From IMG/VR virus record IMGVR_UViG_3300028887_000078: 64,000 bases of DNA; one strand, 5' to 3'. This document shows positions 1 through 64,000 of this stretch, in pieces (the first letter of the stretch is position 1; each line of letters starts with the position of its first letter). The notes under the pieces are model-generated. The model saw only the letters and a list, made by a program, of their open reading frames with translations, had not been told where the DNA came from and did not search any database. Position numbers and translations under genes: made by a program. This stretch comes from a virus (taxonomy: Duplodnaviria > Caudoviricetes).

Positions 1-5
1 AGTAT

Positions 6-638
6 GTGAATATGCTCAACACCAAGAACCCGCATTTCGCTATGGGGAATGTCTCATCGCTCGGTCTGTGGGATGTTGTGACGGGAGCGGAGATGACCGA
101 CCGTATGAAGAAGAACGTGACGAAGGCGTTGTTTGAGTGCGCGAAGGATGACCGTCCCCTATACACGAAACTCGCCGTCATTTACAACGAGTTTGACGAG
201 CGGTGCGTGTATGACATCCTGCACAAGTTGAAGTTTTCAAACACTGACGCGAAGAATATCTCCAAACTCATCGGACACCTCCACGACTTTGACACTGATT
301 GCAGCGACAAGAACATAAGACTGACACAGGTCAGGTTCCGCAGGGCAAGGTTCTATGAACTTGTGTGGACGATGCAGGCGCTCGGTATGGAGAATGCGAA
401 CATCGTATTCCGCAAGACAAATACGAGCGTCTGTGATATGTTCGGGTACAAACTCCCGCTTGACGGCAATGACATCATCAGGGAACTTGGAATCGGCAGC
501 GGTGCTATGGTCGGTGCGATACTTGATGAGATGCTGCACGTCGTGTGTGAAAACCCGCTTGTCACGAGAGATGAACTGCTCGGTTTGTTCAGGGGGCGCG
601 TAACCAATCTTGAAAGTATTGACAAAAATTGTGAATAG
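6..638 (+). CDS. C-terminal part of a CCA-adding tRNA nucleotidyltransferase / poly(A) polymerase family protein (probably starts upstream of the window)
   Basis: C-terminal motif LPLDGNDII-ELGIGSG-MVGAILD...ENP...TRDELL is typical of the class II nucleotidyltransferase tail; the tRNA genes here lack CCA. Confidence 0.7.
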   Translation: MNMLNTKNPHFAMGNVSSLGLWDVVTGAEMTDRMKKNVTKALFECAKDDRPLYTKLAVIYNEFDERCVYDILHKLKFSNTDAKNISKLIGHLHDFDTDCSDKNIRLTQVRFRRARFYELVWTMQALGMENANIVFRKTNTSVCDMFGYKLPLDGNDIIRELGIGSGAMVGAILDEMLHVVCENPLVTRDELLGLFRGRVTNLESIDKNCE

Positions 639-640
639 GT

Positions 641-1051
641 ATGGGCAGGTTTAGTGATATATTGCCTGAAATAGAGTCGTTTGAGGTTGGGAAGGAAAAG
701 GACTCTGACAATTATTTCGTTGAATGGAAGTTCAATATGTTGAGTAATTACGACGAGGAGGTCTGTAAGTGCATTTCAGAAGGCGCACCCATAACCGTGT
801 GGTTTGATGAAGTCCGTTGCATCACGTTCAATGGAAACGAGAGTGATGTCGTGAAGGAAAAGAGCAGGGTTGTTGTCACGTTCCGCAACATATTTGCGAC
901 GCCAAAGGACGTGGTGTGCGGTATGTGGATTGAAAACGATATTTTCTGCGACCTTTTCAATGAGAATACGGCATTTTCCTCGATTGATTTGTATATTGGG
1001 GAATATGCAAAAAAAATCGCGGAGTTTTATGGCATTGCGTTGGGTTCGTAA
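641..1051 (+). CDS. Hypothetical protein; last codons supplied by the IS607-like insertion
   Basis: 136-aa ORF coupled to the upstream gene; ends TTG GGT TCG TAA across the element's left junction. Confidence 0.7.
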   Translation: MGRFSDILPEIESFEVGKEKDSDNYFVEWKFNMLSNYDEEVCKCISEGAPITVWFDEVRCITFNGNESDVVKEKSRVVVTFRNIFATPKDVVCGMWIENDIFCDLFNENTAFSSIDLYIGEYAKKIAEFYGIALGS

Positions 1052-1143
1052 CAGTTCCTTGAAAATCTAATAAAATCTACGAAAAACTTGTAAAAACTAA
1101 CTGATATAAATATATTATAGTTTCAGACTATTTATAAATATAA

Positions 1144-1251
1144 TGAACGGAAGTAGCAAGACGTTCAAATTATTCAAAAGAAGATATATAGGGATAACTC
1201 CATCTCGGTTCTTGCTACGTTTTATTTACCGAGCGGATGCGTCCCTTTTTT
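1144..1251 (+). ncRNA. Structured 5' leader of tnpB (two hairpins with complementary loops, terminator-like end)
   Basis: TGAACG/CGTTCA stem with loop GTAGCAAGA (1153-1161); CTCGGT/ACCGAG stem with loop TCTTGCTAC (1210-1218); GGGA...TCCC followed by T6. Confidence 0.55.
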
Positions 1252-1258
1252 ATTGACT

Positions 1259-2515
1259 ATGTTGCGAGGAATCAAGGTAAGGTTATATCCCAACAAGGAA
1301 CAGCAGGCAAGACTGAATCAAGTTCTTGGTTGCTATAGATTTGTGTATAACAAGACACTTGAACTCAAACGCAATGTCTATGACGAGGACAAGACCAACC
1401 TCAAACTAACCGACATTTCAAAGTGGTTTCACGGAACGCTGTTAAAAGATGAAAACTATGCTTGGTTGCAGGAACAGAACACAAAGGTGATGAAACAGTC
1501 AATCCGTCAGATGCTTGACGCTTATTCAAACTTCTTCAAACAGCACAAGGGATTCCCGAAGTTCAAGTCAAAGAAGGACAACCAATCGGCATTGTTTCCA
1601 TACGAGGCGATTTCCAAACGCAACACATTCAACGAAAGAAAAATAACTCTCACTAAAGACCTGAAGAACATCCGTTTCAGATGTTCCGACTTGTATTTCA
1701 AGAGACTTCAAGACTACAAAGATTGTATAAGGAGTGCAACCGTTTCGAGAACCAAGAGCGGCAACTACTTCCTTTCAATCCTTGTTGACATCCCGAAGGA
1801 AGAACTTATCAAGTTCAAGCATACCAAGCAGTGTGTCGGAATAGACCTCGGAGTCAAGGATTTTGTAATCACAAGTGACGGCGAGGTCTTTGAAAACAAA
1901 CACTTTTTCAAAAAGCAAGAAAAGAAAGTCAAGCGATTGCAGAAGCAACTGTCAAAGAAAGTAAAAGGTTCACACAACCGAGAGAAACAGCGTGTCAGAA
2001 TTGCAAAGGCGTTTGAACGACTTACCAACCAAAAGGATGCTTATATTCATTCGGTTGTGAATGCTTTGTTGTCTTTGTACGACTTGGTTTGTATAGAGGA
2101 TTTGAATGTGCAGGGAATGGTGAAAAACCACAAATTAGCAAAAGCAATTCAAGAGGTCGGTTTCTACAAGTTCAAGCAGATTTTGCTTGACAAAGCAAGT
2201 GTCAACGGCAAGCAGGTTGTCTTGGTTGACCGTTTCTATCCGAGCAGCAAGACCTGCCACAAGTGCGGATATGTGAAGAAAGATTTGACTTTGAGTGACC
2301 GTGAATGGGTCTGCCCTATTTGCGGTGAGCATCTTGAAAGGGACATAAATGCTGCAATCAACATATTGATTGAAGGATTAAGAATAATAGGTGTCCGTAG
2401 CACCGAATTTACGCTTGCGGAGAACCCAACCGTGGATGACCGTCTGGCAACAGACCTAAAAAGCGGTGGTTCGTTGAAACAAGAAAGAAGGACTAATAAT
2501 TCCAATTTTTATTAA
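1259..2515 (+). CDS. tnpB: TnpB RNA-guided endonuclease (intact RuvC triad)
   Basis: N-terminal KVRLYPN HTH; GIDLG, IEDL, CxxCG-CxxCG zinc finger, RDINAA; ATG 1259 preferred over TTG 1253. Confidence 0.95.
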   Translation: MLRGIKVRLYPNKEQQARLNQVLGCYRFVYNKTLELKRNVYDEDKTNLKLTDISKWFHGTLLKDENYAWLQEQNTKVMKQSIRQMLDAYSNFFKQHKGFPKFKSKKDNQSALFPYEAISKRNTFNERKITLTKDLKNIRFRCSDLYFKRLQDYKDCIRSATVSRTKSGNYFLSILVDIPKEELIKFKHTKQCVGIDLGVKDFVITSDGEVFENKHFFKKQEKKVKRLQKQLSKKVKGSHNREKQRVRIAKAFERLTNQKDAYIHSVVNALLSLYDLVCIEDLNVQGMVKNHKLAKAIQEVGFYKFKQILLDKASVNGKQVVLVDRFYPSSKTCHKCGYVKKDLTLSDREWVCPICGEHLERDINAAINILIEGLRIIGVRSTEFTLAENPTVDDRLATDLKSGGSLKQERRTNNSNFY

Positions 2516-2555
2516 ATTTTTCTATACGGTTTGGGTGGTTGAATGATTGTTGCGC
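2388..2555 (+). ncRNA. omegaRNA scaffold overlapping the tnpB 3' end, with predicted guide 2536-2555
   Basis: GGTG..GCACC hairpin and CTTG-CGGAG...GAAA-CAAG stem; matches the orphan copy at 60240 with compensatory changes. Confidence 0.7.
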
Positions 2556-2572
2556 AGATTTGATTTTTTCCA

Positions 2573-2582
2573 TTATATTCAA
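2573..2582 (+). promoter_or_regulatory. TTATATTCAA promoter-like motif (representative of 10 copies)
   Basis: Also at 32503, 48077, 50224, 51044, 52721 (+) and 57663, 58178, 58721, 62390 (-), each shortly upstream of an ATG. Confidence 0.7.
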
Positions 2583-2597
2583 TAAAAACAAACTGCT

Positions 2598-3140
2598 ATG
2601 ACAATAATTTGGGGTGATTGGTACGACAGCGACACAAAAATGCTGAAACTTCTTTGGGAGGGAATCCCGAATGTGAACCTTGTCCATCTCACGAAAAAAT
2701 GGAACAGTGTTATGGAGAAGGCGGTAGACCTTGCGATTTCAAACGAGAAGGACACATTGCTGATTTGCGGTCACGGGACGCAGTACGGACTTCTTGTCCC
2801 GCAGTCGTTAACGGAGTATGCCGTGCATCGGATGAACGTTGGACTGATACAGGCGAAAAGGGTTGTCGGGATTATGTGCTACGGGGCGGAGTTTGCAAAG
2901 AGTGTCGGTCTGCACGGTCTGTTCTCGTCTATGTTCATCAGCAACGTGAACGAAGCGGTTGACAATTCCATTTTTACCACCCGTGAAACCATACACGAAA
3001 CCAATGCTGTCATTTTGGGCATCATAAACGAATATCTTGCGAACAGAATCACTTTGGATGAATGCCTGCAAAAACTGCAATGCGAGACTCCCGCCAATGC
3101 AGTTGCGGAGTTCAATGCAAGCGGTGTGCAGGTGGTTTAG
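2598..3140 (+). CDS. Putative caspase/CHAT-fold cysteine peptidase-like protein
   Basis: Hydrophobic strand + GHG (LLICGHG) and a later strand + Cys (VGIMCY), the His-Cys dyad layout. Confidence 0.4.
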   Translation: MTIIWGDWYDSDTKMLKLLWEGIPNVNLVHLTKKWNSVMEKAVDLAISNEKDTLLICGHGTQYGLLVPQSLTEYAVHRMNVGLIQAKRVVGIMCYGAEFAKSVGLHGLFSSMFISNVNEAVDNSIFTTRETIHETNAVILGIINEYLANRITLDECLQKLQCETPANAVAEFNASGVQVV

Positions 3141-3343
3141 AGTCTGACTTTCAGTTTTACAGGGTCGTCGCTTGGTTTCAGGTCTGCGAGCATTTCGTCG
3201 AACGGTGTGTTGTCTACGTTTATCATACTTGTATAGGGGAACGACTGCCAATGCAGACCGCTTATGTTGTTTTTGACGGGTTCCGAAAAGTGGAGGTGGA
3301 GTCTTCCGTCACAGTCCCTTGCAAACCAAACTTCCATTGTCAT
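3137..3343 (-). CDS. Hypothetical protein
   Basis: 68-aa ORF at the end of a tightly packed minus-strand operon. Confidence 0.65.
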   Translation of the reverse strand: MTMEVWFARDCDGRLHLHFSEPVKNNISGLHWQSFPYTSMINVDNTPFDEMLADLKPSDDPVKLKVRL

Positions 3344-3352
3344 TCCATATCA

Positions 3353-3568
3353 TCACCATTCTTCCGCGGGGCAGGTCTCTGTTGACCATTTCGCTTTCTT
3401 CACGAGATAGCACCCGCATATCCCGCAAGTCCATTTCTCCTCGTTGAGGTATCTGCACTCCGCGCATTTGTCAAGGCGTCTTGAGTATTCCTCGAACGAG
3501 GTTTTTTTGAAGTGTCCGTATATTGCGTATCTGAAAATCGCACGGATGAACCTGAATAGCGTTTTCAT
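3353..3568 (-). CDS. Small Cys-rich zinc-binding protein (DUF6171-like)
   Basis: RLDKCAEC...CGICGC.L..K......CP pattern. Confidence 0.6.
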   Translation of the reverse strand: MKTLFRFIRAIFRYAIYGHFKKTSFEEYSRRLDKCAECRYLNEEKWTCGICGCYLVKKAKWSTETCPAEEW

Positions 3569-5052
3569 CAGAAGTTGTTTATGATATAGTATGCGATTTC
3601 GTGGAGTTCTTCATCTGTGAGTTCCACGATGTTGTCTGTTCCGTATTCTCCGTTGTAGAACACAGGTTCGCCGTTGTCGTCGAGTTTCACGAATGTCACC
3701 ATTCCGTTCTTGAACTTGTGCGGTGTGCCGAGGTTGAGTTGGTAGTCGTAGTCGGAAAGCACGTCGGCAATCATCATTTTGTCCTCAAGTTTCTCCTTTT
3801 CGCCATTGAGCACCTGTTCCGCTATGAACTGCTCTGAAGTGTAAACACTCCCTGCGTTTTCAAGTACGGCGTTTTCCTTTGAAAGCATCGAGAGATAAAG
3901 GTATGCGCATTTGTGGGTGTAGTCCGCTTTCACATATTTGTCTTCGCCGAGCGCCTCTCCTGCGTTTATGTCGACTTTGAAGTCTTCAATCTTTATGCCG
4001 CCGATTGGTTCCCTCACTTGTTCCGCGACGGACTTCATAACACTTTCGTTGTTCACGGTCGCTATCATAACGTCGATTGGGGACGGGAGTGACTTCTTGT
4101 TGTTTATTCCGTCGTATTGCTCGACCATATATGTTGCGAACCTGAAATTCTTGACTTTGTTGTCGTCACCCTCGTTTGCAAATTTGACTGCGTCTTCAAC
4201 GGTTTGTTCAGCACCCGTTTTTTTGTAGAACTCCATCCTTCTTTTGTTGAGTTCGTTTGACACGTCAAGGTTCCCCTCGTCGTCCGCAAGCGCTTTTTCA
4301 AGTTCTCCCTTTCCGATTCCTTCAAGCATTTTCTTTATCGCTTTCGCGGTCAGACCTGCGTCTTTTATGAGTTCGGTCGGTTCCCCGTAGTCGCTTGCAA
4401 GCGCACTGTTTGTTTTTTGCGCCGCTTCGCGTTCCTTTTCCATCGCTTCGAGTCTTTCCTGTTCCTTTTTGTGTTTTTCCTCGTTTTTCTTTTCCTGCTC
4501 TTTTTTTAATTTTTCCTCTTTCAGGAGTTTTGTTGTCTCCTTTCTGATTATTTCGTTGGCAATTATCTTCGACTGTGTAATCATAAGACTTGCCCATTCC
4601 ATAAGCATATTGCTTTTCTTTGCACGGAGGTTTATTTTTTCAATGATGGCGTTGATTTTGTCCATCAGTGCCTTGTCGCCTGTGAGGAACAGCACACCTT
4701 CCTTGTTCGACGCGTTCTTTTTCTCGCCGTTTGTGCTTGCGCCGACTTTTGCGAAGTCCACGTCTTTTGCAAGTGTGTCCTTGTTTTGTTCGTCCACGAT
4801 TCTGACGTCGTCCATATTCTTTGCGACATTGAGTGCGCTTTCAACATAGGTGTTGATGTATTCCACGCACATTTTCTTTATGTCTTTGACGCGTTTCATA
4901 TAACGGACTGATATGAATTTGAAGTAACCTTTCACTTTCGGGGCGTCTTTCACATAGGTCGCAGTCCCGTTGTCGTTCTTCGCTTCCATAAGAAGTTCCT
5001 GCGGCATAAGTTTGTTGAGGCTTTCCTCGATATAGTTTGTGTAATCTGTCAT
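3568..5052 (-). CDS. Late coiled-coil protein, possibly virion-internal
   Basis: 494 aa with a K/E-rich coil; TATAAATA upstream (5074-5081, minus); N-terminal LLME propeptide-like site. Confidence 0.6.
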   Translation of the reverse strand: MTDYTNYIEESLNKLMPQELLMEAKNDNGTATYVKDAPKVKGYFKFISVRYMKRVKDIKKMCVEYINTYVESALNVAKNMDDVRIVDEQNKDTLAKDVDFAKVGASTNGEKKNASNKEGVLFLTGDKALMDKINAIIEKINLRAKKSNMLMEWASLMITQSKIIANEIIRKETTKLLKEEKLKKEQEKKNEEKHKKEQERLEAMEKEREAAQKTNSALASDYGEPTELIKDAGLTAKAIKKMLEGIGKGELEKALADDEGNLDVSNELNKRRMEFYKKTGAEQTVEDAVKFANEGDDNKVKNFRFATYMVEQYDGINNKKSLPSPIDVMIATVNNESVMKSVAEQVREPIGGIKIEDFKVDINAGEALGEDKYVKADYTHKCAYLYLSMLSKENAVLENAGSVYTSEQFIAEQVLNGEKEKLEDKMMIADVLSDYDYQLNLGTPHKFKNGMVTFVKLDDNGEPVFYNGEYGTDNIVELTDEELHEIAYYIINNF

Positions 5053-5083
5053 ATTGGATAAATTTATTCAATATATTTATATG

Positions 5084-5102
5084 AATATATCATTGATATA
5101 TC
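5084..5102. promoter_or_regulatory. GATATATC-N3-GATATATC box, copy 1
   Basis: AATATATC ATT GATATATC between divergent TATAAATA promoters. Confidence 0.7.
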
Positions 5103-5119
5103 GCTTTGCTATAAATAAT

Positions 5120-6403
5120 CGGAATTATCCCTTTAGTCTTGTAAAATGTGAGTAATATAAATATAGTATAGTATTTCAATCAGATGGAGAGGACGTACAC
5201 ATATAAGTTCAGGTTATATCCGAACAAAGAACAAGAGATTTATCTCGTCAATGTGTTTGGATGTTGCAGGCTTGTATATAACCATTTCCTCAATGAAAAG
5301 AAAACCCAATACAATGAATCCAAAACAAGTGATTCGTACAATGTTCAATCAGGTAAATTAACTGAACTTCGTAAAACGAATGAATTTGAGTTCTTGAATG
5401 CTGTTCCTTTGCAGGTATTACAATGCAGTTTGAGGAATATGCACAATGCTTATGACAACTTCTACAAACACAAAAGTTCCTATCCGAAGTTCAAGAACAG
5501 AAGGAACAAACAGTCGTTTAAGTTACCACAAGAACAGTGTTTTAGAATAAAAGATAACAAACTTTACATTCCTAAACTAAAAAGCGGAATTGACATTGTA
5601 ATGGAACGTAAGATTATAGGCAAAATATGCTTTGCCACAATCTCAAAGAATAAGGCGGGCAAATACCACATAGCAATTACTGTTAAACAGGATTACATAC
5701 CTTATGGAAAGACCAACCGTTCTGTCGGTCTTGACCTCGGCATAAAGGATTTCGTCATCACAAGTGACGGGGTTAAATACAAGAACCATAGAAGTATAAT
5801 AAGGACATTAAAACGTAAACTAAAACATAACCAAAGACATCTGTCAAGGAAAGTTTATGGTAGCAAGCGATACGAAAACCAAGTGTTGAAATGCAACCGA
5901 ATCTATCAGAAGATAACAGATGCCAAAACTGACTACATTCATAAGATAACCACAGAACTTGTCAGACACTACGATGTGATAAAGGTTGAAGACCTAAACA
6001 TTAAAGGGATGATGAAGAACCACAAGTTGGCAGAGGCAATATCAGAATGTAATTGGTATCAGTTCATTCAAACTCTTGAATATAAGTGTTTGTGGAATGA
6101 AAAAGAACTTATAAAGATTGACCGTTTCTATCCGTCAAGTCAGATGTGCAGTGAATGTGGTTATGTTGAAAAAAAAGTCAGAAACCTAAATGTGAGGGAA
6201 TGGACTTGCTGTAACTGCGGTTGTCATCACGACCGTGATGTAAATGCAGCAAGAAACATTTTGAAATATAATTCGGCAAGGAATGTCGAAAACAGTCGTG
6301 GAGTTGTATGCAAACTGAATGAAAGAACCAAATCAGTTGGTGATTGTTCGGACAACTGTGAAGCGATTATTGAACTTTTACAAGACTAAAAGGGATAATT
6401 CCG
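5120..6403 (+). mobile_element. tnpB cassette bounded by 27/28-bp terminal inverted repeats
   Basis: CGGAATTATCCCTTTAGTCTTGTAAAA (5120-5146) vs TTTTACAAGACTAAAAGGGATAATTCCG (6376-6403); flanks TAAATAAT / TAAATAAA. Confidence 0.75.
5184..6389 (+). CDS. tnpB: TnpB RNA-guided endonuclease (intact RuvC triad)
   Basis: YKFRLYPN, GLDLG, VEDL, CSECG-CCNCG, RDVNAA; stop codon lies inside the right inverted repeat. Confidence 0.95.
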   Translation: MERTYTYKFRLYPNKEQEIYLVNVFGCCRLVYNHFLNEKKTQYNESKTSDSYNVQSGKLTELRKTNEFEFLNAVPLQVLQCSLRNMHNAYDNFYKHKSSYPKFKNRRNKQSFKLPQEQCFRIKDNKLYIPKLKSGIDIVMERKIIGKICFATISKNKAGKYHIAITVKQDYIPYGKTNRSVGLDLGIKDFVITSDGVKYKNHRSIIRTLKRKLKHNQRHLSRKVYGSKRYENQVLKCNRIYQKITDAKTDYIHKITTELVRHYDVIKVEDLNIKGMMKNHKLAEAISECNWYQFIQTLEYKCLWNEKELIKIDRFYPSSQMCSECGYVEKKVRNLNVREWTCCNCGCHHDRDVNAARNILKYNSARNVENSRGVVCKLNERTKSVGDCSDNCEAIIELLQD

Positions 6404-6429
6404 TAAATAAATATAGCAAAGATTTGATT

Positions 6430-8010
6430 ATGCAACCGACGAAACCTACAGAGAACGGGGTCAAGTACCTTCAATTAACGGACAGCATATTGATGGAATA
6501 TGTGTATGTCTGTGACAGATATGTGTCCAACAGCGGAACGGATTTGGACGGAGACACGCTTGCCGTCGATGAAAACGGCGACTTTATGAACACCTATGGA
6601 CACAGTCCTGTTTCCACATACCGAATCGCAAAGAACGAGTATGTGGACGAATTGTACTTTATGAACGATGAGTTGTCATCGGCACTTACAAACAACAGTA
6701 TGCGGAACACAGTCCTGCCTGTGAGGAAAGACCAAACCAAATGGGTCGCCACCAACAGGGTGAACGGGAAGTATTATTCCAAATACGACACGAAATGGGC
6801 GGACATAGACCCAATTTCAGGTGAAATGAGCATCAACAGGATACCTACCGCGCCGTACGGCGAGTATGTCCCGTATGACATAGTGAGATTCTATTTCCAA
6901 AGTGGGTACCATTCCGAATACGACGGGTTCATATTCAACTTGTACACGAGAAACAGGAACAACGAGTATGTTAACCTTCTCTGTGCTATGCACGAGAACT
7001 ATGGGAACTTCAGGATGCTGTCCGAACCGTTTTGGTTTGCCGACAAACTTTATACAAACTACATAGAGTACAGGGTTCCTTCCACTGCATATCTGTCGTC
7101 CGACGCAATCGGTGGCAACACGCCTTCTATGGAAATGAACAGATGGGGCGGAAGCGGAAATTACGACAAGACGAACCCCGACCCTGAAACACTGCCGTAT
7201 TTTCTTACACACAGCATAGGGTTCTACAACAACCCTGCAATAGGAATTGACCTGCACGCGGTCACAGGTTATGAGATGGACAGGGGGTTCAGGGTTTACA
7301 AGTCTCTTATGCTGACCTCGACGCTGTTTCCCAACAAGGACTCCTATGAAAGACTGATGGCGGTTGCAAGACCCGCGTCCGACGGGGACTACTACAAACT
7401 CTATGCCTATTATGAGAACGACCTGTCGAATCCTATTTACGATGAAATGTCCCTTTATGAATATCTGAAACAATACAGGAACACCTTCACGGTCGTGCAT
7501 ATCATAACTGTCAGCGAAACCTACACGGATGACGCTAACAACACCGTGACCGACACCCAGCCGCCTATGACGTACATACAGTCTTGGGAAAACCTTGAGA
7601 GTATGTACGAGGCGAATGAATCGCCTGAAATCCTTTTCCGACCTGTCCTGAAACACACTTCAAGGATGCTCTCCGACGGGGACGGTGCAAGGATAAGGTA
7701 TGTGGTGCGAATAACCAACGACAGGGACAACACCACGATTATCAAGAACACATCCTGTTCAATCATAAGACCAAGAAGGTTCGGTTTGAATATGGTTAAC
7801 GCAAACATAAACTCTATGAATGATGTGCGGGTTTACAACCGTGTGGAAAGCGGTCCAGTCCTGAACGTGACCACAGTCACCCGCCCGCTCGGTTCTGTTT
7901 CGTCGGAACAGGCGCCTGTGCAGGTGAACACCTATGTGACATCTTCGTTCATAGACAGGAGAAACATAAAAATACGGGTGTCCCCCGTTAGAATAGAGGA
8001 GGTTGAATAA
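6430..8010 (+). CDS. Probable virion structural protein
   Basis: Long Y/T/N-rich ORF; start moved to ATG 6430 because the upstream extension lies in the mobile element. Confidence 0.55.
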   Translation: MQPTKPTENGVKYLQLTDSILMEYVYVCDRYVSNSGTDLDGDTLAVDENGDFMNTYGHSPVSTYRIAKNEYVDELYFMNDELSSALTNNSMRNTVLPVRKDQTKWVATNRVNGKYYSKYDTKWADIDPISGEMSINRIPTAPYGEYVPYDIVRFYFQSGYHSEYDGFIFNLYTRNRNNEYVNLLCAMHENYGNFRMLSEPFWFADKLYTNYIEYRVPSTAYLSSDAIGGNTPSMEMNRWGGSGNYDKTNPDPETLPYFLTHSIGFYNNPAIGIDLHAVTGYEMDRGFRVYKSLMLTSTLFPNKDSYERLMAVARPASDGDYYKLYAYYENDLSNPIYDEMSLYEYLKQYRNTFTVVHIITVSETYTDDANNTVTDTQPPMTYIQSWENLESMYEANESPEILFRPVLKHTSRMLSDGDGARIRYVVRITNDRDNTTIIKNTSCSIIRPRRFGLNMVNANINSMNDVRVYNRVESGPVLNVTTVTRPLGSVSSEQAPVQVNTYVTSSFIDRRNIKIRVSPVRIEEVE

Positions 8011-9211
8011 TATGAACGCATCGAAATACAGTGTGCTTTCAAGCACGAGAATATCTTTCAGGTTGCATTTCAACCTGAACAAGGAATGCTCGGAACCGAA
8101 AGAGCCGTTTGAACTTTCAAGTGACGATTTCTGCGACTGCATAACCACGCCTTTCGCAAATTATGCGAATGCCAAAATAATGCTCGCGGAGGCGCTGAAA
8201 TACATAAAGGGCAACGGGAGTACGGACACGAACTGTTCTGCCGAAATTCGCCTCGAAATGGAGCGGAAATTGTGCCCTGTCTACAGGATGAACGTCTGCA
8301 AGTTTATACTTTCATTCGATGAGGATTGTGCATACAGACTTTTTCCTGAACGCAAGGGTGTTGTCGGTGCGATGAGCATCAGGCGTGCGCTCGATGTGTG
8401 CGATGTCCCCGACGGTATGAGTTTCTATGACAGGTGCTGCGACAAGAATGTCCTTTCAGGAAACCTGTACGGGATTGACCTTTCCGATATGGATGAAAAC
8501 ACCATATCAATACGTTATTGCGGAGGAAGGGGTTATGAGGACAAATATATGGAGTTGTCCGCATTTATAGACCACTGTATAACGAATGTCTATGCAATCG
8601 TTTCGGAACCCGCGTACAGTGTGGGTGAGATTGACGAACTGCGTGACATAACCGAACGGAGAAAATCGTTCTCCGAAGCGTTTGTTGAGTATGACGCTTT
8701 CAAAAAGATGTTCCCGAAGGTGAATGTGCTTGTCGACCTTTACGACATAAAGGGTATGGAGAGCGTGTATTGGTCTCTGATAAGGGACAGAGTCCGCGAC
8801 ATTATGGTTCAGATACAGGCGGACAAAAAGACTTCCCTCACCATCAACTACGACACGGATTGCAGTGTGCTCCAACTGAAGAACTGTGAAGTGAAATATG
8901 CCGCAGGACTCATCGGCGTCGATATGATTGACTGCGAGGTTTCCGGACTTGTTTCGAGTTGCTCTATGTATACTTGCGACGTGAAGGACGCGGTGCTCAA
9001 TTTCTGCACCTGTTTCAGTAACACCCACATAGAGGGGAGTTATGTTTCCGACACCTATCTGTCGGACGGCACGAAATGCACCGATTGCAGGATATTCGGC
9101 GATTCGACGATAAGCGGCACATACGAGAAATGCAAACTTGGAGACGGTGTGAAGTATATGAAGCACACAAAGTTCAAGCATACACCGAAAGGAAATGCGG
9201 TTGAAATATAA
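8003..9211 (+). CDS. Phage amidoligase-like protein with C-terminal beta-helix
   Basis: LYGID...ISIRYCGGRGYE resembles the amidoligase (Y)xEFRxxGGxxY motif; Cys/Ser-rich short repeats at the C-terminus. Confidence 0.45.
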   Translation: MNNMNASKYSVLSSTRISFRLHFNLNKECSEPKEPFELSSDDFCDCITTPFANYANAKIMLAEALKYIKGNGSTDTNCSAEIRLEMERKLCPVYRMNVCKFILSFDEDCAYRLFPERKGVVGAMSIRRALDVCDVPDGMSFYDRCCDKNVLSGNLYGIDLSDMDENTISIRYCGGRGYEDKYMELSAFIDHCITNVYAIVSEPAYSVGEIDELRDITERRKSFSEAFVEYDAFKKMFPKVNVLVDLYDIKGMESVYWSLIRDRVRDIMVQIQADKKTSLTINYDTDCSVLQLKNCEVKYAAGLIGVDMIDCEVSGLVSSCSMYTCDVKDAVLNFCTCFSNTHIEGSYVSDTYLSDGTKCTDCRIFGDSTISGTYEKCKLGDGVKYMKHTKFKHTPKGNAVEI

Positions 9212-9215
9212 GAAA

Positions 9216-9242
9216 AAAACGCAGGTCATTCGCCTGCGTTTT
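9216..9242. terminator. Bidirectional hairpin terminator
   Basis: AAAACGCAGG / CCTGCGTTTT between convergent genes. Confidence 0.6.
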
Positions 9243-9918
9243 CCTTTTTTGTCTTTTTCTCTTTTGTCTCCTTGTGTCGTTTGGCGTATTCGTCAATCAG
9301 GGAGTCCACTATTTTGTGCCTGTGGTTCTCTTTGAGTTCTATTGAGACCATCCCGTCAACTCTTTCCGCACAAGAGGCAATGAACGCGAACCCGCTATCG
9401 TTCTTGTGCTTCAGGTCGATTTGTGATATGTCCCCGCAGATTATCATTCTTGAGCCGATACCGAGTCGTGTTACAATCATCTCCATCTGTTCGTCGGTGA
9501 TGTTCTGTGCCTCGTCAACGATGACACAGGCGTCCAAAAATGTTATGCCCCTCATAAACGACACGGGGACGATTTCAAGCGTGCCGTCGTTCAACCATTG
9601 TTCCACCAAAAACCTTCTGTTCTTCCCAAGCAGTGTATAGAAGTTTTGGTAGATGGGTTGAATCCACGGGTCGAGTTTGTCCCTTATGTCGCCTGGCAGG
9701 AAACCGATGTCCTCCTTCGACACCGTTGGTCTCGTGACCACGATTTTGGAAAACTCCTTTTTCATAAGTCCGTCGAGGGCGACCTGACAGGCAAGCAGGG
9801 TTTTCCCCGAACCCGCCTTTCCGTGAAGTACGGTGATTGCATTGGACAGCAACACCTTTTTCGCCGACTTCTGTTCCTCGTTCAGCGAAATGTCGAATTT
9901 GACGTTTTTTTCTGTCAT
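9226..9918 (-). CDS. phoH: PhoH-family ATPase
   Basis: GKAGSGKT, VTRP, GFLPG, FMRG.TF, DEAQN, GDISQID, RH motifs. Confidence 0.95.
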   Translation of the reverse strand: MTEKNVKFDISLNEEQKSAKKVLLSNAITVLHGKAGSGKTLLACQVALDGLMKKEFSKIVVTRPTVSKEDIGFLPGDIRDKLDPWIQPIYQNFYTLLGKNRRFLVEQWLNDGTLEIVPVSFMRGITFLDACVIVDEAQNITDEQMEMIVTRLGIGSRMIICGDISQIDLKHKNDSGFAFIASCAERVDGMVSIELKENHRHKIVDSLIDEYAKRHKETKEKKTKKENAGE

Positions 9919-9937
9919 AGAATGAAATATTGTTCGG

Positions 9938-10876
9938 TTAGTGCAGCATTGCGATATTGGTGCAGGGTATCACATACTCGGCGCCCATCTCCTCCGCATC
10001 AGTTTCCAAGAATTTCAGTCTGAAAACGGCATACAACGCTGTTTTCGGTATTTCGGAGAGTTTGTCGCCCACATAGCATATCCTGACTTTCCCTTGGTCT
10101 GTTATGCCTTTCGTGCAGGTTATCTCAATCCTTGATATTTCCGCCACGCTGCTTTCATTGTATGGCGTGGTGGAAGCTATCTTCAAAACCGCCTCCCCTT
10201 TGTCTATGACGTCTATCAACGGCGTGGTCTGACCTATTAGGGTTGCGTTCGGCATACCGTTCACCTCGCATACGCAGTCCGCTTCCTTTCCCTCGACAGG
10301 GGTTATCTTTATGGCAAGGTCGGAGGTGTATTTGATTGGGTTGAAAAGTATGTACCCGAACTGCGTGCATTCCCCGTTGTCCTTTCCTATGACGATTGCG
10401 TCGTAATCGTCGGGACACACCTCGCTGTCCGAATCGGTGACCGTGGTGTTGAATGTTTCAAAGAACGTGTTGTCGTCATAGTGTTCCCAAAAGTTCTTCG
10501 GTGTTATGTCGAAGAGGTTTCCGTCGTATTTCTTTTGCAGGAATGTTATGATTCCGTCGCTCCTCACCCCGCCCTGTGTCGTCATAAACATAACAGGACA
10601 GTCGTATTCGTTGTTGAACGTGATGTCGAGGTAATCAAGTCTTGAGGTGTCGAGCGGTTGTCCGTCCTTTCCGAGAATGAATATGTCTTGGCAGTAGCGG
10701 AGTCCGCCATACAGGTCGGGTATGCAAGGCACATATACGGAAAACCCCTTGCATTTTGAAGTTCCGCCGCACCCCTTGTCGTTATATACATTCGGCAGGA
10801 CTGTCTTTACAGTCTGCACGGTCGTTGTCGTGCCGTATCCGTTTGATGTCACGGTTGTTGTCGTCGTAGTGCTCAT
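9938..10876 (-). CDS. Late hypothetical (probable structural) protein
   Basis: 312-aa ORF with Thr-rich N-terminus, in the operon behind TATAAATA (11090-11097, minus). Confidence 0.6.
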   Translation of the reverse strand: MSTTTTTTVTSNGYGTTTTVQTVKTVLPNVYNDKGCGGTSKCKGFSVYVPCIPDLYGGLRYCQDIFILGKDGQPLDTSRLDYLDITFNNEYDCPVMFMTTQGGVRSDGIITFLQKKYDGNLFDITPKNFWEHYDDNTFFETFNTTVTDSDSEVCPDDYDAIVIGKDNGECTQFGYILFNPIKYTSDLAIKITPVEGKEADCVCEVNGMPNATLIGQTTPLIDVIDKGEAVLKIASTTPYNESSVAEISRIEITCTKGITDQGKVRICYVGDKLSEIPKTALYAVFRLKFLETDAEEMGAEYVIPCTNIAMLH

Positions 10877-11088
10877 TGCTGTGGTGTAATATGCAGTATG
10901 GAAGTCGTAAGTTCTGGCATTTCAGCGTATATGGTGTATTTGTCGGAAATTGAGTGTATTATGTACTTTCCCGACTCTCTCCTGTAGTCGGCGTTTTTGA
11001 AAACTTTCACGCAGGTGAAGTTTTGGTTGTATAGTTCTATGTCGGTGCCGTTTTTCCTTATGAACATTTCCATCATTATTCCTTTCAC
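10873..11088 (-). CDS. Hypothetical protein
   Basis: About 70-aa ORF with ATGA coupling to the next gene. Confidence 0.55.
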   Translation of the reverse strand: MKGIMMEMFIRKNGTDIELYNQNFTCVKVFKNADYRRESGKYIIHSISDKYTIYAEMPELTTSILHITPQQ

Positions 11089-11166
11089 TTATTTATAGGG
11101 CGCGCGGAGAGCAGACCACGATGAATGCACCCATATAAATAATGGGTGAATATTTACAAATGAACT

Positions 11167-11991
11167 ATGACAAAGATATTGAGAATCGACGAATTTGTCT
11201 CATCACACATAAATGAAATGGTGGTGAAACCGTATGATGGCAACCTCCGTCCGAAAACGACAGATGAATTGAAACACATCATAGAAGACAGAATCAATCA
11301 GATGGGCGAAAACTGCGACCTGAATGACATTGATGTCAGCGCGCTTACCGATATGAGTTATTTGTTCTATGGTTCCAAATTCAACGGCGACATCTCACAA
11401 TGGGATGTGTCTAACGTGATAAATATGAATGATATGTTTAGATTCTCCAAATTCAACGGGGACATATCAAAATGGAATGTTTCAAAGGTGGAATATATGG
11501 AAAGTATGTTCGATAAGTCCGATTTCAACGGGGACATATCAAAATGGGACGTTTCAAACGTGACGGATATGAACAATATGTTTTACCATTCCAAATTTAA
11601 TGGGGACATATCAAAATGGAATGTTTCAAAGGTGGAATATATGTTTTATATGTTTGAAAATTCCGATTTCAACGGGGACATTTCCAAATGGGATGTGTCA
11701 AATGTGAAAGATATGGAAGGTATGTTTACCGATTCCAATTTCAACGGAGACATTTCCAAATGGAATGTCTCAAAGGTGAAAAATATGTATGGTATGTTTT
11801 GGGGTTCCAAGTTCAACGGGGACATATCAAAATGGAATGTTTCAAAGGTGAGAGATATGTATGGTATGTTTTATGGTTCCAAGTTCAACGGCGACATTTC
11901 CAAATGGAATGTTTCAAAGGTGACAAAAAAGAAAGATATGTTCAAAAATTCCCCATTGGAAAGTAATCCGCCCGCTTGGTATAGGCAATAG
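11167..11991 (+). CDS. DUF285/BspA-like repeat protein with propeptide-like leader
   Basis: Eight 22-aa repeats MF..S.FNGDISKW(D/N)VS(N/K)V; N-terminus MTKILRIDEF...INE; TATAAATA upstream. Confidence 0.9.
   Translation: MTKILRIDEFVSSHINEMVVKPYDGNLRPKTTDELKHIIEDRINQMGENCDLNDIDVSALTDMSYLFYGSKFNGDISQWDVSNVINMNDMFRFSKFNGDISKWNVSKVEYMESMFDKSDFNGDISKWDVSNVTDMNNMFYHSKFNGDISKWNVSKVEYMFYMFENSDFNGDISKWDVSNVKDMEGMFTDSNFNGDISKWNVSKVKNMYGMFWGSKFNGDISKWNVSKVRDMYGMFYGSKFNGDISKWNVSKVTKKKDMFKNSPLESNPPAWYRQ
11365..11925 (+). repeat. 66-bp coding tandem repeat (8 units)
   Basis: Recurrent TTCAACGGNGACATNTCNAAATGGNATGTNTCAAA. Confidence 0.9.
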
Positions 11992-12025
11992 TACAATCGA
12001 AGAAAAATACCAATATGCAGCGATA

Positions 12026-12607
12026 ATGAAAATCTTGACATACGAAAGTTTTTCCGCAATCAATGAATCAATCCGCTCGAAGATATTCAAGAACGGAATG
12101 TCCGTAGTGTATTCAAATGACGGCAGCGAGGGTGGTTACAGGCATTATCTCTGCATTACGGAAAAGGACGACATTCTTAAAGTCATAGACGATTTGAAAT
12201 GGGATTCCGATGTCGACGACACGAGAAAACTTGAAATGAAAGATGAAAAATACGGAGTGCTTGTCCATTCGTTTGAAAATGGCGCGGACTGCGTTCTTAT
12301 AAGCGAGGTCATTGTGAACAACATCCTCTACATCTACGACACGAAACTGAAAGTGTCCGACTGCATAAAGGACGGATATATCAAAGATATATCGGACAAA
12401 TGCAACATCGACAACCTTGTCTATGAAAAGGATGTGGACTATTCAAAGATAGTGACTGCGGAACCTGAAGCGCCGTACTTCAACTATGGTTACAGATTCA
12501 ACGATTGGAGCGGAATATCAAGAGGCGACGACACCTATGACATAAACCTCCCGTACGGGGTAAGACGTGGCGTTTCTATGCGTATGCCGAATCCATTGTT
12601 CACATAG
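12026..12607 (+). CDS. Hypothetical protein with capsid-targeting-like leader
   Basis: MKILTYESF...INES N-terminus. Confidence 0.65.
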   Translation: MKILTYESFSAINESIRSKIFKNGMSVVYSNDGSEGGYRHYLCITEKDDILKVIDDLKWDSDVDDTRKLEMKDEKYGVLVHSFENGADCVLISEVIVNNILYIYDTKLKVSDCIKDGYIKDISDKCNIDNLVYEKDVDYSKIVTAEPEAPYFNYGYRFNDWSGISRGDDTYDINLPYGVRRGVSMRMPNPLFT

Positions 12608-12628
12608 AATATAAATGAAATCGGAATT

Positions 12629-13519
12629 ATGAAGGTTTTGAACATTGAGCAATATGACAATATGATTAACGAGAAGTTAATCACCTTCAACGGGAAGGCG
12701 TATCCGAAATACAACCAAATTGTGATTGTGTGCGGAGGCGGTGGAAGCGGCAAGGGATTCGTGGTCAAGAATGTTCTTGGAATCGACGCGAAGGTTCTGA
12801 ATGTTGACGACATAAAGGACGTTCTTGTAAAGATGAAATCCGACGGGGAATTGTCAAAGAAGTTTGAAGACAAATATGGAAAACCGCTCGACAAGGTTGA
12901 TATGACTGTCCCGAAGGACGTTTCAGACCTCCACGAATTTGTCGGTGACAACAGATACGCGGAAAGAATGCACGACATTGTGTTCCAACAGCAGGTTGGC
13001 AAAAAGGACAAGGACAACATCCTCTTCGACGTCACGTTGAAAAACTACCCGAAGGTGGAGGACATCGCCAGACTTGCTGGCATCGGAGGTTATGACATCA
13101 ACAATATACATCTTGTTTGGGTTCTGAATAATTTTGACACGGCAGTCAAACAGAATGACAGCAGGGCAAGGAAGGTAGACCCGTCAATACTGAAAAAGAC
13201 GCATATCGGTTGTGCAAACCAAATGCACAGGATTTTGAGATACAGTGACGGACACAATCTTGTCGGCGGTGACGTGTGGATTTATTTCGGGAGCACGAAC
13301 ACAGGTGACGCAAAAATGGCGAACTCGCAGAATGGCGGCAAATACATAACCGATTTCTGCGCAGTGAAGTGCAAGTCCGCAGGCAAGGACTTCGAGGACT
13401 ATGACGAACTTATGTCGAAGAAAGTGAAAGTCTATGACAAGGACGGCAACGAGGTAGGTGAGGTGACGTTGAAGGACAAGATAAACAAGTACATCCCACT
13501 TGAAAGCGAGAGGTTTTAG
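12629..13519 (+). CDS. P-loop kinase (zeta-toxin/AAA_33-like) with capsid-targeting-like leader
   Basis: GGGGSGKG Walker A, LNVDD, LFDVT, lid NxxRxRxV; MKVLNIEQY...INE leader. Confidence 0.75.
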   Translation: MKVLNIEQYDNMINEKLITFNGKAYPKYNQIVIVCGGGGSGKGFVVKNVLGIDAKVLNVDDIKDVLVKMKSDGELSKKFEDKYGKPLDKVDMTVPKDVSDLHEFVGDNRYAERMHDIVFQQQVGKKDKDNILFDVTLKNYPKVEDIARLAGIGGYDINNIHLVWVLNNFDTAVKQNDSRARKVDPSILKKTHIGCANQMHRILRYSDGHNLVGGDVWIYFGSTNTGDAKMANSQNGGKYITDFCAVKCKSAGKDFEDYDELMSKKVKVYDKDGNEVGEVTLKDKINKYIPLESERF

Positions 13520-13550
13520 ACATTGCGTTTTTCAAAACATATAAATATAA

Positions 13551-13576
13551 TCACGGGGCAGTTCCCGTGATTTTTG
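13551..13576 (+). terminator. Intrinsic terminator-like hairpin
   Basis: TCACGGG / CCCGTGA followed by a T-run. Confidence 0.5.
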
Positions 13577-13598
13577 TTTAACTTAAAACACATTCTAT

Positions 13599-13916
13599 AT
13601 GAAAAAAGTAATGGATTTTCTGAACAGGTGGGGTGTTGTCATCATTATGTCCTTCCTGTTTTTGATTTTAATCAAAGACTGCTCGAACGGAAACAGAATC
13701 AAGCGTTTTGAAAAAAAGCAGACAGAAGCGGTTTCCAAAATAGAAACCCGTGTGGACAGTCTGTCGAAACACCAAGTCACGTATACAGACCTCCGCATAG
13801 AGGGGTTGAAATCGGAAAAGCGTATGATACAGTCCTGTGACAGGAAGAAGTTCGACCTTGACAGGGAGAACCAAATTGACAGGGAAATCGCCGCACTTGA
13901 AGAAAAAAGAAAATAA
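13599..13916 (+). CDS. Membrane-anchored coiled-coil protein
   Basis: N-terminal hydrophobic helix followed by a charged coil; late promoter upstream. Confidence 0.6.
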   Translation: MKKVMDFLNRWGVVIIMSFLFLILIKDCSNGNRIKRFEKKQTEAVSKIETRVDSLSKHQVTYTDLRIEGLKSEKRMIQSCDRKKFDLDRENQIDREIAALEEKRK

Positions 13917-13918
13917 CA

Positions 13919-14698
13919 ATGGCAACGAGGATAGAGCAACTCGCTTCAAATTCAACGATGTATTACAGAGGGGACGTCTGTCTTGAGATAAGTCCGTTCA
14001 CCAACTATTATATGTTCACCATATACAGGGAGAGCAGTGACAGCAGCGTGGACGATTCGGTTCCGCTCGACCTTACCAATCTCGGACGTGTGTATCTGTC
14101 GTTCATAAACGGAGGGGAGAAAATCCGCATACCCAACTACACGCTTGCCGAAAATGTGGATATGGCGAACGGCGAGGTTGCGTTCAGAATATCCTCGGAA
14201 GAGGCGGAACGCATATTGAATTTTTCAAACCGCACGTTCTATATAAGCACCGCAATAGGGGACGGTTCGGCGTCGTCTGATGAAACAGTGCTCTACAGCG
14301 GTCAGTGGAACGATTATGCAAGTGCTATGCAAAGTTCGCTCACGGACACGATAACCTCTTTGAACGGAACCATAACCGAATTGAACACGAGGATTTCGGA
14401 AATAACCGACTCCTATGAATTGAGGATTTCCGAACTTGAGAACGAACTGCTTGCCAAGCAGTCGGAAATCGACGCGCTGAACGCAAGTGTTTCCGAACTT
14501 GAGGGGCGGCTTGAACAATATGGCGGGGAATATATTGAAGCGACAATCGTCAATGAAAACCAAAACACAAACAGAATCGCCATAAGCAAGGAAAAGTTCA
14601 ATGTGGCACAGGACATAAATATAAGTGCAAGTGCGCTTGAACAGACGGACATCAAGTCCTATTTTTCAAAAACAGATTTGACCAAGAAAAAATTATGA
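13919..14698 (+). CDS. Probable structural protein (beta domain plus coiled coil)
   Basis: 259 aa with heptad repeats in the C-terminal half. Confidence 0.55.
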   Translation: MATRIEQLASNSTMYYRGDVCLEISPFTNYYMFTIYRESSDSSVDDSVPLDLTNLGRVYLSFINGGEKIRIPNYTLAENVDMANGEVAFRISSEEAERILNFSNRTFYISTAIGDGSASSDETVLYSGQWNDYASAMQSSLTDTITSLNGTITELNTRISEITDSYELRISELENELLAKQSEIDALNASVSELEGRLEQYGGEYIEATIVNENQNTNRIAISKEKFNVAQDINISASALEQTDIKSYFSKTDLTKKKL

Positions 14699-15339
14699 CA
14701 TTCGTAGGAATAGACTTTTCATTAAATTCGCCCGGTATGTGCATCGAATATAACGAGCGCATCCGCTTTTTCTCGTTTTTCAACACAGAGGGTTGTGAAT
14801 GGGACAGACCAAACCCGTTGAAGAAATTTGCACACCACAACGCGATAAAGGATTTTGTTACAATGGTTCCATACACAAGGACAAAGACGGACAAGAACAC
14901 TCCCTATGCGGAAGAACAGTCTGCAAAAATGAAGGACGCCGTTATGATTGCGGACATCATCACTTCCACGATACAGAACAACGTCATAGGAGAGGTGATG
15001 TTTTCGCTTGAGGGGTTTGCCTATCAGAGTTCAGGCGCGTCGTTCATTGACCTCATCCTGTTCAATTCATTTCTCCGAAAGGAGATTGTGCAGCAATGGG
15101 GGTATGACAGGTTGGTCATAGTGGCGCCGTCCGCGGCAAAGAAACTTGCAGGAAAGGGAAATGCAGACAAGGAATATATGATTGGGGCGTTCAAGAACAA
15201 CAAACTGAACGACGCAAAACTTTCGGACACAGGACTGTTCCGATATATTCAAGATATATCGGACTTCAAAAATGTGAAACCGATTGACGACATCGTTGAC
15301 AGTTATTTCATTATGAAAGCACAAAACATACAGAGATGA
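14695..15339 (+). CDS. RuvC-like Holliday junction resolvase
   Basis: GIDFSLNSPG, LEGFAY, P...KK..G.GNA.K..M, DDIVDSY. Confidence 0.85.
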   Translation: MTFVGIDFSLNSPGMCIEYNERIRFFSFFNTEGCEWDRPNPLKKFAHHNAIKDFVTMVPYTRTKTDKNTPYAEEQSAKMKDAVMIADIITSTIQNNVIGEVMFSLEGFAYQSSGASFIDLILFNSFLRKEIVQQWGYDRLVIVAPSAAKKLAGKGNADKEYMIGAFKNNKLNDAKLSDTGLFRYIQDISDFKNVKPIDDIVDSYFIMKAQNIQR

Positions 15340-16052
15340 TAGGTATAGTCGAAGATAACCTCGACCCTGAATGTCAGGGCAGGATTAAGGTCAGGATTTA
15401 TGGCAGAACCGACCAAAAGGAAGATGACGGCAGTTATGTGATTCCTACCGAAATGCTTCCGTGGGCGCTGCCTTCAGGTTGCACAGGCGGCGGCAGTACA
15501 AGCGGGGGATTCATCAGTGCAATTCCGAAAATAGGTTCAATCGTCAGGGTAGAGGGTACATTGAACGTTCCTGTTTACACAGGAAATGTCTATGTTTCGG
15601 ACGAGGTGGTTTCGGAGATACAGGGCAACGGTTACCCAAATTCCCACATACTTGTATATGACACCAATTTGGGGAATGACACAGACAACGTGAGAACAGG
15701 GGAGCACATAAAGGTCTATTTCACGGAAGGGAGCGGTTTTGTCATAGACTATAAGACAGGCGGCGGCAACTCAAGGGTTGAAGTTTCGCCTGAAGGTTCC
15801 ATACAACTGACAGATTCGTCAGGAGGAAAGATAATTATGCACAACGGGGACATAGTCATACAGTCGGACAAGTGCATAACACTCGACGCCCCTGAAATAA
15901 AACTCGGAAAGAACGCGGACGACTATGTTCCGAAAGGGAGGAAGTTCTACGATATGGTGAAGTCGCACGTCCACGAACAGGGTTCGGCAGAGACAAGCGA
16001 ACCCCTACAACTTGTTCCGACGGACATCTATAATACAAAGGTGAAGATATAA
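15336..16052 (+). CDS. Baseplate hub/central spike (T4 gp5 N-terminal OB-fold-like)
   Basis: GIVEDNLDP...GRIKVRI, LPWA.P, IPKIGS; beta-repeat stalk; terminal HxH. Confidence 0.85.
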   Translation: MIGIVEDNLDPECQGRIKVRIYGRTDQKEDDGSYVIPTEMLPWALPSGCTGGGSTSGGFISAIPKIGSIVRVEGTLNVPVYTGNVYVSDEVVSEIQGNGYPNSHILVYDTNLGNDTDNVRTGEHIKVYFTEGSGFVIDYKTGGGNSRVEVSPEGSIQLTDSSGGKIIMHNGDIVIQSDKCITLDAPEIKLGKNADDYVPKGRKFYDMVKSHVHEQGSAETSEPLQLVPTDIYNTKVKI

Positions 16053-16079
16053 AACTGAATTTCACTCTGTCTTGTGAAG

Positions 16080-16158
16080 CAGAAACGCAGGTGAAATTTC
16101 ACCTGCGTTTCTGTATGAAATAATTCTGAACAAAAAAACCTGCTATTAGCAGGTTTTG
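16080..16158. terminator. Two hairpins between convergent genes
   Basis: Perfect 34-bp palindrome 16080-16113, and AAAACCTGCT/AGCAGGTTTT. Confidence 0.7.
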
Positions 16159-16191
16159 TTTTGTATCGGATTTTTTTCTACGGTTGTCCGT

Positions 16192-19100
16192 TTATGATTT
16201 TAATTTGAGATTTCTTATTGCTTCAGCAAACTCATTCACCGCTTTTTGGAACGCATTGGCGTCGAGTTCCGCTTTCACAGTTTGTGGTCTTTGCGGTTGC
16301 GGTGTAGGAGTCGGTGTGTTCTGTTTTCCAAATAGACCTGTTTTACCGCTTCCGTTTCCGCCTGTTTTACCGCTTCCGTTTCCGCCTGTTCCACCGCTTC
16401 CTCCGCCATTTCCGTTGCTGTTGATGGTTTCAACGATTTCCTCTATGGTTTTCTTTATGTCTTCAAGTGCCTTCGTTGTCTTTGCATTGTCAGCGCTCAC
16501 GAGTTCCCCGAACCCAGCAATCATATCCGCATAGGGTTTCATTATGTCGTTGTTGATGCTGTTGATTGCGTTTGCTATCTTCTGCGTGTTGGAACTGATG
16601 TTGTCGAACACCTTTTCCTTGACTGCGTTCCTCAACGAATCCACGAACTTCTGCGACTTGTCGATATTGTTTCCTGCGCCTGCGAGTTTGTTCATACCTG
16701 TCACGAGTTGGTTCGTGAAGTCGGTGAAGTTCCTGCCGTTGGCGCTTTTTATGTTTGCCGCGGTGTCCGACATATTCTTCACTTTCGTAAGTACCGATGC
16801 GTATTTGTCGGCGATTCCCTTTGACTTGTCGAGGTCGCTTGTCTTGAATGATTTCAGTGTGTATTCAATAGGTTTACTTTTGCTGTAGAAGGTGTACTTG
16901 GTGTCATTTTCCCTTTCAACGAATGTCGTCGCCATTGTCATAATGTTGACTACGGGCTCGAACACGTTCGTCGGGTTTTTTGCAATGTAGTTGAGCGATG
17001 ACTGCTCGGCTGCGAGAGACTTGACGGATTCGCTCACCCCCTTCGCCGCTTTTTTGACGCCTTCCATAACCTTGTCCCATTGCGGTTCGTCGCTGTTTGG
17101 CCAATAAAGCAAACGTCGCAACTGTCCCACTTTTCCGAACTTCGCGGTTGCTTCAGGATAACCGAGTTCTGCTGGTATGAGGTCGAATGATTTTTGCGTA
17201 CCGTCGCTTGTCACGGATGCACCTATCTGTGCGAATGCCGTGAGGGACAACGCTATGGACTGCACGAGTTTCGCGGTGACGTCTATGATTTTGTCGGGTT
17301 TCGCTATTTTGCCCAATGCCTCGAACCCTTCCGCGATGCCTGAAATGATGTCGCCTATTCCCGTCGCCGCGTCGACCGCCATACCGAAATAGGTCTTGCT
17401 CGGCGTTTTCTTCGTCGAGGAACTCGTCGACACACCCGCTCCCCAAAGTTTGACTTCCGCCTTTGACTCGGACTTGGTTTCAATGTCGTACAGCACGCCG
17501 CCGTTCTTTAGCGATTCGCCGAGTTGCCAAAATACAGAGATTGCGCCGCAGGTGAGCATCTGCATATTCCTGACCATTCCGCTTCCGCCGTCCACACCCC
17601 AATCCTTGTTGATTTTGCCTGGTTCCCCTATGTTCTCGATTATTTTCTTGTCGGAAAGCGCCTTCACAATCGCCGCCATACCCTCCATCATCTTGCCGAT
17701 GTTGCCCACGCTTTCAAGCGCTCTCGCCACATCTGTCTTGTGGGTGTTGTAGTTTACGGTTTGTTCAGACGCTTCGTGGACTGCGACCATACCTGCGCCG
17801 ATTTTGCTCGCCCGTGTTTTCGCCTGACCGAGTTTTACATCTATGGACTCGTCGACCGTTCCGAATTTTATAAGCGGTTCCTGTATGCCCGTCAGCAATG
17901 TCGCGACGCCGTTGGCGACGTCGGTAATCCAAGTGTTGTCCTTTGAGTTCACCAAATCCTTGAACTCCTTCATACCGCTCGCTATGTCCTTCAGTGCGTT
18001 GCCGATTCCCTTCACGCTCTTTATTCCCTCCTGAACCGCGTTTTTGCCGCCGACGAAGAATTTGAACAGGTCGCTGTATTTTCTCCCAGATTCCGTTTCA
18101 AGTTTTTCAATCTCCTTGCCCAGCCAAGCGTCGCCAATCATCTTGAACGCGCTTGACACGGAAGTGACGGTTTCCACGACGGCATCCGTGAACTCCTTCA
18201 TATAGGTCGTGCTCTTGAACTTCGTCCCGTAGGTGTCGTAGAACTCCGTAAGACCTTTTGCGATTTCCTTCAGGGCGGTTCCCATTTTCCTCGCTTCAAC
18301 AGCGCCTTTCGCCGCGTCGCTCGGAGTGTATGCCGCCATCGTTCTTCCAAACCATCCTTTCTCAACATCTTCCTTGCCCTTGTTGTTTCCGCCGAGTATG
18401 GAGAATATGTCCCTGACAGCGATGAGGACGGTCGATATTTCGGTTATTTTCGTTATGTCTATGTCGCTGTTCGTCCATTCCTGCATACCTTTCGCGAGGC
18501 GCTTGATTGTTATGCCCGCGGTGGTCATAGCGGACGCGGTCACCTGCATCTGCGCCAAGTTGAACGGGGCGAACATAGACGACGTCATTTTTCCCGCGAA
18601 GCGTTTCAGGAACCCTTTGGTTTCGGTTTCGTCTCCTTTCGGTGTGCCTTGGAAGGCAAGTTTTATCCTGTCTATGGAAAGGCAGAGTATGTCGAGTTTC
18701 TTTTCGTCGATGTTCACGCCGTTCCAATTCTGCAACGCGCGTCCAAGAGACGACAGCGCTCCGCTTATTATCGCTATCGCGGTCGCGGAAGTCGTTATCG
18801 GCGCGAGCTCGAATGCCCCCGTGATTGCTCCGGAGATGGCGCTTCCTATCTTTTTGAAAAACCCCTTTACCCCGCCTCCGCTGTCATCGCCTTTCGGTTT
18901 GCCCATAAACGCGAGTTTCAGTCTGTCTATCGAGATGCAGATGAGGTCGAGTTGGTTTTTGTCGATGTTCGCTTTCGACCATTCTTGCAATGCGAGTCCG
19001 AGTCTTTTCAATGCTCCCGCTATCGTGAAGATTGCCACCGCTCCTATTCCTATTGGAATTGCAAGCGGTGCGAGCAGGGAGAACTCAAGTCCGAATATGC

Positions 19101-22100
19101 CGATTATCCCTGCCATCTTGCCGATGTCCTTCCAATTCATTTTCTGTATCGGTTCCACAAACTTTCCGACGCCATATCCGAACGGGATAAGCGCCGCGCC
19201 CATCACCGCAAATGCGACATCCGCCATCACGATTGCGGGGGCAAGCGGTCCGAGCAATGCGAACTCCGCCCCGAATATGCCAATCAACGCCGCCATCATT
19301 CCGACTTTTTTCCAAGAACCGACCTTGTCAATCTCGGTTGCGTATTTTCCGACGCCGAAACCGAATGAAATGAGTCCAACTCCCATTGCCGCGACCGCAG
19401 CGGAACCAAGTGCGACAAACATCGCCACGGCAGGTATACCGAGCAATGCGAACTCAACTCCGAAAATACCAATCAATGCCGCCATCATACCCACCTGTTT
19501 CCAACCGATGTCCTTTATGGCGTCCACATAGAACTTGACGCCGAACCCGAATATGCCGAGTCCGACCGCCATAGCAGCGATGACAACTGTTCCCTTCAGG
19601 ATGTCCATAGTAAATTTTCCTGCGATAACGAACTCAAGCACGAATATGCCGAGCAACACGGGCATCATAATCAGCGTCCCGGTCTTTACTCCGTCAATCG
19701 CCTTCGTGTAGAAACCGAGTCCAAAACCGAACAATCCGAGTGCAACCGCCATACCTGCGACCGCGCCTGAACCTTTCAGGATGTTCTTCGGATTGTCGCC
19801 TTTTCCCGCCTTGTTGAATATGAACAGAAGCGATGCGAGCAGCAGAGGCATTCCGATAAGTGATTTTGCACTTGCCCCCTCAACGGTCTTGAGCGGGGGT
19901 ATCAATGCGAAACCGAATATCGCGAGCGCAGCGGACATACCGACAACAGCGCCTGCACCTTTCAGTATCTTTTTCATATTGTCGTTCTCGCCGCCCTTCT
20001 TGAATATCCACATACTTCCGTACAGGAGTCCGAACACGGCGACGGTCTTTATCAGACCCATCCAGTCCATCTTCCCGTCCTTCGTCTTCCACATTGTGCC
20101 TACGATGGCGTTTGAAATCCACAATGCGGCGGAGAATATGACGAGTCCGAGCGACATAGCGGCAATCGCGCCGAAACCTGCGAACGCCTTTCTCACATTC
20201 TCCTGTGTCCCTATTCTCTTGTAAACCCAAAGGCTTCCGAGCATAAGTCCGAACACCGCCAAGTCCATAACCGCCGCTTTTACGTCGACACCGCTTTTCC
20301 AATTTCCGACGATATTCTTCATAATTTGGTGGGTAATCCACAGGGCGCCGGAAAATGCGACAAGTCCGAGTGACATAACCAATATGGACATACCCGCGCC
20401 CATAACCTTGCGCACGTTGTCTTCCTTTCCGATTCTTCTGAACAGGTAGTATGAACCGAGCATAAGTCCGAACACCGCGACGTCGCCGACTATCGCCCAC
20501 GGGTCTGCACCGCCTTTCCAATTCTGTACAATCTGTTTGGTCAGTATGTGCGTCACGAAGAGCGCAACGCTGAACGAAAGTATGGCGGCGCTCATAAGCA
20601 GCGTCGAAACAGCGCCCCTGCGCACCTTGTCGCTTGAACGTTTGTCTCCGAGTTTGCCGAAGAACTTGTACGAACCGTACATCAATGCGAACACCCCGAC
20701 CGAAGCGGCGATTGAGGCGATGTTAGTCCAATCTATCTTGTCGGTGCCGCCCGTGATGATGTATCTTGTTATCATCGTGGTGGCGAGTATCGTCAGGGTG
20801 AACGTGATTATGGAGGTGGAAATCAGGAGGATGTTGTACACCCCGCTTCTGATGTCAATGGAGTTTTTCTTGTTTCCGATGTTCTTGAACAGCATATTCG
20901 CCCCTTTCAGGACAATCGCGGTCAGTCCCATTCCCACAAGAGCGGGAACGGCGAGTATTGAGTTCAATGCCATAGCAGCGTTGAACCAAAGCATAGATTT
21001 TCCAATCAGTTCAAGGTTGAGCGCCGCGGTGACGTATTTTTTGGTAGCGGTCATTTTCGACAGCGGTTTCAATGCCCATCTCGCCTCCCTTATGACGAGG
21101 GCGGACAGAAGCATACCCACCATAGCGACGGGCGCGACTACGGCGACGAGCGCCATTCTCGCCGTGAACTTGAGAAGCGAGGTCGCTATCTTGTCGAGCG
21201 TCTGCACGGCAATCAATGTCTTTGCGATGTTCTTCGCATTTTCAAGCGGTTTTATCGCGTCGAGCGTCCCCTTGATTATCTTCTTCGCCGCTTTCGCTCC
21301 GAGTTTCGCGGGGAGTGCAAACATAGCGACACCTGCAAGCGATTCCGACAAGTCGAATATATCCCGCGATATTTTCTCCATCGACTTGACGCCAACCTCA
21401 TATTTTTTCATTTTGGCGGGCGTCATAGATTTTTCGTGCTTGTTCACCGTGTTGAAGAACGCGTCGAATATGCCGCCGATTTTCACTTGCAGCAACAGGG
21501 ACTTCGCAAGGGATATTTTGTCCATCTTGACGGCGGCGTCCGCCATCGCGCTCACTATCTCGCCGACGTTCTTTCCGCCTTTGACTTCAGGTATCTTGAC
21601 TTTCTTCGCCGCTTTCTCCTCTTTCGACTCGAAGAGTTTGCGCATAAGCGACCCTCCGCTTTCCTTGCCTTTGATTCCTTTCTTCGCGAGTTTTTTCGTG
21701 TTGGAAGCAATCTTTATCAGTTCGAGGTTTGATAGTTTTAGGGCGGAGCGTATTGAAGCGGTGACCTTTGTGAGATTGATGATGCTTGCACCGACATTCG
21801 AGAGTCCCGCACCTACGGAACCTCCAAGACCGACTGTCGAGGCGGTGGATTGGGACATACTGTCCTTTATCGTGTCCGACATCTTGTCAATCGACTTGTT
21901 GAGGTCTTTTACCGAATTGACCGTGGCGTCCTTCACCTCCGTGGTGGCGTTGCTGATTATGCTCGCGGCGTCGGACAACGACGAAGCGCAACCGATAATC
22001 GCGTTGTTTATTGAAACGAGATTTCCGTTGATTGCATTGCCTTGCGATTCCATACAGGTCTGTATGGACTGCATCGGTGTGAACAAATCTCCTATTGTCG

Positions 22101-22113
22101 CTGGTTTTCCCAA
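16192..22113 (-). CDS. Tape measure protein
   Basis: 1973 aa, Ala/Gly-rich helical repeats with a long hydrophobic central section; TTG start behind a late promoter; divergent from the portal. Confidence 0.75.
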   Translation of the reverse strand: MGKPATIGDLFTPMQSIQTCMESQGNAINGNLVSINNAIIGCASSLSDAASIISNATTEVKDATVNSVKDLNKSIDKMSDTIKDSMSQSTASTVGLGGSVGAGLSNVGASIINLTKVTASIRSALKLSNLELIKIASNTKKLAKKGIKGKESGGSLMRKLFESKEEKAAKKVKIPEVKGGKNVGEIVSAMADAAVKMDKISLAKSLLLQVKIGGIFDAFFNTVNKHEKSMTPAKMKKYEVGVKSMEKISRDIFDLSESLAGVAMFALPAKLGAKAAKKIIKGTLDAIKPLENAKNIAKTLIAVQTLDKIATSLLKFTARMALVAVVAPVAMVGMLLSALVIREARWALKPLSKMTATKKYVTAALNLELIGKSMLWFNAAMALNSILAVPALVGMGLTAIVLKGANMLFKNIGNKKNSIDIRSGVYNILLISTSIITFTLTILATTMITRYIITGGTDKIDWTNIASIAASVGVFALMYGSYKFFGKLGDKRSSDKVRRGAVSTLLMSAAILSFSVALFVTHILTKQIVQNWKGGADPWAIVGDVAVFGLMLGSYYLFRRIGKEDNVRKVMGAGMSILVMSLGLVAFSGALWITHQIMKNIVGNWKSGVDVKAAVMDLAVFGLMLGSLWVYKRIGTQENVRKAFAGFGAIAAMSLGLVIFSAALWISNAIVGTMWKTKDGKMDWMGLIKTVAVFGLLYGSMWIFKKGGENDNMKKILKGAGAVVGMSAALAIFGFALIPPLKTVEGASAKSLIGMPLLLASLLFIFNKAGKGDNPKNILKGSGAVAGMAVALGLFGFGLGFYTKAIDGVKTGTLIMMPVLLGIFVLEFVIAGKFTMDILKGTVVIAAMAVGLGIFGFGVKFYVDAIKDIGWKQVGMMAALIGIFGVEFALLGIPAVAMFVALGSAAVAAMGVGLISFGFGVGKYATEIDKVGSWKKVGMMAALIGIFGAEFALLGPLAPAIVMADVAFAVMGAALIPFGYGVGKFVEPIQKMNWKDIGKMAGIIGIFGLEFSLLAPLAIPIGIGAVAIFTIAGALKRLGLALQEWSKANIDKNQLDLICISIDRLKLAFMGKPKGDDSGGGVKGFFKKIGSAISGAITGAFELAPITTSATAIAIISGALSSLGRALQNWNGVNIDEKKLDILCLSIDRIKLAFQGTPKGDETETKGFLKRFAGKMTSSMFAPFNLAQMQVTASAMTTAGITIKRLAKGMQEWTNSDIDITKITEISTVLIAVRDIFSILGGNNKGKEDVEKGWFGRTMAAYTPSDAAKGAVEARKMGTALKEIAKGLTEFYDTYGTKFKSTTYMKEFTDAVVETVTSVSSAFKMIGDAWLGKEIEKLETESGRKYSDLFKFFVGGKNAVQEGIKSVKGIGNALKDIASGMKEFKDLVNSKDNTWITDVANGVATLLTGIQEPLIKFGTVDESIDVKLGQAKTRASKIGAGMVAVHEASEQTVNYNTHKTDVARALESVGNIGKMMEGMAAIVKALSDKKIIENIGEPGKINKDWGVDGGSGMVRNMQMLTCGAISVFWQLGESLKNGGVLYDIETKSESKAEVKLWGAGVSTSSSTKKTPSKTYFGMAVDAATGIGDIISGIAEGFEALGKIAKPDKIIDVTAKLVQSIALSLTAFAQIGASVTSDGTQKSFDLIPAELGYPEATAKFGKVGQLRRLLYWPNSDEPQWDKVMEGVKKAAKGVSESVKSLAAEQSSLNYIAKNPTNVFEPVVNIMTMATTFVERENDTKYTFYSKSKPIEYTLKSFKTSDLDKSKGIADKYASVLTKVKNMSDTAANIKSANGRNFTDFTNQLVTGMNKLAGAGNNIDKSQKFVDSLRNAVKEKVFDNISSNTQKIANAINSINNDIMKPYADMIAGFGELVSADNAKTTKALEDIKKTIEEIVETINSNGNGGGSGGTGGNGSGKTGGNGSGKTGLFGKQNTPTPTPQPQRPQTVKAELDANAFQKAVNEFAEAIRNLKLKS

Positions 22114-22153
22114 AACTCAAAAAACGGACGTGCCGTGAGAATATTCTTCCTAT

Positions 22154-22210
22154 TATTTATAACTTGATATATCAATGATATATTATGAAAAACAGACTTC
22201 GTATAAATAA
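22154..22210. promoter_or_regulatory. Divergent T4-type late promoters (TATAAATA) with a GATATATC box between them
   Basis: TATTTATA 22154-22161, GATATATCAATGATATATT 22166-22184, TATAAATA 22203-22210; TATAAATA recurs before most structural genes. Confidence 0.8.
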
Positions 22211-22243
22211 TGAACTAAACCAATTTTCAAATCTGTTACACAA

Positions 22244-23935
22244 ATGGCAGGATTCCTAACAACAAGAAAAGACCCAAGAACATTCAGTCAGACGAACAGT
22301 GTGTCGAAACTTCTGCGTAAGATTTCCAATCTCGGTATGGATTTCGACGGCAAGATATTCAAGAACTCGCAGGCAATCGGTCTGTATGACCCAGACCCGA
22401 ACGCCCCGCAGACAAACGAATTTCAGTTCGGGGACAGCGTGTATGACATATTCAACGGTTTCAGTCTGACCGACCCGTCTATGCACAAGAACGTATCCCT
22501 GTACGACAGGCGGTACGACGACGCGAAAAGAAACGAACTTCGCAGACTTGCTATGCAGGACGAAATCGAAGACATACTCGACATCATCACAGACGAGTGT
22601 ATCTGCTACAACGAGAACGGTATGTTCTGCGAACTCCTGTATAACAGGACACTGCTTGCGGACGACCTCCACGAGGAAATAGACGAAATCTTCAACAACA
22701 TATATTCCTGCTTCGGATTTTGGGACCAGAATATGGCGTGGGGATATTTCCGCAAATTTTTGATTGAAGGGTTCCTTGCGTTTGAAATAATCTATGACGG
22801 CGACCAACAGAAACGTGAAACACAGAAACACATTATATCCTTCAAGGAACTTGACGTCCTGTCCCTCGTTCCCGCCGTCGACCACAAGAGTGGCGAAAAG
22901 ATTTGGATTCAATATCCAAACGACCCGTCAAGGCAGAGGGTGCTTTACGACTCGCAGATTATCTATATCTCATACGGGCAGTTCGACTCCGCTTCGAGGG
23001 TGTCCTATGTGGAGCGTCTTTCAAGGAGTTTCAACCTTTTGAGGATTATGGAGAGCACGAGGATTATGTGGGCGGTCACCAACTCAAGTTTCAAGACGAT
23101 GTTCACAATCCCTGTGGAAAACAATTCCAACAGGGGAAAGCAGACGCTCGCGGAGACGATGCACTCATACAGGGAAATCATAGACTTCAACAACGAAAGC
23201 GGCGAACTGATGGTGAACGGTCGTCCGATGATGCCGTTCAACAAAGAGTATTGGTTTCCGAGCGTGAACGGTGAAAGTCCGCAGATGCAGACTTTGGGCG
23301 GAGACGGGCCAGATTTGTCGGACACGGAGGCGATGAACTACTTCAAGCAGAAACTGTGGCAGGCGTCAAAAGTCCCGTTCACCCGTTTCGACAATATGCA
23401 GGGACGAGGAAGTTATGCCCTCAACACGGAGTCTATGATGCGTGAGGAGGTGAAGTTCGCGCACTTCGTAGACCGCCTGCGTGCAATCTACAAGGAACTC
23501 ATTGTGAAACCTGTGTATATCCAATTATGTCTCAACCACAAGGAGTTTGCAACCGACATAAAATTCAGGAACTCGCTTACGCTCGACTATGTGTCCGACA
23601 ACGTGTTCACTGAAATGCGTGAAATCGAGGTCATTCAGAAAAAGTCGGACTTCATAGGTTCCCTTATGCAGACGTTTGTGACGCAGGACTCGGAGGGCAA
23701 CGACGTCCCGTATTTCGATATGGACTTCCTTGTGCAGAGGTTCAGCGGTCTTTCACAGGAGGACATCGAGATGAACGCCCGCGTGAAAAAGAAAAAGGAA
23801 CTTGAAAAGGAAGGGTATAAACCCGATGACATAGAAAAAATACTTGACGGTGAACCGAAGTCCCACTTCAAGGCGGAAAAGAAAAAGGAGGAAAAGAAGG
23901 AGAAAGAGGATGAAGGCGGTGGTCTCGCATTGTAA
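22244..23935 (+). CDS. Portal protein (T4 gp20-like)
   Basis: R.LA...EIEDI.D.I.DE, FRKFLIEG.L.F, SYVERL.R.FN.LR.ME, EYWFP, YF..KL..AS.VP..R, REEVKF..FV.RLR. Confidence 0.92.
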   Translation: MAGFLTTRKDPRTFSQTNSVSKLLRKISNLGMDFDGKIFKNSQAIGLYDPDPNAPQTNEFQFGDSVYDIFNGFSLTDPSMHKNVSLYDRRYDDAKRNELRRLAMQDEIEDILDIITDECICYNENGMFCELLYNRTLLADDLHEEIDEIFNNIYSCFGFWDQNMAWGYFRKFLIEGFLAFEIIYDGDQQKRETQKHIISFKELDVLSLVPAVDHKSGEKIWIQYPNDPSRQRVLYDSQIIYISYGQFDSASRVSYVERLSRSFNLLRIMESTRIMWAVTNSSFKTMFTIPVENNSNRGKQTLAETMHSYREIIDFNNESGELMVNGRPMMPFNKEYWFPSVNGESPQMQTLGGDGPDLSDTEAMNYFKQKLWQASKVPFTRFDNMQGRGSYALNTESMMREEVKFAHFVDRLRAIYKELIVKPVYIQLCLNHKEFATDIKFRNSLTLDYVSDNVFTEMREIEVIQKKSDFIGSLMQTFVTQDSEGNDVPYFDMDFLVQRFSGLSQEDIEMNARVKKKKELEKEGYKPDDIEKILDGEPKSHFKAEKKKEEKKEKEDEGGGLAL

Positions 23936-24008
23936 ACTTGAAATTTTTTCAAAAGAAAATTAAAAAAACAGGATTTTTTTGTTATTTTCAAAAAAAAAGA
24001 GACCGAGT

Positions 24009-24476
24009 ATGCTAAAATACGACAACTATCAGATTGTGTTCAGGGAATTTCCCGACGAGGTCACTCTCGCAATAAATCTAACTATGTGTCCGAACCGTTG
24101 CAGGGATTGCCACAGTCCGCAACTTCGGGAAGACTATGGCACTGTCCTCACACGGGATGAAATAGACAGACTTGTCGCCGAAAACAAAGGCATAACCTGC
24201 ATAGGGTTTATGGGGGGCGACAACGATGTCGACAGTGTTCTCAACCTTTCGGTTTACATACACGGAGAGCACGGACTCGCTACAGGGTGGTATTCAGGAA
24301 AGGACGCAATTCCTGACAGTGTTCTCTACTGCAACACACTTGACTATGTGAAAATCGGTCACTATGACCCCGACTTCGGAAGCATAGACAAAAGAAGTAC
24401 AAATCAAAGAATGTATCATATAATCGGCGGCGTATATGAGGATGTGACACACAGGTTTTGGAAAGATGTGAAATAG
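24009..24476 (+). CDS. nrdG: Anaerobic ribonucleotide reductase activating protein
   Basis: Radical SAM CxxxCxxC (CPNRCRDCHS), GGD, STNQR; adjacent to nrdD. Confidence 0.9.
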   Translation: MLKYDNYQIVFREFPDEVTLAINLTMCPNRCRDCHSPQLREDYGTVLTRDEIDRLVAENKGITCIGFMGGDNDVDSVLNLSVYIHGEHGLATGWYSGKDAIPDSVLYCNTLDYVKIGHYDPDFGSIDKRSTNQRMYHIIGGVYEDVTHRFWKDVK

Positions 24477-24513
24477 CATCCAGCCGTCAAACCACTATAA
24501 TAAACGACATACT

Positions 24514-27500
24514 ATGAAAGTAATCAAACGAGACGGAAGCATTGAGAAATTCTCAAAAATGAAAATCAGGAAGTCCCTGATGAAAACATTCAAGGCGTCG
24601 AAGGTGAAATTCTGTCAGGAATGCTACGACGACATCATAAAGAACCTCATCGAGGCGTACAGTGTGATTGAGAGTGAAATCCTTGACATAAACCAAATTC
24701 AGGACATCATCGAAAGCACGCTCGTGAACTGCGACCTTCCTGATGTGGCGAAGTCCTACATTCTATACAGGCACGAACGCGACAGAATCAGGGAGTTTGC
24801 CAAACAGAAACAGAATTACATCGAGAGTTACAAGAAGGCGTACAACACCGCCGACAATACCATCGACGACAACAGCAATGTGGCAAACAAGAACATCGGC
24901 GTCCTCAACGCAGAAATCCACAAGAAGGACAACATCCAAATCAACAGGATGACCGTCACGAGCAAATTGCACGAACTCTACCCTGATTTCGACGCAAAAC
25001 AGTACTGTCGCGACCTTGAAGACCACATCATCTATAAGAACGACGAGAGTTCGTTCGCCTGTATCAGTCCGTACTGCGTGGCAATCACGATGTACCCGTT
25101 CCTCCTCAATGGAATGAAGGATTTGGGCGGTCTGTCGGCAAAACCGAAAAACCTCGACAGTTACTGCGGTATGCTCGTGAACCTTGTGTTCGCCCTCTCA
25201 TCGCAGTTCGCGGGTGCCGTCGCCCTTCCTGAAGCATTGCTGTGCTTCGACTATTTTGCACGCAAGGAATGGGGAGACTCCTATACAGACCATATAGACG
25301 AACCCTGCAAAAGCGACTTTTGTGCGACAAAGAGAACTGTCAAGGAACAGATTCACCAATACTTCCAACAGATTATCTATTCAATCAACCAACCTGCAAG
25401 CGCAAGGGGTATGCAGTCCGCATTCGTCAATTTCTCATATTTCGACGAACCTTTCTTCCACGGGATGTTTGACGACTTCGTTTTTCCTGACGGCACAAGA
25501 CCTATTTGGAAAACCCTGAATTGGTTGCAGAAGGAGTTTATGACGTGGTTCAACGCCGAGCGCCTGAAATGCGTCCTCACGTTCCCTGTGGAGAGTTTCG
25601 CGCTCATCTACAAGGACGGTGAGTTTGTGGACAAGGAAAACTATCAGTTCGTGTGTGACGAATATGCGCGCGGACACAGTTTCTTCACCTACATCAGCGA
25701 CACGGTGGATTCATTGAGTTCGTGTTGTTTTGACAAAGACCAAAAGGTTCTTTGGAAAAGTTCAACAAGCGGTGTTCATCTTACAACATTGGAAGAACTC
25801 CATAACACAAAATGGGAACCTGAAAAGAAGAACCTTACAATCTACCATAATGGCAGTTGGGTGAAAGGCAAGAGTGTTATGCTGCCGAACAGAAAAATGT
25901 ACAAGGTTGTCACGGAGAATAACAAGGGGTTCATTATGACGGACAACCATATCAACGTGACGCTTGACGGTGAAAAACAAACTTCCGAACTTACTACCGA
26001 TGACTATCTGATGTTCAATACGATGGTTCTTAACCCTGTCGCGGAAAATGATGAACACCTCACCTATGAACAAGGTTTTGCCGTTGGCGCATTTTTGGGT
26101 GACGGGTCATTTGGTTCTGTGAACAAAGGTGTCATTTATGACATAAATTTCTCATTAAATTCCGAAAAATACCAAAGGACTGTTGAAATGGTCAATGCTG
26201 CAAACAGACAGGTCGGAGGTAGCAGCAATGCCGTTTTGAATGAAGTTTATAACAATGTGTATCCTGTCCGTTTGTCCTCAAAAAACCTCGCCGCATTCAT
26301 AATGAGGTGGACAAATTGGGAACGCGGGACATATTCCTATAACAAGGAACTTAATATGAACTGTCTGCTCCAATCCGTTGAGTTCAGAAAAGGTATTCTT
26401 GACGGATGGCACCATACTGACGGAAGCAACAGCAACAGGTGCTACACCACAAGCAAAAAACTTGTTGAGTGTATGGAAGCATTGGTTATGTCGCTTGGTA
26501 TGCAATCAAGGATTGATGTCTCCGACAGAATTGATGAAACTGCTATCATAAGGGGTAATGAGTTCAACCATAATTATCCGTTGTATTGTTTGAGATGGTA
26601 TGAACCGACAAACAGCAGGGCAAACCGTGACGTCAATCATACTTGGGTCAAGAAACTCAATTCAATCTACTTCAAGATAAAATCAATAGAGGAAGTTGCC
26701 TATGACGGTAATGTGTATTGTATTGAGTGCAAGAATGAACAAGAACCTTTCTTCACTTTGCCGAACGGTCTCATCACCCACAACTGCCGTTTGAGAAACA
26801 ACCTGACCACCCACGAGTTCAACTTCACCAACGGAAACCTTTCCGTGCAGACGGGTTCCAAGTCCGTCATCTCGCTCAACCTTTCAAGAATTGTGCAGAA
26901 CGCTGTGAAAGATTTTGACAATCCGCAGGACAGACTTGAGAAGGACGCCATCTACGAGGCAATCAAAAAATACCTCATCGAGGTGCTCGACCGCGTTTAC
27001 AAATACCACAACGCATACAACCAACTCCTTTGGGATATGTACGAGGCAAGACTTATGCCCGCCTATGACGCAGGGTTCATCAACCTCGACAAACAATATC
27101 TCACCATCGGTCTGAACGGACTCAACCAAGCGGCGGAGTTCCTCGGTCTGAAATGCACGAAGAACAAGGAGTATGGAGAGTTCTGCCATTACATTTTCGG
27201 AACCGTCAAGGAACAGAACGCACTCCACAAGACACCGCACACGATGTTCAACACAGAGCAGGTGCCCGCCGAGTCCCTCGCAGTCAAGAACTATAATTGG
27301 GACAAGGAGGACGGATATTGGGTTCCTGACGATACCAACCTGTACGCTTCCTACATTTTCAAACCGAATGACAAGAACATTTCCGTGCTTGACAAAATCG
27401 CAATGCACGGTCGGGACTATATCGGGGACTATCTTGACGGTGGCGCCGCTGCACATATCAACCTTGAGGAACACCTTACCTCAAAGCAGTATGACAGGTT

Positions 27501-27747
27501 GTTGAGGCACGCTGCGGAGAACGGTTGTCAATATCTCACCTTCAACATTCCAATCAGTCAGTGTGACGACTGCGGTCATATTGTGAACGCTCCTGTCGAC
27601 AAATGCCCGAAATGCGGTTCGGAGAAAATCACGACGATAACAAGAATCATCGGGTATCTTACCGCAGTGAAGAATTGGTCTGACGGACGCCGAAAGGAGT
27701 TCAAGACAAGGGTGTTCAACACGTCGATTGACAAAGGCGAGGAATAG
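24514..27747 (+). CDS. nrdD: Class III anaerobic ribonucleotide reductase (intein-containing)
   Basis: ATP cone MKVIKRDG, SSC/CRL active site split by the intein, zinc ribbon, RIIGYL glycyl-radical loop. Confidence 0.97.
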   Translation: MKVIKRDGSIEKFSKMKIRKSLMKTFKASKVKFCQECYDDIIKNLIEAYSVIESEILDINQIQDIIESTLVNCDLPDVAKSYILYRHERDRIREFAKQKQNYIESYKKAYNTADNTIDDNSNVANKNIGVLNAEIHKKDNIQINRMTVTSKLHELYPDFDAKQYCRDLEDHIIYKNDESSFACISPYCVAITMYPFLLNGMKDLGGLSAKPKNLDSYCGMLVNLVFALSSQFAGAVALPEALLCFDYFARKEWGDSYTDHIDEPCKSDFCATKRTVKEQIHQYFQQIIYSINQPASARGMQSAFVNFSYFDEPFFHGMFDDFVFPDGTRPIWKTLNWLQKEFMTWFNAERLKCVLTFPVESFALIYKDGEFVDKENYQFVCDEYARGHSFFTYISDTVDSLSSCCFDKDQKVLWKSSTSGVHLTTLEELHNTKWEPEKKNLTIYHNGSWVKGKSVMLPNRKMYKVVTENNKGFIMTDNHINVTLDGEKQTSELTTDDYLMFNTMVLNPVAENDEHLTYEQGFAVGAFLGDGSFGSVNKGVIYDINFSLNSEKYQRTVEMVNAANRQVGGSSNAVLNEVYNNVYPVRLSSKNLAAFIMRWTNWERGTYSYNKELNMNCLLQSVEFRKGILDGWHHTDGSNSNRCYTTSKKLVECMEALVMSLGMQSRIDVSDRIDETAIIRGNEFNHNYPLYCLRWYEPTNSRANRDVNHTWVKKLNSIYFKIKSIEEVAYDGNVYCIECKNEQEPFFTLPNGLITHNCRLRNNLTTHEFNFTNGNLSVQTGSKSVISLNLSRIVQNAVKDFDNPQDRLEKDAIYEAIKKYLIEVLDRVYKYHNAYNQLLWDMYEARLMPAYDAGFINLDKQYLTIGLNGLNQAAEFLGLKCTKNKEYGEFCHYIFGTVKEQNALHKTPHTMFNTEQVPAESLAVKNYNWDKEDGYWVPDDTNLYASYIFKPNDKNISVLDKIAMHGRDYIGDYLDGGAAAHINLEEHLTSKQYDRLLRHAAENGCQYLTFNIPISQCDDCGHIVNAPVDKCPKCGSEKITTITRIIGYLTAVKNWSDGRRKEFKTRVFNTSIDKGEE
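25726..26784 (+). mobile_element. Intein (353 aa) with LAGLIDADG homing endonuclease
   Basis: Begins CFDKD, ends ITHN before Cys; block B MTDNH; VGAFLGDGS and LDGWHHTDGS; removal restores SLSSCCRL. Confidence 0.95.
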
Positions 27748-27749
27748 TC

Positions 27750-27828
27750 TATCGGTAAGACAACCGATAAACGGCATTTATAGGTCAATCAACCGATAGT
27801 GTCAATCGACAGGTTGCTTGACCTATAA
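27750..27828. repeat. Intergenic palindromic element
   Basis: TATCGGT/ACCGATA hairpin, then TTATAGGTCAA...TTGACCTATAA; related to 29848-29908. Confidence 0.6.
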
Positions 27829-27868
27829 TCATTATACGAATTATAAATATAGGAAATATTGGGTTTGT

Positions 27869-28399
27869 ATGAAAAGTTTTACACAGATTATGAAGAACAC
27901 GGCGGTGAACGAGGCTGTTTCTGACAGGATTGACACACAAACGGTACTCGTCGTGCTTTACAAGAGATATGCGGAGGAGGTTCTCCAATGGTACACCTAC
28001 CATATAGTTTCAAACTTTATGGTCGGAAAGGAACGTCCCAACATAGAAAAAACATTCGCTGAAATGGCGGATGACGAACTGAACGACCACGCGGAGAAAA
28101 TTCTCAAGCGAATTGCCGAACTCGGCGGGGACGTTGAATATCTGAAAGACATCAGCACCTTGAAGAATTTGAGCGACTGTGACTATTCGCTTCCGAGCAA
28201 ACCATACGACACCCTCCAACTTGTCGTGAAGAACATCGAGCACGAGAAGTGTGCAATCAACGGTTATCAGGAACTCTGCGACCTCACAAGGGACAAGGAT
28301 ATGACCACTTATGATATGGCGGTTGAAATCCTGAAGGACGAGGAAGAACATTTGCAGACGCTCAACGATTTTCTTGCGGACATCCAATTTCAAAAGTAA
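27869..28399 (+). CDS. Ferritin-like protein (DPS-like/bacterioferritin-related)
   Basis: AEE...WY.Y, DELNDHA..I..RI.ELGG, E.CAI..Y, D..T......IL.DEEEH; start at MKSFTQ behind TATAAATA. Confidence 0.88.
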   Translation: MKSFTQIMKNTAVNEAVSDRIDTQTVLVVLYKRYAEEVLQWYTYHIVSNFMVGKERPNIEKTFAEMADDELNDHAEKILKRIAELGGDVEYLKDISTLKNLSDCDYSLPSKPYDTLQLVVKNIEHEKCAINGYQELCDLTRDKDMTTYDMAVEILKDEEEHLQTLNDFLADIQFQK

Positions 28400-28415
28400 T
28401 CAAAAACGGAAATAG

Positions 28416-28835
28416 ATGGAGCATACCTATGACTATGTGACAGGAGGCATAAAATCCCTGTTCTATGTGAGAATGCCAAGTGATATGGAATTTTCCGATT
28501 TAATAGGGGATTCTGTGATTTCCATTGATTTCATACGTTTCGGTGAAATCATTATGCGGTGCAAGAACCCCTATATAGCAAACGGAAACCCGTTAGGTGA
28601 CAAAGGTGTTCGGAAACATATTTATGAAATGGTGTGGAAGTCCTTTGACGCAAATGCCGTATGCGGTTCGTACAAGCAACCGTTTGTTGTTGTGTCGCTG
28701 AAAAGAAATGGCGACACCGACAGCGTGCAGACGTTTGAACTCCCTGTGTTCAAACGAATTTTCGACGTTTATGACAAGGAAAGCGACGCCGTGTACCTTA
28801 TTACCTATGCCTCAAGGGAAGTGAAGTTTAATTAA
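28416..28835 (+). CDS. Hypothetical protein
   Basis: 139-aa co-oriented ORF. Confidence 0.65.
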   Translation: MEHTYDYVTGGIKSLFYVRMPSDMEFSDLIGDSVISIDFIRFGEIIMRCKNPYIANGNPLGDKGVRKHIYEMVWKSFDANAVCGSYKQPFVVVSLKRNGDTDSVQTFELPVFKRIFDVYDKESDAVYLITYASREVKFN

Positions 28836-28859
28836 AAGGATTATGAAACATACACTCCG

Positions 28860-29828
28860 ATGGGAGTTAATGATATGGGAGAGCGCAATTTAGTAAAAAG
28901 TCCACTCAACTACACCGGCGGCAAATACAGACTTCTTCCGCAGATTCGGCGTTTGTTTCCGAAAGGCATAAGCACATTCATAGACCTTTTTTGCGGAGGC
29001 GGGGATGTTGCCATAAACACAGATTCGAGACGGGTTGTTGCCAATGACATAAACGAAAGTGTATTCGGATTGCTTTCTATGTTTTATGAAACTGAAACAG
29101 ACTATGTGTTCTTAAAAACACAACAACTGATAAGACAATACGGTCTGTCCGATGTGTCCGAAAACGGATATGCTTATTATGGATGTGAAAGCGGTTCGGG
29201 ACTTGGCAAATACAACAGCGAGCGTTATAACAAGATGAGGTCTGACTTCAATAGCACGGACAATAAGGACACCGATTATTGGATTATGCTATACGTCATC
29301 ATACTTTTCTCGTTTAACAACCAAATAAGGTTTAACAGTGACGGGCATTTCAATATGCCTGTCGGAAAGCGCGATTTCAACAAAAATGCAAAAGACAAAC
29401 TTTTCGCTTTTATGAACCGTATAAAAGCGATAGACCTGACCTTGACAAACAAGGACTTCCGAATGTTTGATATGAGTTCGCTTTGTTCTGACGATTTTGT
29501 GTATTGCGACCCGCCGTACCTCATAACCTGTGCGACATACAATGAGAATGGCGGATGGACGCAGAAAGATGATGACGACCTCTATGATATTCTCGACACA
29601 CTCGACAGGAAAGGGATACGGTTCGCTATGTCGAATGTCTTTGAAAACAAAGGCAAGGTCAACCAAACACTAATCAAATGGTCTGCCAAATACAATGTGG
29701 CACATCTTGGCAAAAGTTACCATAATTGCAATTACCATTCTCTTGACAAATCGGAGAACTCCACCGATGAAGTTATGATAATGAATTACAGTATTGAAGA
29801 CAAACCAAAAAAATTTGAACTTTTCTGA
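28860..29828 (+). CDS. D12-class (Dam-like) N6-adenine DNA methyltransferase
   Basis: SPLNYTGGK, DLFCGGG, RFN..G.FN.P.G, YCDPPY. Confidence 0.92.
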   Translation: MGVNDMGERNLVKSPLNYTGGKYRLLPQIRRLFPKGISTFIDLFCGGGDVAINTDSRRVVANDINESVFGLLSMFYETETDYVFLKTQQLIRQYGLSDVSENGYAYYGCESGSGLGKYNSERYNKMRSDFNSTDNKDTDYWIMLYVIILFSFNNQIRFNSDGHFNMPVGKRDFNKNAKDKLFAFMNRIKAIDLTLTNKDFRMFDMSSLCSDDFVYCDPPYLITCATYNENGGWTQKDDDDLYDILDTLDRKGIRFAMSNVFENKGKVNQTLIKWSAKYNVAHLGKSYHNCNYHSLDKSENSTDEVMIMNYSIEDKPKKFELF

Positions 29829-29847
29829 AATGCAGGGGGTATGACGA

Positions 29848-29908
29848 TTTATAAGTCAAATAACTTATAAACTGCATTTATAAGTCGATTCGCTTATAAA
29901 TGCCGTTT
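29848..29908. repeat. Tandem palindromes between convergent genes
   Basis: TTTATAAGT..ACTTATAAA and GCATTTATAAG..CTTATAAATGC. Confidence 0.65.
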
Positions 29909-29930
29909 GCTTTATCCGATTTGGTGTGTT

Positions 29931-30293
29931 TCAGTATGGAAACAAGGAACCCCCGTACAGCGTCTGCCCTGTGTTCAGTTCGCGGTATCTGCTCCCTGAC
30001 ACCGTTGTCTCGCCGTTGTACCATACCAGATTGTTTTTGTTGTCAGGGCGGTTTGTCAGGCGATACCTGTACACGACGTGGTATTTGGACTCTGATGCAC
30101 GACCGCCAACCAAATGCCAAGTACTGCCAATGTCTTCATACTTATCCGTGATAACATATTCGTATCTTGGTGTGCCGTACTTTTTGTCAAGCATCTTGTC
30201 GTGGATGAGCGCATAGATGAATCCTGCGATAAGTGCAAATGTACCAACGATATATGCTGCTTTAGTTATAATGTCTTTGATTTTTCCGCTCAT
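29931..30293 (-). CDS. Membrane-anchored hypothetical protein
   Basis: N-terminal transmembrane helix followed by a beta-rich domain. Confidence 0.7.
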   Translation of the reverse strand: MSGKIKDIITKAAYIVGTFALIAGFIYALIHDKMLDKKYGTPRYEYVITDKYEDIGSTWHLVGGRASESKYHVVYRYRLTNRPDNKNNLVWYNGETTVSGSRYRELNTGQTLYGGSLFPY

Positions 30294-30320
30294 TGTATTT
30301 GTTTTTTGTTGTTGGAGAAT

Positions 30321-30659
30321 TTATTTCACTGTGTCTTTGTCTGCGTGACAGGGGCAGTCGGGGTCGTGGACAACGCCGCTGTTGCCTCCGTGTGTCGCCC
30401 AGATTTTGAATTGGATGTACTTGTGACCGCCGTACTCGAAGTGTCTGACTGCATTTACCTGTCCGCGTTCACCCGATATGTAGTGCGTTTTTGTATAGAC
30501 ACACTGTGATTCATCTTTCGATACGGTTTCGGAGTTCACAGCGTTGCTTTCACAAGATTGCGAACAGGACGAACGGGGAGAAAAGACAATTACGATTACT
30601 GTTCCAATGACCGTAATCAACATTAAAAATCCAACTAAACCGAAAACTAACTTTTTCAT
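30321..30659 (-). CDS. Membrane-anchored protein with HDPDCPC motif
   Basis: N-terminal transmembrane helix; FEY.GHKYI.F...VVHDPDCPC. Confidence 0.7.
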   Translation of the reverse strand: MKKLVFGLVGFLMLITVIGTVIVIVFSPRSSCSQSCESNAVNSETVSKDESQCVYTKTHYISGERGQVNAVRHFEYGGHKYIQFKIWATHGGNSGVVHDPDCPCHADKDTVK

Positions 30660-30688
30660 AATACTTTGTTTTTTAATTATTGTTGTTT

Positions 30689-31159
30689 TTAATCGAATAT
30701 TTTAACGTATTCAAACGATTTTCTTATGGTTTCAAGCAGCAACTTGTCGGTTAAAACGAGCATATCGTTTGTGAACGGGATGCTGTAATTGTTTCCTTGA
30801 CCGCAATTATATCCATAATTGCCTCCCATATTACAAGCATTCAGTTGATTATAAAAACGTATAATAGGGTAATAAATGCCATTTGTTTTACACCCATTAT
30901 CTGACTCGAAGACGCCAAGTTCCACGCCGTTGTATCCGAATACGCCAACGCGTGCTCTTTCTGGTTTCCACCAAGATTCGCCCATTCTCGGTGGACAAAT
31001 ATATATGTATGTTCCACATAATTGTATCCTGCCGAGATTGTTGGCGTAGCCATTGAAACATTGAACCCAATTACTTTTGAAGTCTTCGATTTCATTTGTG
31101 TTCATTTCTTTTTTGAAACTTCCAAATGAAGTGATTATATCGTTTTCTATGTTTTCCAT
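30689..31159 (-). CDS. Hypothetical early protein
   Basis: AT-rich 156-aa ORF with the same AAAAACAAA leader as its neighbours. Confidence 0.7.
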   Translation of the reverse strand: MENIENDIITSFGSFKKEMNTNEIEDFKSNWVQCFNGYANNLGRIQLCGTYIYICPPRMGESWWKPERARVGVFGYNGVELGVFESDNGCKTNGIYYPIIRFYNQLNACNMGGNYGYNCGQGNNYSIPFTNDMLVLTDKLLLETIRKSFEYVKIFD

Positions 31160-31195
31160 AATGCTTTGTTTTTAATGGTTAATGATTCTTCTTTT

Positions 31196-31261
31196 TTACC
31201 GTACGACCAATTTGACGATTGTTGCGATTGTCGTGAATGTTGCCAAAACTAACTTTTTCAT
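31196..31261 (-). CDS. 21-aa peptide MKKLVLATFTTIATIVKLVVR (not in ORF track)
   Basis: First ORF after the host-type promoter; same leader, and same first 17 nt as the gene at 30659. Confidence 0.45.
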   Translation of the reverse strand: MKKLVLATFTTIATIVKLVVR

Positions 31262-31305
31262 ATCTCTTTGTTTTTTGTGGTTATTGTTACTTTGTTTTTA
31301 CGCAG

Positions 31306-31339
31306 CAAAGATATACACAATAACAATACAAATGACAAA
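31306..31339 (-). promoter_or_regulatory. Bacteroidota sigma-A type promoter
   Basis: -7 box TATCTTTG (TAnnTTTG) at 31313-31306; TTTG boxes 15 and 22 nt upstream. Confidence 0.65.
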
Positions 31340-31457
31340 AAAGTTGAAATTTTTTCCTACTATAAATCAATTACTTATGAAAAAAGTTTCAAAAAACAAC
31401 AAAAAATTCCCCGATTTTTCGGAGCATTTTTCATATTTCTGCAAATTTCCGCATTCT

Positions 31458-32402
31458 TCACTTGTTCTGCGGTTCGTTGTAACCGGGCGTTTTTATCACA
31501 TAGTCCACGTCCTTGTCCGTGTTGGACATAATGTTCGTGTTCGGCATATCGTGTGTCGGTTCGACATTTCCTCCGATGCCGCCGTCGGGGGTTTCCTCCG
31601 CAACTTTGTCGATGTCGGTGTTGTAGTCCACCTCCCCTATGTGGAATTTTGTTATCAGACCGTTCGGGTACAGACCCACGTTTCCGTACTCGTCGGAGCG
31701 CAGGGTCATAACGGTGCCTTTCGTTCCCTTGACCATATCGGCGATTTCATCGTAGAGTATGCCGTGCTCGAACACGGGCATAAAACTCTTGACCTCTATG
31801 TTGAATGTGATTTTGTATTCTTTCTGCGCATCCATTTGGAAGTCTATCGGTCTTTCCTGACTGTAGTCCGTAGGCAGGGTGTATGACGATTGGACGTGCA
31901 TCATACCCAAGTCCACATAAAAGATGTTCACCGAATACAGTTTGGACATAATGGATTCCGTCACCTTCAGCATTTCGAGTTGCGACGAACAGACCATCGT
32001 GCAGGAGAACGACATATTGAGCGGCAGGAAGCAGCATCGCAGGAAGAAGGTCTTGAGTTCGCCTTCAACCTCGTGGACGAACCTCGCCTGCGTGAACTTG
32101 TTCATCTGACTTGAGGTGTCTATCGAAATGGTGTCTATGTTGAGAACCCCTCTCGGCACTTTCTCGTAGTCGCCTATCGCCTTGCCGTTGTCTATCGCGT
32201 CGTATTGGAACTCGTCCTTCAGAAAACGCTCGCTTCCTGTTATGGAGTACATAAAGGGTATGACGACCTTTTCGGACGTGCCGTCGGCAAGGTGTTGGTA
32301 TATGTAGATTTTGTCCTTCAGTTCCGCGAGAAGCGCAACTATGACGTACCTCAACACGCTGTTGTCGTAGTTCTTTGTCTGATTGTATGTGGTCGGTTCC
32401 AT
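31458..32402 (-). CDS. Tail sheath stabilizer/terminator (T4 gp15-like)
   Basis: R..IVALL..L, V.IPF.Y....ERFL, VPR, P.N.SF...M.......L...E.I; start placed at ATG 32402. Confidence 0.7.
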   Translation of the reverse strand: MEPTTYNQTKNYDNSVLRYVIVALLAELKDKIYIYQHLADGTSEKVVIPFMYSITGSERFLKDEFQYDAIDNGKAIGDYEKVPRGVLNIDTISIDTSSQMNKFTQARFVHEVEGELKTFFLRCCFLPLNMSFSCTMVCSSQLEMLKVTESIMSKLYSVNIFYVDLGMMHVQSSYTLPTDYSQERPIDFQMDAQKEYKITFNIEVKSFMPVFEHGILYDEIADMVKGTKGTVMTLRSDEYGNVGLYPNGLITKFHIGEVDYNTDIDKVAEETPDGGIGGNVEPTHDMPNTNIMSNTDKDVDYVIKTPGYNEPQNK

Positions 32403-32407
32403 ATCGC

Positions 32408-32431
32408 GATATATCAATGATATATTTATAT
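32408..32431 (-). promoter_or_regulatory. Late promoter fused to a GATATATC box
   Basis: Minus strand reads TATAAATATATC ATT GATATATC GC, the same geometry as 51803-51827. Confidence 0.75.
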
Positions 32432-32532
32432 ATAATGAAATAAGAATATAGAATGTTTTTCACATTTTTTCAAAGGATGTGCAAAAAACATCTCTTTTTT
32501 TATTATATTCAATAAACGACAAAATAAAGTTT

Positions 32533-33651
32533 ATGGCAAAAAATTATGTATTCAAGAAGAAAGCGCTGAAAATGACAACCCTGCGAATCGTGTTCGACGC
32601 GGGGTCGAGACTTGAATTGGACGGCAGATACGGGACGATGCACCTTATGGAGCATTTAATCTGCAAGACGTTCAAGGACTTGTATCCACAACTCTCCAAA
32701 CTCGGCATCGGGTGGAACGCCTACACGTCGAGCGAGCAGGTGGAGGTGTATTTCAGCGGTCTCGACAAATACCTCACCGCCGACCTCAAGGAGGAACTTT
32801 TCAAGAGGATTACAGGAGGGTTGAAATCCGTTACGAAGAAGGAGTTTGAAAGCGAGCGCAACGTTGTGTGCCAAGAGTATATGGACTGCGTGTTCGACTC
32901 CGACTACGCAAGCACAATGAACGTGCTGCGCAGATGGTTCGGCGAGTATCTCGCAATCGGGAAACTTGAGGACATCCAAAAGTTCACCCACAAGGATATG
33001 GTCGAGGTCTATGAAAAGCATTTCAGAAAACCCGCCCGCATTGTCGAGGTCGGACGAGCAAAGACCAAGTTCTTCGAGTCCGTCGAGTTCAAGGAAGTCG
33101 AAAAGACGAACAAGCACGAGCATTTCAGAAACCACAGGAGCGAAACTTTCGTGAACATCGCGTCGGACGACAAGACGCCTGTGTTCGGCATTGCAAAGAA
33201 AATGGTGTCTGCGAAGGACTACCCGTACTTGAGCGTCGGACTCGATATGCTCACCTACGGTCTTGAGTCACCGTTCTATATCGAACTGCGGGAGAAACTC
33301 GGTCTCACCTACTATGTGCAGTCCGCAATCCATTCCTACATCAACAGGGGGATAGTCATTCTGAAGGCGTGTACGGGCAGCGACCGCGCCGATGAACTCA
33401 TCTCAAAGATGAAGGGGTTGATTGCGAATGCAAAGAGTATGCTGACGGAAGAACGGTTCGAGACGGTTATGTCTAACCTGAAAATCAGCAGGGAAAAGGC
33501 GGACGCCGTCCTTTACAGCAACTGCGGGAGATACTCCACAATCTCGAAGATGAAGTTTCCGAACAACCTCGACAAGATTGACTATGGCAAGGTTGTAAAT
33601 GTGACAATGAAATACCTTTCGGGAATGGTCGTGCTGACGGCGAAAGACTGA
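32533..33651 (+). CDS. M16 (insulinase-family) zinc peptidase
   Basis: G..HLMEHL (HxxEH), NAYTS, E..VV.QE, LREKLGLTY. Confidence 0.93.
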   Translation: MAKNYVFKKKALKMTTLRIVFDAGSRLELDGRYGTMHLMEHLICKTFKDLYPQLSKLGIGWNAYTSSEQVEVYFSGLDKYLTADLKEELFKRITGGLKSVTKKEFESERNVVCQEYMDCVFDSDYASTMNVLRRWFGEYLAIGKLEDIQKFTHKDMVEVYEKHFRKPARIVEVGRAKTKFFESVEFKEVEKTNKHEHFRNHRSETFVNIASDDKTPVFGIAKKMVSAKDYPYLSVGLDMLTYGLESPFYIELREKLGLTYYVQSAIHSYINRGIVILKACTGSDRADELISKMKGLIANAKSMLTEERFETVMSNLKISREKADAVLYSNCGRYSTISKMKFPNNLDKIDYGKVVNVTMKYLSGMVVLTAKD

Positions 33652-33656
33652 TGCGC

Positions 33657-33728
33657 GGTTCCATAGTTCAATGGATAGAACATCGGTCTTCTAAACCGAC
33701 AATTCAGGTTCGATTCCTGATGGAACTA
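33657..33728 (+). tRNA. tRNA-Arg(TCT), CCA not encoded
   Basis: Acceptor GGTTCCA/TGGAACT, anticodon arm TCGGT-CTTCTAA-ACCGA, T-loop TTCGATT. Confidence 0.93.
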
Positions 33729-33735
33729 CAAAAAA

Positions 33736-33819
33736 GCACCGGTAGAACGTAATTGGAAGCGTCCCTCTCTCCTAAAGAGGTGTCTTATGACCTTGTGGGT
33801 TCGAGTCCCATCCGGTGTT
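33736..33819 (+). tRNA. tRNA-Arg(CCT) with extended variable region, CCA not encoded
   Basis: Acceptor GCACCGG/CCGGTGT, anticodon arm CCTCT-CTCCTAA-AGAGG, 14-nt variable region, T-arm GTGGG-TTCGAGT-CCCAT. Confidence 0.85.
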
Positions 33820-33830
33820 CTAAAACCAAT

Positions 33831-34106
33831 TCACAAATCAAGTTTTTTCATCAATTTCTTGACAATGCCTTCGAGTTTGAAATTCGCACGTTTGAAATGC
33901 AGGACGCTCTCTTTGAGTTCCTCTATTTTCCTGCGTAGAAACGAATTTTCCTCTATGGACTTTTGGCGCATATATTCGGCGCCTTCTATGAACGCTTGTG
34001 AATATATCAGTTCTGGTTTTGCGTCCTGTGGTGGTCTGTTGTTGTTGCGGGATTTCTTCGCCGCACGTATAAGCGATTCTGTTGTGATGTTCTTGACCGC
34101 TTTCAT
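33831..34106 (-). CDS. Basic hypothetical protein
   Basis: Start MKAVKN at 34106, behind TATAAATA (34129-34136, minus). Confidence 0.6.
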   Translation of the reverse strand: MKAVKNITTESLIRAAKKSRNNNRPPQDAKPELIYSQAFIEGAEYMRQKSIEENSFLRRKIEELKESVLHFKRANFKLEGIVKKLMKKLDL

Positions 34107-34142
34107 AGTTTTGGGATTGTTCCAATAGTATTTATACGCAAA

Positions 34143-35669
34143 ATGGAGAATACTGAAAACACAAACAAACACTTGTTGCTGAATGAGATATACACTCTGA
34201 TATATGACATTCACAACCACGGCGCCCCGTTCCATTACAGCGATTTGTTTGCAACGGCGCTGCTGTGGATGTATGACAATCTCGAAAGGGATGATTTCGA
34301 CATATTGTTCGACTTCCTTTACGGCGTTTCCCTGTTTGAAGGCAGGTCGCTGACAAAACAGTTCGACGTGATATTCAACAGACGCAAGTCGTATCCTATG
34401 TACGAACATACAAACTCCTGTTTCCTGAAACAATATGGACTTGAATCACGGGATTATGAAAGGGGTATGCGAAAGAGTATGATTATTCCGTTCAAGCATT
34501 TCAGATTGGACAAAAACTGTCTTTTTGAAAGTATGCTGAACAACTGCGTTATGGAACGTGGGACTTCTGACAAACTGTTTTCCGCATACAGGAACCTGTG
34601 CAACAAATACAAGGGATTTGAAGCGTGTTGCGAAGACAAGGATTCGCTGTTGAATATATGCGGTGTGCCTGAAAGATACAGGAAAGTGTGTCCAGCTTCG
34701 TCGGAAACCCTGTATCGGATGGTGAAGTTCTATGACGCCTATGGGAGGGTCAGCGGTACTGTCACAGACCTCAACCACATATCGGTTTACAAATGCGATG
34801 ACTTTGGCGGTATGTTTTCCTCGACCAACCATTTCCTAAACACAGACGCTGAAGGCAAGAACAAGATATTCAGGTTCATAAATCGGACGAAGTGGGTGTA
34901 TGACATAGGCACTTGGGACGTCTCCCACGTTAAAGATATGAGAAATGTGTTCAGGTATGCCGATTACATACCAAAATGTATTTCACGATGGAATGTCGAA
35001 AACGTCGGTTCGTTTTCAGGTGCGTTCAGGGGGGTTAAAAGGATTCCCGACATTTCTTCGTGGAACACGCAGAACTGTTTCGATATGTGCGAGATGTTTC
35101 ACAGTGCGGACAACATTCCGGACATTTCCAAATGGTTTGTCGGAAATGTTCATCAGATGGCATATATGTTCTACAATACAGGATATATTCCAGATATATC
35201 TATGTGGGACGTCTCTAACGTGTATGCTATGGAATTTATGTTCTCCAACTCAAGGCTGACTGCGGACTTGTCCCGTTGGAATGTTTCCAATGTGACGTCT
35301 TTTCTCGGTATGTTCAAAAACTCCATATTTGCAGTTGACACTGATTTCACCGATTGGAACGTGTCGCAGGCGGTGGAGTTCAGCGGTATGTTCCAAAACT
35401 CAAGCGGTCACCTTTGGGTTGAATGTTCAACAAAAGGCAGGCGTTCGGGATTGAGCGGTATGCTGCGCAACTGCGTTCCGATTTTCATAGACATTTCCGC
35501 TTGGGATGTCTCTGGCGCGATGTATATGGACAGTATGTTCGAGGGGTCAGACTTCGCCACCGACTTGTCGAGGTGGAATGTATCGAACGTCAAATATGCA
35601 AAGCGATTTGACGTCAACTGCGAATGCAGTCATAAAAATCCGTTTTTCAACGAAGGTACCTGTTTATAA
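34143..35669 (+). CDS. DUF285/BspA-like repeat protein with a long unique N-terminal domain
   Basis: About 8 degenerate DIS.W.V..V..M..MF repeats in the C-terminal half. Confidence 0.85.
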   Translation: MENTENTNKHLLLNEIYTLIYDIHNHGAPFHYSDLFATALLWMYDNLERDDFDILFDFLYGVSLFEGRSLTKQFDVIFNRRKSYPMYEHTNSCFLKQYGLESRDYERGMRKSMIIPFKHFRLDKNCLFESMLNNCVMERGTSDKLFSAYRNLCNKYKGFEACCEDKDSLLNICGVPERYRKVCPASSETLYRMVKFYDAYGRVSGTVTDLNHISVYKCDDFGGMFSSTNHFLNTDAEGKNKIFRFINRTKWVYDIGTWDVSHVKDMRNVFRYADYIPKCISRWNVENVGSFSGAFRGVKRIPDISSWNTQNCFDMCEMFHSADNIPDISKWFVGNVHQMAYMFYNTGYIPDISMWDVSNVYAMEFMFSNSRLTADLSRWNVSNVTSFLGMFKNSIFAVDTDFTDWNVSQAVEFSGMFQNSSGHLWVECSTKGRRSGLSGMLRNCVPIFIDISAWDVSGAMYMDSMFEGSDFATDLSRWNVSNVKYAKRFDVNCECSHKNPFFNEGTCL

Positions 35670-35694
35670 ATAATGGAAATATAAATTTGAAACT

Positions 35695-35907
35695 ATGGCA
35701 CACATAAAGACTATCAACGAAATGGAGAATTTCAAAAACAACATTTCAATCGACCTTCAGGTCGACGACTATTTTATGGCGGAGTCGTTGTTCGACATCG
35801 CCGAGCGCATTGAAAACGACGACCTGCTCGACGACCTTTATGAGAGTCCGAAAAAGGAGATTTTTGTAGAAGGCGAACATTACAACGCAATAATCAGGAA
35901 AAAATAA
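35695..35907 (+). CDS. Small acidic late protein with propeptide-like leader
   Basis: MAHIKTINE; TATAAATA at 35665. Confidence 0.65.
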   Translation: MAHIKTINEMENFKNNISIDLQVDDYFMAESLFDIAERIENDDLLDDLYESPKKEIFVEGEHYNAIIRKK

Positions 35908-35930
35908 AACATAAAACCGATTGCATAAAA

Positions 35931-35962
35931 AAAAGGCGGGAAATCCCCGCCTTTCTTTTTTT
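35931..35962. terminator. Bidirectional terminator
   Basis: A-run, AGGCGGG/CCCGCCT stem, T-run. Confidence 0.75.
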
Positions 35963-35974
35963 CAGCAAAACCAA

Positions 35975-36139
35975 TTATTTGATGGTGTCGCATACGGCAA
36001 CGCTGTCAATGGCAACGCTGTCGACAGCAACTGTGTCGGTTGCAACCGTGTCGGTTGCCTCAACTTCGGTTTCAACCGTCTTGCTCGTGCAGGCGCAGAA
36101 CATTGCGCACACAAACATAATCAAAAAAAGTTTTTTCAT
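35975..36139 (-). CDS. 54-aa lipoprotein with five D-(S/T)-(V/I) sequons (not in ORF track)
   Basis: MKKLFLIMFVCAMFCAC-TSKTVETEVEATDTVATDTVAVDSVAIDSVAVCDTIK; late promoter at 36200-36207 and a terminator downstream. Confidence 0.8.
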   Translation of the reverse strand: MKKLFLIMFVCAMFCACTSKTVETEVEATDTVATDTVAVDSVAIDSVAVCDTIK

Positions 36140-36215
36140 AGTTCTGATTTTTATTTGTTTTTTAGTCGGTTCCCATAATTGGGTCGCTTTGTTGGGTTAT
36201 ATTTATATTATTTGT

Positions 36216-38147
36216 TTATAAGGACAGTCCGCCGTCACCGTTATCTGCACCTCCGCCATTGTTGTTCTGCTTCGGTTCGGGTTTCGTTTTTTCCTCCTTT
36301 TCCTTCTTTTCGGGTTTCCCCGATTTAGGTTCGGGTGCGGTCTTTTCGGGTTCCTGACGCTCGCCTTCCACCTCCGCTTTCTGTGCTTCATCCTTTTCTG
36401 CGGGTTCGCTCACGGAATCCGAATTGCCATTATCATCGGGTTTGCTTTCATCGGAACTGTTTGTGTTGCCATCCTCTGATTTGCCGCTTTCCGACTCATC
36501 GGATTTTTCGTCAGATTTTTCATCATCCCCATTTGAGTTGTCGGACTCATCATCTTTCGTTTCATCACTTTCTGACTTGCTTTCATCATCTTTTGATTCT
36601 TTCCCGTTTTCTTCCTCATCTCCGGACTTTTCTTCATTTGAGGTGTCGGAGTCCTCTGATTTGTTTTCATCGTCCCTTTCGCCTTCTTTTGAGTCCGTAT
36701 CGGATTTGTCGGGTTCATCTTCTTTCTTTTCTTCCGATTTTTCTTCCTCTTTCTTTTCTTCATCCTTTTCTTCGGGTTCTGACTTTTCTTCCTCTTTCTT
36801 TTCTTCATCCTTTTCTTCGGGTTCTGATTTTTCCTCCTTGTGTTCTTCTTCTTTCTTTTCCTCGTGTCCATCATTGTCATCATCGTCACCGTCTTTGATT
36901 TCCTCTCCGATGGACTTCATAAGTTCGGTGAACGACATAACCTTTTTAGTTTCGCTTTCCTCCGCCGCCTGTTCTATTGACTTGTTCATACTTGTCTTCA
37001 TCAGTTCGTCAAAAGTTTTCACCTGCTCATCATTTTCGGACGTGTGCCTCTTTATCGCGGACACTTCATCGTTGAAAGTGTCAATTAGGTCTTTGTCAAA
37101 GATTGACGCGGCACTTGTTGCGTTCGGGTCTTTCTTGTTCATAAACGTTCCGACGATGATTTGGAACGCTGTTGAGAGGTTCGGGTTCTTCGTTAGTATT
37201 TCCGCCGTCTCTTTGTTCGGGATTTTGTCAATGTTCACGGTGAATGACTCCTTCACCGAACCGTTTATGTCCTTCAGTATCTTGTTGTTTTTGTCGACGT
37301 ACATATTGAACAGTCGGCATATCATATCCATATAGCGTTCATCGTCATTGTCGCCTTTCACCTCCACGTCTTTGAGGTCAACGGTTTTCAGGAACGCGAT
37401 GAAGTTGGCGAGCACAATCTCGTTCTCACACCCGTCGTTTGCGCCGAAGTCCCCCTTGTTGCTTTTGATGAGTTCCTCCATATAGGGGTCGACGAGTTTG
37501 GCGCACACGCATTTCTTCGAGTTGGGTTTGTAGAACTTGAATATGAAACTGTCTATTCCTCCGAACCCGTTGCGGTATGCGCTGTGGTTGCTCTGCGGGT
37601 TGAGTATGCTTATGATGTATTGCGAGAACGGCACGCCTTCAGGAACACCTCCGCCGTCCACATATTGTCTTATCCTTTCCTTTTGGATTTCGGTAAGGAA
37701 CCCCTGATACACAGGTTGTGAATAGTCAATCAAAAGTCTTTCCGCCCATTTCTTCAGTGCGTCGGGGTCTTCGATTATCGTGCTGCCTGTGTCTATGCAG
37801 GACAGGATGAGGTTGTTCTGCGGCATATAGTCGTATTCGATGAGGTTCGTGTCGTTTTGCACGAAATACTGCATCCTGAACATCCAACCTTCTGGGAACT
37901 CCCTGTAGAAAATCATACTGACACGCTTTATGTAGTCTATGCCGTCTTGGAAATACGAGTACAGTGCGGAGTTGACCTGTGTGATTTCCTCGTTGTCGCG
38001 ACCTTTGTAGAATTTCAATTCATCACCCCTTCTGCTGAATGACAATGTGGAGGCGTTCAGTTTTTCATAGACTATGACATAGTTGTTCATAATGTCGTCG
38101 AGAAATTCCCTGCCGTTGTCCTGTAATATGTTTTGAATTGATTTCAT
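36216..38147 (-). CDS. Ligase/nucleotidyltransferase-like N-terminal domain fused to a long acidic disordered tail
   Basis: IVYEKLNAS resembles ligase motif I (EKxDGS); about 230 aa of E/K/D/S low-complexity sequence. Confidence 0.55.
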   Translation of the reverse strand: MKSIQNILQDNGREFLDDIMNNYVIVYEKLNASTLSFSRRGDELKFYKGRDNEEITQVNSALYSYFQDGIDYIKRVSMIFYREFPEGWMFRMQYFVQNDTNLIEYDYMPQNNLILSCIDTGSTIIEDPDALKKWAERLLIDYSQPVYQGFLTEIQKERIRQYVDGGGVPEGVPFSQYIISILNPQSNHSAYRNGFGGIDSFIFKFYKPNSKKCVCAKLVDPYMEELIKSNKGDFGANDGCENEIVLANFIAFLKTVDLKDVEVKGDNDDERYMDMICRLFNMYVDKNNKILKDINGSVKESFTVNIDKIPNKETAEILTKNPNLSTAFQIIVGTFMNKKDPNATSAASIFDKDLIDTFNDEVSAIKRHTSENDEQVKTFDELMKTSMNKSIEQAAEESETKKVMSFTELMKSIGEEIKDGDDDDNDGHEEKKEEEHKEEKSEPEEKDEEKKEEEKSEPEEKDEEKKEEEKSEEKKEDEPDKSDTDSKEGERDDENKSEDSDTSNEEKSGDEEENGKESKDDESKSESDETKDDESDNSNGDDEKSDEKSDESESGKSEDGNTNSSDESKPDDNGNSDSVSEPAEKDEAQKAEVEGERQEPEKTAPEPKSGKPEKKEKEEKTKPEPKQNNNGGGADNGDGGLSL

Positions 38148-38208
38148 CGTTGTAATTTTTTCGCTGTTTTTTGTTATATTTATAAATGTAGAGAAAAAAC
38201 AACTGAAA

Positions 38209-38655
38209 ATGAAAACTTCATCAGGAATAATTGCGTATTCTGTGAAAAACGGAAAACTTCTTTTTCTTGCAGGGCATCCAGGCGGGTGCAGGGGTGACTA
38301 TTGGACTATGTTCAAAGGCGAATGCGCGGACGGGGAGGAACTTGCCGAAACCGCCGTCAGGGAGTTCTGTGAGGAAACTGGAATTGAACTCGGAGGAGAG
38401 GCGATAACGGACATTGTCTATCTCGGTTGCGTGAAACAGAGCAACCACAAGAGAGTCCACGCGTTTGCATTGGAGGTTGACTATGACGGCATAGACCTGT
38501 CCGCCTGCCATTCCAACAAGGCGGACAACTGCGATTGGGACGAGATTGACCGATACGCTTGGTTTGATTATGACGGCATCGTTTCAAGGACGCACAGGAC
38601 GCATAAAATCTTTTATGACAAAATATCAAACAATTATAACAAATGGAAACGATAA
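38209..38655 (+). CDS. NUDIX hydrolase
   Basis: KGE...GE.L.ETAVREFCEETG Nudix box; HPGG; EIDR..WF. Confidence 0.9.
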   Translation: MKTSSGIIAYSVKNGKLLFLAGHPGGCRGDYWTMFKGECADGEELAETAVREFCEETGIELGGEAITDIVYLGCVKQSNHKRVHAFALEVDYDGIDLSACHSNKADNCDWDEIDRYAWFDYDGIVSRTHRTHKIFYDKISNNYNKWKR

Positions 38656-38993
38656 CGACAAACAATCTTACATACAACAATTTCGTGTCGGTAAGACCGC
38701 TGACCGAGGAGGAGGCGCGCAAGGTCTATTCAAAGATGAAAAAGGAGAAACTCATAGAGATGCTCATCGCCTGCAACAAGTTGGTTGATTCCCTGTATGC
38801 CGAATTGGGCAGGAGGGAACATCCTTTTCCGGGATACGAATACCACAACCTCGACTGCACGGATTGGGCGCATTGCAGGAATCCGCAGATGGACTGTGTG
38901 AACTGTCCACTGCGCGCGTTGCCGAGCGATTATATAATAAAACCGTCAACGATTGGCACTGGCGCGACAGACAATTTGGGGACTTTGAAATAA
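38643..38993 (+). CDS. Hypothetical Cys-cluster protein
   Basis: C....HC......C..CP. Confidence 0.6.
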   Translation: METITTNNLTYNNFVSVRPLTEEEARKVYSKMKKEKLIEMLIACNKLVDSLYAELGRREHPFPGYEYHNLDCTDWAHCRNPQMDCVNCPLRALPSDYIIKPSTIGTGATDNLGTLK

Positions 38994-39032
38994 GACTGTG
39001 TATAAATAGATTGTAACGACAATCACAAAAAA

Positions 39033-39671
39033 ATGAGTGAAACGGCAGACAAAATAGAGAGTTTGGTGAATGATTTCAGCGACAGTGTTGCTGAAAACAT
39101 TGTTGACGACAACACCCTTGTGTTCACCGCACAGGACGCGGAGGCGGCAAGGAAGGCGCGCGAGGAACGGGACTTGGAGGCGAAGATGCGCACGATTGAC
39201 GCAAAGCGTGCTGCGGACGACCTTGTCAAGTCTGCGAAGGAACTGTATACAAAGACTTCCGACATTGACTACATCAGGTTCAAAGGCGAGGCGGACGCGG
39301 ACTCTCTTGGGAAAATCATATTCCAAATCGACGTGGTGGAGGACGCAATCAGGAGCGTGTCGGAGAAAATATCCGACGGGGACGACAACCCCGCATACCA
39401 CAAGTCGCTTTGTGAACTTGAAAAGACATTGCTCGAATTGCTGAAGACAAAGAACTCGTATTTGCAGAGCATAGAGGATTCGTTCAAGCAAATCAACAAC
39501 GATGTTGAAATGAGTGCCGCAATAGAGGTGGTCGGGGATGATGAAGGTTCAACGCTCACCGCGAAGGCGAAGAACGGCAAAGACCTTATGCGCCTGATAA
39601 ACGAGGCGAGCGACCGAATGAAAAAGGAATTGAAGAACGCTCCGCAGGAAGACGCGCAGAATTTGTTTTAA
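39033..39671 (+). CDS. Late helical protein, possible small terminase subunit
   Basis: Helix-GDDNPAYH-helix recalls the T4 gp16 HPR.yE turn; TATAAATA at 39001. Confidence 0.4.
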   Translation: MSETADKIESLVNDFSDSVAENIVDDNTLVFTAQDAEAARKAREERDLEAKMRTIDAKRAADDLVKSAKELYTKTSDIDYIRFKGEADADSLGKIIFQIDVVEDAIRSVSEKISDGDDNPAYHKSLCELEKTLLELLKTKNSYLQSIEDSFKQINNDVEMSAAIEVVGDDEGSTLTAKAKNGKDLMRLINEASDRMKKELKNAPQEDAQNLF

Positions 39672-39691
39672 CCACTTAAACCAAAAGTGAT

Positions 39692-40045
39692 ATGGAAAAC
39701 TTTTATGAAACTTTTTTGGAAGAAAAAGGATTGAAAACCGTGGACTGCTTCATAGTTCAACGTGAAACCTACAATGAAATGTGCAACGGTCTCACAATAA
39801 CAATTTCTGAAGGCGTGTTCACGGATGCAAAACTCGCGGATGAATTTGCTGAAAAATTATTTTTTGACGAAATAAACAACGACAGTTTCGTTAAAAACGA
39901 AATTGTTGAAAAACGGGAGGTCGACAAAACAACTTCCTATTTCAAGGCATATATGAAAAACGGCAATACACTGACCGTATATGTTGACAGCGCGGAGAAT
40001 TTCGTACAGGACGACAGAAACGATGCAAACATAATATCTTGGTGA
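39692..40045 (+). CDS. Hypothetical protein
   Basis: 117-aa ORF in operon. Confidence 0.65.
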   Translation: MENFYETFLEEKGLKTVDCFIVQRETYNEMCNGLTITISEGVFTDAKLADEFAEKLFFDEINNDSFVKNEIVEKREVDKTTSYFKAYMKNGNTLTVYVDSAENFVQDDRNDANIISW

Positions 40046-40046
40046 T

Positions 40047-40298
40047 ATGGACGTGACGATGAAGAACGGGTACGTTATGATTAAGGACGTGCCGCAGGAA
40101 GAAAGGAGAACGGAGTCGGGACTGATACTCCCGAAGGCAAAGTACAACCGAATCGCGGAGATTGTCGCGGTGTGCGAGGGGTCGAAGTTCAATGTCGGCG
40201 ATGTCATCATAAAACCGATTGGTCGCAGCACACCCGTCACGATTGACGGCGTGGACTACGAGTGCATAAAGGAGGACATCGTTTTCGCGAAGTTATAA
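40047..40298 (+). CDS. groES: GroES-like co-chaperonin
   Basis: ERRTESGLILP mobile loop, AEIVAV.EG, VGD.I, E.DI.A. Confidence 0.88.
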   Translation: MDVTMKNGYVMIKDVPQEERRTESGLILPKAKYNRIAEIVAVCEGSKFNVGDVIIKPIGRSTPVTIDGVDYECIKEDIVFAKL

Positions 40299-40308
40299 AT
40301 ATTGAATT

Positions 40309-40881
40309 ATGATGGAATTGGTGACATATAAACTGATAATCGACCTGTTCGACCATCTGCGCGCGTACAGTATGGAACTTGTGTCCGTGCAGATTTACAA
40401 ATGGAAGAAAACGACAGGTCAGTATCAGTATTATACCTTCAGTTCCTATGACGAACTCTATGACTTCTACATCGACAACTACTACCCCTTTGACATCTGC
40501 GCTTGGTTCGGCGACATTTGGGCGGTGAACAAGTTCACCGTGCAGACGCAACTCGACCCGACATACACGATGTCGATGTCCGCATTCGACGTGAACGGAA
40601 ACGCCTATGTGCAGGACACCTCCCAATACGACACTGACAGAATCGGGGCGTGGGCGCCGTCGAAGGAAAGGCAAATATCGTTCCTTGAGATGACTGTCGG
40701 CGAGTATTCGGCATATTATCAGGAGTTGTACGGCATATACCTGACAGGTGTGTATTCGGTATGCTACGCGGTGCCTGGCTGGACGGAACACACCACCGTC
40801 CTGCAAAGTTACAGGGATATGCTTTTTGGAAATGAAAACAATGAAGGCAACGGCGGTTTCAGCGCCGTGGTGTTCGATTAA
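40309..40881 (+). CDS. Late aromatic-rich hypothetical protein
   Basis: 190 aa, Tyr/Trp-rich; TATAAATA upstream. Confidence 0.6.
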   Translation: MMELVTYKLIIDLFDHLRAYSMELVSVQIYKWKKTTGQYQYYTFSSYDELYDFYIDNYYPFDICAWFGDIWAVNKFTVQTQLDPTYTMSMSAFDVNGNAYVQDTSQYDTDRIGAWAPSKERQISFLEMTVGEYSAYYQELYGIYLTGVYSVCYAVPGWTEHTTVLQSYRDMLFGNENNEGNGGFSAVVFD

Positions 40882-40892
40882 ACTATTTTGGT

Positions 40893-41180
40893 ATGTTAGA
40901 CGAAAAAATGGAAAAATTGAAGGAGTTTGTGGAAACTTCAACCGATGAAATGATGAACCTGCTTCTTGTGTCACTGATTTCATCCGACAACATTATGTGC
41001 GCAGACGACTGCAAAAAGTCACTTGAGTTTTCAAAAGTCCTTCGGGTTGCGGTGAAACACGCGGACATCCCAGATGAAAAGAAACAGATATATCTTGAAT
41101 ATATCGCAAAGGGCGAGAACATTCTCAACCAAGACCTTGAACATTTCAAACAAGAAACCGACAAACAGCAGGAACAATGA
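40893..41180 (+). CDS. Hypothetical protein
   Basis: 95-aa ORF, ATGA-coupled to the next gene. Confidence 0.65.
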   Translation: MLDEKMEKLKEFVETSTDEMMNLLLVSLISSDNIMCADDCKKSLEFSKVLRVAVKHADIPDEKKQIYLEYIAKGENILNQDLEHFKQETDKQQEQ

Positions 41181-41902
41181 AACACGAACCGAAAATAATA
41201 GTACTGCCCGACATACACGGCAGGAAGTTTTGGATGGACGTGATGGACAACGACTGTGAAATCGTCTTTCTCGGTGACTATCTTGACCCATACCAGCACG
41301 AGGGCATAACGAAAGTGGACGCAATCGAGAACTTCGAGCGCATCATTGAGTTTGCAAAGTCCAATCCAAAAGTGCACCTCCTTTACGGCAACCACGACTG
41401 TGAGTATTCAATCGGAAAGGAAGTCTGCAACTGCCGTTGTGACAATGCGAACTATGACTATATAAGGAACCTTTTCGTAACAAATGAAAACCTGTTCGAG
41501 TTCGTGCATACTGCGGAGGTGAACGGCAGGAAGTTTGTGTTCTCGCACGCGGGATTCCATCCGAGATGGGTTGCACGGCACGGCATAACGCCTGAAACGG
41601 TGAACGGTGTCCGAAACGACAAAACCGCTTGGTTGAAGTTCGTGTCCGCATTGTGCGACGTGTCGAGAATGAGAGGGGGGTGGTCGCCCGCCGGGTCTAT
41701 GATTTGGTCTGACATCCGTGAATATGACGGTACGCCCATTGATTTCGACTACGAACAGGTTGTCGGTCACACCTATCTTATGGACAGACCAATCGGAAAT
41801 GACAAGATAACCTGCATCGACCTGCAACGTCCGTTTATGGTGTGTGGGGACGGTGTTCTCCGTGAAATGGACGGGAATGACATTGACAAAATAATCATTT
41901 AG
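41177..41902 (+). CDS. Calcineurin-like metallophosphoesterase
   Basis: DIHG, GDYLD, GNHD, HAG, GHT. Confidence 0.93.
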   Translation: MKHEPKIIVLPDIHGRKFWMDVMDNDCEIVFLGDYLDPYQHEGITKVDAIENFERIIEFAKSNPKVHLLYGNHDCEYSIGKEVCNCRCDNANYDYIRNLFVTNENLFEFVHTAEVNGRKFVFSHAGFHPRWVARHGITPETVNGVRNDKTAWLKFVSALCDVSRMRGGWSPAGSMIWSDIREYDGTPIDFDYEQVVGHTYLMDRPIGNDKITCIDLQRPFMVCGDGVLREMDGNDIDKIII

Positions 41903-41905
41903 ACT

Positions 41906-42244
41906 ATGAATACCACTGACAACGAAATTGAAGAAAAGACACTTGCTATAGACAAGGGTATGGACGAGTTCTGTGAAAGTATGCACACGAACATTTCCGA
42001 AACACTCAAACTGTGGGGCGACGTTCTCATAGAGGGTTGCGAACACGGATGGTGCAAAAAAATGAAATTCGACGACAGGGATATTTACTATGCTATGAAA
42101 ATGCTTATTGCAATATGTGAGAACAAGGCAAGAAAAGAAGGCGTTGAAATCAATGAAGTTTCAGATGAAATGTCTGTGCGTGAGTTTATTATGTCGCATT
42201 TCGGATTCATTTTCGATTGGAAACCCGAAACACAGGACGTATAA
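41906..42244 (+). CDS. Hypothetical protein
   Basis: 112-aa ORF in operon. Confidence 0.65.
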   Translation: MNTTDNEIEEKTLAIDKGMDEFCESMHTNISETLKLWGDVLIEGCEHGWCKKMKFDDRDIYYAMKMLIAICENKARKEGVEINEVSDEMSVREFIMSHFGFIFDWKPETQDV

Positions 42245-42392
42245 ATATATAGTGAAAAAAAAATTTTCACACACTTGTAAAAAAGCATATTGTTTTTGTT
42301 ATATTAAATCATATCAATCACAAATCAACTGAAAAAAAAAAGCGCGTTTTTTTTATATTTTAACCTATTGAAGAACATTAAAAAAAATTATT

Positions 42393-43289
42393 ATGAACTT
42401 AAAAGATTTAGATTTAAGCAGTGTAATTAACAACATTCCTGAAAACTTGGAAGATATGACGCTTTCCGCGCCGAAGCAGAGTAAGGACGAAAACATCTAT
42501 TCAATCAGTCTCCGCAAGGAAAACCTTACAAGCGGAACCTACAAGGCGAGAATCAGATTCCTCCCCAACTTGGAAAACATCAAGGAAAGCATCATCGCAA
42601 AGATTAACTATTGGTTGACCGACGCCAACAAAGAAAACGGTTTCTACGTCGATTCTCCGAAAAGTATCGGCGAGGACTGCCCTATCTCGAAGACGTATTT
42701 CAAATACAAGGACTCCACCAATCCTGTCGAGCAGAGATATGCTGAAATGCTCAAGATGAACAGACAGTATTTTTCATACGTTCAGATTTTGCAGGATTCC
42801 CAGCATCCGGAACTCGAAGGTCGTGTTATGATTTTCCGCTACGGCACTAAAATCAATGAAAAGATTTCGGAAGAAATGAACGACAAGGATGACGGCGGAA
42901 ACCCGTTCGACCTTATGAACGGACGTGAGTTCAAAATCGAGGTGAAGATGGTTGGTGGTTTCCAAAATTATGATTCCTGCAAATTTGTGGGCGTACGCAC
43001 GCCTGTCACTGTTGACGGAAAGGTATTGGACGCGAACAACCTCAAACTTCTTGAGAAGTTGTACGCAGACGCTCCAGACATCAAGAACTACAAGTTCAAA
43101 CCGTGGACTGCCGAAACCACAGAACGTGTGTATGCAAACCTCAAGACCTACACCAAAGGTTTCACTCCTACTGCAATCGAAAACGCAATGAAACAGGAAA
43201 CGGATGACGATGATGTCAAGTCGCCTGTTGACACAAAGACTTTCGATACAGACGAAACCGATGACTTTCTTGACGGCATCAATCTGTAA
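42393..43289 (+). CDS. ssDNA-binding protein (T4 gp32-like)
   Basis: ARIRFLP, S..SIGE.CP, HPE.EG.V..F.YG.KI, NPFD...G..F, NYD...F, acidic tail. Confidence 0.92.
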   Translation: MNLKDLDLSSVINNIPENLEDMTLSAPKQSKDENIYSISLRKENLTSGTYKARIRFLPNLENIKESIIAKINYWLTDANKENGFYVDSPKSIGEDCPISKTYFKYKDSTNPVEQRYAEMLKMNRQYFSYVQILQDSQHPELEGRVMIFRYGTKINEKISEEMNDKDDGGNPFDLMNGREFKIEVKMVGGFQNYDSCKFVGVRTPVTVDGKVLDANNLKLLEKLYADAPDIKNYKFKPWTAETTERVYANLKTYTKGFTPTAIENAMKQETDDDDVKSPVDTKTFDTDETDDFLDGINL

Positions 43290-43370
43290 CGTCTTATCCA
43301 TTAAATAACCCGCTTCTTGGAACGGGGTGTGTATGCACCCCGTTCGGAGGGGCAAAAAACCAAAATTGAA

Positions 43371-44084
43371 ATGAGTTCAAACACTGAAAAAGAAAACAAG
43401 GCAGTTGCCGAAGAAGTGAAAGAAGTTGTTGAGACCGAAGTCAACGCAAATGGTGCCACTATGAATGTAGATGAACAAGACAAAGGTGGCACTGACGCAA
43501 CCCCTCTCCAAAAGAAAAGCGACCTCATCAAGGAGCAGATTGAACTTGAAAAGCAGTATGAGGACGGAACCGTCACTATGCTTGAAGAAACCTACTCTGT
43601 GAAAATCGGTTCAAAGGGAAATTTCGACAGACTTGTCAAGATGGTTGAACACGACTTTGAGTTCAACTACAACACGGCAACTGGTCTCGCGCTGCTTTAC
43701 TCCAACCTCAAACAGCAGAAACCTTTCACCCGTGAGGAGGAATGGAACGGGAACATCTTCCTGAAAACTTCAAGTTGCCTTATGATGTGGCAGTTTATCA
43801 CCACCTATAAGGGAACGGGTTTCTTTGACGCGAGAGCGTTCTTGGAGATGATACAGTTCGTGGGTCCAGAACTCTCAAAGCACGTCCGCACCATCAATGA
43901 CAAACAGAAGGCATTGCGCGGACTCCACCTCCGCCTTGATGAAATCGACAACCTCCTTGACGCAGGAAAGTATGAAAACGACCTGACCGAAGATGAGGAA
44001 AAGAAACTTGTCGAGGAACTGAAAAACGTCATCAAGAAAGAGCGTGAAATTGAGGACGAGGTAAACCCTGAAGTCCAACTTTAG
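43371..44084 (+). CDS. Hypothetical acidic helical protein
   Basis: Start MSSNTEK at 43371, preceded by a strong hairpin at 43320-43345. Confidence 0.65.
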   Translation: MSSNTEKENKAVAEEVKEVVETEVNANGATMNVDEQDKGGTDATPLQKKSDLIKEQIELEKQYEDGTVTMLEETYSVKIGSKGNFDRLVKMVEHDFEFNYNTATGLALLYSNLKQQKPFTREEEWNGNIFLKTSSCLMMWQFITTYKGTGFFDARAFLEMIQFVGPELSKHVRTINDKQKALRGLHLRLDEIDNLLDAGKYENDLTEDEEKKLVEELKNVIKKEREIEDEVNPEVQL

Positions 44085-44202
44085 TTGTGTATTCTTCTTG
44101 TTTTTCATATTACTTTTTTGAGTGGGGGGTTGGGGTTTTTCAATCCCCCATTTTTATAAATATCTGAAAATGTTAAAAATATAAAGAATTTACAAAGAAT
44201 TT

Positions 44203-45720
44203 ATGATAGTTAATTTGAATGATGACAAAAGGTTTTTCGTTGTGAGCGATTGTTCGCAGACGGAGTATGACCAACTGAAGTTTGCATACACGAAAAAAGT
44301 TGATGGATACCGCCACAACCCTCTGTTCAAGAAGAAACTGTGGGACGGCAACATATCCTTCATATACGGCGCGAGCATTCCTTCAGGGACTTGGTCTTAT
44401 CTTATGGACACCGCAAAGACCTGCGGTTGGGAACTTGAAATCAACGGCATTGAGAGACTGTTTGACTGCGACATCACAATGGAATCCTATAAGGAATGGG
44501 TTGACGGGTTTTTCAACGGCACCAAATTCACTCCGAGAGACTATCAGATTGAAGCAGCATACAACATATTGAAATACAAGAAGAGCATTTCGGAACTCGC
44601 CACCTCTGCCGGTAAGACTCTCATTTGCTTTATGGTGATTGCATATTTGCTTGACAACAAAATCATAAACGGAAAAATCCTGATGATTGTACCGACCGTG
44701 CAACTTGTCTTGCAGTCGGCGGGCGACTTTGAGGAATACAACACCGACAAACTGCCGATAAAGATACAGCAGATTTATGCAGGGTTCAAGGAAAAACCTG
44801 ACAACAACATATATGTCGGCACATTCCAAACATTGACAAAAATGCCGCCTGAATGGTTCAGTCAGTTCGGTTGCGTGATTGTCGACGAAACCCACAGGGC
44901 GAATGCCAAAAGCATAAAGGACATCCTTGAGCACTGTTGGCACTGCGACTACCGTTTCGGGGTATCGGGAACCCTCCCGAACAAAAAGACAGCGGATTGG
45001 TTGACGCTTTTGACGTATCTCGGTCCGCTTGTCACGGAGGTGAAGGCGAAGGAATTGCAGGACACAGGATACATATCCAACTGCGACATTGTTCAAATCC
45101 GTATGGACTATGTGTCGGAACAGAAGAAGGGTGAGTTCGCCGCCGCGTACAAAATGTTTATGCAGTCGAAAAACGGAAAGGACGCGTTCAATCTCGAAAG
45201 GGCGTACATCATAGAGAACGAGAAACGCTTCAAGTTCATAGCAGGCATCATATCCAAGACCACAAAGAACACACTCGTTCTTTTCCACCGCATCATCTAC
45301 GGAAAAAAGATATTCAAGTATCTGAAGGAACACTGCACCGACAAACGTGTATACTACATTGACGGAGACATAGACAAGGACATTCGGAAAGAAATAACCA
45401 ACCGTATGGACAAGTATGACGACGTGATACTTGTGGCGAGTTTCGCCACGCTTTCAACAGGTGTCAGCGTGAACCACATCTACAATGTCATATTCACGGA
45501 GAGTTTCAAGTCGCCGTTTGTCATCATTCAGTCAATCGGCAGAAGTCTGCGTCTGAAAGACAAGGAAAACACGGAGAAAAACAGGGCGACCATCATAGAC
45601 CTTGTGGACGATTTCAGGTGCGGAAAATATACAAACTATCTGTACAGGCACGGACTTGACAGAATGCGACTTTACAAGGAACAACAATATCCTGTATCTA
45701 TAAGAAAAGTGAAATTTTAA
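44203..45720 (+). CDS. uvsW: UvsW-like SF2 DNA helicase
   Basis: WDG.I, PRDYQ, ATSAGKT, VPT..LV.Q, DETH, SGT, QSIGR.LR. Confidence 0.92.
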   Translation: MIVNLNDDKRFFVVSDCSQTEYDQLKFAYTKKVDGYRHNPLFKKKLWDGNISFIYGASIPSGTWSYLMDTAKTCGWELEINGIERLFDCDITMESYKEWVDGFFNGTKFTPRDYQIEAAYNILKYKKSISELATSAGKTLICFMVIAYLLDNKIINGKILMIVPTVQLVLQSAGDFEEYNTDKLPIKIQQIYAGFKEKPDNNIYVGTFQTLTKMPPEWFSQFGCVIVDETHRANAKSIKDILEHCWHCDYRFGVSGTLPNKKTADWLTLLTYLGPLVTEVKAKELQDTGYISNCDIVQIRMDYVSEQKKGEFAAAYKMFMQSKNGKDAFNLERAYIIENEKRFKFIAGIISKTTKNTLVLFHRIIYGKKIFKYLKEHCTDKRVYYIDGDIDKDIRKEITNRMDKYDDVILVASFATLSTGVSVNHIYNVIFTESFKSPFVIIQSIGRSLRLKDKENTEKNRATIIDLVDDFRCGKYTNYLYRHGLDRMRLYKEQQYPVSIRKVKF

Positions 45721-46190
45721 TGAGTATGGAAAACATTGACAAAATAAAAAACCTAATCGGATTGGAACTGTCCGACATCGAGGCGCAGACTATTGACAGA
45801 TGGTATCAGGAACACCCTTCCTGCACACACGGGGCATACCTTTCAATGATTAAGGAAATCAAGAAAAAGGACATAAACGAACTTATGAAGAAAAGAAGGG
45901 ACTTTTTCTATTCATTGCCTTCAAAGGTGTTCGTGTCAAAAAAGGGGTTCAGCGTCACATACTATGTGTTTGACCAATGCAATTTCGAGTATTCGGAATA
46001 CGACGGTTGGAACTGCGATACCATAACATTTGACATCGTTGGCGACAGAATCGCATCGTTCAGAACAGGAAAACTTTTTGTGTCGATGGCAAACTGTTCA
46101 ATGTTCGAGTCTATGAAGGAAAGTACCATTGATGAAATCGACAATCTTTCAAAACAAATCTATCAAAATATCAAAAACATAATCTGTTAA
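45720..46190 (+). CDS. Hypothetical protein
   Basis: 156-aa coupled ORF. Confidence 0.65.
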   Translation: MSMENIDKIKNLIGLELSDIEAQTIDRWYQEHPSCTHGAYLSMIKEIKKKDINELMKKRRDFFYSLPSKVFVSKKGFSVTYYVFDQCNFEYSEYDGWNCDTITFDIVGDRIASFRTGKLFVSMANCSMFESMKESTIDEIDNLSKQIYQNIKNIIC

Positions 46191-46203
46191 AAAACAAAAG
46201 TTT

Positions 46204-47826
46204 ATGAAAAAGGACATTTTTACAAAATCGGAAAATTTCAAGGAAGAATACTCTGCTACAATCGTCAGGGTTGGTGAACTCAAGGACATCGAGAACTCCG
46301 ACAACCTCAAGCAGGCAATCATAGACGGGTTCTCCGTCGTGGTGAACAAGAATGACGTGAGTGAAGGCGACCTTATGGTCTATTGCAAGAATGAAACGCA
46401 ACTGAACTCGTCATTCCTTTCGGTGAATAATATGTATGAAATCGGAGAGCGACACCTCAACGCAAATGCGGATGTGGTTGAGCAACTCATCGCCGAAGGC
46501 AAAAACGACGAGGCGAAGGCGAAAGTCGGTTACTTCAACAAACACGGTCGTGTCAAGATGATTAAACTGCGCGGTTGCCCATCTATGGGTGTGCTCATAC
46601 GTTTCGATTCCCTTGTGAATTGGGACAACGAACTTACCGACGTGAAACTTGAAGACTATGTGAAGTATGACGAAAACGGAAACTTCATCCCGTTCGACTT
46701 CGACACTGTGAACAGCAAACTTTTCGTCAAGGCGTATGTGCCGAAAGTGAACCCTTGCAGAAGCGGAGGCGGAAGCGGGAACAAGAGAAACAACAAAATC
46801 AAACGCTTCGACCGTATGATTGAAGGCGAGTTCGCATTTCACTATGACACGAACCAACTCAACTCAAATATGTGGAGACTCACTCCCGACACGGAGGTCT
46901 ATATCAGCACGAAAGTACACGGCACATCCATCTGTCTCGGAAACGTGCTTGTGAAGAAACCGACCCTGATGAACAAAATCCGTGACTTTTTCAATGCAAT
47001 CAAAGACCGCAAAATCAGAAAGATTGAGAAACAAATCGGAAAAATCAATATGGGTTCAGGTGGAAGCGACTTGTCAGACGCCCACACAAGATTGATTTCC
47101 GAACTGCAAAAGAAGTCCACGAGATTGGAGAACCGCAAGTTCAAGAATTTTGACACCGAATACTACAACGTGTATTCATCAAGAACCGTCATCAAGAACC
47201 AATACATCAACAAGCAGGTGAACAGCGGTTTCTACTCCGTCGACGTTTGGGGTGAATACAATGAACTTCTTAAAGGCAAAATTCCGCAGAACATCACCAT
47301 CTATGGAGAGATTGTGGGATACCTCACTGGTTCCGACAAAATGATTCAGAAGGGTTATGACTATGGATGCGACAAGGGAACAAACAAACTTATGATTTAC
47401 CGCGTCACAGAAAAAGTGGCGGACGGCACACATAGGGAATACGACATCGACGAGGTTGTCAACTTCACGCAGTCGCTGCTCGACAACTATCCTGAAATCA
47501 GTGAAAGGATACTTCCCTATACCCTTCTGTACCACGGCAAACTCTCCGAACTCTATCCGCAGATAGACACTCAAAACCATTGGAACGAAAACGTCCTTGA
47601 GGCGATGAAGAACGACAGGCAGACCTTCGGAATGGAACTCGACGAACCTATGTGCAGGAATAAGGTTCCGAGAGAGGGAATCTGCCTGCGAATCGCGAAC
47701 GACCCCGTAAAGGAGTGCTTCAAACTCAAATGCCTCACTTTCTTGGGCAAGGAAGCGAAGGAAATCGACAAGGGCGAAGTTGACATCGAGATGATGGACA
47801 ACTATGTCGGAGATGATGAAAACTAA
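46204..47826 (+). CDS. RNA ligase (DRB0094-like, N-terminal tRNA-binding OB fold)
   Basis: ATIV.V..L..IENSD.L, R+K.IKLRG.PS.G, motif I KVHGTS, YGEI.G, REGI, FKLK. Confidence 0.85.
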   Translation: MKKDIFTKSENFKEEYSATIVRVGELKDIENSDNLKQAIIDGFSVVVNKNDVSEGDLMVYCKNETQLNSSFLSVNNMYEIGERHLNANADVVEQLIAEGKNDEAKAKVGYFNKHGRVKMIKLRGCPSMGVLIRFDSLVNWDNELTDVKLEDYVKYDENGNFIPFDFDTVNSKLFVKAYVPKVNPCRSGGGSGNKRNNKIKRFDRMIEGEFAFHYDTNQLNSNMWRLTPDTEVYISTKVHGTSICLGNVLVKKPTLMNKIRDFFNAIKDRKIRKIEKQIGKINMGSGGSDLSDAHTRLISELQKKSTRLENRKFKNFDTEYYNVYSSRTVIKNQYINKQVNSGFYSVDVWGEYNELLKGKIPQNITIYGEIVGYLTGSDKMIQKGYDYGCDKGTNKLMIYRVTEKVADGTHREYDIDEVVNFTQSLLDNYPEISERILPYTLLYHGKLSELYPQIDTQNHWNENVLEAMKNDRQTFGMELDEPMCRNKVPREGICLRIANDPVKECFKLKCLTFLGKEAKEIDKGEVDIEMMDNYVGDDEN

Positions 47827-47877
47827 TTGCTTTTTGCAAAACCTTTCATAAATTTTAGTTTTTATTGTTATTATGCG

Positions 47878-47906
47878 AATCAGGCGGGAAAATTCCCGCC
47901 TGATTT
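47878..47906. terminator. Hairpin terminator
   Basis: AATCAGGCGGGAA/TTCCCGCCTGATT. Confidence 0.7.
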
Positions 47907-47915
47907 GTTTATGCA

Positions 47916-47934
47916 GATATATCAATGATATATC
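47916..47934. promoter_or_regulatory. GATATATC-N3-GATATATC box (perfect copy)
   Basis: GATATATC AAT GATATATC. Confidence 0.7.
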
Positions 47935-48157
47935 GTGATTATTTCAACTTTCAAAACCGTTCACTTTCAGGAACTCCTTGATGTTTTCAAGTCCAAACGC
48001 TTGGTTTGGGCGGATGTTGTAGTGCGGTATGTCGTCTTTAACGGAATTGTTTATATAAAAAGTGCATCGCTTTCCATTATATTCAATAAATGGACAACCT
48101 ATGAAGGACAGAGTATAACATAATCGCCGAACACATTTGACAAAAACAGGAGGAACA

Positions 48158-48487
48158 ATGAAACTGACGGACACCAATGTATTGGCACCAAAAAGGCAAC
48201 CAGACATATCACACCTTGTTTCCGACCATCTGAACTACGATAACTACGACGGTACATTGCACGTGTGCATAATCAACCGAAAAGACAGTCACATCACGGA
48301 GTTCAATATCAGGTTCATAAACGAAGGTATGTCCACATACCTGCGCAGAATACTTGATGTACTTGACTTGGATATAAGCGAGGAGATAAAGTTGGACGCG
48401 ATAAGGGAATACTTCTACCGATGCTTCTGTGTAAAACTGTTGGAGGAAGTACACGACATAATCAGTGTGAATGTAACATACAAATAG
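48158..48487 (+). CDS. Hypothetical protein, N-terminal tag family (MKLTDT)
   Basis: First gene of the tandem array; start moved to ATG 48158. Confidence 0.7.
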   Translation: MKLTDTNVLAPKRQPDISHLVSDHLNYDNYDGTLHVCIINRKDSHITEFNIRFINEGMSTYLRRILDVLDLDISEEIKLDAIREYFYRCFCVKLLEEVHDIISVNVTYK

Positions 48488-48490
48488 ACT

Positions 48491-48874
48491 ATGAGAATAA
48501 CTGAAAGCGGAAACATAAGGGAATCACTGATAAAGGACAAGTTTGACAAGGTGTTCTATGACGACAGGTATGTTGTTGATGAGAGTGCATACGACACAGT
48601 GCTGTATGTTCAGTTCAGGTCGGAAAAAGACCCCAATGACATCCTGACCTACAAGATATTATTCTATGAGGACTACAACAAGAGCAGTGACGATATGCAC
48701 AAACTTGTCGTGACGCTTATGAAGGATGAAACTATGGACACCTGCGACAACGCGGTGAAGGAGTACCTGTTCAAGCATCAAGGTGTGATATTCGGTGACA
48801 TTGAGATAAACGGGGTGGTTTACAACAACCCCTACAAAGTGGTCAGCACAATGATTAAAAGCGCAAGGATATGA
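48491..48874 (+). CDS. Hypothetical protein, tag family (MRITES)
   Basis: Tandem array; ATGA-coupled to the next gene. Confidence 0.75.
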   Translation: MRITESGNIRESLIKDKFDKVFYDDRYVVDESAYDTVLYVQFRSEKDPNDILTYKILFYEDYNKSSDDMHKLVVTLMKDETMDTCDNAVKEYLFKHQGVIFGDIEINGVVYNNPYKVVSTMIKSARI

Positions 48875-49368
48875 AAATCACAGAAAGCGGCATTTCGGAA
48901 ACTCTTGAAATGGACAATCCCATATTGGTGGACTCCAATGTCATAATTGACAACGGATACGGGAATTACACCCACAAACTCATAATCGCCTATTTTGGAG
49001 ATGGATACCATACACATTTCAGAATACTGTTCAATCCTGAAACGATGAGCATCAAACTGCACAACGCATTCTTACAGGCGGACATTGACCCTTATAACAT
49101 AAATCAGTGCAATGTTCCAAACGAAACCGACAATTTTGAACTTATAAAATGCGTGTACTACGATTTTGACAAGGAGACCGACAAGAAGAAATACAACGGC
49201 ATCAAAGAATATGTAAACTCCATAAAGCACAACAACCACCCAAATATTGAAATCATATATGGCATCAAGATAAACAAAGGTGAGTACTCTGCAAGCAGAG
49301 GCACTTATTCGGTGAAGGTGTCAGGCGGTTACTACCATACGACAAACATAACGGCGAAGAATATATGA
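48871..49368 (+). CDS. Hypothetical protein, tag family (MKITES)
   Basis: Tandem array; ATGA-coupled. Confidence 0.75.
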   Translation: MKITESGISETLEMDNPILVDSNVIIDNGYGNYTHKLIIAYFGDGYHTHFRILFNPETMSIKLHNAFLQADIDPYNINQCNVPNETDNFELIKCVYYDFDKETDKKKYNGIKEYVNSIKHNNHPNIEIIYGIKINKGEYSASRGTYSVKVSGGYYHTTNITAKNI

Positions 49369-49814
49369 AACTATCGGACACGGACAAATTCAAGGGGAAC
49401 AAACTCACCGACAACGGGGAGTATTACATAAACGACTATGAGGGCGGCAAACCTTCGGGTGGCATCATCGTTGAGATAACCTGCGCCTCCGAGACCTACC
49501 AATTCAACATATACTATGACCTGTTGCGGGTCAGCAGGGAGGTCGCGCAAATCCTTGACGGGATAGAGAAGCACAAGAACAGATACAACGGTATCACGAA
49601 AAAGGAGGGTGACAACAACGCCGCCGAACTTTGTGCCAACATCCTCAAATACCTGAACAAGACATACCCTGAAATAACGACCGACGGGACATACAGGGTG
49701 ACGGGATGGAGCAACTACATATATGCGCCGTTCCAAGTGAATGTGGTCGGTGTGAACGGCATATCGGGTGTGACCGTGAACACAACAATAGGAAATTCAA
49801 ACTACGCGATATGA
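49365..49814 (+). CDS. Hypothetical protein, tag family (MKLSDT)
   Basis: Tandem array; ATGA-coupled. Confidence 0.75.
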   Translation: MKLSDTDKFKGNKLTDNGEYYINDYEGGKPSGGIIVEITCASETYQFNIYYDLLRVSREVAQILDGIEKHKNRYNGITKKEGDNNAAELCANILKYLNKTYPEITTDGTYRVTGWSNYIYAPFQVNVVGVNGISGVTVNTTIGNSNYAI

Positions 49815-50215
49815 GAATAACACAATCCGACAGTATGGTGAAGGAGGTCATTGATACCTGTGGGAACATTGACGTGTTTGACACCACGTCTGCATACAAC
49901 GATGTGTGCGCTATCTTGGACGGCGGTAAGGCGAAGAACTGCCTCCGCTATGCCGTTCTCGGAATCACAAGGGACAGGAAAGGTGCGGTCATCAGGATAT
50001 GGTACAACGACGGAATGGAGTCAAAGCAACTTATGAGGGTGCTGCGGACGATAGCGAACAGGGACTTCATCACAACGAAGAGTTGGTACGGTGTTGTTCT
50101 CGGATATTTCTGCCGCTACCTGAACGAGACCGCCAACAAGGACATCTTTCCGAAATGGTACAGTATGCGCAGTGCGAATGCGAAAAAAATGAAGGATATG
50201 AGCATACATATCTGA
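49811..50215 (+). CDS. Hypothetical protein, tag family (MRITQS)
   Basis: Start moved to the coupled ATG at 49811. Confidence 0.7.
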   Translation: MRITQSDSMVKEVIDTCGNIDVFDTTSAYNDVCAILDGGKAKNCLRYAVLGITRDRKGAVIRIWYNDGMESKQLMRVLRTIANRDFITTKSWYGVVLGYFCRYLNETANKDIFPKWYSMRSANAKKMKDMSIHI

Positions 50216-50244
50216 AATTTTCATTATATTCAATAAAAAGAACT

Positions 50245-50517
50245 ATGCGGATAAGCGAGTCAGACGAATTTGGCAGTGAAATCTATGATGGGGAAGTTTT
50301 TGACCTGTATGACGATTTTGCAGTATATCACGCTATGGCGAGGTTCTTGAATCAAGGGGTGAATATTCCGCCAAACATTATGTATGTGGAATTGGGGTTT
50401 ACAACAGTTTATTGAAAATCTAATAAAATCTATGAAAAACTGATAAAAACCAACCGATATAAATCTATGCACAGTCCGAACAAATATGAGATGAAACAAA
50501 TGGAGATTGGAATATGA
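50245..50517 (+). pseudogene. Tag-family gene (MRISES) disrupted by an IS607-like left-end remnant
   Basis: ORF stops at 50415 inside the remnant; likely original C-terminus HSPNKYEMKQMEIGI* (50467-50517) still ATGA-coupled to the next gene. Confidence 0.7.
50398..50464 (+). mobile_element. Solo left-end remnant of the IS607-like element
   Basis: Close match to 1045-1111 (AACAGTT..TTGAAAATCTAATAAAATCTA.GAAAAACT..TAAAAAC.AAC.GATATAAAT), again directly after TTGGG(G). Confidence 0.8.
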
Positions 50518-50960
50518 GAATAAGCGACAACACAATTCTTAAAGACCTTGCCGACACGGGAGTCCGCCACATAGATTGGGCAGACGGAAGTTGGGGAAAC
50601 GGTGTGCCGTTCTGCAACCTGTTCACCCTCGCCACCATAAAGTTGTTTGACGGGAAAGGCGGCGTGCTTGAAGAACCGCAGACACTTGAGTTCAACGCCA
50701 CATCCTACCAATTTGCCCGCGTATCCTGCGCTATGAGCGAGATAATAAAAGGGGCGATAGCCATCAAGGAACTCCGTGAGAGCGGAATAAACGGAAAGGA
50801 GATGGAGATGAAGGAGACCTTGCAGACACTTGAACGCAAGGTTAGGAACTACATATCCCAAGTGGCGATTGGTCGCGACATCCTCTGTCTGACGGAACTG
50901 CAAACATTTGACATAAGACTGTATGACGATGACGGGAAGGAGATGTTCAGACTGCTATGA
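50514..50960 (+). CDS. Hypothetical protein, tag family (MRISDN)
   Basis: Last gene of the array. Confidence 0.75.
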   Translation: MRISDNTILKDLADTGVRHIDWADGSWGNGVPFCNLFTLATIKLFDGKGGVLEEPQTLEFNATSYQFARVSCAMSEIIKGAIAIKELRESGINGKEMEMKETLQTLERKVRNYISQVAIGRDILCLTELQTFDIRLYDDDGKEMFRLL

Positions 50961-51065
50961 GAGCAACAATCTTATGGAATCGTGTGTGACACTTTTGGAA
51001 CGTATGACAATATCAATGATGTATCATATTTTTCAAATTTTCATTATATTCAATAAAAGAAGTAT

Positions 51066-51329
51066 ATGAAAATACAGACAACAGACGAGTACGCGGGCAA
51101 CGTCCTTTACCGATGGCGGGAGTCATTCAACAACGTGTGGCACGAGACACGGTGCGAGGTTATTTCACACAACGACAAGACCGCCGTCATAAAACTTCTC
51201 GGTTTCGGAAAGGACGGAAGAAGACCAGGTTCCCAAATGCGTGTCAAACTGACATCGCTCGTCGGTTTCAAACAGGAAACTCCGAAAGAGGTCGATGACA
51301 AGTGGAAAGGTTACACCTATTTCGACTAA
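51066..51329 (+). CDS. Hypothetical protein (MKIQTTDE)
   Basis: 87 aa, behind TTATATTCAA. Confidence 0.7.
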   Translation: MKIQTTDEYAGNVLYRWRESFNNVWHETRCEVISHNDKTAVIKLLGFGKDGRRPGSQMRVKLTSLVGFKQETPKEVDDKWKGYTYFD

Positions 51330-51760
51330 CACTCGTCGTACAACCGCTTGAGGTCTATGTCCCTGTGGTTTACCGTGAAGTCGATGAACAGTTGTTCGTA
51401 TGGCGTCAGTTGTTTGCTTGATATGTTAAACCCGAACGGTATGTTGAAGTATTTGATAATCTTCATATACATCTTTGCAATCTTTTGGACGATTGCCTGC
51501 GAGTTCATATAAAGCGTTTCAAAATACTCTATCAGGTCGCGGAGTTCTTCCGCAGGGATTGGGTTCTCCTGTGTGTATTCGTTTTTCACAATCTTGAACA
51601 CCGCGTCGTAGAACGGTTTCCTGCCGTTCTCAATCTCGCCGAGTCTGTATTTTTTCATCAAAGGTTTGTTCCTGTATTCGTTCAGTTTCCCTGAAAGGAA
51701 CTCCGATATGCTTTCCGTCATACGCTCGGAAAATTCACTCATACTCATAATGTGTGTCAC
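51326..51760 (-). CDS. Late hypothetical protein with propeptide-like leader
   Basis: THIMSMSEF...MTES; TATAAATA at 51781-51788 (minus). Confidence 0.65.
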   Translation of the reverse strand: MTHIMSMSEFSERMTESISEFLSGKLNEYRNKPLMKKYRLGEIENGRKPFYDAVFKIVKNEYTQENPIPAEELRDLIEYFETLYMNSQAIVQKIAKMYMKIIKYFNIPFGFNISSKQLTPYEQLFIDFTVNHRDIDLKRLYDEC

Positions 51761-51802
51761 TGGACTTTGTATATTTTATCTATTTATAAGGTTACATTTC
51801 TT

Positions 51803-51825
51803 TATAAATATATCGTTGATATATC
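51803..51825 (+). promoter_or_regulatory. Late promoter fused to a GATATATC box
   Basis: TATAAATATATC GTT GATATATC, 9 nt before the ATG. Confidence 0.75.
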
Positions 51826-51834
51826 GCAAGGATT

Positions 51835-52701
51835 ATGAGTTACTATGTAGATTGCAATGACACCGAGGCGCAGGAATGTCTCGCGGAGTTCACAGACCGA
51901 ATAAACAAGAAGATGACACTGAACTGCCAAATACCCTTTTCGCTCCCGACGGCGGCGATTGCACAGGTTGTCGGCGAGGCGAAGAAATACTTCTACAACA
52001 AATACGACGACTCTATGGAGGAACTTTTCATTTCCTGCCCGTGGGAGGTGTTACAAGACCCGAAGTTCAAATTCGGTCTCACCAACAGGGAGGGTATGGA
52101 CGGCAACAAAATCCTGAAGTCGGAAACACAGAAGGACAGGGGCGTTTTGGTTATGCCCGACAACGTCTTTTCCGTTTTGCGTGTCTACCAACTCGGACGA
52201 TTCAGCGGAGAGGCGGGTTGGGGAAGTTCGACAAGACTCGACGGCGGAAATATGGACTTCGGAATCCAAAGGATGTTCGCGTCGAGTATGTACAACGACC
52301 GCCTGCCGCAAGCAGCGGACAACCTCACATATTGGACTTGCAACTGGTACTTTTTCGACCAAGCGCGGCAGATGTTGCAGGAAATGCACAGTTTCAAATA
52401 CAACCGTCTGACAAAGAAGTTCAGGTTCACAGGTGAGTTGCCGAAGTATCCCTGTGTATTCGACGTTCTGTGCACGATACCTGACTGCGACTTGTTCGAC
52501 GATGATTTGTTCTTCAGGTATTGCGTGGCAATCTGTATGAAGGATATGAGCAGAATTTTGGGTATGTTCCAATACAATCTGCCCGGAAACGTGACCATCA
52601 ACTATGATATGTACCAACAGTGGGGTTCGGAGGAATTGCAGGAAATAAAGGAGGAAATCGACCAGAACCGCCACAGCGTCGCCTATTTCTACACAACCTA
52701 A
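51835..52701 (+). CDS. Neck protein (T4 gp13-like)
   Basis: EA.KYF...Y.D..E, .P..V.SV, F.YN..T, D..F.RY..A......RILG.F...LPGNVTIN......G.EE...+.E+I. Confidence 0.75.
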   Translation: MSYYVDCNDTEAQECLAEFTDRINKKMTLNCQIPFSLPTAAIAQVVGEAKKYFYNKYDDSMEELFISCPWEVLQDPKFKFGLTNREGMDGNKILKSETQKDRGVLVMPDNVFSVLRVYQLGRFSGEAGWGSSTRLDGGNMDFGIQRMFASSMYNDRLPQAADNLTYWTCNWYFFDQARQMLQEMHSFKYNRLTKKFRFTGELPKYPCVFDVLCTIPDCDLFDDDLFFRYCVAICMKDMSRILGMFQYNLPGNVTINYDMYQQWGSEELQEIKEEIDQNRHSVAYFYTT

Positions 52702-52732
52702 AAAAACGTTTCATTTTTTGTTATATTCAAGT

Positions 52733-54493
52733 ATGGACAAAAAAGAAATAATAGACGAGGTTCTAACAAGGCGTATATGCAATGGGAAGTCGTTCGCCAA
52801 AATGTTTCCGAAGGAATATGGCGAGATGATGAAAATCGAATTTCCAAAGGATTTCAAGTTTTCACAGAAACTTTATCATTATCTGAATTGCGACGACAAC
52901 CTTGAACTTGGGTTGTGTCCGGAATGCGGAAGTCGCTGTGGATATATAAACCTGAAACGCGGGTACCATACCTATTGCTCTTCAAAATGTGCCACGTCTT
53001 CCAATGCGGTGCAGGAAAAGATGAAGGCGACCTGCCTTGAAAAGTACGGCGTTGAAAGTCCGACAAAAAACAATGATATTAGGGAACGTATAAAGAACAC
53101 CAACATTGAAAAATATGGTGTTGACAACCCTATGAAGTCCGATTTGGTGAAACATCGTGTGATACAAAACACGCTTGAAAAATATGGAGTGGAACACACA
53201 ACACAACTTGAATGTGTGAAAGAAAAGATAAAACAGGCAAACCTTGAGAAATACGGGTGTGAATGTGTGTTCGGGTCGGATGTGATAAAGGACAAGATAA
53301 AACAGACAAACCTTGAAAAATACGGCAGTGAATACATAGGCGGTTCGGAGGAAATTCGTAAAAAAATCGAAGAGCGCAACTTTGAGAAATACGGTGTTAA
53401 ATGCACACTTGAACTCGATTGCATCAAGGAAAAATCAAAGAAGACCAACCTTGAAAAATACGGTGTTGAGCATCCTGCACAATCGGAAGAGATACAAAGC
53501 AAGGCGAAACGGACGAACAATATGAAATATGGTGTCGATTTTCCATTGTCGTCAAAAGAAGTCCGTGAAAAAATAAGGAAAACAACACTTGACCGATATG
53601 GTGTAGAATGGGCGTGTATGCGAACGGAGGCGAGGAACTATTCCAACGACTCGAAACCGAACAGGGCGTTTGCCGAACTTTTGTCCGAACGGGGTGTCCA
53701 ATTCGACCGCGAGTTCCCGCTTGGCAAGTATTCCTATGATTTCAGAATCGGCGACACCCTTGTCGAAATCAATCCGACAATCACGCACAACTCGTTTTTA
53801 AGTGTTTTTGGGGATGCTCCGAAGTCAAACGACTACCATTGCCAAAAAAGTGAAACAGCCTCTAAAAACGGTTATAAATGCGTCCATATATGGGATTGGG
53901 ACGATGTTGGCAAAGTGGTCGCAATGTTTGTGGAAAAGACAACCCTGCACGCAAGGAAACTGAATGTGTGTGTTGTGGGCACAAACATTGCGGACGTATT
54001 TTTCAACGAGAACCACATACAGGGAACCTGCCGAGGGAAGTCGCTTTGTGTCGGTCTCTATGACAACGGCACGCTTGTTATGTGTATGGCGTTCGGCAAA
54101 CCGAGATACAACAGGAATTATGAATTTGAACTGTTGAGGTTGTGTACGAAACAGGGATATGCGGTTGTCGGCGGGGCGGAGCGTCTGTTCAAGTTTGCGC
54201 TTGACAGACTTGAATGTTCAAGTGTGATAAGTTATTGTGACTGTTCAAAGTTCAGCGGCGATGTCTATGAGCGACTTGGTTTCAAAAAAGTCCGCACTTC
54301 AAAACCGACGAAGCATTGGTTCAGGATGTCGGACAGGTGTCACGTCACCGACAACCTGTTGAGGCAGCGCGGGTTCGACCAACTGTTCAATGCAAATTAC
54401 GGAAAGGGGACGTCGAATGAGGAACTTATGCTTGAGAATGGATTTCTTCCAGTGTATGATTGCGGTCAGGACATTTGGTCTTATGAACGGTAG
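52733..54493 (+). CDS. Free-standing homing-endonuclease-like protein (KYG repeats plus Vsr/PD-(D/E)xK-like nuclease and Hef-like C-terminus)
   Basis: CPECG..YCS.KC zinc finger, about 9 T.LEKYG repeats, YDF...LVEIN...TH, HIWDWD, NHIQG, ELLRLC, YDCG. Confidence 0.75.
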   Translation: MDKKEIIDEVLTRRICNGKSFAKMFPKEYGEMMKIEFPKDFKFSQKLYHYLNCDDNLELGLCPECGSRCGYINLKRGYHTYCSSKCATSSNAVQEKMKATCLEKYGVESPTKNNDIRERIKNTNIEKYGVDNPMKSDLVKHRVIQNTLEKYGVEHTTQLECVKEKIKQANLEKYGCECVFGSDVIKDKIKQTNLEKYGSEYIGGSEEIRKKIEERNFEKYGVKCTLELDCIKEKSKKTNLEKYGVEHPAQSEEIQSKAKRTNNMKYGVDFPLSSKEVREKIRKTTLDRYGVEWACMRTEARNYSNDSKPNRAFAELLSERGVQFDREFPLGKYSYDFRIGDTLVEINPTITHNSFLSVFGDAPKSNDYHCQKSETASKNGYKCVHIWDWDDVGKVVAMFVEKTTLHARKLNVCVVGTNIADVFFNENHIQGTCRGKSLCVGLYDNGTLVMCMAFGKPRYNRNYEFELLRLCTKQGYAVVGGAERLFKFALDRLECSSVISYCDCSKFSGDVYERLGFKKVRTSKPTKHWFRMSDRCHVTDNLLRQRGFDQLFNANYGKGTSNEELMLENGFLPVYDCGQDIWSYER

Positions 54494-54496
54494 TGT

Positions 54497-54907
54497 TCAG
54501 TCCACCGTACACATAAGGTATATTTCAACACCACCGCTTTGCGATTGGGACGCCCGCAATCTCAAATTGTTGAAGTTGTAGGTCTCCAATGCGTTTTTGC
54601 AGTAGTTTTTAGTCCATTTGTCCGCATTGGACGATTTGCTGTCGTAGGACGCGAGTATCTTGACACGCACCTCGGCGGGCGTTGCACCTGTAATCTCGAA
54701 TGTGTGTATATTGAGTGGAAATTCGAGAACGACACCTGACGCGTAGTTGTATATTCTCATATTCGCAACGGAACCTTCGCCCAACATACCGACGATTTCG
54801 TCGCGGTTTCTTGCAAAGAAACCGTCGGTCGGTGCGCTTGCTTCAAACACCTTGTATATGGGTGCGCTTTCAAGTATGCCTTGTGACAGCGCCGAATCGG
54901 AAATCAT
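54497..54907 (-). CDS. Hypothetical protein
   Basis: 136-aa ORF, last of the minus-strand run. Confidence 0.65.
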   Translation of the reverse strand: MISDSALSQGILESAPIYKVFEASAPTDGFFARNRDEIVGMLGEGSVANMRIYNYASGVVLEFPLNIHTFEITGATPAEVRVKILASYDSKSSNADKWTKNYCKNALETYNFNNLRLRASQSQSGGVEIYLMCTVD

Positions 54908-54912
54908 AGTCG

Positions 54913-55422
54913 TTATTTGCCGAAAACCTTTTCCGCCTCGCGGTTCATCTGCTTGTAGGTGAGGGAAATGGGACGCTTCGCACCGAACATAGACCCCATA
55001 CGCAGTCTGCCCTTCCCGTAGACGGGTCTTTTCATTTCGATTTGGTCTTTCGTCATATTGGACATAATCGTAAGTATCACCCTTGCCGACGCATAGTCCA
55101 TCGACACCTCCGTGTTGTAATACATCCTTGCGCGGCGGATAAAGTTGCTCACCTCCTCATAGAACGTCTTCGGTGTGGCGCACCAATGCGGCGACGTGCG
55201 TTCATATTCGTTGAGGTTCGAGATGATTTTCTCGTGTGCGGCGAACAGGAAGTGCATAATGGTCTCCCTCGACATTTTCCTTTCATAGGAGCGTCTTTCG
55301 TTCAATCTGATTACGTTTTCCACTTCCTTGAAGAACTCGTCCTCGTTGGACGAGTCGTTTTCGTACCAGCCTTTCGAGTAGAGCACGAGGTCAATCCATT
55401 CAAAGTCTTTTATCTTTTCCAT
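54913..55422 (-). CDS. Hypothetical protein
   Basis: 169-aa ORF. Confidence 0.7.
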   Translation of the reverse strand: MEKIKDFEWIDLVLYSKGWYENDSSNEDEFFKEVENVIRLNERRSYERKMSRETIMHFLFAAHEKIISNLNEYERTSPHWCATPKTFYEEVSNFIRRARMYYNTEVSMDYASARVILTIMSNMTKDQIEMKRPVYGKGRLRMGSMFGAKRPISLTYKQMNREAEKVFGK

Positions 55423-55444
55423 ATCGTTGTCTCTTTTGTCGTTT

Positions 55445-55804
55445 TTATTGTATTTCTTTCATTGCATTTTCAACACAACCGTATTTTTCTTTGATTTCGT
55501 CACTGAACATATATGTCATTGTTGTGAAATCATCCACAATTTCGTCTAATTCCCAGATTTTGAGCAAGGCTTTGAAATACGGTATCATAAGTGTCATAAA
55601 CACTTTGTTGTACAAATAAACGCGTTTGGAGCCTTCGTCATAACCTCCGATGTGCATTGTGAAGGAAATGTCTTTGTTGAATCCAATCAGAACCGCCATT
55701 TCATTTTCGTTTTCTTTCTGACGGGTTCTCAACCTTTCCTCCAATTCGTACATAAATTCTTCTTTACGAGACCATCCATTCAACATTCTTTTATCTTTTT
55801 CCAT
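55445..55804 (-). CDS. Hypothetical protein
   Basis: 119-aa ORF. Confidence 0.65.
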   Translation of the reverse strand: MEKDKRMLNGWSRKEEFMYELEERLRTRQKENENEMAVLIGFNKDISFTMHIGGYDEGSKRVYLYNKVFMTLMIPYFKALLKIWELDEIVDDFTTMTYMFSDEIKEKYGCVENAMKEIQ

Positions 55805-55810
55805 ATTGTC

Positions 55811-56209
55811 TTATGATATTTTTTCAAGGTCTATGACCGCCTTTTTCATTTCTTCAAGCAGCATAAGCGTTGTGTACTTGTGCCCGCCAATCATAGTTCC
55901 GTAGGCGTCGCCTGCGTGTGCGTAGTCCCAACCAATCCAATGCCCGCTTCCAAGCGGGTTCGGGCACCCATTGCCCTGTATCACAGTTGAAAAGGTCAGC
56001 CCCCCGTGTACGCCAAGGTTGATGCTTTCGTAATCACAACCGTAGTATTTTTCGGTTTTGTTTATTTTCAGGTATATGCAGGGGTGTGTCCCGTATGACA
56101 GGATTTTGAACTCCCTGCCCCTGTATTTGCCTTGTGAAAGGATTTTGATTGTGTCTCTTTCCTCCTGATACTCCATTTCGGAAATCAGGGAGATATTGTC
56201 GCTGTCCAT
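55811..56209 (-). CDS. Conserved phage protein (HGGLTF...WIGWDYAH family)
   Basis: HPC.Y, VHGGLTF, WIGWDYAH.GD motifs. Confidence 0.75.
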   Translation of the reverse strand: MDSDNISLISEMEYQEERDTIKILSQGKYRGREFKILSYGTHPCIYLKINKTEKYYGCDYESINLGVHGGLTFSTVIQGNGCPNPLGSGHWIGWDYAHAGDAYGTMIGGHKYTTLMLLEEMKKAVIDLEKIS

Positions 56210-56211
56210 CG

Positions 56212-56409
56212 TCAGAATAGTTTTTGTTTTTCTTTCACAGTTATTTTGTCAGCGTCTATTTTTCGGACGCAGTTCGGTTTTATCTCCACGAACTTGATTT
56301 TCTCCGCAATGTGGGAGATGAGTTCCCTGTCGCAGGAATCGCCTGCGATGTATCTGCCGTCTTTTGTTTCGCACAGGACGGTCACTTTTTTGATGTCGCT
56401 AACTTTCAT
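56212..56409 (-). CDS. Hypothetical protein
   Basis: 65-aa ORF in operon. Confidence 0.6.
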   Translation of the reverse strand: MKVSDIKKVTVLCETKDGRYIAGDSCDRELISHIAEKIKFVEIKPNCVRKIDADKITVKEKQKLF

Positions 56410-56905
56410 TGTTCAGGATTTTTCCTACACATTCGTTGAACTTGCACATATAGTCATACAGACCATATCGGATGAGATAGTTCCGTATTTCTTCAGTCTC
56501 GCTGGTTTCGAGTTTCAGTTGTTCCGCCGCATACATTCTCCCGCAGATTAGGAACGCCTTTCTGTGTATGTCGCTCAATGACAGGAGGTAGTTGAAGCAT
56601 TTTGAAACAACGTCCGCGTTGTAGCGGGTGATGTACTTCATATAGTTTTCAATGTGACTGATTGGTATGAGGTTCCATTTCAGACTGTCCATTGTGCAGC
56701 ATCTGTCTATGTCTTTTCTGTTGTCCACGCAGTTCTTCACGATTGCGACAACTGCGTCGTCGTCGAGGTCGAAGTGCATAGCGTGCTCACCGTCGTTCCA
56801 TAGTTGCCGCTCGAAGTCGGTTCCGAAGTGCATAGAAACCCGTTCGTTTTCCTGATAATACATAATGTCTTTTTTATTTTCCTGTTCAAGATTGGAGCGT
56901 TCCAT
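56399..56905 (-). CDS. Hypothetical protein
   Basis: 168-aa ORF in operon. Confidence 0.65.
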   Translation of the reverse strand: MERSNLEQENKKDIMYYQENERVSMHFGTDFERQLWNDGEHAMHFDLDDDAVVAIVKNCVDNRKDIDRCCTMDSLKWNLIPISHIENYMKYITRYNADVVSKCFNYLLSLSDIHRKAFLICGRMYAAEQLKLETSETEEIRNYLIRYGLYDYMCKFNECVGKILNNES

Positions 56906-56917
56906 ATAAATGCGCGT

Positions 56918-57241
56918 TTAGAGCATTTCGAGTTCCTGCTGCTTTTGTCTGATTTCCTTCGCGAGTTTCTCCTTGTAGATGGTGCTCCATCTTTGGTGGA
57001 TTTCGTCGCACAGGGACTTTGTTTCCTCCTCTGTCAGTTCAGGTTCTCCGAATGTCGGATAGTCGTGCCAACAGATGAACCCTTTCTTGTTGAAGGCGGC
57101 GAAGAATCCGTACCCTTCGATTGTGAACTTGCAGTCGACATATCCTTCTACTGTACTGCGTTCGAGACTCGTGATTTCAAACTCCCTGTTTTTAAGTTTT
57201 TCCGCGATGATTTCGCGAAGTTTTTCGATAAGTTCTTTCAT
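56918..57241 (-). CDS. Hypothetical protein
   Basis: 107-aa ORF in operon. Confidence 0.7.
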   Translation of the reverse strand: MKELIEKLREIIAEKLKNREFEITSLERSTVEGYVDCKFTIEGYGFFAAFNKKGFICWHDYPTFGEPELTEEETKSLCDEIHQRWSTIYKEKLAKEIRQKQQELEML

Positions 57242-57259
57242 AATATCTGTTTTTTTTTT

Positions 57260-57652
57260 TTAATTTTCTTTTATTTTTGCTTTCGTAACGGCATTCAGCA
57301 CCATCGCCTTTCCTGTCAGTCCGCCGACGCACGCCTTTTTCTCTTCCCGCTTGCCGCTTGGAATGTACACGATGTCGTGCGTCAGGTTGAAGTTGTCAGA
57401 ATATCCGCGCCCGTAGTTCGTCGTGATGACAATATCGGTAACACCCCCTTTGGTGAACAGGAAGTCTCTGTATGTGATGTGTCTCTGCGTCGTGTCGTTT
57501 TCATAGACATAGGTTATGTCCGTTTCGGTTTCCCACACCACGGTCTTGGTCTGTTCAAACAACAGAAACAACTGCACCGCGAGCGTAATCACGCCTATTA
57601 TAAGAATCGTTACTCCGATGGAGATTGTGCTGTTGATTTCTTTCGTGCTCAT
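57260..57652 (-). CDS. Membrane-anchored hypothetical protein
   Basis: N-terminal transmembrane helix; TTATATTCAA upstream. Confidence 0.7.
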   Translation of the reverse strand: MSTKEINSTISIGVTILIIGVITLAVQLFLLFEQTKTVVWETETDITYVYENDTTQRHITYRDFLFTKGGVTDIVITTNYGRGYSDNFNLTHDIVYIPSGKREEKKACVGGLTGKAMVLNAVTKAKIKEN

Positions 57653-57682
57653 AGTCCTTTTATTGAATATAATGTAAAATCA

Positions 57683-58162
57683 TCAAAGTTGGACATATTT
57701 TGAATATCTCCAATAACCCTGTTTCCCGTCCTTGCGTTCATCCTTTCGACAGGGGAGGCACGCTTCCCCGTTGGAGTTCAGTGCGCATCGGAGACATAGG
57801 TCTGAACCTGACAATGTGGGTTTTTCAATGAAGATGTAGTCGTTGACGCGTTCGACGCGCCAGTCGATTTCGATGTATTTCTCCTTTTTCCTTTTACCTA
57901 TTTTGGATTTCTTTTTTTCCAAGAGTTTCCGTTCCGCGTCTATGTGGTTTTTTTCAATGATTTCTCCAATGTTTTCGTCCTTGAGCAACCAAATGTATCC
58001 ACTGGCGGTTCGGTTCGCCTTCCACCAAATCGCATTTGAGATTGATGTTGCGTTTATGTTTGTTGCCCGTGCCGCTTCCGTGACGCTTTGGTATTCGGCG
58101 ATAAATTCACCTGTTGCTGAATACTGTCTTACGACAGTCGAGTTCTTTCGCAGTATTGCCAT
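57683..58162 (-). CDS. NUMOD1-type HTH DNA-binding protein with C-terminal Cys cluster
   Basis: V.QYS.TGEFI.EY.S+.EAAR......SI..A......TA.GY.W; no nuclease domain seen; start at ATG 58162. Confidence 0.75.
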   Translation of the reverse strand: MAILRKNSTVVRQYSATGEFIAEYQSVTEAARATNINATSISNAIWWKANRTASGYIWLLKDENIGEIIEKNHIDAERKLLEKKKSKIGKRKKEKYIEIDWRVERVNDYIFIEKPTLSGSDLCLRCALNSNGEACLPCRKDERKDGKQGYWRYSKYVQL

Positions 58163-58196
58163 TTTTCTTTCTTTTTGTTGAATATAATGGAATTTT

Positions 58197-58712
58197 TCAG
58201 AAATTTGGATTGTATGATATGTTCGTGCTGACGTTGATTTCCTCCACGGCGAGAATTTCATAACGGTTGTCGTCCTTTGACCGCATCACATTCTCCATAT
58301 AGTCCGCTATTGCTTTCCTGCCGTTACAATCCCGCAACTTTATCTCGACGGATTTGACGTGGATTGTCAGTGTGGTGTTCCGCGCGTCCCGTGTCAGAAC
58401 CACTCCCTGTTTAAGGTCGCCTGTCTTTTCGGTTATGCCGTTTGTGTCCATATCGGCAATCTTTCCGAAAATGCCGTCCTCCACCAATGCCTTTTCAAAT
58501 TCGGCAGACCTTGCGTTCCTGTTGAAATATATTGAGATTGTGTCGTCGAATGCGAGGTTTCCGTAGTACTTGTCGCTCGCACCTATGCAGCATTTCACAT
58601 TCATAACGAACTCGTACTTCCTGTACGATATTTCACCCTCGAATATGTTGAAACCGTTGCATTTTGGTTTCACCATAGAATGTTCCAACAATTCCGTTTC
58701 AGTCAGTCTCAT
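58197..58712 (-). CDS. Hypothetical protein, tag family (MRLTET)
   Basis: Start at ATG 58712, behind TTATATTCAA. Confidence 0.7.
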   Translation of the reverse strand: MRLTETELLEHSMVKPKCNGFNIFEGEISYRKYEFVMNVKCCIGASDKYYGNLAFDDTISIYFNRNARSAEFEKALVEDGIFGKIADMDTNGITEKTGDLKQGVVLTRDARNTTLTIHVKSVEIKLRDCNGRKAIADYMENVMRSKDDNRYEILAVEEINVSTNISYNPNF

Positions 58713-58761
58713 AGTTTTTCTTGAATATAATGGAAACTGAAAAAGACCGAAAAACAACCCG

Positions 58762-58801
58762 TATAAATATATTGTCGGTATTGATATATCGGCGATATAT
58801 T
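58762..58801 (+). promoter_or_regulatory. Late promoter followed by a GATATATC box
   Basis: TATAAATA 58762-58769; GATATATC GGC GATATATT 58783-58801. Confidence 0.7.
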
Positions 58802-58840
58802 GTAGTTGAATTTAGTATTAACCCTTAAAACTCTAATTGG

Positions 58841-59977
58841 ATGCAAATTCAGAAAGTATGTGTAAGTGATGGTGACACATTGGAACAAAAAACCATCAAT
58901 GTCCCCGTTGAGAACGGCGAGAAAATCATTTCAACAGAACCATACATTTTAGACTGTATCAACAAGTACAGGGCAAGTTGGGGCGGAAGCACGCTTGAGG
59001 ACATCTCCGACTTTGAAAAGTCAGGAAGCAACCAGCTGCTTGAAAACGTGACCATCGAAAGGACTGACGACAAGTTCGTGATAGACCTCAACAAGAAGTA
59101 TGACTACCAAATGCCCGTTGAGAGCGAACCCGAAGAAGTAGTGTCGAGTTTCGATGTCGGTGTCAAGTACAAGATTCCCGTCGCCGCAAACACGAAAAAT
59201 GGCATCAACATTTCAATCAAGGACTCAATCAAACTTGCGGTCAAGAACGAATTGCGTGCCGCCGCAGTGACGCACAACACGTCCAATGCCTATTCAGCGC
59301 ATATAGACGAGTGTATCAACGGAGGTTACTATGTGACCATTCAGGGAGTGAAGTGCTTTATGCCTGGCAGCACGGCAAGTCTTTACAAACTGAAGGACTT
59401 CGAGAGCATTGTCGGAACCGATGTGATGGTCATACCCACTATGTACAATATGCAGCGGGACATCGTTGTCGTTTCGCACACCGCTTTCCTTGAGGCAATC
59501 AAACCGACCGTGCTTGACAGGGTTATGCAGGAAGAGAGGGACAATGAGTTCACAGGTGTTGTCACGATGCGCAAGCACGAATATTTGCTCATCACATTCA
59601 ACGAGTGTCTTGCAGGAAAACTGTCCTATGCCGATATGGACGACGAGACGAAGGAACTTTTCAACAGCAATATGATAGAGGTTGAAAAGACCGAACTCAA
59701 GTTCAAAATCGACTATGAGCAGAACGGTCAGTTGCTTCTCACACAGACGTTCAGGACGCGCAAGATATGGGACGAGAAGGTTGACGAGGAGTTCAAACCG
59801 AAATCGGTTATGGACGGCGTGGTTGTCGGGAACTCGAAGAAGTTCACCCTCGTGCAGTTGAAGTACGGCATCATCGGAACGCTCCCGTACAATGAAAGCG
59901 CAACGAACGGCGAACATCTGAAAGTCAAGATTGTGAGCGTGGACAAGGAATCAAGAAAAATAAAACTTGCACTATGA
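58841..59977 (+). CDS. Ribosomal protein S1-like multi-OB protein
   Basis: NGGY.V.I.GV.CFMPGS, VVVS, and terminal G..LKVKIVSVD.E.RKI.L S1 repeats. Confidence 0.8.
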   Translation: MQIQKVCVSDGDTLEQKTINVPVENGEKIISTEPYILDCINKYRASWGGSTLEDISDFEKSGSNQLLENVTIERTDDKFVIDLNKKYDYQMPVESEPEEVVSSFDVGVKYKIPVAANTKNGINISIKDSIKLAVKNELRAAAVTHNTSNAYSAHIDECINGGYYVTIQGVKCFMPGSTASLYKLKDFESIVGTDVMVIPTMYNMQRDIVVVSHTAFLEAIKPTVLDRVMQEERDNEFTGVVTMRKHEYLLITFNECLAGKLSYADMDDETKELFNSNMIEVEKTELKFKIDYEQNGQLLLTQTFRTRKIWDEKVDEEFKPKSVMDGVVVGNSKKFTLVQLKYGIIGTLPYNESATNGEHLKVKIVSVDKESRKIKLAL

Positions 59978-60186
59978 TAACAGAAAACAAACCGACAATC
60001 ACGAATGTGGTGTACTCCTCCATAACGAAGGACTTGATTGTAACCTATTCGGATGGCAACATAACCAAGTACCTGAATGTTCCGCAGGATGTGTACGAAA
60101 GCATCATCAACAGCGGAAAGGTCGTTTCGGACTACCTGAAGGAGAACCTTGACGCGAACTACAGGAAATTACAAAGCGTTCTGTGA
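59974..60186 (+). CDS. KTSC-domain protein
   Basis: I..V.Y......L.V.Y..G....Y.NVP..VY..+..S. Confidence 0.8.
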   Translation: MITENKPTITNVVYSSITKDLIVTYSDGNITKYLNVPQDVYESIINSGKVVSDYLKENLDANYRKLQSVL

Positions 60187-60367
60187 AAGATTCAGCATTT
60201 CAAGGTTGAATATGAAATGAAACAATTATAAATAAAATGTAGGTGTGGGACGCACCGAATTTAAGCGTGTGGAGATGCGGGAAATAATTTTGAACGCTAT
60301 AAAGCATCCAAAACAATCAGCATCGTTGAATCACGAAGATTCCACCTTTAGGGTGGAAACAGTTCAC
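60173..60367 (+). mobile_element. ORF-less IS200/IS605-type miniature element carrying a late promoter and an omegaRNA
   Basis: Target TTAC (60169-60172); AAAG followed by left hairpin ATTCAGC/GTTGAAT; right hairpin TTCCACC/GGTGGAA ending GTTCAC. Confidence 0.75.
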
Positions 60368-60387
60368 AAAGTGTTTAACATAAAAAA
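60240..60387 (+). ncRNA. Stand-alone omegaRNA (scaffold 60240-60367, predicted guide 60368-60387)
   Basis: TAGGTGT..GCACCGAATTTA.GC.TG.GGAG...TCGTTGAA.CA.GAA shared with the tnpB1 3' end, with covarying stems; TATAAATA at 60227-60234. Confidence 0.75.
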
Positions 60388-60397
60388 ATAAAATACT

Positions 60398-61504
60398 ATG
60401 TCAGCAAAAGACGATACAACAAAACAGTATGAGGAAGACCTCATCAAAGAATTTTCCGAAAGAAACGAAACCTCAAACGAAGTGCCTATGGAACTCGGCG
60501 CGGGCAATGTGTACGGCAGACCCGACGAACACGAACCTGTGCGAGACCTCGGCAAGGTGAAGAACCCAGGAAACCGCCCGAATTTTATGACAAGGGATGA
60601 GTTGGACAACGACCCTGAAGTGCAGCGTATGAACTCGCTTCTGAACTATGTTCGGGTTCCGATTGAGAACTTCCCGTCGGAAGGTCGTTTCTACGCGGAC
60701 GACATAAGCGTGCACATCCGCGCCTGCCGTGTGGGTGAAATCCGCGAATACTCAATGATGGACGAAAGCAATCCGAACGACATCATCGACAAGATGAACT
60801 ATATGCTTGCAAACTGCACGAAGGTTTCCTTCGGAGGTATGCCCGGCAGTTACAAGGACTTGCTTGAGCACGACCGTTTCTATCTCATCAAGAGGATTCA
60901 GGAACTCACGTTCAAGAACGGAGAGACCGTCATCAACATCCCTGTTCCTGACGGTGCGTGCAAGACACCGGGTTGCAAACCGCAGACGGAGGTGAAACTG
61001 ACGAGCGATATGCTCGAAAGACCCGAACCTGACCCGCAGTTGGAGAAATACTACGACCCCGAAAACAAGTGCTATTCAATCAAGACGAAGCACTACGGCA
61101 CAATCCAAATCGCCCCGCCGACCATCGGTGTGACAAGCATTGTGAGGGATTGGGCAATCGAAAGGACGCAGAACCAAAAGCATTGGGACCAAGCGCTCGT
61201 GCAAATCATCCCGTTCTTCCGTCGTGATTGGCGCCAGTTCAAGGAGAAGGACGTGTTCAACCTCGCAACCGAGTTCGAGAATTGGGACGCCACGAAGTTC
61301 ACCCTCATCTACAGAATGATTGAAAAAATAAATGCGACAGTCGGAATGTCCCCGAACATCCACGTCCGTTGCGAGTCTTGCGGAGGGGATATGGAAATCC
61401 CCGTGATGTTTCAGACCACAAGTGACGATGGACAGGAAGTACGAGGAGGATTCAAATCGCTATTTGTTCCGCCTATTTCAAATCAACTTGACGAACTTCT
61501 TTAG
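60398..61504 (+). CDS. Baseplate hub assembly protein (T4 gp26-like)
   Basis: PSEGRFY, IR...V.E, DL...DR.Y+...I..LTF, P.IG, CESCG; followed by a gp51-like ORF. Confidence 0.7.
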   Translation: MSAKDDTTKQYEEDLIKEFSERNETSNEVPMELGAGNVYGRPDEHEPVRDLGKVKNPGNRPNFMTRDELDNDPEVQRMNSLLNYVRVPIENFPSEGRFYADDISVHIRACRVGEIREYSMMDESNPNDIIDKMNYMLANCTKVSFGGMPGSYKDLLEHDRFYLIKRIQELTFKNGETVINIPVPDGACKTPGCKPQTEVKLTSDMLERPEPDPQLEKYYDPENKCYSIKTKHYGTIQIAPPTIGVTSIVRDWAIERTQNQKHWDQALVQIIPFFRRDWRQFKEKDVFNLATEFENWDATKFTLIYRMIEKINATVGMSPNIHVRCESCGGDMEIPVMFQTTSDDGQEVRGGFKSLFVPPISNQLDELL

Positions 61505-61751
61505 GACAAGGGTTCTGCTGATGGAGAATTGGCACATCCAACCTTCGGAAATCGACGCGATGCAGTATTGGGAGTACGAAATCTCCCTCGAAGAGTACGA
61601 AAAGATTCTGAAGGAAAGAAAGGAGGAGCAGGACAAGGAACAGGAGGGTATGAATATGAACCCGCAGAAGATGGGAAGCGATATGATGAAACAGGCGCAG
61701 AGCAACTTCAAGATGCCGAGTATGCCGAACATCAGTATGCCGCACATCTAA
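61464..61751 (+). CDS. Baseplate hub assembly catalyst (T4 gp51-like)
   Basis: L.NFF....LLM..WH.QPSEID.M.YWEYEI; no ATG before the conserved part (TTG 61464 or GTG 61422). Confidence 0.65.
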   Translation: MFRLFQINLTNFFRTRVLLMENWHIQPSEIDAMQYWEYEISLEEYEKILKERKEEQDKEQEGMNMNPQKMGSDMMKQAQSNFKMPSMPNISMPHI

Positions 61752-61767
61752 TCCACCTGCAAAAAAG

Positions 61768-61794
61768 AAAGACCGCCAAACGGCGGTCTTTTTT
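61768..61794. terminator. Bidirectional terminator
   Basis: AAAGACCGCC/GGCGGTCTTT followed by a T-run. Confidence 0.75.
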
Positions 61795-61859
61795 GTTTGG
61801 AATTATCCATTTTGGTATTGTTGCATCAAATCAAAAAATATCAATGGAATGGATGTCTG

Positions 61860-62366
61860 TTAATTTTCCGATACTTCAAATGTTTCTTGCAAATAATCAC
61901 CAACTATAATTTCATTGTTTGAAATGACATTTATGATGTTGTCAACATCATTTGTGAATGCTGTACAAACCGTTTCGATTTTTTCTAAATCTGAAATGTT
62001 TTCTTTTTTGAATTTTTCTGCGGTAATTCTTTTTATCATTTCAGATTCATTATAATCATAATCGGATATAAGCATCCTTTTCAATGTTTTTTCTTTGCTG
62101 ATATTGTCTTTAATATCAAGGAATTTCAAATTGTCTATACTTGCTTTTAATTCATTTATCCAATGTGTAAAATTTATATTTGTGCAGTCAAATAATTGAC
62201 AGTATTTACACAAACACCAATTTTCAACAAGTTGAAAACGTAGTCCATCTACACGTTCTTTGTATTTTTTCAATGGAACTGCCATTTCATATATCATTCC
62301 AATGCGGTTAATCGTATCGGATACGGACTCATTTGTCATTTCAGAAACCTTTTTAATGTGCGGCAT
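61860..62366 (-). CDS. AT-rich helical protein (weak DUF29-like) with propeptide-like leader
   Basis: MPHIKKVSEMTNES; QLVENW...HW..EL. Confidence 0.55.
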   Translation of the reverse strand: MPHIKKVSEMTNESVSDTINRIGMIYEMAVPLKKYKERVDGLRFQLVENWCLCKYCQLFDCTNINFTHWINELKASIDNLKFLDIKDNISKEKTLKRMLISDYDYNESEMIKRITAEKFKKENISDLEKIETVCTAFTNDVDNIINVISNNEIIVGDYLQETFEVSEN

Positions 62367-62468
62367 AGCATTATTTTTATATCTCTTTATTGAATATAAT
62401 AAAAATCTTGCAAAAATACGCTTTTTGCAAGATTAAAGGTACAATTCCGTTTTTTTTTGTTTTCTGTA

Positions 62469-63128
62469 TCATTGGAAAAACTCTTCCTTGTCGAACATAA
62501 AGAACGTGTAGCATTTTTGGGGGTTGAGGTTCCCGTGCGACACCCATTCTTCATACAGCCTGCTTTCAACATTGGAGATGTAGAACATTCTTGTCATATT
62601 GCAGGCGGACTTCACATTCCACGTCGAAATGTCCTGATTGAATGTGCAGTTTCCCTCGAACATCCTTGAGAAATCTATCACGTTCGAGACATTCCATTGC
62701 GAGATGTCCCCGTTGAAGTTGCTCCCCGCGAACATAGACGACATCATCCTGACGTTCGATACGTCCCATACCGACAGGGCGTTCTGCGAGTCGTCGGTGA
62801 ATTTTGTCTGCTTGAACATACTGTTCATAGTGAGTGTGTCCCCGAACTCCCACATAGAGAGGTCGCAGAAAATGCTGCTCCCCGCGAACATAGTGTCGAA
62901 GTTCCTGACGTTACGCACGTCCCATCCGCTTATGTCCATACGCATATCGGCGTTCACAAACAGATGCGACATATCCTCTATCTGTGAGACGTCTATGAAG
63001 TTGAGGTCTGCGTCATTGCCGTTCGTTTTGCATTCATTGAGGCATATTCGTATCAGTTCACTGCAATTTTTCACACTGACTGACTTGAAACGAATTGACC
63101 TGCCGATTCCGCTTTCTGATATTTTCAT
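62469..63128 (-). CDS. DUF285/BspA-like repeat protein with MKISES tag
   Basis: ADLNFIDVS cap; DIS.W.V.NV..MF repeats. Confidence 0.88.
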   Translation of the reverse strand: MKISESGIGRSIRFKSVSVKNCSELIRICLNECKTNGNDADLNFIDVSQIEDMSHLFVNADMRMDISGWDVRNVRNFDTMFAGSSIFCDLSMWEFGDTLTMNSMFKQTKFTDDSQNALSVWDVSNVRMMSSMFAGSNFNGDISQWNVSNVIDFSRMFEGNCTFNQDISTWNVKSACNMTRMFYISNVESRLYEEWVSHGNLNPQKCYTFFMFDKEEFFQ

Positions 63129-63131
63129 TTT

Positions 63132-63761
63132 TCAAGTTGTTGGATTAGGCGTTTCTTCCTTCAGGAGTTTCTTTCTCTGATTGTTGAAAACATTGCGTGG
63201 GTATTTATACGATTTGGTATCGTCAAGTATACCTGTCACGTCGGTTATCAACCTGACATACTTGACAAGCGGTTCCATAGAATATACAAGCGGTGTTCCG
63301 AAAAACATATACGACATATCAATTATCCCCTCAAGGTTCCAACCGCTTATGTCGGAATTGAAGTTGGACATAGAAAACATCATCTGCGCGTACTTCACGT
63401 TTCTGACGTCCCATTTCTCTATCCCGTGCCCGTCAAAATCGGACTTGTGGAACATTCTCGACGAGTTTATCAGGTTACTTGTATCCCAAAGGTCGAGACT
63501 TCCGTTGAATTTCGTGTATGCGAACATACCTTCCATTATCTCCACGTTTGAGACATCCCACAGGGAAACGTCCCCGCAGAATTTTGTGGTGGAGAACAAC
63601 GCGTGCATATTGATTATCTGCGAAACGTCGAAGTGGTTGAGGTCTGCGTCGTCACCGAGTCTTGACAGTTCCTCCCTGACGCTTTTCCACAGGTCGACAG
63701 TCTCCGTGAATATGCGCTTCGGGACTGTCAGCGTGTTGCCGATGTCTGTCAGTCTCGCCAT
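63132..63761 (-). CDS. DUF285/BspA-like repeat protein with MARLTD tag
   Basis: ADLNHFDVS cap; W(D/N)V.NV..M..MF repeats. Confidence 0.88.
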   Translation of the reverse strand: MARLTDIGNTLTVPKRIFTETVDLWKSVREELSRLGDDADLNHFDVSQIINMHALFSTTKFCGDVSLWDVSNVEIMEGMFAYTKFNGSLDLWDTSNLINSSRMFHKSDFDGHGIEKWDVRNVKYAQMMFSMSNFNSDISGWNLEGIIDMSYMFFGTPLVYSMEPLVKYVRLITDVTGILDDTKSYKYPRNVFNNQRKKLLKEETPNPTT

Positions 63762-63762
63762 A

Positions 63763-63945
63763 TTAGAACATCGGGTCGTCGTAATACTCGTCCAATCCGT
63801 CGTCTATCTCGTCGGTGCAGTCGTTTTCATAGACATAGTCGTCCATAATGTTCTTTGCGGCGGCAAGGGTTTCCTTGTCCACATAGTATCCGTCGTTGTG
63901 AAGCGAGAGTATGAACCTCGCGCAGGTTACAGCATCTTGTTCCAT
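63763..63945 (-). CDS. Small acidic hypothetical protein
   Basis: 60-aa ORF coupled to the downstream gene. Confidence 0.55.
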   Translation of the reverse strand: MEQDAVTCARFILSLHNDGYYVDKETLAAAKNIMDDYVYENDCTDEIDDGLDEYYDDPMF

Positions 63946-64000
63946 TGTGATTTGTTTATTGACTATAAACTATATATAACAAAAAGTTTTGTGTTTTTAA

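Follow-up and report, generated by a model that had tools for sequence, protein, structure and literature searches.

Elements of the IS605 and IS607 types have neither inverted repeats nor target duplications (PMC13565253). It is thought that TnpB persists by repairing the scarless excision of these elements, a view for which the scarcity of TnpB among DDE transposons has been cited (PMC13565253). Since 2023 it is known that TnpB is also found inside DDE transposons: the accessible text of Altae-Tran et al. (2023, PNAS; PMC10691335) describes six DDE-associated TnpB branches (DDE-1 to DDE-6), all with inverted terminal repeats, together with solo TnpBs that have the same ends and are mobilised in trans. 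The DDE partner families named in the accessible texts are IS630 and, per the review PMC13565253, ISL2 and IS1031; IS1595 is not named in the main text of PMC10691335, as far as it is accessible. The IS1595 family makes 8-bp target duplications (PMC8101967, accessible text) and its insertion sequences often carry passenger genes (Siguier, Gagnevin and Chandler, 2009, via the accessible texts of PMC8101967 and PMC11891212). For the Fanzors it was shown that the guide RNAs incorporate the inverted repeat and the target duplication (Yoon et al., 2023, NAR; PMC10711439).

The DNA analyzed here, a stretch of 64 kb that we call the window, belongs to a large gut/rumen phage. Positions 5104 to 6421 hold these features:

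5104 to 5113, unstranded: left arm of a 10-bp palindrome of the target DNA, CTTTGCTATA, 100% complementary to 6412-6421 and outside the element.
5112 to 5119, unstranded: left 8-bp target-site duplication, TAAATAAT, matching 6404-6411 at 7/8 positions.
5120 to 5146, plus strand: left terminal inverted repeat, an IS1595-family end with the consensus CGGAATTATCCCTTTTAGTCTTGTAA, minus one T here; the same end is found on the DDE-encoding elements L176 and L211.
5155 to 5165, plus strand: promoter-like box of phage type, ATATAAATATA, which precedes the ATG of tnpB by 29 nt and is kept in 6/6 tnpB copies.
5184 to 6389, plus strand: tnpB, 401 aa, intact and ISDra2-like, with the RuvC D-E-D triad and zinc finger and a core dN/dS of 0.05-0.08.
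6272 to 6403, plus strand: omegaRNA-like scaffold, with helices at 6272-6368, then a single strand that is conserved, a linker of variable length and the right repeat.
6376 to 6403, minus strand: right terminal inverted repeat, holding the last codons and the stop of tnpB.
6404 to 6411, unstranded: right target-site duplication, TAAATAAA, which would supply the first guide bases.
6405 to 6415, plus strand: promoter-like box AAATAAATATA of the downstream 526-aa gene (ATG 6430), intact despite the insertion.
6412 to 6421, unstranded: right arm of the target-site palindrome, TATAGCAAAG, complementary to 5104-5113.

We consider it very probable that 5120-6403 is a non-autonomous IS1595-family DDE cassette whose only cargo is tnpB and a remodelled omegaRNA. 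Such a unit resembles the DDE-associated and solo TnpBs in the accessible text of PMC10691335 in having tnpB between inverted terminal repeats; there the 3' end of tnpB lies within 250 bp of the element end, and here the distance is 14 nt. As with the solo TnpBs of that text, elements with a transposase have the same ends as the tnpB-only units, and movement in trans is thereby implied. In contrast to the systems described in that text, the partner here is IS1595 and not IS630, ISL2 or IS1031, the cassette is phage-borne with a phage-type promoter box, the loss of the IS605 hairpins can be demonstrated, and the family includes mini-elements with an omegaRNA only. With IS1595 insertion sequences the unit shares inverted ends and 8-bp duplications, and it has autonomous relatives with DDE_Tnp_IS1595 (L176, L160 and L211), but it carries no transposase and its passenger is a predicted RNA-guided nuclease with a guide-RNA scaffold that overlaps the right end. 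The TnpB protein itself is that of the IS1341-type tnpB-only elements of IS200/IS605 and of ISDra2 (E 6e-74 to ISDra2), and the cassette has the first three omegaRNA helices and the motifs CGUGGAG and GAAGCG in common with its IS1341-type sister clade. Unlike IS1341-type elements, the cassette has inverted repeats and a duplication but no end hairpins, and where those elements have the last two omegaRNA hairpins with the GUAGUUCAU terminus it has a linker and an IS1595 end. Fanzor and Fanzor2* are similar cases, in which a transposon with inverted repeats and duplications took up a TnpB-type nuclease (PMC10711439); they are eukaryotic and viral, whereas this cassette is prokaryotic and phage-borne with a compact ISDra2-like protein and a predicted RNA boundary. 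An IS1595 partner and guide-RNA-only mini-derivatives are both absent from the literature text accessible to us.

Analysis of the locus indicates that the 26-bp inverted repeats flank the tnpB gene closely. The left repeat is CGGAATTATCCCTTTAGTCTTGTAAAA and the right one is its inverse with one extra base. The gap between the left repeat and the ATG is only 37 nt, the right repeat contains the stop codon (6387-6389), 14 nt from the repeat tip, and tnpB is the sole ORF in the 1,284 bp of the unit. An intact tnpB between terminal inverted repeats, a near-8-bp target duplication and palindromic arms around the target site had all been claimed in an earlier, sequence-only reading of this DNA, and the 401-aa ORF, the 7/8 identity of the two flanks and the full complementarity of the arms bear this out. 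Six tnpB cassettes at unrelated sites align tip to tip with 84% column identity, and their similarity stops exactly at the CGG and CCG tips; the alignment shows a mobile unit that runs from repeat tip to repeat tip. The outer palindrome is real but is missing from the flanks of every other copy, and it is therefore target DNA outside the element. The suggestion that the repeats could be read as one imperfect terminal repeat of ~43 bp is thus rejected, since the outer arms are specific to this target. The left repeat lacks one T of the consensus, so that this particular copy may be a poor substrate.

The 401-aa protein carries all three TnpB Pfam domains (E 1e-24, 9e-21 and 5e-18), that is HTH, OrfB_IS605 and zinc ribbon. 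Residues 3-361 align to ISDra2 TnpB, including the RuvC triad and the zinc finger with intact catalytic residues, and the motifs GLDLG, VEDLN, HDRD and CxxC...CxxC can be recognized. The seven TnpBs that are borne between such repeats form one clade (support 100/100), which is sister (91/82) to viral TnpBs of ~50% identity, and in this phylogeny the repeat-borne TnpBs have a single origin. Around more distant TnpB homologues no repeat-type ends were found; their loci (L007-L046) show only A/T-rich inverted matches of 9-12 nt, which were taken as chance. Between copies of the clade the core of the gene has a dN/dS of 0.05-0.08 at a dS of 0.8-2.2, which indicates that selection acted while the gene was in this context. 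From codon 355 onward dS is reduced to 0.09-0.33 and the dN/dS ratio climbs to about 1-2, and this low tail dS with a raised ratio is the signature of an overlapping RNA constraint. Based on these substitution patterns, both TnpB and the remaining RNA structure are shown to be under selection.

The family of ends to which the repeats belong could be defined from other copies. In public viral contigs, inverted pairs of the 15-nt repeat tip lie 327 to 2,957 bp apart, and the inner part of the repeat is found at 20 viral loci and at ~60-67 genomic loci, nearly all of them in rumen or horse-gut Bacteroidales genomes, several with multiple copies. Fuzzy pairing gives ~35-40 paired elements, with perfect 8-bp duplications in 14 and a 7/8 match in 9. 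Preferred targets have a symmetric pattern (YA, eight A/T-rich bases, TR), with an A at position -1 in 34/46 cases. Three members encode the transposase. L176:3092-5487 has both ends at 26/26 to the consensus and the duplication TTTTTTTA; L160 is a contig of 2,687 bp bounded by the same ends (26 and 24 of 26); and L211:820-4207 is 3,388 bp long, with ends at 25-26 of 26 and the duplication ATTTTAAA. Each encodes a protein of 310-314 aa with DDE_Tnp_IS1595 (E 4e-34 in L176, 7e-33 in L160 and 1.7e-34 in L211), the N-terminal zinc ribbon of the family is matched in L176 and L160, and identity is 85% between L160 and L176 and 95% between L211 and L160. L211 shares a 388-kb phage contig with the tnpB cassette L002, whose TnpB is 86% identical to that of the window. 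More distant variants of the end also flank IS1595 transposases (L061 and L088). It can be concluded from these matches that autonomous IS1595 elements, in Bacteroidales hosts as well as in a related giant phage, have the same ends as the cassette. The start of the end, CGGAATT, also resembles what we take to be the CGGnnTT start of ISNha5-type elements.

No IS1595 transposase match was found anywhere in the 64-kb window, and since the unit has no transposase of its own, 5120-6403 is a cassette or miniature-type derivative and not an insertion sequence proper. The proposal that the ends are of the IS1595 family, and that a DDE-transposon cassette captured the tnpB module, is supported by the shared 26-bp ends and the 8-bp duplications; further copies of the repeat (~40 paired elements, many of them duplicated at the target) and the cognate transposase (in L176, L160 and L211) were both found where the earlier reading had advised looking. 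Cargo in this end family varies: other members carry phosphoribosyltransferase-like, P-loop and unknown proteins, and cargo-free members of 78-141 bp exist.

What was lost on capture can be seen by comparison with the sister clade (L007-L019), which is conventional. Its left-end hairpin matches its right-end hairpin, and its omegaRNA has five helices with 16 covarying pairs and ends in ...GUAGUUCAU exactly where the flanks diverge. The covariance model of this RNA aligns confidently to the cassettes only through ...UGAAGCGACUAU, and the last two hairpins and the terminus (the last ~55 model positions) have no counterpart there. The IS605-type left-end hairpin is absent from the cassette (DNA fold of -1.2 kcal/mol, z +0.85), and the covariance-model alignment finds no right-end hairpin either, in agreement with the initial remark that no IS605 hairpin ends can be seen. 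The capture thus retained the DNA from ~40 nt upstream of the ATG through about two-thirds of the omegaRNA, and it exchanged both IS605 ends for IS1595 ends. The comparison of the two clades shows that this tnpB lineage descends from IS605-type elements and that both end hairpins and the last two omegaRNA hairpins were lost.

The retained 5' two-thirds of the omegaRNA form helices in which 96-98% of cells are paired and 10-13 pairs show double changes, compared with at most 51% of cells paired in slid-partner controls. No Rfam family matches 5000-6600. The invariant GAAGCGAYUAUUGAACUU is followed by a linker of 2, 8 or 17 nt and then by the right repeat, in which the RNA-like part ends. The omegaRNA-like tail that had been noticed running into the right repeat is thus supported, with its covarying helices and suppressed dS, as a scaffold at 6272-6403. 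A variable linker is unusual beside a guide, unless it is a hairpin of variable length. The loop of helix 1, GGAA (6280-6283), is complementary to UUCC (6399-6402), one base before the repeat tip, and in the conventional clade the loop GAAC has its complement in a GUUC that stands two bases ahead of the guide. This loop-to-3'-end pairing holds in 97% of cells in both clades. It shows no compensatory double changes in either clade and is mismatched in the mini-element L094, and a random 4-bp complementarity has a chance of roughly 5%; taken alone, the complementarity is weak evidence that the repeat tip serves as a pseudoknot strand.

A mechanism that fits these data is that an IS1595 transposase from the host or from a phage would move the cassette in trans, while the phage-type promoter box inside the cassette would drive tnpB transcription. 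The right repeat would be the new 3' end of the omegaRNA scaffold, and UUCC at its tip would stand in for the ancestral GUUC as the strand that pairs with the helix-1 loop. With the right repeat as the scaffold 3' end, we infer that the guide would be read from the flank, namely from the duplication and the bases that follow. We lean slightly towards this flank-guide model, with a guide start at about 6404 (6404 or 6405), the alternative being a placement after ...UUGAACUU. Such a boundary between scaffold and guide would fit, by analogy, the Fanzor RNAs that absorb bases of the repeat and the duplication (PMC10711439). In that case TnpB would cut copies of the site that lack the insert, such as those of co-infecting phages, so that retention or homing would be favoured. 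In the flanks no TAM-like motif is significant beyond the YA/TR preference of the transposase itself; in oriented sites the left flank has YA in 8/8 and the right flank in 3/8, on too few sites.

Another option is that the architecture is the same and the loss of its last two hairpins has crippled the omegaRNA, so that TnpB would work only with omegaRNAs in trans, or that tnpB is ordinary phage cargo that has nothing to do with cassette retention. The failure of the conventional omegaRNA model over the last ~55 positions and the variable linker would fit a crippled RNA, as would a complete, gene-less omegaRNA-like element of the conventional type at 60234-60367, which the covariance model recognizes down to a proper ...CAGUUCAC end and which could act in trans. 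Ordinary cargo would agree with the unrelated accessory genes in other cassettes of the end family and with the phage-type promoter box of tnpB. Yet the scaffold, the single strand GAAGCGAYUAUUGAACUU and the right-repeat junction are conserved across ~25% protein divergence, the suppression of synonymous change reaches as far as the repeat, the loop-to-tip complementarity is retained, and the same parts are kept in the omegaRNA-only mini-elements, which is not expected of a dead RNA. We therefore regard this option as unlikely, although it is the best placed of the alternatives to a cassette with a remodelled and working omegaRNA.

It is very improbable that what we see is an ordinary IS605/IS607-type tnpB element which entered an older IS1595 miniature element or palindrome and which its own ends still mobilise. 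Miniature elements that have these ends but lack tnpB do exist, and nesting is plausible as the historical origin of the cassette. As a description of the present unit it does not agree with the 37 nt between the left repeat and the ATG, with a stop codon inside the right repeat or with the missing left-end and right-end hairpins. In the tnpB loci of the clade, conventional ends were sought inside the repeats and not found; such ends occur only in the sister clade. The clade boundaries lie at the repeat tips in 7/7 members (both tips are visible in six, and the L003 locus as retrieved shows the right repeat only), and no member of the clade was seen outside the repeat frame: TnpB matches occur in only 5 of 401 Bacteroidales genomes, all at <=48% identity, and the host genomes that hold IS1595 ends have none. 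The idea that the repeats arose by chance or are a regulatory palindrome native to the phage, as the palindromic target site in a promoter-like region might suggest, can be dismissed, since the left-repeat 27-mer has 0 expected chance matches (and no further match within the 64-kb window) and since dozens of unrelated insertions and transposase genes, with 8-bp duplications, lie between copies of the 26-bp end.

The cassette, as we prefer to read the unit, is inserted at the 5' edge of a promoter-like box, and the copy of the box before the downstream gene (6405-6415) survives. The box ATATAAATATA occurs 17 times in the window versus 0.56 expected and typically starts ~28-38 nt before start codons; a wider form, TTTGNTATAAATA, is not enriched. 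Orthologues of the 526-aa gene in L198 and L199 (50-53% related) carry the same upstream box. The earlier proposal that the element landed in a late promoter needs adjusting to an insertion at the 5' edge of this promoter-like box, which may or may not be late. The DNA of the insertion region has no match in the phage database in near or distant mode. For the 526-aa neighbour a single-protein scan found no relatives in viral or metagenome contigs, and a profile scan found two, L198 and L199, neither of which has a true empty site. The 494-aa neighbour has relatives at 39-57% only and without synteny, and matches to the neighbour proteins include P0001 (100% identity) and P0002 (88%). With direct patterns for the site without insert, no empty or tnpB-less site was found in metagenome and viral contigs; an uninterrupted site would read CTTTGCTATAAATAAWTATAGCAAAG.

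Some members of the family carry the omegaRNA-like module without tnpB. L094 (327 bp) and L219:316-644 (329 bp, with a 7/8 duplication) have the same ends as the cassette, and L218, L220 and L221 hold the same module with less complete bounds; all of these contribute further compensatory changes to the helices. Four mini-elements sit in a 413-kb phage that is rated 100% complete and whose best TnpB match to the clade is only 42%. They may be guide-only elements that need TnpB in trans, or merely successful deletion derivatives. In them the scaffold stays under structural selection, and the right repeat forms the end as in the cassette. A more speculative idea, which we hold to be rather unlikely but do put forward, is that IS1595 ends deliver guide RNAs and that these ~330-bp elements (L094, L219, L218, L220 and L221) are a guide array dispersed by a transposon. 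If this is true, each insertion would create a new guide derived from the flank, and the guides would serve TnpB in trans, from a cassette in the same or in a co-infecting phage, and the dispersed array would be used in phage competition or homing.

Another point that is raised by this locus concerns the housing of TnpB. This clade has clearly changed its housing to a DDE transposon, where strong selection maintains it, and comparison with a conventional sister clade resolves the capture junctions to the base. In place of the guide-proximal part of the RNA there now appears to be the transposon end, and this compact system may be used for testing how capture redefines the boundary between scaffold and guide, which is the same question as in the eukaryotic Fanzors. 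The cassettes, together with the guide-RNA-only derivatives that exist beside them, can also serve to examine whether phages employ such units for homing or for competition.

The inverted ends that bound the tnpB cassette are also found around other cargoes. Three autonomous elements carry these ends and, beside the transposase, each holds one to three passenger ORFs whose predicted proteins have no assigned function; those of L211, for instance, measure 286, 158 and 229 aa. Two cassettes of the same IS1595-ended family, one in a viral contig and the other in a Bacteroidales genome, are transposase-less, and in mini-elements of about 330 bp an omegaRNA-like module is the sole cargo.

Elements with IS1595 ends at other loci
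L211:820-4207, autonomous IS1595 element, cassette-type ends (contig IMGVR_UViG_3300031998_000001)
L176:3092-5487, autonomous IS1595 element, cassette-type ends
L160, autonomous IS1595 element, cassette-type ends
L080:3409-4441, transposase-less cassette with phosphoribosyltransferase-domain protein (Pribosyltran, E 2e-9)
L177:1276-2066, the same type of cassette (Pribosyltran, E 6e-9)
L094:6894-7220, omegaRNA-only mini-element
L219:316-644, omegaRNA-only mini-element
L218, L220, L221, omegaRNA-only mini-elements (413-kb phage contig IMGVR_UViG_3300031994_000001)

The last contig is a complete phage without a close tnpB, and it holds four omegaRNA-only copies. Further compensatory base-pair changes were seen in the omegaRNA-only mini-elements. 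Three tnpB cassettes (L004, L005 and L006) share one 192-kb contig and their target duplications are imperfect, with 2-6 of 8 positions matching; this could be the result of inter-copy recombination within one phage genome, or of older insertions.

Related features were also located in the window.

Further features of the window
1188-1202 (-), TGGAGTTATCCCTAT, resembling the repeat tip, directly upstream of the second tnpB
1253-2515 (+), second tnpB, sharing 40% identity with the first but 74% with tnpB locus L025
60234-60367 (+), stand-alone, gene-less omegaRNA-like element of conventional type (covariance model E about 1e-3)
61798-62449, second, older IS1595-type cassette, 652 bp, diverged ends TGGAATTATCCATTT... 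and CGGAATTGTACCTTT...
61860-62366 (-), 168-aa ORF inside this cassette

The second tnpB has its own omegaRNA-like tail, unlike that of the first, and no convincing inverted repeats were found around it. The stand-alone element has a GGGAC helix-1 loop, the CGUGUGGAG motif and a terminal hairpin, and ends 3' in ...CAGUUCAC; the 16 nt directly 3' of it have no second match within the window. The intergenic region that holds it precedes a baseplate-like gene. The target of the older cassette is a T-run, and a ATATAAAAATA box lies 16 nt upstream of its ORF.

Window-wide, the ATATAAATATA box occurs 17 times against 0.56 expected (for example at 5072-5082 (-), 13539, 27841, 32421 (-) and 51802), usually with a start codon about 28-38 nt downstream of the box start. 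The box, which is also present in the tnpB cassette, is probably a promoter element of this phage group.

Follow-up and report, generated by a model that had tools for sequence, protein, structure and literature searches.

Architecture of the KTSC Locus

The window analyzed here, a 64,000-nucleotide stretch of DNA, contains genes for a portal protein, NrdD, a helicase, an RNA ligase, and a homing endonuclease, and is part of a large phage of anaerobes (gut or rumen). A comparison of its DNA with a phage GenBank collection found no similarity. Near one end of the window, the open reading frames include a 70-aa gene with a KTSC domain (positions 59974–60186; Pfam PF13619, E 9e-8), followed by a gene for a 368-aa protein (60398–61504) with weak Pfam resemblance to T4 baseplate proteins and membership in a PHROG family of unknown function. 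Both genes, and all features of the locus described below, lie on the plus strand. A gap of 211 nt separates them. The KTSC gene ends with AAA TTA CAA AGC GTT CTG TGA, and its final codons reach into a 195-bp segment (60173–60367) that is absent in all sampled relatives and has ends homologous, weakly so on the left, to those of the IS605-family loci L048, L047, and L056.

The empty state of the site is well represented. In 14 related contigs the segment is absent and the KTSC gene terminates, with LQSV or LQRV, about 20 nt before the next gene, and in two IMG/VR relatives (about 75% protein identity, neighboring gene) the stop codon stands directly before it. All other members of the 90% protein cluster of the KTSC product are 69 aa long, and a KTSC protein search returned four clusters, all 69 aa with LQSV or LQRV ends; the product of the window ends in LQSVL. 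Flanks of contigs from the KTSC clusters are 76%–95% identical to the window. In relatives with 66%–95% nucleotide identity, the site reads ...AAATTAC up to the insertion point and AGAG(C/T/A)GTTTAACAT..ATG beyond it, with the ATG about 20 nt later. In the alignment, the left flank of the window agrees with these relatives up to ..TTACAAAGCGTT and the right flank from ACAAAGTGTTTAACAT. The occupied, 70-aa allele was found in two to three contigs only, with the same 211-nt gap. The 195 bp were inserted after the split from every sampled relative. An apparent 433-bp gap 3' of the KTSC gene in another contig (L040) is a scaffold gap of Ns and was rejected as an insertion.

A preliminary description of this DNA had proposed such an insert, and both its existence and the positions given for every feature between 60169 and 60387 hold. 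The insert-free allele that it had reconstructed does occur in relatives, but it reads TTACAGAG(C/T/A)GTTTAA and not TTACAAAGTGTTTAA.

Directly 5' of the insert lies TTAC (60169–60172), a target- or TAM-like tetranucleotide that is also present in the empty sites of close relatives. On the opposite side, the right end is followed by AAAGTGTTTAACATAAAAAAATAAAATACT and then ATG. The flank at 60368–60387, delimited by the conserved right end and the empty-site alignment, reads AAAGTGTTTAACATAAAAAA; it represents the putative guide (AAAGTGTTTAACATAA...) and, at the same time, the displaced original end of the KTSC gene (GTT TAA). The element probably entered on the 3' side of TTAC, at a point nine bases short of the KTSC stop codon, once this lineage had separated from all sampled relatives. 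The insert would persist because it is nearly neutral: the KTSC protein retains LQSV and gains one Leu.

A Complete omegaRNA Scaffold and Right End

A pattern scan and a whole-library protein search identified four tnpB-linked loci with related scaffolds: L047, on a JGI contig; L048 (TnpB P0017), which also has a recognizable left end; and L056 (TnpB P0012) and L058 (TnpB P0007). In the latter two, a Y1 transposase gene (TnpA; PF01797) lies beside tnpB, and the family is therefore bona fide IS605. A covariance-model search of the scaffold, suggested in the preliminary description, was run with a model (R1) built from these four tnpB-linked scaffolds, with the insert left out. R1 matches 60240–60367 over its full length (model positions 1–129; 93.4 bits, E 1e-22). 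It scores only 24.7 bits on the 3' end of tnpB1, one of two tnpB genes in the window, and has no other match there.

The fold and the sequence agree with this assignment. The consensus fold has compensatory double changes at 7 of its 21 pairs, to which the insert conforms, and RNAfold gives the insert and L047 one shared architecture. Common to the insert and the tnpB 3' ends of L047, L048, L056, and L058 are the first hairpin GGTGTGGGACGCACC, the P2 helix, the terminal hairpin, and AGTTCAC. This terminus is conserved in six tnpB-linked elements (L047, L048, L049, L050, L055, and L056), which diverge immediately 3' of it. In the insert, the right-end hairpin is formed by TTCCACC (60340–60346) and GGTGGAA (60352–60358), and GTTCAC terminates at 60367; the right end, ..GATTCCACC TTTAG GGTGGAA ACAGTTCAC, falls on the boundary set by the empty sites. 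Rfam contains no family for the RNA of the insert.

Kinship of the scaffold to the tnpB1 3' end had been proposed earlier. The stems do covary in the manner described, with a third version in the G002 orthologue, and the one internal blastn match in the window joins the insert to the tnpB1 3' end (2388–2423; 80% over 36 nt, E 1e-3). However, the best relatives are the IS605 elements L047, L048, L056, and L058. The insert had also been called ORF-less. It contains no intact protein gene, but a relic of the TnpB C-terminal tail is still open (60245–60391; ..GRTEFKRVEM..HEDSTFRVETVH) and aligns with the P0017 tail, ..GRTKFTPVEI...QEDSTFKVELVH, in tblastn (49% identity over 43 aa, E 3e-5). With no tnpB gene overlapping or upstream of it, and just this 43-codon relic, the scaffold is a stand-alone copy. 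On these sequence comparisons, identification of the insert as a tnpB-less, PATE-like IS605 mini-element with a complete omegaRNA is well supported.

Further copies of the mini-element were sought in the window, IMG/VR, JGI metagenomes, and GTDB genomes with exact patterns (the right-end hairpin plus AGTTCA(C), and the first hairpin plus GAATTTAAGC), which diverged copies could escape; none was found, and only tnpB-linked relatives were returned. In five related large-phage records, R1 detected no strong copy, and weak tnpB1-type matches scored 20–36 bits.

Left End and Promoter Box

The core of the left end (60186–60219) comprises AAAG (60186–60189), an imperfect hairpin formed by ATTCAGC (60190–60196) and GTTGAAT (60205–60211), and ATGAAA. 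It was recognized by its likeness to the left end of L048 and to the insert's own right arm. The ends had been described as IS608-style; the motifs are present and the ends resemble the IS605 type, but the left hairpin is thermodynamically unremarkable, with one G.T pair and a fold not better than those of shuffled sequences (z -0.42). Because the fold alone is not notable, the case for this hairpin depends solely on its resemblance to the right hairpin of the insert itself (AAGATTCAGCATTT on the left versus AAGATTCCACCTTT on the right, 79% alike; repeat family D1) and to the left end of L048, with a 25/32 identity over the hairpin that was equalled by 11 of 500 shuffles. Upstream of its tnpB gene, L048 reads GTGAAAGATAGATTCCACCTTTTAAGGTGGAATGTGAATTTCACTTTATAAAATATAG, which repeats the hairpin of its right end and continues into a TATAAAATA box; the corresponding left part of the mini-element is GTGAAAGATTCAGCATTTCAAGGTTGAATATGAAATGAAACAATTATAAATAAAATGTAG. 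A hairpin followed by (A/G)TGAA(T/A) is common to the insert, L048, L049, and L056.

Two other arrangements were considered and rejected. A MITE-like structure with terminal inverted repeats and a target-site duplication would have only a 6-nt inverted match (TGTGAA/TTCACA), which overlaps the direct repeat described below, and a 7-nt complementarity between 60175–60181 and 60291–60297 is at chance level.

The promoter box, TATAAATA, occupies 60227–60234, 5 nt upstream of the scaffold start at 60240, and aligns with the TATAAAATA box of L048. We take TATAAATA to be the established T4-type late-promoter consensus. The window contains 26 copies of it, compared with 1.1 expected, and at least 17 of them lie 7–80 nt upstream of a same-strand open reading frame; for the copy in the insert, the next gene is 163 nt away. 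With this enrichment, and with most copies placed shortly upstream of genes, the box is a credible candidate for the phage late promoter that had been claimed. Both tnpB genes in the window are also preceded by TATAAATA boxes (1105 and 1133; 5110 and 5156).

In L048, ATATAG occurs twice, once in the left-end promoter box and once directly before the scaffold. A deletion from one ATATAG to the other would yield nearly the junction of the insert, which is therefore read as a left end, a promoter box, and an omegaRNA with its right end. The mini-element probably arose in this way within a parent element, by deletion between such short repeats. It would have retained a short left end, its own TATAAATA-type promoter box, and the last approximately 128 nt with the complete omegaRNA scaffold and the right end.

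No terminator was found between the insert and the downstream gene, and a transcript from the box would therefore read on into that gene. Late transcription from the box is probable, with the RNA forming the leader of the downstream mRNA. Such an arrangement raises the possibility that the insert was co-opted as a cis-regulatory module, supplying an extra TATAAATA late promoter and a structured leader to the 368-aa gene rather than a guide RNA. In empty alleles the KTSC gene and the next gene are only about 20 nt apart, with no TATAAATA between them, and the insert brings a box of the enriched class to a position 163 nt upstream with no terminator between. Yet the relatives manage without the insert, and the box was inherited from the transposon left end; we regard a regulatory role as improbable.

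The Re-encoded Tail and Mode of Arrival

A 10-nt near-direct repeat (repeat family D3; 90% identity, spacing 195) marks the junctions. Its left copy, ACAAAGCGTT, lies at 60171–60180, and its right copy, ACAAAGTGTT, spans the junction of right end and flank at 60366–60375, as aligned with the relatives. When the first 8 nt of the insert and of the right flank are compared, seven are the same, with a probability of about 4e-4 per site by chance. The preliminary description had pointed out that the insert re-encodes the gene tail that it displaces, from LQSV to LQSVL. This observation is correct, and it coincides with the near-duplication of ACAAAGCGTT and ACAAAGTGTT.

Two origins of the match were weighed: a canonical insertion 3' of TTAC by a left end that begins AAAGCGTT, and an event that duplicated part of the target. 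The first appears somewhat the likelier of the two, and the second is a serious but lesser candidate. No target duplication is expected from canonical IS605 insertion, yet the insert lies between direct repeats that agree at 9 of 10 positions.

In place of TnpA-mediated peel-and-paste, recombination or repair could have duplicated 8–10 nt of the target, either through short-homology recombination between a right-end/left-end junction and a look-alike target or through break repair that copied from a donor. The tail at the start of the insert would then be the left copy of the duplicated target, and the element proper would begin CTGTGAAAG. The repeat lies exactly at both junctions, and the AGC in its left copy is that of the closest relatives (L028 group), with the AGT of the right copy found in the L035 group. 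In addition, L048 and L058 show no conservation of the insert's first 10 nt in their left ends, the window lacks a Y1 TnpA, and in the same window tnpB1 is situated between duplicated TTGGGT motifs where the empty site (L043, L044) has one. Against duplication, the distance from TTAC to the left hairpin, 16 nt in the mini-element, is close to the 18 nt in L049, which has ..AAAAAGCG.. at that place; AAAGCG is present there too, and these features fit a sequence borne by the left end and a canonical insertion 3' of TTAC. Both copies of the repeat have CAA where all relatives have CAG, and no known mechanism for the duplication has been demonstrated. Arrival by duplication is held to be possible but doubtful.

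It is important to note that neither origin requires purposeful design. The apparent re-encoding may reflect chance together with selection, or may be a by-product of the 10-nt duplication, and adaptation is not needed to account for it. Selection for harmless sites in a gene-dense genome would favor a site at which the tail is restored.

Candidate Nucleases and the Guide

The cognate TnpB clade of the scaffold comprises P0017, P0007, and L047. No tnpB gene of this clade was found in the 64-kb window by R1 scan or tblastn, nor was a Y1 TnpA (best tblastn E 0.68). The two TnpB proteins encoded in the window, tnpB1 and tnpB2, are 28%–31% identical to the clade. Provisional descriptions of other stretches of this genome list only tnpB1, tnpB2, and one further orphan end (..GGTAGTTCAT).

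The preliminary description interpreted the mini-element as an active, late-expressed, trans-acting guide with which a phage TnpB cuts insert-free alleles of co-infecting relatives beside TTAC; the expected target would be TTAC-flanked AAAGTGTTTAAC. Cutting would serve either spread by recombinational repair, that is, an RNA-guided form of intronless homing, or the exclusion of competitors, and the left end would have been adapted to preserve the tail of the interrupted gene and to spare the resident allele from cutting. Several features fit such a scheme. A complete scaffold lies directly 3' of a promoter box, the guide is identical to the empty site as reconstructed, and close relatives have kept the TTAC. 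The window encodes two intact TnpB proteins with aligned catalytic D/E/D positions, and chance would rarely produce the match of the left-end start to the flank (about 4e-4 per site). Between the guide and the resident allele, 7 of 16 positions are mismatched, which bears out the divergence that had been proposed. More generally, stand-alone omegaRNAs function in trans with compatible effectors (PMC10691335), and non-restorative homing into co-infecting phages has been proposed (PMC13565253).

The details of the nucleases and of the target sites argue against this scheme. The window lacks the cognate clade, to which tnpB1 and tnpB2 are only 28%–31% identical, and the R1 score of the tnpB1 scaffold is 25 bits versus 93 for the insert. 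The guide-adjacent 3' part of the tnpB1 scaffold, ending ..TTCTATACGGT, differs from that of the insert, ending ..AGTTCAC. A TnpB using a TTAC-like TAM had been anticipated, but tnpB1-type elements adjoin GGGT at the left end and not TTAC (four of the four with a recognizable left end). TAM-proximal mismatches are poorly tolerated by TnpB. In all sampled empty alleles guide position 2 is G instead of A, and most have another mismatch, at position 5 or 16. The insert is confined to one lineage, with no sign of spread. It is also inherent in any IS605 right end that the guide corresponds to its own empty site. A guide acting in trans with a phage TnpB on insert-free relatives is therefore unlikely.

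A broader version would dispense with a nuclease from the phage itself. In this guide-only form of homing, an element with no nuclease of its own would borrow a compatible TnpB, cut TTAC-flanked empty alleles, and be copied in by repair. Selection would have made its left end restore the final codons of the interrupted gene, which would allow the insert to reside in conserved coding sequence. Such an element would be the counterpart, guided by RNA and without a nuclease, of intronless homing in T-even phages. Host IS605 copies, a co-infecting phage, or the unseen part of the genome may provide the TnpB. This reading is speculative and has a small probability. Nothing found supports a present function in either trans-guiding or homing, and both are improbable.

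The data are best explained by a non-autonomous, tnpB-less derivative of an IS605-family element (Y1 TnpA plus TnpB type) that probably persists as an orphan guide. Its RNA would guide to the ancestral empty site and would be usable only by a TnpB of the same clade, whether encoded elsewhere in the genome, by the host, or by a co-infecting phage; given the nucleases seen in the window, the insert is most likely an orphan and presently inactive. Some observations temper this explanation. Every helix of the scaffold is intact and the relic frame is still open, as might equally be expected of an RNA that selection still maintains. In its 5' half the scaffold closely resembles that of tnpB1 (80% over 36 nt), which makes cross-use possible, and a cognate tnpB may lie outside the 64-kb window, given that the contig is at least 163 kb long. 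The homology of the left end is weak, with 11 of 500 shuffles as good. No second copy of the mini-element was found in the searched sets, and its mobility in this form is unproven.

Relationship to Known Mobile Guide Elements

IS608 of Helicobacter pylori is the prototype of the IS200/IS605 family. Like the insert, IS608 is found 3' of TTAC, with AAAG 5' of the foot of the left hairpin and subterminal hairpins at both ends (mechanism in PMC10055086). The right end of the insert differs in being TCAC, not TCAA, and the hairpin sequences are unrelated; Y1 TnpA is present in relatives of the insert.

Elements that carry a guide RNA and no nuclease are already known as a class described in bacteria, to which the window adds one phage case. 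PATE-like IS605 elements "often encode omegaRNAs" (PMC10055086), and PATEs (Meers et al., 2023, PMC10055086) resemble the insert in having a left and a right end, no protein gene, an omegaRNA in the right end, and TnpA and TnpB presumably supplied in trans. In Geobacillus stearothermophilus, PATEs are multi-copy and their ends match a resident TnpA (PMC10055086). In contrast, the insert is present as a single copy, its left hairpin is diverged, the window shows no TnpA, and a near-duplication of 10 nt flanks it.

According to the account in PMC10691335, stand-alone omegaRNAs are mobilized without an effector or a transposase and are active in trans with compatible effectors. Those of the OMEGA systems (Altae-Tran et al., 2021, as related in PMC10691335) share with the insert a mobilized scaffold joined to a transposon end, the lack of an effector and a transposase, and a guide derived from the flank. 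In the same account, the compatible effector lies in the same genome and activity in trans was shown, whereas the insert is carried by a phage and has no effector visible in the window.

The free-standing homing endonuclease genes of T-even phages (PMC13565253) provide a further parallel, as small selfish inserts between conserved phage genes. In T-even intronless homing, as would apply to the insert, the specificity of the nuclease fits the insert-free allele, and the resident allele is protected by sequence differences (PMC13565253). The insert differs in that it encodes no nuclease, and recognition, in any putative homing or exclusion, would be by RNA. Homing of such transposons into co-infecting phages is a theoretical type (PMC13565253). 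TnpB genes in phages are known (bioRxiv 10.64898/2026.02.14.705889).

Particular to the insert are the pair of occupied and empty alleles, the fusion of promoter and scaffold, and the near-silent position in the last codons of a gene. With both alleles known, it offers a clean natural example of the decay of IS605/TnpB elements into promoter-plus-guide-RNA modules in large phage genomes, and it illustrates how such inserts can last where genes are densely packed, with the protein of the interrupted gene left intact. Should a compatible TnpB be found, phages with the occupied and the empty site would allow RNA-guided homing or exclusion between co-infecting phages to be tested directly, an idea that has so far only been proposed in the literature.

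Other tnpB Elements and Nuclease Genes

The tnpB1 element of the window (1043–2530) is likewise located in the last codons of a gene, a 136-aa open reading frame (641–1051) ending ..ALGS. TTGGGT stands on both sides of the element, and the empty site of a 73%-identical relative, GCGTTGGGTGCTTGA, has TTGGGT once (L043:1150–1215; L044). Here too, an insertion is near-silent and has a duplication at its flanks for which canonical IS605 insertion offers no explanation. A general tendency of tnpB1-type left ends to give upstream genes a stop codon was considered and dropped; an open reading frame enters only the copy in the window.

Scaffolds of the tnpB1 type (window 2388–2530; L015–L026, L045) occur in many IMG/VR phage contigs of 100–330 kb. 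All of them end ..TACGGT or ..TACGAT and diverge thereafter. In four tnpB1-type elements, GGGT lies just 5' of a conserved ..TAAC(A/T)GTT, which suggests a GGGT-like adjacent motif for this clade. A related 192-kb phage contig (G002) contains an orphan copy, about 90% identical, of the last approximately 120 nt of its own tnpB1-type gene (L013:1501–1617, minus strand). It consists of scaffold and right end with no tnpB upstream and is another stand-alone scaffold remnant.

The tnpB2 gene (5184–6389) has inverted repeats of about 27 bp (GGAATTATCCCTTTAGTCTTGTAAAA) at 5120–5146 and 6377–6404, and its stop codon lies inside the right repeat. The same repeats surround tnpB2 homologues in G002 (L010, L012) and are unlike IS605 ends. 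A 591-aa open reading frame (52718–54493) matches PHROG homing-endonuclease/HNH families (E 5e-87), from which the phage is predicted to encode a classical free-standing homing nuclease as well.

Among the relatives of the insert, a contig of a Ruminococcus MAG (L055:1186–2499, minus-strand coordinates) has ..GTGGGTAGTTCAT 41 nt upstream of the IS605 left hairpin. This sequence resembles a right end of the same family, which suggests a tandem insertion with the right-end terminus as the target motif. Two further loci, L020 on a 52-kb IMG/VR contig and L046 on a JGI contig, encode a tnpB with a related compact scaffold. Their tnpB frame is interrupted by several in-frame TAG codons and otherwise open, which suggests a recoded stop codon in that virus.
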